Counted from the stretch's first letter, positions 1-32,000 are shown. The stretch is 32,000 nt of DNA from Desulfobulbus propionicus DSM 2032 (GCF_000186885.1 NC_014972.1:2040001-2072000); one strand, 5' to 3'. Notes: a model not told the origin generated them from the sequence alone. Numbers and translations: made by a program.

Positions 1-822
1 GTGAATGTGATGCGCGGCGGCCCCTCCACCGGCCTGCCCACCAGTCCGGCTCAGGGCGACGTGCAGATGGCGCGCTGGGGCACCCATGGCGACCACCCCA
101 TCATCGTCCTGGCCGTGTCCACGGTCAGCGACTGTTTCAGCCTCACGGTCAAGGCCTTCAACCTCTCCGAACAGTTCCGCGTGCCGGTGATTCTCCTCTC
201 GGATGAGATCGTGGCGCACACCCGGGAGTGCGTCCAGCTGCCCGATGCCGCCGAACTGCGCATCCTCAATCGCCTCAAGCCGAGCGTGCCGCCGGACTGG
301 TACAAACCCTACGAGGGCGACAGCCGGGGCGTGCCCGCCATGGCCACCTTGGGCGACGGCTACCGCCATCATGTCACCGGCCTGGTCCACGACGATCTCG
401 GTTTTCCCACCGAAAAATCCAACGAGATCCTCAATTTTCAACAACGGCTGATGCACAAGATCACCCGTGGCTTCCCCGAAATCATGCTGACCCGCAGCTA
501 CCGGTTGGAGGATGCCGAGGTCGCGATCATTGCCTACGGGTCCGTGGCCCGCTCGGCCATGCGGGCGGTGGACGAGGTGCGGCAGCGCGGCATTCCGGCC
601 GGCCTGCTGCAGTTGATCACCCTCTTTCCCTTTCCGCGCAGCCATGTGACCCCGGTGCTCAAGCAGTGCCGCGCCGTGCTGGTGCCGGAGATGAACATGG
701 GCCAGATCAGCCGCGAGGTGCAGCGGGTCAATCAGGGGATGTGCACCGTGGTCAAACACAACCGGGTCGACGGCCAGTGCATCACCCCCGATGAACTCGA
801 GGCCCGGCTGGTCAAGCTGTAG
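1..822 (+). CDS. korA: 2-oxoacid:ferredoxin oxidoreductase, alpha subunit (C-terminal part; 5' end outside window)
   Basis: The frame is open from base 1. The translation 'RGGPSTGLPTSPAQGDVQMARWGTHGDHPIIVLA' is the conserved KorA/OorA-type core. Beta and gamma subunit genes follow directly. Substrate specificity cannot be read from the sequence. Confidence 0.85.
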   Translation: MNVMRGGPSTGLPTSPAQGDVQMARWGTHGDHPIIVLAVSTVSDCFSLTVKAFNLSEQFRVPVILLSDEIVAHTRECVQLPDAAELRILNRLKPSVPPDWYKPYEGDSRGVPAMATLGDGYRHHVTGLVHDDLGFPTEKSNEILNFQQRLMHKITRGFPEIMLTRSYRLEDAEVAIIAYGSVARSAMRAVDEVRQRGIPAGLLQLITLFPFPRSHVTPVLKQCRAVLVPEMNMGQISREVQRVNQGMCTVVKHNRVDGQCITPDELEARLVKL

Positions 823-831
823 GAGGTGCGC

Positions 832-1674
832 ATGACTGTTCCCGCCCAGGCCATTCGCCACGAGTATCTGCGCCACAACAAGAAGTTTCCCCATGTCTGG
901 TGCCCGGGCTGCGGCAACGGCATTGTCATGGCTGCCCTGCTGCGGGCCATCTACCGGTTGGAGCTGAGCAAGGACGAGGTGGTGCTCGCCTCGGGCATCG
1001 GCTGCTCCGGCCGCATGCCCACCTATCTCGATTTCAACACCCTGCACACCACCCACGGCCGGGCCCTAACCTTTGCCACCGGCGTCAAGCTGGCCAACCC
1101 GGCCCTGAATGTGGTGGTGATCATGGGCGACGGCGATGCCACCGCCATCGGCGGCAATCACTTCATCCATGCCGCCCGCCGCAATCTCAACCTGACCGCG
1201 ATCATCATCAACAATTCGATCTACGGCATGACCGGTGGCCAGTATTCGCCGACCACGCCCTTTGGCGCCCGCTCGACCACCTCGGTCTACGGCCACATCG
1301 AACAGGCCTTTTCCATCGCCGAGCTGGCGGTGACCGCCGGCGCCGCCTTTGTCGCCCGGTCCACCGTCTACCACGCCGACCTGATCGACCAGCTGATCGA
1401 ACAGGCCATGCGCAAGCAGGGGTTTGCCGTGGTCGAGGTGATCTCCAACTGTCATGTCCAGTACGGCCGGCGCAATCAGCTGGGGGATGCGGTGGAGATG
1501 CTCACGAGATTCAGGGACCAGGCGATCACGGTGAGCAAGGCGGCCAAGCTGTCAGCCGAGGAGCTGGCGGGCAGGATTACCATCGGCGTGCTTGCCGACC
1601 GCGACCTGCCCATCTCCACCGAGGAGTACGACAAGGTACGGCAGCGGGCCAGCGAGGAGGGGATGCTGCGATGA
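832..1674 (+). CDS. korB: 2-oxoacid:ferredoxin oxidoreductase, beta (TPP-binding) subunit
   Basis: AGGAGG at 821-826 lies 5 nt before the ATG at 832 (an alternative GTG is at 826). The motifs 'WCPGCGNG', 'GIGCSGR' and 'GDGD..AIGGNH' are typical of the TPP-binding beta subunit. Confidence 0.85.
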   Translation: MTVPAQAIRHEYLRHNKKFPHVWCPGCGNGIVMAALLRAIYRLELSKDEVVLASGIGCSGRMPTYLDFNTLHTTHGRALTFATGVKLANPALNVVVIMGDGDATAIGGNHFIHAARRNLNLTAIIINNSIYGMTGGQYSPTTPFGARSTTSVYGHIEQAFSIAELAVTAGAAFVARSTVYHADLIDQLIEQAMRKQGFAVVEVISNCHVQYGRRNQLGDAVEMLTRFRDQAITVSKAAKLSAEELAGRITIGVLADRDLPISTEEYDKVRQRASEEGMLR

Positions 1675-2264
1675 AGCTTCCCGTGAAACGACGCTACGAG
1701 ATGCGGTTCAGCGGTTCCGGCGGCCAGGGGCTGATCATGGCCGCAGTCGTCTTTGCCGAGGCGGTCGGAGTGTATGACGGCAAGTATGTCTGCCAGACCC
1801 AGAGCTACGGACCGGAAGCCCGGGGCGGCAAGTCCAAGGCCGAGGTGGTGATCAGCGATGCGCCCATCGATTATCCCAAGGCCCGGCGGCTTGACCTGCT
1901 GTTGGCCATGAATCAGACCGCCTGCGATGCCTATTACCGCGATCTCAATCCCGATGGCTTGCTGGTGGTCGACAGTTCGCTGGTCAGCCAGTATCCCACC
2001 AGCCGCATCATCGCCATTCCCTTTACCCGCATTGCCCGGGACGAGCTGGGCCGGGAGATGGCGGCCAACATGGTGGCCCTGGGGGCGGTGGGACTCCTCT
2101 CCGGGCAGGTGATCAGCAACTCCCTGGAAAAGGCGCTGCTGGCCCGGGTGCCGCCGGGGAGCGAGGAATTCAACCGTGCGGCCCTCCATCGGGGGATGGA
2201 CGAGGCCGCCAAGATCAATCTGGACGCGCTACCGCGGTCCGTGCTCAGTGATGACGAGGTGTGA
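1671..2264 (+). CDS. korC: 2-oxoacid:ferredoxin oxidoreductase, gamma subunit
   Basis: The ATG at 1671 overlaps the korB stop (ATGA). 'RFSGSGGQGLI.A..V.A...........QSYGPEARGG.S' is the gamma-subunit signature. It sits in the frame of the long 900..2264 ORF, whose upstream part is a spurious extension. Confidence 0.8.
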   Translation: MKLPVKRRYEMRFSGSGGQGLIMAAVVFAEAVGVYDGKYVCQTQSYGPEARGGKSKAEVVISDAPIDYPKARRLDLLLAMNQTACDAYYRDLNPDGLLVVDSSLVSQYPTSRIIAIPFTRIARDELGREMAANMVALGAVGLLSGQVISNSLEKALLARVPPGSEEFNRAALHRGMDEAAKINLDALPRSVLSDDEV

Positions 2265-2265
2265 G

Positions 2266-2841
2266 ATGAAAGTTGTCGCCTTTAATGGAAGTGCCCGCAA
2301 AAACGGCAATACCGCCATGATGATCGGCTACCTGTTCGAAGAGTTGGAGCGTGAGGGTATCGAGACCGAGATGGTCCAACTGGCCGGCGAGCACCCCCAC
2401 GGCTGCATCGCCTGCTACCAGTGCTTTAAGAACAAGAACGGCCGCTGCATCGTCGATATCGACTGCATCAACGGCTGCATCGAGAAGATGCTGGCTGCGG
2501 ACGCGATCGTGCTGGCCTCGCCCACCTATTTCGCCGACATCTCCACCGAGATGAAGGCCCTGATCGACCGGGCCGGCATGACCTCGCGCGCCAACGGCGA
2601 CATGTTCAAGCGCAAGCTGGGCGCGGCCATCGTCACCCAGCGCCGGGGCGGCGGCATCCACGCCTTTGACTCGATGAACCATTTCTTCACTATCGGCCAA
2701 ATGGTCATCGTCGGTTCCTCGTACTGGAACATGGGCTTTGGCCGGGAGAAGGGGGAGGTGGCCCAGGACACCGAGGCGATCACCGTCATGCACGACCTGG
2801 GCAGGAACATGGCCTGGCTGTTGAAAAAAATTCACGCCTAG
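2266..2841 (+). CDS. Iron-sulfur flavoprotein (Isf-like, NADPH-dependent FMN reductase fold)
   Basis: The ATG lies 2 nt after the korC stop. 'MKVVAFNGSARKNGNT', 'ASPTYFADIS' and 'GGGIHAFDSMNHFFTIGQMVIVGSSYWN' match the flavodoxin-like FMN reductase fold. It also carries a compact Cys cluster, CIACYQCFKNKNGRC (C-x2-C-x2-C-x7-C), as in Methanosarcina Isf. Confidence 0.75.
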   Translation: MKVVAFNGSARKNGNTAMMIGYLFEELEREGIETEMVQLAGEHPHGCIACYQCFKNKNGRCIVDIDCINGCIEKMLAADAIVLASPTYFADISTEMKALIDRAGMTSRANGDMFKRKLGAAIVTQRRGGGIHAFDSMNHFFTIGQMVIVGSSYWNMGFGREKGEVAQDTEAITVMHDLGRNMAWLLKKIHA

Positions 2842-2848
2842 CCAAAGC

Positions 2849-2878
2849 AAGGGAGAAAAAGGGAACGCTCCCTTTTTC
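2849..2878 (+). terminator. Candidate intrinsic terminator after the kor-isf operon
   Basis: The stem AAGGGAG (2849-2855) pairs with CTCCCTT (2868-2874). An alternative pairing is AAAAAGGGA/TCCCTTTTT around loop ACGC. The structure ends in a T5 run at 2873-2877, 8 nt past the isf stop. Confidence 0.5.
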
Positions 2879-2913
2879 GATGATCGCGGGCGGCCGCCGA
2901 GCCGCCAAGCACC

Positions 2914-2930
2914 TGGCAACCATCCGGCAT
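2914..2930 (+). promoter_or_regulatory. Sigma54-like -24/-12 element (TGGCAA-N5-CGGCAT)
   Basis: The GG at 2915-2916 and GC at 2927-2928 are separated by exactly 10 nt, the canonical GG-N10-GC spacing. The element is about 135 nt upstream of the zinc-ribbon gene. The -12 element is imperfect. Confidence 0.25.
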
Positions 2931-2959
2931 GACAACGTGTTGATTTATTAAAATTTACT

Positions 2960-2988
2960 TTGACCGATAAAAGAGAACACCCTATAAG
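2960..2988 (+). promoter_or_regulatory. Sigma70-like promoter (TTGACC-17 nt-TATAAG)
   Basis: The -35 TTGACC is at 2960-2965, followed by a 17-nt spacer and the -10 TATAAG at 2983-2988. It sits in an AT-rich island upstream of the 3065 gene. Confidence 0.35.
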
Positions 2989-3064
2989 ACAACAGGGCGG
3001 CGAGAGCAGACTATGCCTCTCGCCGAACTCTTGAACAGGTCACTGCGAAAGGGGAGACCGAGGC

Positions 3065-3250
3065 ATGCTGGCAATTTGCGAAGAATGTTCAAAAAAATAC
3101 AATATTGATGAATCCAAAATGAAGGGGCCAAGGGCGCGCTTTTCCTGTCAGGAATGCGGACACATCATCGTGGTGGTAAAAAGCGGTGCCTCCGAAGCGG
3201 AAGCTCCCCAGCAGCCAACCGCCGGCACTGCCGGGAAAAACGAGGCGTGA
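3065..3250 (+). CDS. Small MJ0042-type zinc-ribbon protein
   Basis: The product is 61 aa. Two CxxC pairs (CEEC...CQEC) have the spacing and context 'M.AICEEC.KKYNIDESK......RF.C.EC.H.I.V' typical of MJ0042-family zinc ribbons. A GGGGAG lies upstream of the ATG, and the C-terminal tail is low-complexity. Confidence 0.6.
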   Translation: MLAICEECSKKYNIDESKMKGPRARFSCQECGHIIVVVKSGASEAEAPQQPTAGTAGKNEA

Positions 3251-3360
3251 CGGCCGCACGCGGAGGCTGTTGCGCCCTCTCGACAACCATGAGGAAAATG
3301 GCTCACTCCTCTTTGGCCTTTGCCTATTTTCCGCCCATTGACGTGCAGTAACGCCGAGAC

Positions 3361-3963
3361 ATGCTTATTCCACGGGAACGGCCTTATCTGGAAGGTCTCA
3401 ACAGCTATTACCTGCATCTGGAAAAATTCATCGAACACCTGCAGGGAGACATAGGATCGGGCGGAGTCCACTGCGTCTCGCCTGGCCTGCAGATGCTCGT
3501 CTATTTCAATGAACAGGAGGTCATCAGCTGTCTTGTTCAGGAAAAAGGAAGGGACGCCCATTTTGCCCCTTCCTTTGAAATCGTCCGGGGACGCTTCTAC
3601 AGCGGCAGTTATGCGATTTCCGTCCATCAACTTGACCAGAACGCCATTTTTTTCTGGGCCCAGATGCCGCCGTTCCAGCGGGCAAAATCAGCCCTGCGGT
3701 CAACGGAGATTCCCTTGCCGGACCTGATTTTTCGTCTGCGGATGAAACAATTTTCCGGCTTTATCGAAGTTCAGGTCGGGAAGAAAAACGAGGGCGGCGT
3801 GCTGTTTTTTAACGAGGGGGAACGGATTGGCGGTTCCTACACCTGGGGCAAAGGGGGGATGAGTACGTCGGATGACGATTACAACTCCCTGCTTGGCCGG
3901 GTCCAGGTCAACGAGGGAATTTTTACCTTCGGCAGTTTCGTCAAGGAGGACAAGCAGGCCTAG
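3361..3963 (+). CDS. Hypothetical protein with two DUF4388/PATAN-like repeats
   Basis: The product is 200 aa. Two similar modules are visible: 'LEGLNSYYLHLEKFIEHLQGDIGSGGVHCV....MLVYFNEQEVIS' and 'LPDLIFRLRMKQFSGFIEVQVGKKNEGGVLFFNEGERIGGSY'. Both resemble the DUF4388 pattern. The domain call is from memory and not HMM-verified. Confidence 0.55.
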   Translation: MLIPRERPYLEGLNSYYLHLEKFIEHLQGDIGSGGVHCVSPGLQMLVYFNEQEVISCLVQEKGRDAHFAPSFEIVRGRFYSGSYAISVHQLDQNAIFFWAQMPPFQRAKSALRSTEIPLPDLIFRLRMKQFSGFIEVQVGKKNEGGVLFFNEGERIGGSYTWGKGGMSTSDDDYNSLLGRVQVNEGIFTFGSFVKEDKQA

Positions 3964-3979
3964 GCGGTGCCCGCCGACG

Positions 3980-5095
3980 TCACGGCCTGTTGTCGTCCGT
4001 CCCGGTAGATTGAAGCGTTGTTTTGTCCAGAGATATCGCCTGTTCTTCATTCCATCCCTTGCCCGCCAACTGACCGCAGGCCGCCGAAATATCCTCGCCG
4101 CGGCTGGTGCGGATAAACACGGTGTACCCGCGATCGCGCAGAATCCTCTGGAAACAGAGCACACGCTCCTCGCCCGGGCTTTGATAGGCGCTGCCACTGC
4201 CCGGGTTGACCGCCAGCAGATTGATCTTGCAAGGCACCTCGCGCAGCAACTCGGCGAGCTGCACCGCGTCCGCATCGCTGTCGTTAATGCCTTGCAGCAA
4301 GGTGTATTCAAACATGATCCGCTTGCGCCGTTTCTGGCGGTAGGTGCGGCAAACCTCGATCAGTTCGGCGATCGGGTAGCGTTTGTTGACCGGCATCAGA
4401 CGGCTGCGGACCTCGTCGTTGACCGCATGCAGCGACACTGCCAGGTTGACGTCGGTCTCCTCACCCAGGCGGCGCATCTGCGGCACCAGACCGCAGGTGG
4501 ACACAGTGATCCGCCGGTTGGAGAAGTCCAGACCGCGCTGTTCGGTGAGGATGGCGATGGCGTCCAGCAGGTTGTCGAAGTTGGCCAGCGGCTCGCCCAT
4601 GCCCATGAAAACAATATTGGTCAACAGCCCCTTGTCGTGGGCCAGCGTCCAATCGCGTACCGCGCACACCTGATTGACAATCTCGGCGGTGGTCAAATTG
4701 CGGCAAAAACCCATGGCCCCGGTCAGGCAAAAACTGCACCCCATGGCACAGCCGACCTGGGAAGAGACACACAGGGTGTTGCGGTCCTCCTCGGGAATGA
4801 GCACGGACTCGATGATTTGGCCGTCATCGAGGCGAAAGGCGAATTTGACCGCGCCGTCGCGCGAACACTCGACCATGCAGTCGTCAAAGCGGCTCATGAA
4901 AGCCGACTGGGTAAGGATGGCCCGGAATTCCTTGGCCAGATCGGTCATCTGGGTGAAATCGATGATTCCGGGTCGATAGATCCAGGCCAGGATCTGGCGG
5001 CCACGAAAGGCTGGCTGCCCCAGGGACTCGACAAAGCGTACCAACTGTTCCTGGGTCAGATTTTTCAGGTCGGTTTTTTTCGCGGCAACATTCAT
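3980..5095 (-). CDS. rlmN: 23S rRNA/tRNA adenine-C2 methyltransferase RlmN (radical SAM)
   Basis: 'VCVSSQVGCAMGCSFCLTG' contains the CxxxCxxC motif. 'GMGEPLAN', 'ITVSTCG' and 'EYTLLQGINDS' match RlmN over its full length. I prefer the ATG at 5095; an alternative GTG is at 5107. Confidence 0.9.
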   Translation of the reverse strand: MNVAAKKTDLKNLTQEQLVRFVESLGQPAFRGRQILAWIYRPGIIDFTQMTDLAKEFRAILTQSAFMSRFDDCMVECSRDGAVKFAFRLDDGQIIESVLIPEEDRNTLCVSSQVGCAMGCSFCLTGAMGFCRNLTTAEIVNQVCAVRDWTLAHDKGLLTNIVFMGMGEPLANFDNLLDAIAILTEQRGLDFSNRRITVSTCGLVPQMRRLGEETDVNLAVSLHAVNDEVRSRLMPVNKRYPIAELIEVCRTYRQKRRKRIMFEYTLLQGINDSDADAVQLAELLREVPCKINLLAVNPGSGSAYQSPGEERVLCFQRILRDRGYTVFIRTSRGEDISAACGQLAGKGWNEEQAISLDKTTLQSTGTDDNRP

Positions 5096-5160
5096 GCAAC
5101 TTCTCACGGTTTATCGGCAACAGATTGAATAATGGTCTTTTCTTGCAGCTGGTCACACCG

Positions 5161-6063
5161 TTACAGGCAGCGATACGGTTCCGCCTTCAGCGCCAGGCTG
5201 CCGTTTAGGGCCTGGTCGATGGTGGCCAGCATCCGGTCGCGATCCCTGGGCAGGCGGCCGCTCAAGGAAAAGTAATTCGAGGCATGGTTGGCATGGAACT
5301 GGGCGCGATGCGGTCCCAATCCGGCCAGCAGGGTGCGCAGTTCGCGAAACAGTTGCTCCTGATCGGGCATCGCGAACCGTCCGGCCCGCATTTGCCGATA
5401 GAGCGGGGTGTTGGGCAGCAGCATCAAGGTGAGCACCGCGATCTGGTGTGGCTGCATCCGGTTGAGTACCGAAGCGGTGGCCCGCGCATGGGCCTGCGAT
5501 TGCGTCACGCCGGCAATACCGAGCAGGCAGGTTACCGAGAGAAAGAGGCCGGTGGCCCGAATCCGCCTGCCGGCCGTGACCATGGCCTCGCTGTCCACGC
5601 CCTTGGCAATGGCGGCCAAGGTCGGATCATGACCGCTTTCCAACCCCAGATAGAGCCGGCCCAATCCGAGCCGCTTATAGTGCGCCAACTGCTGATCCGT
5701 CTTTTCCTCGATGTTTTGGCAACTGGCGTAACAGCTGACCCGCCGGATCCAAGGCAACTGTTCGCGGATACGTTCCAGGAGCGCAACCAACCGCTCGTGC
5801 GGCAGGGCCAGGACATCGCCGTCGGCGAGAAAGAGAGTGGTCTGGCGGCGGCACCAGGCAGCGGCAAAGGCGAGATCGGCCTCGATCTGCTCCCAGGATT
5901 TGCTTTGAAAGGGTTTGTCGCGGTAGGCCCCGCAAAAGGTGCAACGGTTGTGGGAACAACCCGTGGTCACCTGCAGGATCAGGGAAAAGGCCTCGCTGGG
6001 CGGGCGGATGATATCTCCTACGTAATCCACGGCGAAAAGACTGCCCATGGACAAAATGTCCAT
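5161..6063 (-). CDS. Radical SAM protein of unknown function (paralog A)
   Basis: 'IRPPSEAFSLILQVTTGCSHNRCTFCGAY' carries the CxxxCxxC motif. The protein is collinear with the product of 17981..18850. The start MDILS at 6063 lies 20 nt after the serC stop. The longer ORF to 6411 overlaps serC and is rejected. Confidence 0.8.
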   Translation of the reverse strand: MDILSMGSLFAVDYVGDIIRPPSEAFSLILQVTTGCSHNRCTFCGAYRDKPFQSKSWEQIEADLAFAAAWCRRQTTLFLADGDVLALPHERLVALLERIREQLPWIRRVSCYASCQNIEEKTDQQLAHYKRLGLGRLYLGLESGHDPTLAAIAKGVDSEAMVTAGRRIRATGLFLSVTCLLGIAGVTQSQAHARATASVLNRMQPHQIAVLTLMLLPNTPLYRQMRAGRFAMPDQEQLFRELRTLLAGLGPHRAQFHANHASNYFSLSGRLPRDRDRMLATIDQALNGSLALKAEPYRCL

Positions 6064-6069
6064 GGGCAG
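6041..6069 (-). promoter_or_regulatory. 13-bp perfect inverted repeat (hairpin) covering the radical SAM start codons
   Basis: CTGCCCATGGACA (6041-6053) and TGTCCATGGGCAG (6057-6069) are separated by an AAA spacer. On the mRNA strand the stem is followed by UCUUUUC. Both candidate ATGs (6063 and 6048) lie inside the stem arms. Confidence 0.5.
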
Positions 6070-6083
6070 CGAGGATCTGGATA

Positions 6084-7166
6084 TCAGCCGTTCTTCTTGG
6101 CGAAATCGGCCATGAAGGTGACCAGCTTTTCCACGCCCTCCCTGGGGAAGGCGTTGTAGATCGAGGCACGGCAACCGCCGACCGAACGGTGGCCCTTCAA
6201 CCCATCCAGGCCGACCGCGGTGGCCTCGCGGATGAACTGGGCCTCCAGTTCCGGGGTGGGCAAATTGAAGGCGACGTTCATCAGCGAACGGGATTCCTTC
6301 TCCGCATGGCCCCGATAAAATTCGGTGCTGTCGATTACCTCGTACAAGAGCGCCGCCTTTTCGCGATTGAGTTTCTCGATGGCCGCCACGCCGCCCGTCT
6401 GTTTGAGCCAATTCATCACCCGACCGACACAGTAGATGGAAAAACAGGGCGGGGTGTTGAACATCGAGTCCTTCTCGGCATGGGTCTTATACTTGAGCAT
6501 GGTCGGCACCTTGTCGTCGACCCGGTCGAGCAGATCCTCGCGGATGATCACCACGGTCACCCCGGCCGGCCCCATGTTCTTCTGCGCGCCGGCAAAGATC
6601 AAACCGAACTTGCTGACATCCACCGGACGGCTCAGGATGTCCGAGGACATGTCGGCAATGAGCATGGCCTCCTTGTTGGGCATGGTCGGGAACTGGGTGC
6701 CGTAGATGGTGTTGTTGGTGACGAAATAGAGGTACTGGCTGTCCGGGGCCACGGTGTACTCGTCGTCGCGCGGCACCCGCTTGAAGGTGATGTCCTCGCT
6801 TGAGTAGGCCACCTCGACTTGGCCGAACAGCTTGGCCTCCTTGATCGCCTTTTTCGCCCACACGCCAGTGTTGAGGTAGGTGGCTTTCTGGTCGGCCTTG
6901 AGCAGGTTCATCGGCACCATAAAGAACTGCGAGGAAGCGCCGCCCTGAAGAAAGAGCACCTTGTAGTTGGCGGGAATACCCATGAGTTCGCGGATCAGAT
7001 TCTCGGTTTCCTCGGCCACGGCCATGAACTCCTTGGAACGATGGCTAAGCTCGATCAGGCCGATGCCCTTGTCCTTGAAATTGACGATGTCAACCGCCGC
7101 CTCCTGGAGGACGGAATAGGGCAGGGTGCCTGGGCCGGGACTGAAATTATAAATTCTCTCGGGCAT
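6084..7166 (-). CDS. serC: 3-phosphoserine/phosphohydroxythreonine aminotransferase
   Basis: The full-length match runs from 'IYNFSPGPGTLP' to 'GGCRASIYNA'. A GGAGAG RBS lies upstream of the ATG at 7166. Confidence 0.95.
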   Translation of the reverse strand: MPERIYNFSPGPGTLPYSVLQEAAVDIVNFKDKGIGLIELSHRSKEFMAVAEETENLIRELMGIPANYKVLFLQGGASSQFFMVPMNLLKADQKATYLNTGVWAKKAIKEAKLFGQVEVAYSSEDITFKRVPRDDEYTVAPDSQYLYFVTNNTIYGTQFPTMPNKEAMLIADMSSDILSRPVDVSKFGLIFAGAQKNMGPAGVTVVIIREDLLDRVDDKVPTMLKYKTHAEKDSMFNTPPCFSIYCVGRVMNWLKQTGGVAAIEKLNREKAALLYEVIDSTEFYRGHAEKESRSLMNVAFNLPTPELEAQFIREATAVGLDGLKGHRSVGGCRASIYNAFPREGVEKLVTFMADFAKKNG

Positions 7167-7208
7167 TACTCTCTCCTTGATGCATGGATAATGGGCGAAA
7201 AAGATGGA

Positions 7209-7682
7209 TTATCGGCGGATTTGCCGCAGGGCTTCATACAGAACAATACCCGCGGCCATGGCCAGATTGAGACTGCGGATATGGGGATTGGTCATCGGGA
7301 TCGTCAGGCAGCGGTCACTATACAGCGTGAGAATCTCTTCGGGCAAGCCTTTTGTCTCCTTGCCGAAGATCAACCTGTCGCCGGGACAAAACCGGGCCTC
7401 GGTGTACGATCGTTTTGTTTTCGTGGTCAGAAAATGCAAATGGCGTTCATCCGCCTGCTGGAGAAAGGCATCCAGGCTGTCCCAGTGATTGATCCGCACA
7501 TGGGGCCAGTAATCAAGCCCGGCCCGCTTGAGGTGTTTGTCGTCGATTTGGAAGCCAAGCGGATGGACCAGATCGAGCACCGTGTCCGTGGCCCCGCACA
7601 ACCGGGCGATGGAACCGGTATTGGGCGGGATCTCCGGTTCGACGAGAACGATATGAAGAGCAGAAGAATCCATGGGCAGCAT
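7209..7682 (-). CDS. trmL: tRNA (cytidine/uridine-2'-O)-methyltransferase TrmL (SpoU/TrmH family)
   Basis: 'IVLVEPEIPPNTGSIARLC', 'KRAGLDYW', 'FGKETKGLP' and 'SLNLAMAAGIVLYEALRQ' parallel E. coli TrmL/YibK. The start may be the ATG at 7673 instead. Confidence 0.85.
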   Translation of the reverse strand: MLPMDSSALHIVLVEPEIPPNTGSIARLCGATDTVLDLVHPLGFQIDDKHLKRAGLDYWPHVRINHWDSLDAFLQQADERHLHFLTTKTKRSYTEARFCPGDRLIFGKETKGLPEEILTLYSDRCLTIPMTNPHIRSLNLAMAAGIVLYEALRQIRR

Positions 7683-7731
7683 ATTGAGCAGAAAGAAAAA
7701 CGTTTCCGTATGTACAGAATATGGATTGATG

Positions 7732-7759
7732 TTGCAAATTTAAAAATACGTTTTACATT
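7732..7759 (+). promoter_or_regulatory. Sigma70-like promoter candidate for lysC (TTGCAA-16 nt-TACATT)
   Basis: The hexamers are at 7732-7737 and 7754-7759, in the AT-rich part of the trmL/lysC divergent intergenic region. Using this promoter would give a 5' leader of roughly 210 nt. Confidence 0.3.
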
Positions 7760-7978
7760 CTTTGCTCCGCTTTTCGTTGCCCCGCTCCCCGGGACCGATC
7801 CGTCCACAACGTTTTCCCCGATGACAGGCGGACAACCAGAGCGCGAAACATGCAACAATAGATGGACCGCGGTTGCCACCCCAGGCGCCATTCCATGAAA
7901 CCGTTCGGATGACCACGGTTGACGCGGTCTCTGCGGCAGCCGTTGCCCCCTCCATTCATTCTTTTTTGGGATACGATC

Positions 7979-9217
<1,239 letters not shown>

Positions 9218-9220
9218 CCC

Positions 9221-10816
9221 ATGGCCCGAGTGATCGAACTGTACGACACCACCCTGCGGGATGGTACCCAGGCCGAGAATTTCAATCTCTCGGTCGACGA
9301 TAAAATCAAGGTCTGCCGACAGCTTGACCGCATCGGCATCGATTTCATCGAGGGTGGCTGGCCGGGTTCCAATCCGCTAGCGGTGGAGTTTTTCAAGCAG
9401 ATGCAGGGAGTCGCGCTCAAGCAGGCTCGGCTGGCCGCCTTTGGCTCGACCCGACATTTCCAAAAAAAACCGGATCAGGATGCCAACCTCCAGGCTCTGC
9501 TGGCCGCCAAGACACCGGCAGTGACCATCTTCGGCAAGAGCTGGGATATTCATGTGATCGACGCCCTGCGCATCGAATTGGAAGACAATCTGCAGATTAT
9601 CGAGGACTCGCTGGCCTATCTCCGCCCCCATGTGCGCCACCTGATCTACGATGCCGAGCATTTTTTCGACGGTTTCAAGAACAACCGCGAATACTGTCTG
9701 GCTACCCTGGGCAAGGCCATGGCCGGCGGCGCCGAAACCATCGTCCTCTGCGACACCAACGGTGGCACCCTGCCGCACGAGATCCCGGAGATCATGGAAC
9801 GGGTGCTGCAATACCGCGCCGAGCAGGGCAGCGAAGTGCGTATTGGCATCCATTCGCACAACGATTCGGAAACCGCGGTGGCCAACGCCCTGATGGGGGT
9901 GCATTGCGGCGCCGATCACATCCAGGGGACGATCAACGGCTTTGGCGAGCGATGCGGCAACGCCAACCTGACCTCGATCATTCCGGCCCTGATTTTCAAG
10001 ATGGGACTGGAATGCAAGGTGGGCAAACGGATCGATCAGCTCTACACCACCGCGCGCATGGTCAACGAACTGGCCAACCTGCCGCACAACCGCTACCAGC
10101 CCTACGTGGGCGAATCGGCCTTTGCCCACAAGGGCGGAATCCATGTGAGCGCGGTGCAGCGCAACCCCATGACCTACGAGCACATTGCCCCGGAAAAGGT
10201 GGGCAACAGCCGACGAGTGCTGATCTCCGATCAGTCCGGCAAATCCAATGTGCTGATGAAGGCTCAGAAATACGGCCTGGATATCGAGGCCGACGACCCG
10301 CTGATGACCGAGATCATCAGCCAGCTCAAGGAACTGGAAAATCAGGGCTACCAATACGAGGCGGCCGAGGCCAGCTTCGAGCTGCTGATGCGCCGGGCCC
10401 TTGGCCTGCACCGCGATTTCTTCCAGCTGGAAGCCTTCCGGGTGATGAACCATAAGTACGACCTGAACAAGAGCCCCTACACCGAGGCCACCATCCGGTT
10501 GTACGTGGACGGCAGCGAAGTCCATACCGCCGCCATGGGCGACGGACCGGTCAACGCGCTCGACCGAGCCTTGCGCAAGGCGCTGACCCGGTTTTATCCC
10601 AGCCTGGAAGACATGGAACTCACGGATTACAAGGTGCGGGTGCTCACCGGCGAATACGGCACCGGCGCCAAGGTCCGCGTTCTGGTGGAGAGCAAGGACC
10701 TAGAGGACAGCTGGGGCACGGTCGGCGTTTCGGTCAACATCATCGAGGCCAGCTGGCAGGCCCTGGTGGACAGCATCAACTACAAGCTGATGAAGGATGA
10801 AAAAGGCCGCTGTTGA
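9221..10816 (+). CDS. cimA: Citramalate synthase (LeuA-type-2 / CimA family)
   Basis: 'LYDTTLRDGTQAE', 'HSHNDSETAVANAL' and 'GTINGFGERCGNANL' match, and the C-terminal regulatory domain is long. The 531-aa size and the lysC adjacency match the Geobacter-type CimA. Distinguishing it from LeuA needs an HMM or a tree. Confidence 0.75.
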   Translation: MARVIELYDTTLRDGTQAENFNLSVDDKIKVCRQLDRIGIDFIEGGWPGSNPLAVEFFKQMQGVALKQARLAAFGSTRHFQKKPDQDANLQALLAAKTPAVTIFGKSWDIHVIDALRIELEDNLQIIEDSLAYLRPHVRHLIYDAEHFFDGFKNNREYCLATLGKAMAGGAETIVLCDTNGGTLPHEIPEIMERVLQYRAEQGSEVRIGIHSHNDSETAVANALMGVHCGADHIQGTINGFGERCGNANLTSIIPALIFKMGLECKVGKRIDQLYTTARMVNELANLPHNRYQPYVGESAFAHKGGIHVSAVQRNPMTYEHIAPEKVGNSRRVLISDQSGKSNVLMKAQKYGLDIEADDPLMTEIISQLKELENQGYQYEAAEASFELLMRRALGLHRDFFQLEAFRVMNHKYDLNKSPYTEATIRLYVDGSEVHTAAMGDGPVNALDRALRKALTRFYPSLEDMELTDYKVRVLTGEYGTGAKVRVLVESKDLEDSWGTVGVSVNIIEASWQALVDSINYKLMKDEKGRC

Positions 10817-11288
10817 TGCGCCGGCAACCGCCGAGGAGTGCAAGGACAAGCGGACGCTTGTCCTTTTTCTTTTGGCCTTGCTGATTGTTGCCGTGGACCT
10901 GGTTCCCGTGGCGCAACAAAAAGCTTCTCCGTTGTACGGCGTTCGTCTTGAAACGATCGGCGGCGGTTGGCAGGTAATCCGGTTGCCGGCCGGTGGTCCG
11001 GAATCAGGAACAGAAAAAACTCCTATATCTCTCTTGGATCCGCAAGGCCCCGCCGCGAACACCCTGCCAGCCCCACTGGCCCTGTTTCTCAACCAGCCGT
11101 TGCCGATCAATCGCGCCGACCGGGCAGCGCTGGAAATGCTGCCGGGCGTGGGGCCGCACCTGGCAGCGGCCATCGAGCAAACCCGGCAGCGCCGCGGCCC
11201 GCTGACCGGTCCCGAGGACCTGCTCGATGTGCCGGGCATTGGTCCGCAAAGCCTGCAACGCCTCCTGCCCTTGGTCAGTTTTGAATGA
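10797..11288 (+). CDS. comEA: ComEA-like helix-hairpin-helix DNA-binding protein
   Basis: An N-terminal hydrophobic anchor 'LVLFLLALLIVAV' is followed by the C-terminal 'INRADRAALEMLPGVGPHLAAAI...DLLDVPGIGPQSLQRL' (2x HhH). It overlaps the cimA 3' end by 20 nt. Confidence 0.7.
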   Translation: MKKAAVDAPATAEECKDKRTLVLFLLALLIVAVDLVPVAQQKASPLYGVRLETIGGGWQVIRLPAGGPESGTEKTPISLLDPQGPAANTLPAPLALFLNQPLPINRADRAALEMLPGVGPHLAAAIEQTRQRRGPLTGPEDLLDVPGIGPQSLQRLLPLVSFE

Positions 11289-12238
11289 CCGCCGCAGCCA
11301 TGCCCATCGCCACGCCTGTCCTGGTCCTGGTCGGACCGACAGCCATCGGCAAGACCGCGCTGTCGCTCGCCATTGGCGAGCGGTTTGACTGCGAGATCAT
11401 CTCCATGGACTCGATGCAGGTCTATCGGTTCATGGATATCGGTACGGCCAAGGCCAGCCGGGAAGAACGGCAGCGAATCGTCCACCATCTGATCGATATC
11501 GTCGACCCGGACGAGCAATACGATGCGGCCCGTTTTGTCGACGATACCCTGACGGCGATCACGGCCATCTCGGCCAGGGGAAAGATTCCCCTGATCACCG
11601 GCGGCACCGGCCTCTACCTCTCGGCCCTGGTCAACGGCCTGTTTGACGAGCTCAAGACAAGCGCCGAGCTGCGGCAACATCTTGCGCAACGCCTGCGCGC
11701 GGAGGGCAGGGGGGAGCTCTATCTCGAATTGACCACGGTGGATCCGGAAAGCGCGAGGCGCATTCATCCCAACGATACCCAACGGCTGTTGCGCGGCCTG
11801 GAAATTTTCCATGCCACCGGCATTCCCTGGTCGGAACACCTGCGCCGGCAGGCCAACGCATCACCGGCGGCGACCTTTTCCCACCTGCTCCAGCTGGGTC
11901 TCACCTGCGAGCGGGACACGCTGTACGAGCGCATACGACTTCGCACGCAAGCGATGATGCAGGATGCCTTTGAGGAAGAAGTTGCAGCCTTGCTCGCCCG
12001 GGGATACGGTCCGGAACTGCCCTCGATGCAGGCCATCGGCTACCGGCACATGTGCGGCTGTATCCAGGGGCTCTGGGACCGGGAAACAGCCACCGCCGCC
12101 CTGATCCAGGACACCCGCCGATATGCCAAGCGGCAGCTGACCTGGTTCAAACACCAGCACCGCATCCACTGGCACCACATCCGGCAACCGGACAAGGTGC
12201 TTGCGGATATTGCCGATTTCTTGCATACTGCCCGCTAA
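11285..12238 (+). CDS. miaA: tRNA dimethylallyltransferase
   Basis: 'LVGPTAIGKTALSL', 'IISMDSMQVYRFMDIGTAK', 'HHLIDI' and 'GGTGLY' match MiaA. The start has an ATGA overlap with the comEA stop. Confidence 0.9.
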   Translation: MTAAAMPIATPVLVLVGPTAIGKTALSLAIGERFDCEIISMDSMQVYRFMDIGTAKASREERQRIVHHLIDIVDPDEQYDAARFVDDTLTAITAISARGKIPLITGGTGLYLSALVNGLFDELKTSAELRQHLAQRLRAEGRGELYLELTTVDPESARRIHPNDTQRLLRGLEIFHATGIPWSEHLRRQANASPAATFSHLLQLGLTCERDTLYERIRLRTQAMMQDAFEEEVAALLARGYGPELPSMQAIGYRHMCGCIQGLWDRETATAALIQDTRRYAKRQLTWFKHQHRIHWHHIRQPDKVLADIADFLHTAR

Positions 12239-12268
12239 TTATACGGTTCCTTTGCCCTGTTTTCGCCC

Positions 12269-14026
12269 ATGCAACCGCTTCCCTACATCTTTTCTCCCCA
12301 TGCCGACAGCCCCCAGGTCAGGCATTTTGGGGCGCTGGTTGCCAAAGAATTCCGCATTCCCCGGCAGCTGGGTGAAATCATGTATCATCGCGGCCTGCGG
12401 ACCCTCGAGGCAGTGCAGGCATTTCTCTATCCGCAACTGTCGATGCTCCCCTCGCCGGATTCGATGAAGGGAATCGGCGAGGCGGTTGACAGCATCGTCC
12501 ATGCCTGCACAACGGCCAGTCCCATTTTCATCCACGGCGACTATGATGTCGACGGCATCACCGCCACGGCGCTGCTCACGGTCTTTTTCAACGAAATCGG
12601 CATCGACACCCACTATTACATTCCCAACCGCCTGGAGGAACGTTATGGCCTGTCGGTCAGATCGATCGACCGCTTGCTGGCGCAGTCGAGGGAAGCGGGC
12701 AGGGGAGGGCTGCTGATCACCGTGGACTGCGGTATCTCGGCCGTGCGGGAAGTGGCCTATGCGCGGGAACGGGGGCTCGTGGTGATCATCACCGATCACC
12801 ACGAGCCACAGGCCACGCTGCCGTGCGCGGATGCGCTGCTCAATCCGAAGCAGCACGACTGCCGGTTTCCGTTTTCTCAACTCTCCGGGGTTGGTGTTGC
12901 CTTCTTCCTGATCGTGGCCCTGCGCAAGGCCTTCATGGAAAGGGGGCTGTTTGCCGCACGGTCGCTGAATCTGAAAAAATATCTCGATCTGGTGGCCTTG
13001 GGCACGGTGGCCGACGTGGTGCCGCTGGTTGGCGTGAACCGCATTCTGGTGCGGGCCGGTCTGGAGGTGTTGTCCGCCAAGAATCGGCCGGGATTGTTGT
13101 CCTTGTGTGAATGCTGCGGCATTGGTCATCGCGAGATCCTGGCCGAAGACATCTCGTTCAAATTGGCCCCCAGGATTAATGCCGCCGGACGGCTCGGAGT
13201 GCCGCGGCTGGGGGTCGAATTGCTGCTGGCGAAAGATCACGCCGGGGCACGGCGGGCCGCCGATGAATTGGAACGGTTGAATACGGCGAGAAAACAGCTG
13301 GAAGGCAGCGCCCTTGCCGCCATTGAACAGCAGTGCGCCCACCAGGTCGAAGCGGGAGTCGACGGCCTCGCGGTCTACCACGCCGATTGTCATCCTGGGG
13401 TGCTGGGCATCTTGGCCTCCAAAATCGTCGAACGTTTCCACCGGCCAGCGATCATCTTCACCGATGACCAGCAACACAGGGCGGGCACAAACCTGAAAGG
13501 GTCGGGTCGATCGGTGGCCGGGGTGCATCTGTTTCACCTGCTTGAACAGTGCAATGGCCTGATCGATCAATTCGGGGGACATGCCATGGCGGTTGGACTC
13601 ACCATCGACAAGACCTTGCTGCCCTCCTTTGCCGATCTGTTCAACCGCCAGGTAACGACCCGGCACGCCGAGGTGCTACGACAGGGCAGGGGGATCGTCA
13701 TCGATTGCCACCTCACGGATAAATCGATTTTGACCATGGAATTTGCCTGGGCCTTGCGTCTGTTGCAACCATTCGGCGAAGGCAACCCTGAACCGACCTT
13801 CCTGCTGTCACGGGAACAGCTGGTGCAGCCAAAAGGTGTCAATGGGCACCTGCGTTTCCAACTGCGTGGCGCCAACGGTCATGTTTTCCCGGGCATCGGG
13901 TTTCGGCTGGCTCCCGCGGGACGAAATTTCCACGGCAGTCAGGATCTGGTCTTTCATCTGAAGCGATCATGGTTCAGAGGAACTGAACAGACCCAGATCC
14001 AGGCGCTCCACCTTGTCCCCCATTGA
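12269..14026 (+). CDS. recJ: Single-stranded-DNA-specific exonuclease RecJ
   Basis: The DHH motifs 'IFIHGDYDVDGITA' and 'ITDHH' are present, along with 'LVALGTVADVVPL' and the DHHA1 region. The product is 585 aa. Confidence 0.9.
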   Translation: MQPLPYIFSPHADSPQVRHFGALVAKEFRIPRQLGEIMYHRGLRTLEAVQAFLYPQLSMLPSPDSMKGIGEAVDSIVHACTTASPIFIHGDYDVDGITATALLTVFFNEIGIDTHYYIPNRLEERYGLSVRSIDRLLAQSREAGRGGLLITVDCGISAVREVAYARERGLVVIITDHHEPQATLPCADALLNPKQHDCRFPFSQLSGVGVAFFLIVALRKAFMERGLFAARSLNLKKYLDLVALGTVADVVPLVGVNRILVRAGLEVLSAKNRPGLLSLCECCGIGHREILAEDISFKLAPRINAAGRLGVPRLGVELLLAKDHAGARRAADELERLNTARKQLEGSALAAIEQQCAHQVEAGVDGLAVYHADCHPGVLGILASKIVERFHRPAIIFTDDQQHRAGTNLKGSGRSVAGVHLFHLLEQCNGLIDQFGGHAMAVGLTIDKTLLPSFADLFNRQVTTRHAEVLRQGRGIVIDCHLTDKSILTMEFAWALRLLQPFGEGNPEPTFLLSREQLVQPKGVNGHLRFQLRGANGHVFPGIGFRLAPAGRNFHGSQDLVFHLKRSWFRGTEQTQIQALHLVPH

Positions 14027-14052
14027 TCGGCACCGTCATAGGTAAAATTTAA

Positions 14053-14068
14053 CATAATATATATTATG
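14053..14068. promoter_or_regulatory. 16-bp perfect AT palindrome CATAATATATATTATG flanked by ATTTAACA direct repeats
   Basis: This is read directly from the sequence. The ATTTAACA copies are at 14047-14054 and 14073-14080. The element is 113 nt upstream of the purB ATG, in the only AT-rich patch of the recJ-purB spacer. Confidence 0.3.
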
Positions 14069-14112
14069 CGACATTTAACACCCCAAACCGTGGAGACCAA
14101 ACACCACACATA

Positions 14113-14148
14113 GCGGACATTACGGCATAAACCGATCGTCCGCCTTTT
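14113..14148 (+). terminator. Weak terminator-like hairpin (recJ terminator or purB leader structure)
   Basis: GCGGAC (14113-14118) pairs with GTCCGC (14138-14143), with an inner CGG/CCG helix, followed by CTTTTC. The loop is large and the T tract short. Confidence 0.3.
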
Positions 14149-14180
14149 CATTCATCACTAACCCCAACGAGCATATCGAC

Positions 14181-15623
14181 ATGAATCGCGACATCTATCA
14201 GGAACCGCTGGTTTCCCGCTACACCAGCCGGGAAATGCAGGAGCTTTTCTCCGAACGCTTCAAATTCACCCATTGGCGCAAATGTTGGGTTGCCCTGGCC
14301 GAGGCCCAGCACGAACTGGGGCTTGCCGCGGTGACCGCCGAAATGGTGGCCGAACTGAAGGCCAATGTGGACAACATCAACTTCGAGGTGGCCGCCGCCA
14401 AGGAGCGCGAGATTCGCCACGATGTCATGGCCCACGTCTTTGCCTATGGCCAGCAGTGCCCGCTGGCCGAGCCGATTATTCACCTGGGCGCCACCTCGCA
14501 GTTCGTGGTCTGCAACACCGATCTGCTGATCCAGAAACGAGCCCTGCATCTGATCAAGCGAGCGCTGCTTACGGTCATCGCCAACCTCGCAGAATTCTGC
14601 ACCCGACACAAAGACCTGGCCACCCTCGGCTTTACCCATTACCAGCCCGCCCAACCAACTACGGTTGGCAAGCGCAACACCCTGTACCTTCAAGATTTAT
14701 TAATGGATCTCGAGTACATTGAGCAGCTCGAGGGGCAAATCAAGGCACGGGGGGCCAAGGGCACCGTCGGTACCCAGGCGACCTTTATCGAACTGTTTGC
14801 CGGCGACCATGACAAGGTCCGCGAGCTTGATCGGCTGGTGGCCCAAAAAATCGGCTTTGATCAGGTCTTTGCGGTCACCGGCCAAACCTATCCGCGCAAG
14901 CTGGACATGAAGACCGCCGAAACCCTGGCCGGTATCGGCGCCTCGGCCCACAAGTTCGCCGTTGACCTGCGCCTGCTCTCCAACCTGAAGGTTCAGGAGG
15001 AACCCTTTGAACGCAAACAGGTGGGCAGTTCGGCCATGGCCTACAAACGCAACCCCATGCGCTCCGAGCGGATGACCGGTCTGGCCCGCAAACTCATGGG
15101 TCTGCCGGCCAACTTCGCCGCAACTGCGGCCAACCAGTGGTTTGAACGCACCCTCGACGACTCGGCGATCCGCCGCATGGATCTGGCCCAGGCCTTTCTC
15201 CTGACCGACGCCATCCTCAAATTGTACATCAACATTACCAACGATATGGTTGTCTATCCGAAGCAGGTTGAGCGCCATCTCAAGGAAGAACTGCCCTTCA
15301 TGGCCACGGAAAAGATCCTCATGGCCTGTGTCGAACGCGGCAAGAGCCGGCAGGAGATGCATGAGGTCATCCGCGAGCATTCGGTGGCTGCCGGACTGGA
15401 TGTCAAGAATCAGGGATTGCGCAACAATCTGCTGGAGCGGCTGGCTGACGATGAACGCGTGCCCTTTGATCTCCAGGAGCTCAACGGTCTGATCGGCAAT
15501 TACCAGCAGTTCACCGGCCGAGCCGCCGAACAGACCACTGAATTCCTCCAGGAGCAGGTGGCGCCGGTGCTGGAACAATACCGCGACTTGCTGGGCGACA
15601 TCGACGCCACGCTGTCGGTCTGA
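14181..15623 (+). CDS. purB: Adenylosuccinate lyase (long, eukaryote/archaeal-like form)
   Basis: 'PLVSRYTSREM', 'HLGATSQFV', 'THYQPAQPTTVGKR' and 'GSSAMAYKRNPMRSE' (the signature loop) match. The product is 480 aa. Confidence 0.9.
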   Translation: MNRDIYQEPLVSRYTSREMQELFSERFKFTHWRKCWVALAEAQHELGLAAVTAEMVAELKANVDNINFEVAAAKEREIRHDVMAHVFAYGQQCPLAEPIIHLGATSQFVVCNTDLLIQKRALHLIKRALLTVIANLAEFCTRHKDLATLGFTHYQPAQPTTVGKRNTLYLQDLLMDLEYIEQLEGQIKARGAKGTVGTQATFIELFAGDHDKVRELDRLVAQKIGFDQVFAVTGQTYPRKLDMKTAETLAGIGASAHKFAVDLRLLSNLKVQEEPFERKQVGSSAMAYKRNPMRSERMTGLARKLMGLPANFAATAANQWFERTLDDSAIRRMDLAQAFLLTDAILKLYINITNDMVVYPKQVERHLKEELPFMATEKILMACVERGKSRQEMHEVIREHSVAAGLDVKNQGLRNNLLERLADDERVPFDLQELNGLIGNYQQFTGRAAEQTTEFLQEQVAPVLEQYRDLLGDIDATLSV

Positions 15624-15651
15624 CCTTGGCCGTTCCTCCTGGTATGCGAGC

Positions 15652-15876
15652 ATGACCAATCACGCCCTTGTCGAATGGTACCTGTGCATCCGCCCGGAAA
15701 AGATCAGCTGGCTGCGCTTCATCCTTGAAGGATACGACGGTTTGGCCCTGCTCTCAACGGTTTCTGCCCCTACCGGCCTGGTCAGGATGCAGACCCTGGA
15801 GTGCCGATTCATGGAAACCATGCGCCTGTTGGAGGCATTGGCTGGCGACCTGTCGCCATACCGGAGGGAGGCTTGA
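15652..15876 (+). CDS. Small conserved hypothetical protein (DUF4911-like)
   Basis: The product is 74 aa. 'ISWLRFILEGYDGLALLSTV' matches my recollection of the DUF4911 core ('FLKFILEAYDG.A'). It is wedged between purB and miaB with short gaps (28 and 40 nt). Confidence 0.55.
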   Translation: MTNHALVEWYLCIRPEKISWLRFILEGYDGLALLSTVSAPTGLVRMQTLECRFMETMRLLEALAGDLSPYRREA

Positions 15877-15916
15877 GCAATCAGGTGAACGTTTCGCGGT
15901 ATCTTCTTCTTTTTCA

Positions 15917-17275
15917 ATGGTTATGAGCAAAAATCTCTATATCAAGACCTTCGGGTGCCAGATGAATGAAAGGGACTCGGAAATCATGGAACAGATGCTG
16001 GCGCAGGAGGGGTACGTGCCGGCCGCCAGTCCCGAAGGTGCCGACGTCGTTCTGATCAACACCTGCAGCATCCGGGAAAAGGCCGAGCAAAAAGTGTTCA
16101 GCCTTCTGGGGCAGTTGCGCGAGGAAAAGGCGCGTAATCCGAGCCTGCTGCTCGGGGTCACCGGCTGTGTGGCCCAGCAGGAGGGCGAACGGATCCGCGA
16201 ACGGATGCCTCATGTCGACCTGATCGTCGGCACCCAGCAGATCTACCAGTTACCGGAAATGCTCGCTCGTCTCACCCAAGGCATGACCACCAGGGAAACC
16301 GCCACCGACCTGGAAGGCTCCTTTGCCATTCCGCCCTTTCAGAAATTGCTGATTAACACGCCGCCCTCCCCTGCCCCGCACAGCTTTAGACGGTTTGTCA
16401 CCATCATGCAGGGGTGCAACAACTACTGCAGCTACTGCGTGGTTCCCGGCACCCGCGGCCGGGAAATCAGTCGGCCGGTGGCGGACATCATGGAGGAAGT
16501 GGAAATCCTGGTCAGCCAGGGGGTGAAGGAGATCACCCTGCTCGGGCAAAACGTCAACTCCTACGGCAAGACCAACAAGGTAGCCGATACCGAGGTTGAT
16601 TTTCCGCAGTTGTTGCGACAGGTTGCCTTGGTCAACGGGTTACGGCGGCTGCGCTTCACCACCTCCCACCCCAAGGATCTATCCGAAGCGCTGATGCGCT
16701 GCTTTGCCGAGATCGATATTCTTTGTCCGCATTTTCATCTACCGGTGCAGTCCGGGTCCAACGCCGTTCTCCAGCGGATGAACCGCAAATATACCGTGGA
16801 GAACTATCTGGAAAAGGTTGCCTCCTTGCGCCGCTTATGCCCGGACATTGCCCTGGCCACCGATATCATCGTCGGTTTTCCCGGCGAGACCGAAGCCGAT
16901 TTTCAGGCCACCATGGATCTGCTGCAAACCGTTCGATTTCACGGCTCCTTTTCCTTCAAATACTCGGACCGCCCCCATACCCGCTCCGCCGAATTCTCCG
17001 ACAAGATCCCGGAAGAGGTCAAGGCCAGACGGTTGATGGAGTTTCAATCGCTTCAGGATAGCATTTCTTTAGAACGCAACAGCGAATCGATCGGTCGTGA
17101 AGTTGAAGTTATGGTTGAATCAGGTGAAGGGAATCGGTTAAGAGGCCGAACCCCGGCCAACCAGATCGTTCATTTCACCGCCGCCCCAGCCTCTTCCCTG
17201 ATACCCGGAACGCTGGCGCGGGTGCAGATTGACCATGCGGGCAAGCATAGTCTCAAGGGAACATTACGAAATTAA
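15917..17275 (+). CDS. miaB: tRNA-2-methylthio-N6-dimethylallyladenosine synthase
   Basis: 'LYIKTFGCQMNERDSE' is the UPF0004 domain. 'IMQGCNNYCSYCVVPGTRGRE' is the radical SAM motif. 'HLPVQSGS' and the TRAM-like C-terminus also match. The start is ATG 15917 (or 15923); the ORF part upstream is spurious. Confidence 0.9.
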   Translation: MVMSKNLYIKTFGCQMNERDSEIMEQMLAQEGYVPAASPEGADVVLINTCSIREKAEQKVFSLLGQLREEKARNPSLLLGVTGCVAQQEGERIRERMPHVDLIVGTQQIYQLPEMLARLTQGMTTRETATDLEGSFAIPPFQKLLINTPPSPAPHSFRRFVTIMQGCNNYCSYCVVPGTRGREISRPVADIMEEVEILVSQGVKEITLLGQNVNSYGKTNKVADTEVDFPQLLRQVALVNGLRRLRFTTSHPKDLSEALMRCFAEIDILCPHFHLPVQSGSNAVLQRMNRKYTVENYLEKVASLRRLCPDIALATDIIVGFPGETEADFQATMDLLQTVRFHGSFSFKYSDRPHTRSAEFSDKIPEEVKARRLMEFQSLQDSISLERNSESIGREVEVMVESGEGNRLRGRTPANQIVHFTAAPASSLIPGTLARVQIDHAGKHSLKGTLRN

Positions 17276-17285
17276 ATACTCTTTC

Positions 17286-17957
17286 ATGCGAGCCAATACC
17301 ATGATCGATCTCCATTCCCACAGTTTTTTCAGCGACGGCGCCCTGGTGCCGTCCGAACATGTCCGCCGGGTTGAACATCTGGGTTACCAGGCCATCGCCA
17401 TCACCGACCATGCCGACTCCTCCAACATCCGGTTGCTTATCCCCAATCTGATCAGGGTAGCCCGCGACCTGAATGCGGTCAATGCCACCCAGTTAATCGT
17501 CGGTGTCGAACTGACCCATGTGCCCCCTGCTCTGATCGGTCCCCTGGCGGCCGAGTCGCGTGCCCTAGGGGCCCAGTTGATCGTGGTGCATGGCGAGACG
17601 CCGGTGGAACCTGTTCTCCCCGGCACCAACCGGGCGGCTCTGGAGGCCGATGTCGATCTGCTGGCCCATCCGGGATTCATCACCGAGGAAGAGGCGGCCC
17701 TGGCCGCCCGCCGGGGAATCTTGCTGGAACTCTCCGGCCGCAAAGGTCACAGTCTGACCAACGGTCATGTGGCCCGCATGGCCGAAAAAACCGGAGCCCT
17801 ATTGGCCATCAATGCCGATGGTCACGCGCCCGGAGATTTTCTCACCGCGGAGATGGCGGAAAAGGTGGGCTTGGGGGCGGGATTGAACAGGGAGCGGTAC
17901 CAGCAGGTCCGCCGCGACATGGCGGCTCTGGTCGACCGGCTGAAGCCGCTTGATTAA
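17286..17957 (+). CDS. PHP-domain metal-dependent phosphoesterase (histidinol-phosphatase family)
   Basis: 'MIDLHSHSFFSDG', 'AIAITDHAD' and 'VHGE' are PHP-domain metal-ligand motifs. The start is ATG 17286 or 17301, which is 10-25 nt after the miaB stop. Confidence 0.75.
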   Translation: MRANTMIDLHSHSFFSDGALVPSEHVRRVEHLGYQAIAITDHADSSNIRLLIPNLIRVARDLNAVNATQLIVGVELTHVPPALIGPLAAESRALGAQLIVVHGETPVEPVLPGTNRAALEADVDLLAHPGFITEEEAALAARRGILLELSGRKGHSLTNGHVARMAEKTGALLAINADGHAPGDFLTAEMAEKVGLGAGLNRERYQQVRRDMAALVDRLKPLD

Positions 17958-17980
17958 TCGAAAACACGCAGGAGCGGAGC

Positions 17981-18850
17981 ATGCACTACCAAGGAACCAT
18001 CTATCGGCCGCCCAGCGAGGCCAACAGCATCCTGCTGCAGGTAACCACCGGCTGCTCCCACAACAAGTGCACCTTTTGCGGGATGTACAAAGGGCAACGG
18101 TTCTCGATCAAGTCCGACGACATCATCTTTGCCGACATCGACTATGCGTCCAACTATTTTTCCTTTGCCCGCCGCTTGTTCCTCTGCGACGGCGATGCCC
18201 TGATCGTGCCGCAGCAGCGGCTGCTTGCCATCCTCCAGCGGATTGAAACCCGTCTGCCGCAGGTCACCCGTGTGGGCATTTACGCCAACAGCAAGAGTCT
18301 GCGACTCAAAACGGTCGAGGAGTTGCGGCAGTTACGGCAACACGGTCTGGGCATCGTCTACATGGGCCTGGAAAGCGGCGACGACTCCACCCTTGCCCGG
18401 ATGCACAAGGGCGCGACCGCCGAGGAGATGATCGCCATGGGGCAAAAGGCCAAGGCCGCCGGTCTTCCCCTGTCCCTCACCGTGCTCCTGGGCATTGCCG
18501 GGCCGGAGCGATCGGCCATCCACGCAACGGAAACCGGCCGGGTGCTCAGCGCCATAGATCCGGAATATGTGGGTGCCTTGAGCCTGATGCTCGAACCCGG
18601 AACCCAGCTCCATGACCAGTACCGGGATGGAAGGTTCGCCATGCCCGAGCCGCTGGCCATCCTCCAAGAGCTACGGACCATGATTGCGGCCACTGAACTC
18701 AGCAACGGTCTCTTTCACGCCAACCACGCCTCCAACTATCTGCCGATCCGGGCCAAGCTGCCCGAAGACAAGGAAAAGACCCTGGCCGTGCTCGATCAGG
18801 CCCTTGTCGGCGCCCTGTCCTTGAAACCCGAGTTTCTTCGCGCCTTATAG
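17981..18850 (+). CDS. Radical SAM protein of unknown function (paralog B)
   Basis: 'IYRPPSEANSILLQVTTGCSHNKCTFCGMY', 'YMGLESGDD' and 'FHANHASNY' match. It is collinear with the 5161..6063 product over the full length. GGAGCGGAG lies upstream of the ATG. Confidence 0.8.
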   Translation: MHYQGTIYRPPSEANSILLQVTTGCSHNKCTFCGMYKGQRFSIKSDDIIFADIDYASNYFSFARRLFLCDGDALIVPQQRLLAILQRIETRLPQVTRVGIYANSKSLRLKTVEELRQLRQHGLGIVYMGLESGDDSTLARMHKGATAEEMIAMGQKAKAAGLPLSLTVLLGIAGPERSAIHATETGRVLSAIDPEYVGALSLMLEPGTQLHDQYRDGRFAMPEPLAILQELRTMIAATELSNGLFHANHASNYLPIRAKLPEDKEKTLAVLDQALVGALSLKPEFLRAL

Positions 18851-18893
18851 CCTTTCTCTCGTCTGAACTGGGCAAGGGAGGCTTGTTCCCGTC

Positions 18894-19655
18894 TCAGTTG
18901 GAGTCGTTCCCGTACTGTCCCTCCAGGTGGGGGCCTGTGGCGTCGTAGATAACAACCCGGTTGCGGCCCAGCATTTTGGCGTGATAGAGGGCTTGGTCCG
19001 CCTGACGGATCAGCTCGCTGGCCTTGCTGTCACGCGAGGGAACCATCGCGGCCACGCCTTGACTGACCGTAAGAATCGGTGCAACCTGCGAGGTCGCATG
19101 GGGAATTTTCAGCTGGTCGATCCGTTGGTGGAAGAGTTCGGCCACCTTGTAGGCCGCTTCGGCGCTGCAATCGGGCAAAAGGCAAATGAATTCCTCGCCC
19201 CCGTAGCGAGCCAGGGAGTCGGAGACGCGCCGCATCCCCTTCTGCAACGCCGTGGCCACTTCGCGCAGGCATTGATCTCCAGCCACATGACCGTAATGGT
19301 CGTTGAATTTCTTGAACTGATCGATGTCGATCATGATCGCAGCCAAGGAACTGTTGGTGCGCTGGCAACGCCGCCACTCGCGATGCAGCTTGTCCTCATG
19401 GTAACGACGGTTGGCAATGCCGGTCAGGCCATCGAGGTTGGTCAGTTTGCGCAACTCCTCGTTGGCCAGTTCAAGACTTTGGTTCGCTTCCTCGACCTTG
19501 GCGATCTGGGCGACCACCAGTCTGGCGGTGATGGCGGCGGCCTCGCGGGAAGCGAGCACTTCCCGGTAGAGAAGCTGATAGGCGGCAAACAGCTCCTCCT
19601 TGCTCAGTCGCGCCAGTTGCTGTTTGTCCAAATGATAGAGATCAAACGAGTGCAT
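18894..19655 (-). CDS. Diguanylate cyclase (GGDEF domain) with coiled-coil N-terminus
   Basis: 'LDGLTGIANRR', 'IDIDQFKKFNDHYGHVAGD', the active-site 'GGEEF' and 'RVSD' (an RxxD I-site five residues upstream of GGEEF) are present. The first ~85 aa are heptad-like, with no recognisable PAS/GAF/REC domain or TM segment. The ATG at 19655 lies inside the 3' end of the protease gene. Confidence 0.9.
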   Translation of the reverse strand: MHSFDLYHLDKQQLARLSKEELFAAYQLLYREVLASREAAAITARLVVAQIAKVEEANQSLELANEELRKLTNLDGLTGIANRRYHEDKLHREWRRCQRTNSSLAAIMIDIDQFKKFNDHYGHVAGDQCLREVATALQKGMRRVSDSLARYGGEEFICLLPDCSAEAAYKVAELFHQRIDQLKIPHATSQVAPILTVSQGVAAMVPSRDSKASELIRQADQALYHAKMLGRNRVVIYDATGPHLEGQYGNDSN

Positions 19656-20070
19656 TGGCAGCTTCCACGGCCATATCCGCAGCCCGTTTGATCGTTTCCG
19701 CCTCCCCTTCCCCTTCGATCCCGATCAGCCATACCTTGGGCAGGGGATCAAGGCCGAGGTGCGGCAGGGTCTTGAGCAGATAGAGCAATCCCCCGGAATG
19801 GGAATACGCTTCGGTCCACACTTCATCGAGCCGCGCCGCATCGAGCCGCACCACCGAACCTGGATCGGCGAAGCCAACAACCCGATCAACCAGCACCATG
19901 ACCTCGCATCCATCGAAAAACGGCAGCAGATCGAGGCCAGCCAGCCCGCCATCGAGCACCTCGAACGAATCGCCAAGGTTTCTGGAGCGCAGCTCGTCGT
20001 GGACCAGATGGCCGACGGCATCGGCCGTCACCAAGCTGTTGCCCACGCAGATGATCCGCCGCCGGTTCAT
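19642..20070 (-). CDS. [NiFe]-hydrogenase maturation endopeptidase (HyaD/HybD/HoxM family)
   Basis: 'RIICVGNSLVTADAVGHLV', 'VLDGGLAGLDLL' and 'VMVLVDRV' follow the GN...DD.G...D.G pattern of hydrogenase proteases. The start has an ATGA overlap with the large-subunit stop. The longer ORF to 20139 is rejected. Confidence 0.8.
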   Translation of the reverse strand: MNRRRIICVGNSLVTADAVGHLVHDELRSRNLGDSFEVLDGGLAGLDLLPFFDGCEVMVLVDRVVGFADPGSVVRLDAARLDEVWTEAYSHSGGLLYLLKTLPHLGLDPLPKVWLIGIEGEGEAETIKRAADMAVEAANALV

Positions 20071-21575
20071 GCGCCGATCCGGATCCGGCCCAGGGAATGT
20101 CCTTGCCGGCCCACCGCATGGACCGAGCAGACCATGCACAGATCAAAACTGCGGACCACATGGCCTACCTCCACGGGATCTTCAGGATTATGCACCGGTG
20201 TACCCACCAGGGCCTCTTCGATGGGACCACGAACACCACGGTCATCGCGGGGCGAGGCGTTCCAGGTGGTCGGCGGAACGATCTGGTAATGGTCGATATA
20301 GCCGCCGTTGAGCTGCACCCAGTGGCCGAGCAGGCCGCGGGGCGCCTGGATCAACCCCAGACCGGAACCGTTGGCAGGAACGCCGGTCGGTTGATAAAAG
20401 GGTTCGGCGGGATCGATTGCCCGCAGGTCGCGTTCCATGGTCATCAGCAGGCGACCGGCGCGAACTATGCGTGCCAATTCCCGGGCCAAGGCAGACGTTC
20501 CGTGGCCGGCGACCAGATCCGTCAGCAAGGGATCACGGCGGGTCAGGGCTTCGGCCAAGGCTCCGGTTTCCGCCGGAGAGCCGTTGTACCGTGGCGCCTT
20601 GCACCAGGAATAGGTTCCGCTTGCGGCTGACTCCTTGGGATGGGTTTCGGACTCGGAGGGATGACCGCCTGAATCGCTGTCTTGATAATGGGCGTACCGC
20701 ACCTCCTCGGCGATGTGTCGCTGATCCAGGACATTCAGGGCATCGCCGTGAAGGACATGACCTGCCATCGATTCCGAAGGCGGGTTGTCCACGGGCAATG
20801 GCGGTCCGGTGATGAACGAGCCATGCCAACCACCGAGGTGCTCCAGGGCAAGGGGAAAGGCGCTGCGCAGAAAAAAGCCGAGCTCGCTTGCTCGATGTTC
20901 TGGCCGTTCCTCAAGCCAGTCCTCCAGTTGGACGCGATTATGCACGGCCGCGAACCGCTCCAGGGAGCAACCGAGCACCTCCTGTTCGTACCAGCGGCGA
21001 AATTCCGCGAGCAGCAACCTGCACTGGCGCAGATCGGCTGCGCTGGGCTGGGAGGTAACGCCGCCGGGAACGATGAACGAGGAGTGAGGCCATTGCCCGC
21101 CAAGGATGGCGATGATTTCCGGCAATTTTTTGGTGGCCAGAATGGTCGCGACCACCGTGCTGCCCTGATAGGGGCGGTACCGCTGGATCATTTCCTGGTA
21201 GAGCGGGTGCCGACCGTACCCTGTTGCGGTGAAATCAGCGGCAAACATCAAGAAAAGATGGCGAAAATCGTTTTGCAGTGTTTCCGCGCCCAAGGCAATG
21301 CGGCGCACAAGCAGGCCGTTGCGGCTGACCGCTGTTCTGGTGATGTCTTCCAGGGCCATGGCCGCGGCCAATAAATGACTGGTGCTGCAGATGCCGCAAA
21401 TCCGAGGGGTGATCACCAGGCCGTCCAGGGAACTGCGGCCGATCAGCATGGTTTCGATCCCCCGGTACATGGTCCCGATCATCCAGGCATCGGTCACCAT
21501 CCCGTCTTCAATGGCGACCTTGACCTCCAGATCCCCTTCAACCCGATTCATTGGCATGCATACTGTTTCTGCCAT
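20067..21575 (-). CDS. [NiFe]-hydrogenase large subunit (cytoplasmic, group 2-like)
   Basis: The N-terminal Ni-ligand motif is 'RICGICSTSH' and the C-terminal motif is 'FDLCMVCSVH', followed by a 16-aa tail (AVGRQGHSLGRIRIGA). The product is 502 aa. A GGAGA RBS lies upstream of the ATG at 21575. Confidence 0.9.
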   Translation of the reverse strand: MAETVCMPMNRVEGDLEVKVAIEDGMVTDAWMIGTMYRGIETMLIGRSSLDGLVITPRICGICSTSHLLAAAMALEDITRTAVSRNGLLVRRIALGAETLQNDFRHLFLMFAADFTATGYGRHPLYQEMIQRYRPYQGSTVVATILATKKLPEIIAILGGQWPHSSFIVPGGVTSQPSAADLRQCRLLLAEFRRWYEQEVLGCSLERFAAVHNRVQLEDWLEERPEHRASELGFFLRSAFPLALEHLGGWHGSFITGPPLPVDNPPSESMAGHVLHGDALNVLDQRHIAEEVRYAHYQDSDSGGHPSESETHPKESAASGTYSWCKAPRYNGSPAETGALAEALTRRDPLLTDLVAGHGTSALARELARIVRAGRLLMTMERDLRAIDPAEPFYQPTGVPANGSGLGLIQAPRGLLGHWVQLNGGYIDHYQIVPPTTWNASPRDDRGVRGPIEEALVGTPVHNPEDPVEVGHVVRSFDLCMVCSVHAVGRQGHSLGRIRIGA

Positions 21576-21593
21576 GCAATCTCCTTCAGCGGT

Positions 21594-22526
21594 TCAGACC
21601 CGTGAACGCCGCTTGATCAACCGCTCGGGTGCGGCCGCGGCCGCCATTCCCTTGTAGGCCAGATAGTGGGCGCGATCCACCCCATCGGGCAATTCCAACG
21701 GCACATCGATGATATTGGGGGTGTGAAAGAAGGGATGGTCCTGAGGGAAATCCGGATCGGTACAGCCAAAGCAGGGAACTCCGGCATTGGTCTTCGAGTT
21801 GCGGTTGTTCCACAGAATTTTGTTGCACGGGGCGTAGGTCAACGGTCCCCGGCATCCCATATGGAAGAACATGCAGCCAGGACCGCCGAAATCGCTGTCT
21901 TCAACCCGATACTCGTGATATTCATTGCGCGTGCAGCCCTGATGGACCAGGATTCCGAACCAGTCTTCCGGCGCTTGATAGCTGTTGAGCGACGGCAACC
22001 GCTCCTCGCAGACCGCGCACAGCGTATCCTTGAGCACCGTGGGATGCACCGGGCAGCCGGGCAGGTTGATGACCGGCCATCCCCTGGCCGAACGAAAGTG
22101 CTCTCCCAGCAGGCCGCCGGGTTGGCGATGGTGGAACTGGAGACCGGTGGCATCGACTTCGCCCAATTTGCCGATACCGCCGAAACACGCGCAGGTGCCG
22201 ACCGCGATCACCGCACCGGCCCTGGCCGCCAGTTCCTCGACAATCAAGGCCTTGGCCTCGCCGCGCAAGGTGTCAAACCCGCCACTCGAAGCAGGACCGG
22301 CGAGAATGAATCCCTCGATCAGCAGGAGATCGAGCGGCTGCTTGCCCTGACGAAAATCAGCCACCAACGTCTCGTACGCGCCCATATTGCCGTGGCTGAA
22401 GGAAGGGTGCCAGAGGGTTATTCGCATCTCGGCGAGCAAAGCGGGCAGGTGCGGTGTTTCCATGCCCAGCAGACTCATGGTGTCGCCCCCGCAGGCGCCG
22501 CACTGCAACCACAAGGCCGTTGGCAT
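21594..22526 (-). CDS. [NiFe]-hydrogenase small subunit, no Tat signal peptide
   Basis: The protein starts directly at 'LWLQCGACGGD', the proximal-cluster CxxC. 'GTCACFGG', 'LPGCPVHP', 'HQGCTRNEYHE', 'GCRGPLTYAPC' and 'GVPCFGC' provide ligands for three FeS clusters. There is no RRxFxK leader and no C-terminal membrane anchor. Confidence 0.9.
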   Translation of the reverse strand: MPTALWLQCGACGGDTMSLLGMETPHLPALLAEMRITLWHPSFSHGNMGAYETLVADFRQGKQPLDLLLIEGFILAGPASSGGFDTLRGEAKALIVEELAARAGAVIAVGTCACFGGIGKLGEVDATGLQFHHRQPGGLLGEHFRSARGWPVINLPGCPVHPTVLKDTLCAVCEERLPSLNSYQAPEDWFGILVHQGCTRNEYHEYRVEDSDFGGPGCMFFHMGCRGPLTYAPCNKILWNNRNSKTNAGVPCFGCTDPDFPQDHPFFHTPNIIDVPLELPDGVDRAHYLAYKGMAAAAAPERLIKRRSRV

Positions 22527-22580
22527 TGAATCCTCCCTCTGGTACGATAAATGGTTTCGTCTCGTTCTTTAGTGAATTTT

Positions 22581-22610
22581 AGTGTATTGCCTTGCAACCA
22601 TTTCTGTCAA
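22581..22610 (-). promoter_or_regulatory. Sigma70-like promoter candidate for the hydrogenase operon (TTGACA-18 nt-TACACT)
   Basis: Read on the minus strand, the -35 TTGACA is at 22610..22605 and the -10 TACACT at 22586..22581. This is about 55 nt upstream of the small-subunit ATG, which has a GGGAGGA RBS. Confidence 0.35.
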
Positions 22611-22650
22611 GCATCATAACCTTTTTCATTTACTGAAAATTTTTCCAACA

Positions 22651-22944
22651 ATGACCCAACACGCATCTCCCGGGACCGTTGGGGCCGTTCAGCAGGCCCG
22701 CATCGATACCGACTACATTGAACTGGATAAACTGCTCAAGCGGGAAAATCTGACGGCCAGCGGCGGCGAGGCCAGGTACCTGATCAGTCAGGGCCTGGTG
22801 CTGGTCAACGGAATAGTGGAACTCAGAAAACGAAGAAAACTGCGGTCGGGAGACGTGGTGACCTGCGGTGAAACAACGCTTCGGGTGGAAGGCCCCTCCC
22901 CTGCCGGCGCGGCAGGCGATCCGACAGGGGAAAAGGCAGATTGA
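22651..22944 (+). CDS. S4-domain RNA-binding protein (YbcJ-like)
   Basis: 'IELDKLLKRENLTASGGEARYLISQGLVLVNGIVELRKRRKLRSGDVV' parallels E. coli YbcJ. The start is ATG 22651; the ORF part from 22582 is AT-rich promoter sequence. Confidence 0.7.
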   Translation: MTQHASPGTVGAVQQARIDTDYIELDKLLKRENLTASGGEARYLISQGLVLVNGIVELRKRRKLRSGDVVTCGETTLRVEGPSPAGAAGDPTGEKAD

Positions 22945-22959
22945 ACAAGGGTATATGAT

Positions 22960-23856
22960 TCAGCGGGTGAGTCGCTGCTGGGCCTCTTCGTAGCGGCTTT
23001 TGGTCTTCGCTAGGATTTCCGCCGGCAAGGGAGGTGGTGGCGGCTGCTTATTCCAATCAAGCGACGACAGATAGTCGCGCAGGAATTGTTTGTCAAAGCT
23101 TGGCTGTCCCTTGCCAGGGGTGTACTGGTCCAGCGGCCAGAACCGCGAGGAATCGGGGGTCAGCACCTCGTCGATCAGCAGCAGGTTGTCACCGTCGAGG
23201 CCCATCTCGAACTTGGTGTCGGCGATGATGATGCCCTTGGTGCGGGCGTAGTCGGCGGCCCGCTGGTAGAGTTGAATGCTGGTCGTGGCCATCTTGTCGG
23301 TCAGCTCAGTGCCGACCAGCTCCCGCATCCGCTCGATGGAGATATTTTCATCGTGCAGACCTTGTTCGGCCTTGGTGGACGGGGTGAACAACGGCTGGGG
23401 AAAGGGATCGGACTCGCGCATCCCCTCGGGCAGGTTGAACCCGCACACCGTGGTGCTTTTCTTGTACGCGCTCCAGAACGAACCGGAGAGATACCCCCGA
23501 ACGATGCACTCGATCGGCACCACCTTGGTACGCTTGACCAGCATGGAGCGACCTTGCAGTTGGTCGCGGTATTGATGGCAGACCTTGGGGAACTGATCGA
23601 TGTCGGCGCTGATCAGGTGGTTGGGCACGATATCGCCAAGCAGCTTGAACCAAAACAGCGAAATCTCGGTCAGCACCTTGCCTTTGCCCGCGATGGGATC
23701 GGTCATGACCACATCATAGGCGGAAATCCGGTCGGTGGCCACCATCAGCAGTTTATCTTCATGGCCTGGAATCTCGTACATATCCCTGACCTTGCCTCGA
23801 TGCAGCAGGTTCAACTCCGGACAGTGGGTGACGATGACAGCCTCACTCATTTTCAT
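22960..23856 (-). CDS. purC: Phosphoribosylaminoimidazole-succinocarboxamide (SAICAR) synthase
   Basis: 'LHRGKVRDMYEI', 'LLMVATDRISAYDV' and 'IIIADTKFEMG' match the long-form PurC. The product is 298 aa. Confidence 0.95.
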   Translation of the reverse strand: MKMSEAVIVTHCPELNLLHRGKVRDMYEIPGHEDKLLMVATDRISAYDVVMTDPIAGKGKVLTEISLFWFKLLGDIVPNHLISADIDQFPKVCHQYRDQLQGRSMLVKRTKVVPIECIVRGYLSGSFWSAYKKSTTVCGFNLPEGMRESDPFPQPLFTPSTKAEQGLHDENISIERMRELVGTELTDKMATTSIQLYQRAADYARTKGIIIADTKFEMGLDGDNLLLIDEVLTPDSSRFWPLDQYTPGKGQPSFDKQFLRDYLSSLDWNKQPPPPPLPAEILAKTKSRYEEAQQRLTR

Positions 23857-23926
23857 GCTCCTGAAACAATGGATTGATTCATAATGACGCCTAGACGATT
23901 AGGCGATTATTGTTATCATTTTATGG

Positions 23927-23953
23927 AAAAAAGCAACCGCCTTTGCGGCGGTT
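23927..23953 (-). terminator. Intrinsic terminator-like hairpin on the minus strand, upstream of purC
   Basis: The minus strand reads AACCGCC-gcaaa-GGCGGTT-gc-TTTTTT. This is a 7-bp perfect stem (23935-23941 / 23947-23953) with a T6 run at 23932..23927. It lies about 70 nt upstream of the purC ATG. Confidence 0.5.
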
Positions 23954-23961
23954 CACCGGAC

Positions 23962-23989
23962 TTGACAACCCGCACCGGCACCTTACACT
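23962..23989 (+). promoter_or_regulatory. Promoter candidate for the hsp20 pair (TTGACA-16 nt-TACACT)
   Basis: A perfect -35 TTGACA is at 23962-23967 (CTTGACA also resembles the sigma32 -35 CTTGAAA). The -10 TACACT is at 23984-23989. The AAGGAGG RBS precedes the ATG at 24032. Confidence 0.4.
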
Positions 23990-24031
23990 TACTGATCATA
24001 CCAACCCCCTACCCCCACAAGGAGGTGCAGC

Positions 24032-24490
24032 ATGGCATTCATACGATTTGCAGATCGGCCGGCCTTTCGCAATCCCTGGGCCGAATTTGAACGGATCCGC
24101 CAAGGGCTTGATGAACTCTCGCGCTCCTACGCCGACAAAGGTAAAGGGCAAGCCCGGGCCAATGTCTATCCGGCACTTAATATTTACGAAGAAAGCGACC
24201 GGCTGATCGTGACCGCAGAACTGCCCGGGGTCAAGGTCCACGATCTGGAACTGTCTGTCGAAGGTGAAACCCTGACCATTCAAGGCAAACGGGACAGCCG
24301 CCAAAACGACCCTGGCATCTCCTACCACCGCCGCGAGATTGAATCGGGCAGCTTCAGCCGCGCCATTGCCCTGCCGGTAAAAATCGATACCGAGCAGGTG
24401 GGCGCAAAACTCAGCAACGGCATCCTGACCATCACCCTGATGAAGGCCTCCGAGGTCAAACCCCGTCAGATCAAAGTTACCGCCGAATAG
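24032..24490 (+). CDS. Small heat-shock protein (Hsp20/alpha-crystallin family)
   Basis: 'YPALNIYEESDRLIVTAELPGVKVHDLELSVEGETLTIQGKR' and 'GSFSRAIALP..ID...V.AKLSNGILTITL' form the alpha-crystallin domain. Confidence 0.9.
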   Translation: MAFIRFADRPAFRNPWAEFERIRQGLDELSRSYADKGKGQARANVYPALNIYEESDRLIVTAELPGVKVHDLELSVEGETLTIQGKRDSRQNDPGISYHRREIESGSFSRAIALPVKIDTEQVGAKLSNGILTITLMKASEVKPRQIKVTAE

Positions 24491-24503
24491 AGGAGGCAAG
24501 CGC

Positions 24504-24902
24504 ATGACAGAACAGGAATTGAAGATCCAGGAGAAAAAAGCGGCCCAGCATGACGGTGAAACCACCAAGAGCGAAACCTATTTTGCCCCGCACGTCGACA
24601 TCTTCGAAACCGACAAGGAGGTGACCGTCATCGCCGACGTGCCCGGTGTCACCAGCGAGGGACTCGATCTCTCCCTCGAAGACAACGTACTCACCATTCA
24701 GGGCCACCGCCTGCCGCCGCCTCATCATGGACGGCTCATCCTGGAGGAGTATGAGTGCGGCCACTATCTGCGGCGGTTCACCGTGGCGGAAACCATCGAC
24801 CAAAACAACATCGAGGCGTCTCTCGTTGACGGTGTGCTCAGGGTGCGTCTCCCCAAGGCCGGCCCAGCGCAACCGAGAAAGATCGAGGTCAACATAGGTT
24901 GA
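24504..24902 (+). CDS. Small heat-shock protein (Hsp20 family), divergent second copy
   Basis: 'FAPHVDIFETDKEVTVIADVPGVTSEGLDLSLEDNVLTIQGHR' and 'ASLVDGVLRVRLPK' match. A GAGGAGG RBS is present. The gene starts 13 nt after the first hsp20. Confidence 0.85.
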   Translation: MTEQELKIQEKKAAQHDGETTKSETYFAPHVDIFETDKEVTVIADVPGVTSEGLDLSLEDNVLTIQGHRLPPPHHGRLILEEYECGHYLRRFTVAETIDQNNIEASLVDGVLRVRLPKAGPAQPRKIEVNIG

Positions 24903-24947
24903 GCGCGGCCTCTTGCCGATGGATCGGGGATACGCCCCTACTGGAAT

Positions 24948-25778
24948 TCACCGCTTCGGCTTTGGCCGCAACTCGGGACAGGCGGAATTGGAATATTCAA
25001 CCAGTTCCGCCACCAGCGAACCGACCACGATTTTGGAATGAATTTCCACCGGGACCCGGCAGCGATCATCGGTCAGCCAGAGAATGGTGTCGCCGCTTTT
25101 TTCGTACAACCCCTTGAACCGCATCTTGGGCTGGACCTTGAGCGTGTCCCGTTCACCGAACAGGGTGGGTCGTTTTTCCCGTTCCGTGGCCGAAACCCGT
25201 ACTTCATGACGTTTTTTGTCGGCAAAGGTGGGTACGACTATGTTGCCTTCTCCTTTGAAAGCCAAGGCCCTGGTGATGATGAACGAGGCAAACTCGTTAT
25301 ACACCGTGCCGTCTAAACGAAAGGTCTGTTGCGGCTCCTTGTTTTTCCGATATCGGACCTCAAGCTTCTGCTGATCGTACAAGGTCAGCCGGGTAGTCTC
25401 CCTGCCATACCCTTCTTTTTGCTCCACTTCATACCGATAGGGCAATTTCATCGGCCCGCCGACAAAACAGCGGAACGTATCATTCACCGGATAGATCAAT
25501 GAAAGCGGTCCATAGTCCTTGACATGCGCTGAAATGACAAACTGCTGATTCTTTGTCTGATTCGGACGGATCCGCATGGAGATATCACCGATTTTCACCC
25601 CGCCACTCCAGGAGACCGAATAATGCAGGGTTTCGTCGCCCGAAAAAATAACGGCGAGCGTGGCCATATCCACCTGGTCAGGTTGGAGTTCGACCGTTTG
25701 TTGCGCCTCCGCAGCGATATTGGCGGTGAACAACCAGAGGCCAAGGAAAAACGTCGAGATGGTCCGCAGGGTCAGCAT
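24948..25778 (-). CDS. Secreted DUF3108-like protein
   Basis: The signal peptide is 'MLTLRTISTFFLGLWLFTANIAA/EA'. 'LHYSVSWSGGVKIGD' and 'ILWLTDDRCRVPVEIHSKIVVGSLVAELV' fit my recollection of DUF3108. The ATG at 25778 lies 1 nt after the ubiA-like stop; the longer start at 25814 is rejected. Confidence 0.65.
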   Translation of the reverse strand: MLTLRTISTFFLGLWLFTANIAAEAQQTVELQPDQVDMATLAVIFSGDETLHYSVSWSGGVKIGDISMRIRPNQTKNQQFVISAHVKDYGPLSLIYPVNDTFRCFVGGPMKLPYRYEVEQKEGYGRETTRLTLYDQQKLEVRYRKNKEPQQTFRLDGTVYNEFASFIITRALAFKGEGNIVVPTFADKKRHEVRVSATEREKRPTLFGERDTLKVQPKMRFKGLYEKSGDTILWLTDDRCRVPVEIHSKIVVGSLVAELVEYSNSACPELRPKPKR

Positions 25779-25779
25779 G

Positions 25780-26637
25780 TCAGGAAGCGGTGGCCAACGC
25801 CAGCCAGGTGGCACAGAAGAGCGTCAGGGAAATCAGGCCGTTCATGGAGAAAAAGGACTGACGGATGCGGGACAGGTCTTTGGGCGTGACAATGATATGC
25901 TGATAGAACAGGGCAGCGGCGGTGATAGCCAATCCGCCGTAATACCAGAGGTTGAGCTCCGCCTGCAGACCGGTGAGGGTGAAAAGGCAAAAAGCCAGCA
26001 CATGGAACAACACGGCCACGCGAAAACCGTTGCGGCGGCCAAAGATGGCCGGCATCGAATATAATCCGGCCTCGCGGTCGAAATCGGCGTCGAGGCAGGC
26101 GTAGATGCAATCGAAACCGGCCACCCAGAACAGAACACCGAGCGACAGTATCCAGGGGTATCCTTCCAGGCTGGCGGACACGGCCACCCAGCCGCCGAGC
26201 GGCGAAAAGGCCAGAGCCACCCCGAGCACCACATGGCAGAGCCAGGTGAATCGCTTGGTCAGCGAATAGAAAAGTGTCAATCCCAACGCAAAGGGAGCGA
26301 TCTTGAGCGCCAGGGGGTTGAGCATGAAACAGGCGAAAAAAAACAGCGCGCTGGCCAACACGACCATGCCCCAGGATTCCAGCAGGGTGACCTGGCCGGC
26401 AGGCAGGGCCCTTTGGGCGGTGCGCGGATTGGCGGCGTCAAACCGGCGGTCGACAATGCGGTTGAAGCCCATGGCACTGGTTCGCGCGCCCACCATGGCC
26501 AGGATCACCCACCAGAAGACGGCCGCGTCGGGGACTCCCCGGCCAGCGAGAAAAGCGCCCATGAGGGCAAAGGGCATGGCGAAGACAGTGTGCTTGAATT
26601 TGATCATCTCAAGCAGGACGGCAATTTTGTTCCACAT
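25780..26637 (-). CDS. UbiA-family aromatic prenyltransferase (MqnP-like, menaquinone via futalosine)
   Basis: The protein is polytopic and membrane-embedded. 'ARTSAMGFNRIVDRRFDAANPRT' is the first Asp-rich motif (N..D...D) and 'FDCIYACLDADFD' is the second. The start MWNK at 26637 lies 2 nt after the ubiX-like stop; the ORF extension to 26952 is rejected. Confidence 0.8.
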   Translation of the reverse strand: MWNKIAVLLEMIKFKHTVFAMPFALMGAFLAGRGVPDAAVFWWVILAMVGARTSAMGFNRIVDRRFDAANPRTAQRALPAGQVTLLESWGMVVLASALFFFACFMLNPLALKIAPFALGLTLFYSLTKRFTWLCHVVLGVALAFSPLGGWVAVSASLEGYPWILSLGVLFWVAGFDCIYACLDADFDREAGLYSMPAIFGRRNGFRVAVLFHVLAFCLFTLTGLQAELNLWYYGGLAITAAALFYQHIIVTPKDLSRIRQSFFSMNGLISLTLFCATWLALATAS

Positions 26638-26639
26638 GG

Positions 26640-27212
26640 TCAGATTCCCTGCCAACGGCTCATGGTTGCGGCCGGCACAGCGATCCCGAGAAGATCGCAC
26701 AGACGGGCGGCATAGTTGCGGGCCATTTCGTCCATATCCTTGGGATGGGTATAAAAAGAGGGCATGGGCGGACAGAGGATGGCGCCAGCATCGTGCGCCG
26801 CCAGCATATTGGTCAGATGGGTCCGATTGAGCGGGGTTTCCCGCACGGCCAGCAGCAGGGGGCGCCGCTCCTTGAGGGTGACATCGGCGGCGCGGTGCAC
26901 CAAATTGCCACAGTAGCCGCCGGCAATGGCGGCCAAGCTGCCGACCGTGCACGGCAGGACCACCATGGCATCGTAGAGGGCCGAACCCGAGGCTGGTGGG
27001 GCCGCAAAATCATCCGACGCAAACCAGCGGGAAACCAGCGGCAACTGCTCCGGCGTCCATCCCAGTTCAAAACGCAACACCTTGCGGCCCGATTCCGAGA
27101 TGATGCCATGCACCTCGACCTGTTGCTCCGCCAGCAGTTGCAGAAGTGCCGGTACATAGAGCATGCCGGAGGCGCCGGTGATGGCGAGAATAAGACGCCG
27201 ACAGCCTGCCAT
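26640..27212 (-). CDS. ubiX: UbiX-family flavin prenyltransferase (MqnM-like)
   Basis: 'LILAITGASG', 'VVLPCTVGSLAAIAGG', 'NLVHRAADVTLKERRPLLL' and 'RETPL' match the UbiX/Pad1 family. Confidence 0.85.
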   Translation of the reverse strand: MAGCRRLILAITGASGMLYVPALLQLLAEQQVEVHGIISESGRKVLRFELGWTPEQLPLVSRWFASDDFAAPPASGSALYDAMVVLPCTVGSLAAIAGGYCGNLVHRAADVTLKERRPLLLAVRETPLNRTHLTNMLAAHDAGAILCPPMPSFYTHPKDMDEMARNYAARLCDLLGIAVPAATMSRWQGI

Positions 27213-27931
27213 CAGTCCTTGACCCCGATGTAGATGGACACGATGCCAAAAGTCAGCGGGATGCGCGACACGGTGGCGAATCCCGCTTCACGCATCATGG
27301 CCAGCAGTTGGTCCGGTTCGTAGAAGGCGGCAATCGAGGAAGCCAGATACTGATACGCTTCCTTGTCGCCGGAAATCATCCCGGCGATCGCCGGCAGGAT
27401 GCGATTGAGGTAAAAGGTGTAGATCGGCTTGATGATCGGATTGGTCGGTCGGGAAAATTCAAGAATCAATAGTTTGCCGGAAGGCCTGAGAACGCGGTGC
27501 ATCTCCCGCAACCCCTGCAAGGTCCGAGACAGGTTGCGCACCCCGAAGGCCACGGTGCAACCCCAGAAGGCATCAGAAGGCGCAGGGATGAGTTCGCCAT
27601 CGCCGCAAACCGGAAAGATGCGGGGGGTACGGTCATCATTGGGCAGGGCCTTGGCTCCGGCGCGCAACATGTCCTCGCAAAAATCAACGGCCAGGACCTT
27701 GCGTTGGGCCGCCTGGCGGGTGAGCTCCAGGGACAGGGGCAGGGTCCCGGCGCACAGGTCAAGCACCCATCCCTGGGGAAACTGCCTCAGCAGACGGGTG
27801 GTCCGCCAGCGCCAGTAACGGTCGATTTGCAGGGAAAGCAGCGAGTTGAGCAAATCGTAGCGATGGCTGATCGAAGAGAATTTTTCCCGGACAAATTGTT
27901 TCTTTTCGTCGGGAAGGGTCATCTTTTCCAT
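27212..27931 (-). CDS. ubiE: Demethylmenaquinone/ubiquinone C-methyltransferase (UbiE/MenG family)
   Basis: 'VREKFSSISHRYDLLNSLLSLQIDRYWR', 'VLDLCAGT' (the SAM motif), 'AFGVRNL' and 'VLRPSGKLLILEFS' match. The start MEKM is at 27931. The stop overlaps the ubiX start by 1 nt. Confidence 0.85.
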   Translation of the reverse strand: MEKMTLPDEKKQFVREKFSSISHRYDLLNSLLSLQIDRYWRWRTTRLLRQFPQGWVLDLCAGTLPLSLELTRQAAQRKVLAVDFCEDMLRAGAKALPNDDRTPRIFPVCGDGELIPAPSDAFWGCTVAFGVRNLSRTLQGLREMHRVLRPSGKLLILEFSRPTNPIIKPIYTFYLNRILPAIAGMISGDKEAYQYLASSIAAFYEPDQLLAMMREAGFATVSRIPLTFGIVSIYIGVKD

Positions 27932-27974
27932 GCACTTTCCTTGATAACGAGCGGAGAAAGGGTGCTCATTGTCG

Positions 27975-28799
27975 TTATCTGAATATTTTGAGCGGCAGAG
28001 CGCCGGCCGGTGCCTCGCCCCGGTCAATCAGGTATTGAAAAAACCGCTCGAGGGCCTGGATCTTGATTGGCGTCAGGTCGTGTTCAATGCCCATGAGATA
28101 ACGGGAGCAGGTTTCGCAATCCATGGGGATCCGTCGTGCTACCCGATCGCAGATCTCGGCCATGCGCAAGGCGCCCTGTTGGCGGCAGTCTACCAGGGCC
28201 TGGCGGACTTGCCGGGCCTCTTCGGCCTGATCGGCAAGAAAAGCCTCACGAACCGCGCAAACGCTGAAAACAAAAGGCAGCCCGGTGGTTTTAAACCAGA
28301 TCTCACCGAGATCCAACTGCACGGGATAGCGTTGTTCGGCGTTGAGGCGAAGGGCGTCGTCGCCAATCGCAAGCACGGCGTTGGCCGCGCCCTCCTTGGT
28401 CTGCTCGTTGTACGCATCTCCCACCGTGTAGCGAGGCCGAACGCGGTAAAATTCTTCCAGAATGATCTTGACCAGACGGATCGAGGTGTCCGATTGCCGG
28501 GTAAGCAGCACCCGCTGGCCGTCCAGCGATTCCGGCGGCAGCTCGGAAAACAGGAAAACGCTGCCCACCGGCCCGGTGGCGCTGATCGAGAGATCGGCCA
28601 AAATCTGGTACCGTTCCGGCCGGGCGGCATAGGCATAGGAAGAGACAAATCCCATGTCGATCCCCTCCTCGGCCAGCAGCACGTTCAAGCGACTCGGCTG
28701 CTCCTCGATCACTTGCCAGTGGGTTGGAAAAGACCGTTCCTTCCAAATCTCATAGATGGGAGCAACGTTGATGTAGTTGACCATGCCGATACGCGCCAT
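27975..28799 (-). CDS. mqnA: Chorismate dehydratase MqnA (futalosine pathway)
   Basis: 'MARIGMVNYINVAPIY' is the MqnA-type N-terminus, as opposed to the 'SPCPNDT' of MqnD, and the fold is VitK2-biosynthesis/PBP-like. An alternative start at 28817 (ATGAGTGA) overlaps the upstream stop. Confidence 0.75.
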   Translation of the reverse strand: MARIGMVNYINVAPIYEIWKERSFPTHWQVIEEQPSRLNVLLAEEGIDMGFVSSYAYAARPERYQILADLSISATGPVGSVFLFSELPPESLDGQRVLLTRQSDTSIRLVKIILEEFYRVRPRYTVGDAYNEQTKEGAANAVLAIGDDALRLNAEQRYPVQLDLGEIWFKTTGLPFVFSVCAVREAFLADQAEEARQVRQALVDCRQQGALRMAEICDRVARRIPMDCETCSRYLMGIEHDLTPIKIQALERFFQYLIDRGEAPAGALPLKIFR

Positions 28800-28809
28800 G
28801 TTCCGTGCC

Positions 28810-30033
28810 TCACTCATTGATCCGTGCCAGGCGGATGGCAGGGCCGGCACTCACTAAATATCGACAGACCTGCAACGCCTCGGTTGCCGGCCCAGGCAGC
28901 TGTACGGCCAGCAGATCGGCCTCCTTGCCCGAGTCCAGTGTGCCAAGAAGATCTCCCAGACTAAGGGCTTCGGCCCCACCCCGGGTGGCCATGGCGAAAA
29001 CAATCGTCGGGTCGACGTCCATGAAATTGGCCGCCAGGAGAGCCATCTCCCGCCACAGGGAAACCTCCGGGTTACTGGCCAAGCTGTCCGTGCCCAAGGC
29101 CGGCAAAATCCCTCTGTCCAGATACTGGCGCAACGGAGCGGTGCCCACGCCAAGGAATTGGTTGCTGCCTGGACAGAGGCAAACCTTGGCCCCTTCTCCT
29201 GCCAGGATATCGATCTCCTCGCCGGAGACATGCACCCCGTGGATACAGAGCGTATGCTCATCGATCAAACCAAGATCGTACAGGTATTCAACCGTGCCGC
29301 CTCTGCCCCTGGGGACAAAGGTGCCGTCCCAGAACCCGCGTTCACGAATGAAGTCCACCATCTCTCCCCTGCCTTCACGGAGCATCTCGCCTTCCGCGGC
29401 GGGCTCGGCGGCATGGATGGGAAAAATCTGGCCGTGCGAGGTTGCTCGTGCCTTGAGGGCCTGCAAAAGACGCGGATGGGTGGAGTACGGCGCATGGCCC
29501 GAACACAAGACTTCCTCCGGCTCGCTCCCCAGCCGCTGCAAGTTCTTCTCCAGGGTCCGCTCGGCCATACCCAGGTATTCCTTGAACGGCAACAAACGAC
29601 CGGGAAAGCTGTCGGCCATCTCACGGCCAAGGGCGGTGTTGCCGATATCGGCAAGGACACTGACCCCGCTGCGATACTGCTGCTCGGCTGTTTGGGCGGC
29701 GGCGTGCTGGGCCTGTTCGCCGGTGGCGCCCAATCGGTCACGGCACTGCAGCAACCGACTGATCCAGCCGGTAAAACTTGCCGGTCGGGACTCGCTCAAC
29801 TCGAGCAGATGCGACAATTCAAGATGGATATGGGCATTGATCAGGGCTGGTGTCAGGGCACTGGCGGGATGATCGACGATCTCGGCATGAGGATACAGTT
29901 GACGCAACCGGGGCAACGCCTCGACCGCGATGATTTTTCCCCCGGAAACACCGACACCACCATCGGCAATCATCGGCCGACTGACCGGAACCACCCAGGG
30001 CGCGCTGTGGATGCGGATCGGTGCGGCACCCAT
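28810..30033 (-). CDS. Amidohydrolase-superfamily deaminase (candidate aminodeoxyfutalosine deaminase)
   Basis: The metal-binding 'LINAHIHLELS' (HxH), 'HAAE', 'CIHGVH' and 'LGTDS' match cytosine/guanine/adenosine-deaminase-like amidohydrolases. The gene is directly abutted (TAGATG) to mqnC. Confidence 0.7.
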   Translation of the reverse strand: MGAAPIRIHSAPWVVPVSRPMIADGGVGVSGGKIIAVEALPRLRQLYPHAEIVDHPASALTPALINAHIHLELSHLLELSESRPASFTGWISRLLQCRDRLGATGEQAQHAAAQTAEQQYRSGVSVLADIGNTALGREMADSFPGRLLPFKEYLGMAERTLEKNLQRLGSEPEEVLCSGHAPYSTHPRLLQALKARATSHGQIFPIHAAEPAAEGEMLREGRGEMVDFIRERGFWDGTFVPRGRGGTVEYLYDLGLIDEHTLCIHGVHVSGEEIDILAGEGAKVCLCPGSNQFLGVGTAPLRQYLDRGILPALGTDSLASNPEVSLWREMALLAANFMDVDPTIVFAMATRGGAEALSLGDLLGTLDSGKEADLLAVQLPGPATEALQVCRYLVSAGPAIRLARINE

Positions 30034-31095
30034 CTAGCAAACCGGGGTATAATCCATCAACCGCTGCTGCGGCTCAAAGCCGGCATCGCGGACCAATCGC
30101 CTAATCTCCTCTTCTGAAAGGCGAAAATGGACGCCGGCCGCGGCCACCACATTTTCCTCGATCATGGTCGAGCCGAAGTCGTTGGCGCCAAAAAAGAGGG
30201 AAAGCTGGGCGATCTTCGGTCCTTGCGTTACCCAAGAGGCTTGAATGTTGGCGATATTGTCGAGGAAGATACGGCTCAAGGCTAGCATGCGCAGATAGCT
30301 GACCGCAGTGGTCTTCTCGATGCGGCGGGCCGCAGCCAATGGAGTGTGGTCGGGTTGAAAGGGCCAGGGAATGAAGGCGGTGAACCCACCGGTGCGGTCC
30401 TGGAGGTCGCGGACCCGCTGCAGGTGCTCCAGCCGCTCTTCCATGGTTTCGATGTGGCCGAACATCATGGTGGCCGTGGTTCGCAAGCCCTGGCGATGCG
30501 CTTGTTCCATGATCCCGATCCACTGGTCGGCGCTGCATTTTTTGGGCGCCAACTCCTGCCTGACCCGGTCGCACAGAATCTCGGCGCCGCCGCCGGGGAT
30601 GGAATCAAGACCGGCAGCGATCAACCGCTCAAGGACCGTGGCGATTGGCAACCCGGACAGTTGGGCGAAATGGTGGATCTCGGGGGGGGAAAAACCGTGG
30701 ACATGGATGCCGGTGGTTTTGATGAACCGCAGCATTTCCTCGTAAAACTCCAGCGGCTTGTCCGGATGCAATCCGCCCTGCAATAAAATTTGCGTGCCGC
30801 CGAGAGCCTGGGTCTCGTGTATCTTGTCAGCCAATTGCTCTCGCGTCAGCACCTCGCCGTGCGGGTCGTCCGGAGCCTTGAAAAAGGCACAGAACTTACA
30901 GGCCGAGATACAGACGTCGGTATAGTTGATATTGCGGTCAATCACATAGGTGACCACCGGCCGCGGATGGAGTCGGCGGCGCACACCATCGGCGAGCATG
31001 CCGAGCTGGTGCAGGTCAGCGTCACGCGTCAAACGGAGGAATGCCTCCCCTTCGATACGCTCCCCGGCTTCTATCTTGGCAATGAGGTTCCGCAT
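30034..31095 (-). CDS. mqnC: Cyclic dehypoxanthinyl futalosine synthase MqnC-like (radical SAM)
   Basis: 'NINYTDVCISACKFCAF' carries CxxxCxxC. 'TATMMFGHIET', 'FIPWPFQP' and 'SWVTQG' are features I associate with MqnC rather than MqnE. The MqnC/MqnE assignment needs HMM confirmation. Confidence 0.7.
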   Translation of the reverse strand: MRNLIAKIEAGERIEGEAFLRLTRDADLHQLGMLADGVRRRLHPRPVVTYVIDRNINYTDVCISACKFCAFFKAPDDPHGEVLTREQLADKIHETQALGGTQILLQGGLHPDKPLEFYEEMLRFIKTTGIHVHGFSPPEIHHFAQLSGLPIATVLERLIAAGLDSIPGGGAEILCDRVRQELAPKKCSADQWIGIMEQAHRQGLRTTATMMFGHIETMEERLEHLQRVRDLQDRTGGFTAFIPWPFQPDHTPLAAARRIEKTTAVSYLRMLALSRIFLDNIANIQASWVTQGPKIAQLSLFFGANDFGSTMIEENVVAAAGVHFRLSEEEIRRLVRDAGFEPQQRLMDYTPVC

Positions 31096-31100
31096 GGCGC

Positions 31101-32000
31101 TCAGAAGGTGGCAAGAACGTTATAGAGTGTGTCGCGCTGCACCGGTTGGCGACCGGCCTCGTGGATCAGCCGGATCAGGGTTTTGTGCCCCAGAGCCTGT
31201 TCGGTTTCCGCCCCGGCCATGTGGGTGATCACTTCTTCCTTGACCGTGCCGTCCATGTCGTCGGCGCCAAAGGCAAGGGCCACTTGAGCCAGCTTGGGAC
31301 CGACCATCACCCAATAGGCTTTGATGTGCGGAAAGTTGTCGAGCATCAGCCGACTGACCGCGATATTTTTCAGATCGTTGATGCCGCTGGTATTGGAATG
31401 CTCGGCCATCTCAGTGTTTTTTGGATGAAAGGCCAAGGGAATGAAGGCAAGGAAACCACCGGTTTCATCCTGGGTGTGACGCAGGGCATCAAGATGTTCC
31501 AGTCGTTCATCGATGGACTCGATATGGCCATACAGCATAGTGGCATTGGTGCGCAGTCCCAACCGGTGAGCGGTCCGCGCCACCTCAAGCCACCCTTCCC
31601 CGGAAAGCTTTCTCTCGCAGGTCAGGCGGCGGATACGCGGGCTGAACACTTCAGCCCCGCCGCCGGGCATTGACCCAAGGCCGGCCGCCATCAGCTCCTC
31701 AAGGGTCGTATCGACCGGTTTGCCGGCCAGCTGAGCCAGGTGGTGGATCTCCACACAGGTGAAAGCCTGGATGTGTACCTCGGGGCGAACGTCCTTGATA
31801 CCGCGCAACAAATCGAGATAATAGGAAAAAGGCAGATCGGGATGAATGCCGCCAACCACATGGATCTCGGTGATCGGTTCATCGAGCCGCTGCCGGACCT
31901 TCTCCTTGACCTCCTCGATGCTCATCTCATAGGCAAGGGCATGCCCCTTTTCCTTGCCAAAGGCGCAGAATTTACAGAGATTGGTGCAAATATTGGAATA
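31101..32000 (-). CDS. mqnE: Aminofutalosine synthase MqnE-like (radical SAM), N-terminus outside window
   Basis: The frame is open to base 32000. 'NICTNLCKFCAF' carries CxxxCxxC. 'NATMLYGHIES', 'FIPLAFHP' and 'YWVMVG' are features I associate with MqnE. Confidence 0.7.
   Translation of the reverse strand, partial: YSNICTNLCKFCAFGKEKGHALAYEMSIEEVKEKVRQRLDEPITEIHVVGGIHPDLPFSYYLDLLRGIKDVRPEVHIQAFTCVEIHHLAQLAGKPVDTTLEELMAAGLGSMPGGGAEVFSPRIRRLTCERKLSGEGWLEVARTAHRLGLRTNATMLYGHIESIDERLEHLDALRHTQDETGGFLAFIPLAFHPKNTEMAEHSNTSGINDLKNIAVSRLMLDNFPHIKAYWVMVGPKLAQVALAFGADDMDGTVKEEVITHMAGAETEQALGHKTLIRLIHEAGRQPVQRDTLYNVLATF

Follow-up and report, generated by a model that had tools for sequence, protein, structure and literature searches.

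Cytoplasmic group 2 [NiFe]-hydrogenases encoded beside a signal transducer have been described in two groups. Group 2b, represented by HoxBC-HoxJ of C. necator and by HupUV-HupT, passes its signal to a kinase, and group 2b sensors respond to H2. Group 2c is listed in HydDB as 'Diguanylate cyclase-linked (putative)', in keeping with the original prediction, and is exemplified by a plasmid locus of Ideonella dechloratans (NZ_CP088082) with genes for the small subunit, large subunit, protease and a bifunctional DGC/PDE. A role in H2-to-c-di-GMP signalling has been proposed for it in print, and no experiments on any 2c-type hydrogenase were found in the literature. Group 2a includes M. smegmatis Huc (PDB 7UTD) and cyanobacterial HupSL, which are also cytosolic. 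On the side of c-di-GMP signalling, SiaD of Pseudomonas aeruginosa (PDB 7E6G), WspR and DgcB are cyclases of about 250 aa that consist of a long N-terminal helix and a GGDEF domain and lack a sensor domain. In the case of SiaD, the activator is SiaC, a separate stalk-binding protein.

The window, i.e., the whole 32,000-nucleotide stretch of Desulfobulbus propionicus DSM 2032 analysed here, contains an operon on the minus strand with the same gene order as the Ideonella locus and a c-di-GMP enzyme in the last place. The first gene (21594..22526) codes for a small subunit (SSU) of 310 aa, identical to ADW17938.1 of this strain, with PF01058 (Oxidored_q6) and PF14720 (NiFe_hyd_SSU_C) domains, and was aligned with HoxK, HoxB and Huc-type small subunits. 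The large subunit (LSU) gene (20067..21575) codes for 502 aa matching PF00374 (NiFeSe_Hases, E 1.6e-74), an assignment supported by its motifs, tree position, reference identities and PDB search. It is followed by the gene of a 142 aa HycI/HybD-type hydrogenase maturation endopeptidase (19642..20070; PF01750, and TIGR00072 at 62 bits, the cut-off being 47). The final gene (18894..19655) encodes a diguanylate cyclase of 253 aa (GGDEF, E 1e-52), identical to ADW17935.1. Coordinates and family matches agree with the predicted order, and the junctions are also as predicted: 18 nt separate the SSU stop from the LSU start (21593-21576), the LSU and protease genes share an ATGA (20070-20067), and the protease and cyclase genes overlap by 14 nt (19655-19642). 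A candidate sigma-70-like promoter, TTGACA-18-TACACT (22581..22610, minus strand), was located upstream of the SSU gene by a consensus scan (10/12, a pattern match only), and a ribosome-binding site GGGAGGA read off the sequence (22531..22537, minus strand) ends 4 nt before the SSU ATG. Upstream, the operon is bordered by an S4-domain gene in divergent orientation, and downstream by a radical-SAM gene that converges on it. No gene for an electron-accepting partner is present in or near the operon, in line with the original prediction, and neither the operon nor the 10 kb on either side of it contains a histidine kinase gene. Judging from the sequence, we consider it fairly probable that the [NiFe]-hydrogenase of the operon, a cytoplasmic enzyme with three Fe-S clusters, acts as an H2 sensor rather than in energy conversion and signals directly to the co-translated cyclase.

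The cellular location follows from the SSU. Its reading frame cannot start upstream of 22526, and its residue 1 aligns with the start of mature HoxK, past the 43-aa RRxFLK leader of the latter; only 20 residues follow AHYLAYKG, with no hydrophobic stretch among them. The predicted lack of both a Tat leader and a membrane anchor therefore stands, and by these features the hydrogenase is a cytoplasmic enzyme; group 2c enzymes are likewise cytosolic and leaderless. The SSU carries ligands for three Fe-S clusters, with all ligand positions occupied, the distal His included. The second Cys of the proximal cluster is replaced by Asp (CGGD), a substitution seen throughout the family in the SSU alignment; this position is Asn in group 2a. 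The C-terminal tail of the SSU is common to cyclase-linked and kinase-linked relatives, and the additional C-terminal extension of about 15 residues found in HoxB and HupU is absent from it.

All four Ni-Fe cysteines of the LSU are intact within the L1 (RICGICSTSH) and L2 (SFDLCMVCSVH) motifs. The published L2 consensus of group 2c is SFDxCLVCTVH (PMC4853749), with which the window sequence agrees at 8 of the 10 specified positions, the substitutions being L to M and T to S; most clade relatives have SFDPCLVC[TA]VH. The L1 of group 2b ends in Gln (RxCGICSVSQ), whereas the window LSU has His there. RICGIC in L1 is shared with group 2a, other L1 and L2 details differing. In the gas channel, the LSU has Ile and Met where the 2b sensor HoxC has Ile and Phe and the group 1d HoxG and HupL have Val and Leu, so that the first Ile is shared with 2b. 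While group 2b large subunits such as HoxC and HupV stop at the L2 histidine (tail of 0 aa) and lack a protease, the window LSU runs on past this histidine with a 16-residue extension, AVGRQGHSLGRIRIGA (20070..20117, minus strand), presumably the substrate of the protease encoded next, and an extension with a protease is also found in group 2a. The extension is kept across the window clade. Some relatives have lost both tail and protease, as in 2b, and those without the extension are also without the protease.

The LSU shares 38-42% identity with group 2 references (2a, 2b, 2c) and 29% with group 1d, and it is equally close to 2a (about 40%) and 2b (about 39%). Its best match among solved structures is the group 2a Huc (354 bits), group 1 enzymes giving at most 217 bits in the PDB search. 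In a bootstrapped neighbour-joining (NJ) tree the LSU is located within group 2, in a 72-member clade whose sister group is formed by the Ideonella-type hydrogenases linked to PAS-GGDEF-EAL proteins, called group 2c by HydDB. The 72-member clade itself has 83% bootstrap, as does the node uniting the two clades and L084, while the two clades alone receive 65%; on this NJ tree and the identities, membership of group 2c is tentative. The 2a large subunits form a separate clade (100% bootstrap) that does not include the window LSU. The LSU did not cluster firmly with group 1, 3 or 4, the outcome that the original prediction had set against its own reading.

The cyclase contains a GGDEF catalytic domain in residues 73-233 (18957..19439, minus strand; PF00990, E 1e-52 and 178.6 bits, the cut-off being 23.8). 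The active site reads GGEEF; an RxxD inhibitory site (RVSD) lies five residues before it, and the DxD...N...D motifs for substrate and metal (DID...N...GD) are present as well. GGEEF, RxxD and the substrate motifs are invariant among 27 orthologues, and the protein carries the complete set of sequence motifs expected of an active diguanylate cyclase. In a fold search the GGDEF domain of WspR was 43-48% identical to that of the cyclase, and the nearest folds were the WspR stalk with GGDEF, a GCN4-WspR fusion and SiaD in complex with SiaC, its activator. An assignment as a SiaD orthologue was rejected because the match to the NCBIfam SiaD model NF038266 (E 1.8e-48, 165.1 bits) is below the curated family cut-off of 290. 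By analogy, the cyclase may nevertheless work in a SiaD-like manner outside the SiaD family. The partners would differ: SiaC is a small phospho-regulated protein, whereas the would-be partner here is a metalloenzyme whose binding we infer. Canonical group 2c partners are GGDEF-EAL proteins of roughly 500-980 aa, most of them with PAS domains; the window cyclase has neither PAS nor EAL, and Pfam and AlphaFold2 reveal no input or sensor domain in it besides the N-terminal helix.

The N-terminal helical module (residues 12-72; 19440..19622, minus strand) lies outside any Pfam family and is homologous to transducer N-termini. AlphaFold2 predicts one long helix running into the GGDEF domain (mean pLDDT 88.8 for the model), a single helix spanning residues 19-72 (54 residues, pLDDT about 86-93). 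The stretch homologous to the transducers, residues 12-70, falls nearly wholly inside this helix, residues of which are invariant among the 27 orthologues. A helix HMM built from six orthologues matches the N-termini of hybrid kinases (E 1.7e-17 to 1e-7), and after one iteration it finds exactly one match per locus in 69 loci, at the extreme N-terminus of the transducer, with none in the other 62 kinase, REC or GGDEF ORFs of the same loci. In the window's clade the helix is fused straight to GGDEF. The group 2b transducer also begins with an N-terminal helical segment; no similarity to the HoxJ N-terminus was detectable, and comparison with canonical 2c transducer N-termini gave an hhalign probability of 37%. 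Since a single-sequence search of 1.8 billion proteins returned 5 matches, absence of the helix outside hydrogenase loci applies to the 80 fetched loci only. The helix contains no Cys or His and is therefore not itself redox-active. It could be a mere dimerisation coiled coil inherited with the operon.

Linkage to signalling genes among the relatives is stronger than the original prediction could show. In each of the 69 loci of the 72-member clade that had sufficient downstream sequence for scoring, a signalling protein is encoded immediately behind the LSU or protease gene; 54 of these are kinases, 6 are GGDEF proteins, and the other 9 are cut off by the contig end. A redox partner occupies this position in none of the 69. 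Most of the clade has a hybrid histidine kinase next, often followed by a REC-GGDEF regulator, rather than a cyclase directly. The four-gene module was also found on 8 further contigs (L005-L008, L042, L091, L093, and L095), where LSU identity falls to 48% and flanking genes differ. Such recurrence in differing neighbourhoods is, on these comparisons, more than chance. Linkage to a DGC/PDE gene, by which group 2c is recognised, is thus present in the window and kept on all 8 contigs. Together with the group 2 placement, the linkage to signalling genes supports the predicted role as a candidate H2-to-c-di-GMP module. The transducer of one relative, L082, bears a Rieske-type domain.

By its extended LSU, dedicated protease and L1 histidine the module resembles catalytic enzymes and departs from the proven 2b sensors, and these traits weigh against a sensor role. 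Taken together with the fully occupied Fe-S ligand positions and an identity to 2a as high as that to 2b, they would fit a catalytic cytoplasmic enzyme, 2a-like and serving H2 uptake or as a redox valve, with its acceptor encoded elsewhere and the cyclase coupled to it only by transcription. We regard this as unlikely, given that the operon and its surroundings contain no acceptor gene, that all 69 scorable loci have a helix-bearing transducer where none has a redox partner, and that the cyclase has no other input domain. Group 2a loci differ as well, carrying NifU, NHL-repeat or DUF1641 accessory genes and no transducer.

The complex might also sense a signal different from H2, for instance the cellular redox state, O2 or CO, with the hydrogenase scaffold and its Fe-S relay serving as a redox antenna. 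The family-wide Asp at the proximal cluster and the narrowed gas channel (Ile, Met) are compatible with this, and the Rieske-type domain in L082 hints at electron exchange. However, the four Ni-Fe cysteines, the protease and the cleavable tail are all kept, an expense that is difficult to account for unless the NiFe site works, and the nearest characterised sensors (2b) answer to H2; a signal of this kind appears rather improbable to us.

In the tree, the window clade lies within a set of kinase-linked clades, and the best database matches of the cyclase after its own orthologues are REC-GGDEF proteins. Both observations would suit the remnant of a phosphorelay which has lost its kinase and receiver, leaving a constitutive or unregulated cyclase whose level follows operon transcription. 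Such decay is more doubtful still, as the helix derives from a kinase N-terminus and not from a REC-GGDEF linker, and this points to a specific fusion rather than simple decay. Besides the invariant helix residues, the architecture persists at cyclase identities as low as 42%, in about 30 sequence clusters and across varied genomic contexts. Least probable of all is a reverse flow, in which the cyclase or c-di-GMP would control hydrogenase assembly, maturation or activity: the cyclase gene does overlap the protease gene, and in a single protein from a metagenome (P0153) a protease is fused to GGDEF, but this fusion lies on a contig of 1.6 kb and could result from a frameshift artefact. Moreover, the cyclase lacks an input domain to tell it when to act, and the transducers of relatives at this position are signal-emitting sensor kinases with receiver and Hpt outputs.

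For direct signalling from the hydrogenase to the cyclase, we envisage the following course of events. The hydrogenase would be matured by its own protease through removal of the 16-residue tail of the LSU. The cyclase helix (about 54 residues) would dock the cyclase onto the hydrogenase and would at the same time form the coiled-coil stalk setting how the two GGDEF domains of the dimer face each other. Binding and oxidation of H2 would shift the hydrogenase in its redox state or its conformation, and this change could alter stalk packing and thereby c-di-GMP synthesis, with product inhibition exerted via the RxxD site. The logic would be that of a partner-activated stalk cyclase such as SiaD with SiaC, the hydrogenase taking the part of the partner. 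We infer the docking and the direction of the signal in this scheme, and likewise its sign (activation or inhibition) and downstream targets.

Linkage of H2 to c-di-GMP has already been published as a class (HydDB 2c), hence the idea is right but not new. The window nevertheless differs from canonical 2c in its LSU (38-42% identity) and belongs to a separate clade of 72 members. As this clade is mostly linked to hybrid histidine kinases, the naming of 2b and 2c by output becomes blurred. Since the only extra part of the cyclase is a helix common to the signalling proteins beside related hydrogenases, the module probably represents a predicted H2 sensor in its simplest known form, and it may be a shortened version of the relay from hydrogenase to hybrid kinase to REC-GGDEF protein that its relatives encode.

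The hydrogenase locus consists of four minus-strand genes coding for a small subunit (22526-21594, 310 aa, Oxidored_q6 and NiFe_hyd_SSU_C domains), a large subunit (21575-20067, 502 aa, NiFeSe_Hases), a HycI/TIGR00072 protease (20070-19642, 142 aa) and a GGDEF protein (19655-18894, 253 aa), all assigned by Pfam/NCBIfam models. Reading of the sequence agrees exactly with the gene order and junctions of the original prediction: the subunit genes are separated by 18 nt, the large subunit and protease genes share an ATGA overlap, and 14 nt are common to the genes for the protease and the GGDEF protein. Its description of the enzyme as free of a Tat leader, a membrane anchor and a redox partner also holds. 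The small subunit reading frame cannot be extended upstream and its start aligns with the mature start of Tat-exported HoxK, while no hydrophobic anchor is present at the C-terminus in the same alignment. No cytochrome b, diaphorase, ferredoxin or heterodisulfide reductase gene lies within 10 kb on either side, and hyp genes are likewise absent within 10 kb on both flanks. Desulfobulbus propionicus DSM 2032 has identical counterparts of the small subunit (ADW17938.1) and the cyclase (ADW17935.1), and the large subunit shares a 90% cluster with ADW17937.1 of this strain. The window is thus derived from this sulfate reducer, which is in culture, or from a nearly identical strain known from metagenomes.

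A divergently transcribed S4-domain gene borders the operon on one side and a convergent radical-SAM gene on the other. Genes up to 10 kb away on either side have housekeeping roles only (futalosine/menaquinone synthesis, HSP20, purine synthesis, MiaA/MiaB, RecJ, LeuA). The menaquinone/futalosine cluster, located upstream of the operon (25780-32000, minus strand), codes for radical-SAM CofH_C-type, VitK2_biosynth, UbiE, UbiX-like flavoprotein, UbiA and amidohydrolase members, and the HSP20 gene pair occupies 24032-24902 on the plus strand (both from Pfam matches on contig L001, which is identical to the window). D. alkaliphilus (L095) has the HSP20/SAICAR-synthase/S4 context as well; more distant carriers of the module lack it.

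A consensus scan located a promoter-like TTGACA-18-TACACT sequence 5' of the small subunit gene (22610-22581, minus strand), which is also preceded by a GGGAGGA ribosome-binding site. The sole match to an internal cyclase promoter is weak (CTGCCA-18-TATCAT, 9/12, 19632-19661, minus strand) and lies across the start codon. Since it would start a transcript inside the cyclase gene, independent expression of the full gene is unlikely. The terminator scan found sites in numbers no higher than those for shuffled sequence.

The large subunit is 29% identical to HoxG and HupL (group 1d), 39-40% to HoxC and HupV (group 2b), 40-41% to Huc-type enzymes (group 2a) and 41.6% to the Ideonella subunit, which has the canonical 2c arrangement with a bifunctional DGC/PDE next to it. 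Its closest solved relative in a PDB search is the 2a enzyme Huc (354 bits), any group 1 enzyme scoring at most 217. In a neighbour-joining tree of 80 genome-derived relatives and references (100 bootstraps), group 2a forms a separate clade (100%), as do group 2b (100%) and the Ideonella-type subunits linked to PAS-GGDEF-EAL proteins (99%). The window belongs to a clade of 72 members (83%), and the node uniting this clade with the Ideonella type has 65% support, or 83% with the Sulfurimonas locus L084 added. From identities, PDB scores and the tree we rejected membership of the large subunit in groups 1, 3 or 4, the placement that would have spoken against the original prediction.

Group 2c was reportedly defined by Greening et al. 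in ISME J in 2016. As the original prediction stated, the class is based on linkage only: it is listed in the HydDB table as "Diguanylate cyclase-linked (putative)", and no experimental study of it was found in the searchable literature. The L2 motif of the window, SFDLCMVCSVH, is close to the published 2c consensus SFDxCLVCTVH (PMC4853749). Section 6 of a recent review (Chem Sci 2024, PMC11023054) calls H2 sensors of the HoxBC/HupUV type "group 2c", while HydDB assigns them to 2b. We did not accept it as a characterisation of 2c, since the label seems to be a slip. Anyone searching the literature for "2c" may thus be misled.

The large subunit keeps all four Ni-Fe cysteines (L1 RICGICSTSH and the L2 motif). 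Within L2, L479 (20133-20135) takes the place of the usual Pro/Ala/Ser of the DPC motif, a substitution confined to the five members of the window clade. The gas-channel positions are occupied by Ile and Met, compared to Ile and Phe in HoxC (I62, F110) and Val and Leu in HoxG/HupL (1d). Ligands for the three clusters of the small subunit, including the distal His, are all present in the alignment. The second Cys of the proximal cluster is Asp (CGGD; D15, 22482-22484) in the window and in every family member examined, the Ideonella type included, whereas 2b has Cys here and 2a has Asn. Judging from sequence, the proximal cluster may be Asp-ligated or otherwise altered. The C-terminal tail of the small subunit, AHYLAYKGMAAAAAPERL, is equally conserved in cyclase-linked and kinase-linked relatives, which fits a common docking partner.

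The large subunit extends 16 residues past the L2 histidine, matching the presence of a protease gene in the operon. In two kinase-linked subclades (L041, L043, L044, L054, L062 and L033, L052, L061) it terminates at this histidine and none of the eight loci has a protease gene, as in the proven 2b sensors; where the tail is at least 9 aa long, a protease is detectable in 31 of 47 loci. This suggests that sensory lineages lost C-terminal processing of the large subunit repeatedly.

We surveyed the genes located 3' of the large subunit gene in 80 loci. The window and four other loci (L005-L008) form one clade with 100% bootstrap support, in which, as in the Geobacteraceae locus L042, the protease gene is immediately followed by a gene for a GGDEF protein of 234-285 aa. 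In almost all remaining loci of the 72-member clade, this place is taken by a hybrid histidine kinase of the form (PAS)-HisKA-HATPase-REC-REC-(Hpt). Kinase-linked relatives among L009-L075 have 43-52% large subunit identity (e.g., L050:9982-12822, L041:9593-12637, L019:9954-12014). A same-strand GGDEF gene is located within 6 kb in 26 of the 55 loci with enough downstream sequence: 20 code for REC-GGDEF regulators of 300-390 aa following the kinase, five for the short type and one for PAS-GGDEF. This arrangement of hydrogenase, phosphorelay and c-di-GMP enzyme is not captured by the 2b and 2c names. Single-domain receivers are found in further loci, and the transducers of the sister Ideonella-type clade are PAS-GGDEF-EAL or GGDEF-EAL proteins. 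A signal transducer thus consistently comes after the genes of this hydrogenase family while its output varies, so naming by output (2b or 2c) is only a rough guide. On comparative grounds, this linkage speaks strongly for a sensory function of the family.

The same linkage argues against a catalytic 2a-like enzyme whose cyclase is merely co-expressed. The C-terminal extension, the protease and the retained L1 histidine favour this explanation, but the universal presence of transducers in the clade does not, and we regard it as unlikely. It is also rather improbable that the hydrogenase complex senses redox state, O2 or CO, and more doubtful still that the operon is what remains of a phosphorelay after decay. 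Least probable, in our view, is signalling in the opposite direction, with the cyclase acting on the hydrogenase.

Two features of related loci concern electron transfer and gene pairing. The PAS-GGDEF-EAL protein following a 2c-type hydrogenase in Neptuniibacter sp. (L082:9960-12911, NZ_CP180556) has an N-terminal Rieske [2Fe-2S] match (residues 35-80, E 9.4e-7), which hints that some transducers may take electrons from the hydrogenase. A second, distant [NiFe]-hydrogenase set (26-38% identity), in one case with its own protease, is located a few kb from the sensor-type genes in L028 (12963-15613), L053 (277-3512) and L047 (1067-4152), recalling 2b sensors encoded beside the uptake hydrogenase they regulate.

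The cyclase has the GGEEF motif, an RxxD I-site five residues upstream (RVSD) and the DID…N…GD residues, all invariant in 27 orthologues. Fold searches retrieved WspR (stalk and GGDEF, 43-48% identity), a GCN4-zipper-WspR fusion, the coiled coil of DgcB and the complex of SiaD with the activator SiaC (7E6G); the NCBIfam model of SiaD matches with E 1.8e-48, yet below the model cut-off. The protein has a stalk helix and appears to be catalytically active. Its full-length orthologues (234-281 aa, Desulfobulbus spp. among them) fall into about 30 clusters when grouped at 90% identity. All three that we looked up belong to small subunit-large subunit-protease-cyclase modules, two of which have different flanks (RtcB and an exonuclease upstream, in one also an ABC transporter downstream). 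A metagenomic homologue, P0153 (389 aa, 1567-bp JGI contig, 52% identity to the window cyclase), has a HycI domain (22-125) joined in one chain to helix plus GGDEF (211-371); it may be a genuine fusion of protease and cyclase or result from a frameshift where the genes overlap.

Pfam detects no domain ahead of GGDEF in the window cyclase. However, its residues 1-70 are well conserved in orthologues including that of L042 (42% overall identity). An HMM built from residues 12-70 of six orthologues matches hybrid kinases of related loci at their very N-terminus (about residues 3-65), with E between 1.7e-17 and about 1e-7. After one iteration, 69 of the 72 members of the clade (window counted) had exactly one match each, always on the hydrogenase strand and located directly 3' of the large subunit gene (offset 6-233 nt) or after the protease gene (424-660 nt), three being located farther away. 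The two clade loci lacking a match offer under 600 nt of downstream sequence. The 69 bearers are 54 kinases, six GGDEF proteins and nine proteins cut by contig ends; 62 other kinase, receiver or GGDEF reading frames of these loci lack the helix. Its consensus, which includes EELLEENELLREEIRVAREAAEITAELVVEQFEKTEE, has neither Cys nor His, and AlphaFold2 (27 orthologues) models residues 19-72 as one helix entering the GGDEF domain (mean pLDDT 88.8).

Outside the clade, the HMM does not match the HoxJ N-terminus, gives a marginal match in a Sulfurimonas GGDEF-EAL protein (E 2.8e-5), and hhalign comparison with N-termini of the Ideonella type (canonical 2c) gives an equivocal probability of 37%. 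A phmmer search of 1.8 billion representatives with the 75-aa N-terminal segment, too insensitive for a global map, returned five matches (E<=1e-3); four are short proteins of 131-259 aa, of which three recur among the cyclase homologues. We tentatively propose, with somewhat less than even confidence, that this helix of about 50 residues is a dedicated, so far unannotated hydrogenase-coupling module by which the entire family of sensory [NiFe]-hydrogenases addresses interchangeable outputs: hybrid kinases, PAS-GGDEF and bare GGDEF.

Overall, the hydrogenase is probably an H2 sensor signalling to the cyclase. The operon is tightly coupled and encodes an intact NiFe enzyme with no acceptor gene; the enzyme belongs to group 2 next to DGC/PDE-linked hydrogenases, in a universally transducer-linked clade, and the kinases and the window cyclase share a transducer-specific N-terminal helix. 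The helix would dock on the hydrogenase and form the dimer stalk, and an H2-dependent redox or conformational change would alter stalk packing and, through it, cyclase activity. By analogy, the hydrogenase may act on the stalk as SiaC does on SiaD, or as upstream domains do in other cyclases with a stalk. Joining of the kinase N-terminal helix straight to GGDEF, bypassing PAS-kinase-REC-Hpt-REC, could have given rise to the Desulfobulbus clade. If the helix is read correctly, this clade would have a minimal three-protein H2-to-c-di-GMP switch.

The H2-to-c-di-GMP module of the original prediction corresponds to a class that was itself put forward in 2016 as a prediction. As the genes are also annotated in the reference genome, the basic claim is not new and the concept itself will not surprise a specialist. 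As far as the searchable literature shows, three points appear to be new: hybrid kinases as the predominant partner in the 72-member clade, the dedicated N-terminal helix common to all its transducers, and the Desulfobulbus-type locus as the minimal form with the helix joined straight to GGDEF. To our knowledge, the DGC-linked class has remained a genomic prediction since 2016, and we know of no resolved route of H2-signal transfer from a sensory hydrogenase to its transducer, even for the classical HoxBC-HoxJ. The D. propionicus locus narrows this problem to a hydrogenase heterodimer and a 253-residue cyclase with one conserved non-catalytic helix and, the organism being cultured and genome-sequenced, offers a compact, testable system for signal transmission by an H2 sensor. 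If the helix is the coupling element, it would provide a sequence marker for H2-responsive signalling proteins in genomes, explain the evolutionary swaps of output between a kinase relay and a direct cyclase, and tie H2, a currency central to anaerobic communities, to behaviour under c-di-GMP control, for example attachment or aggregation.
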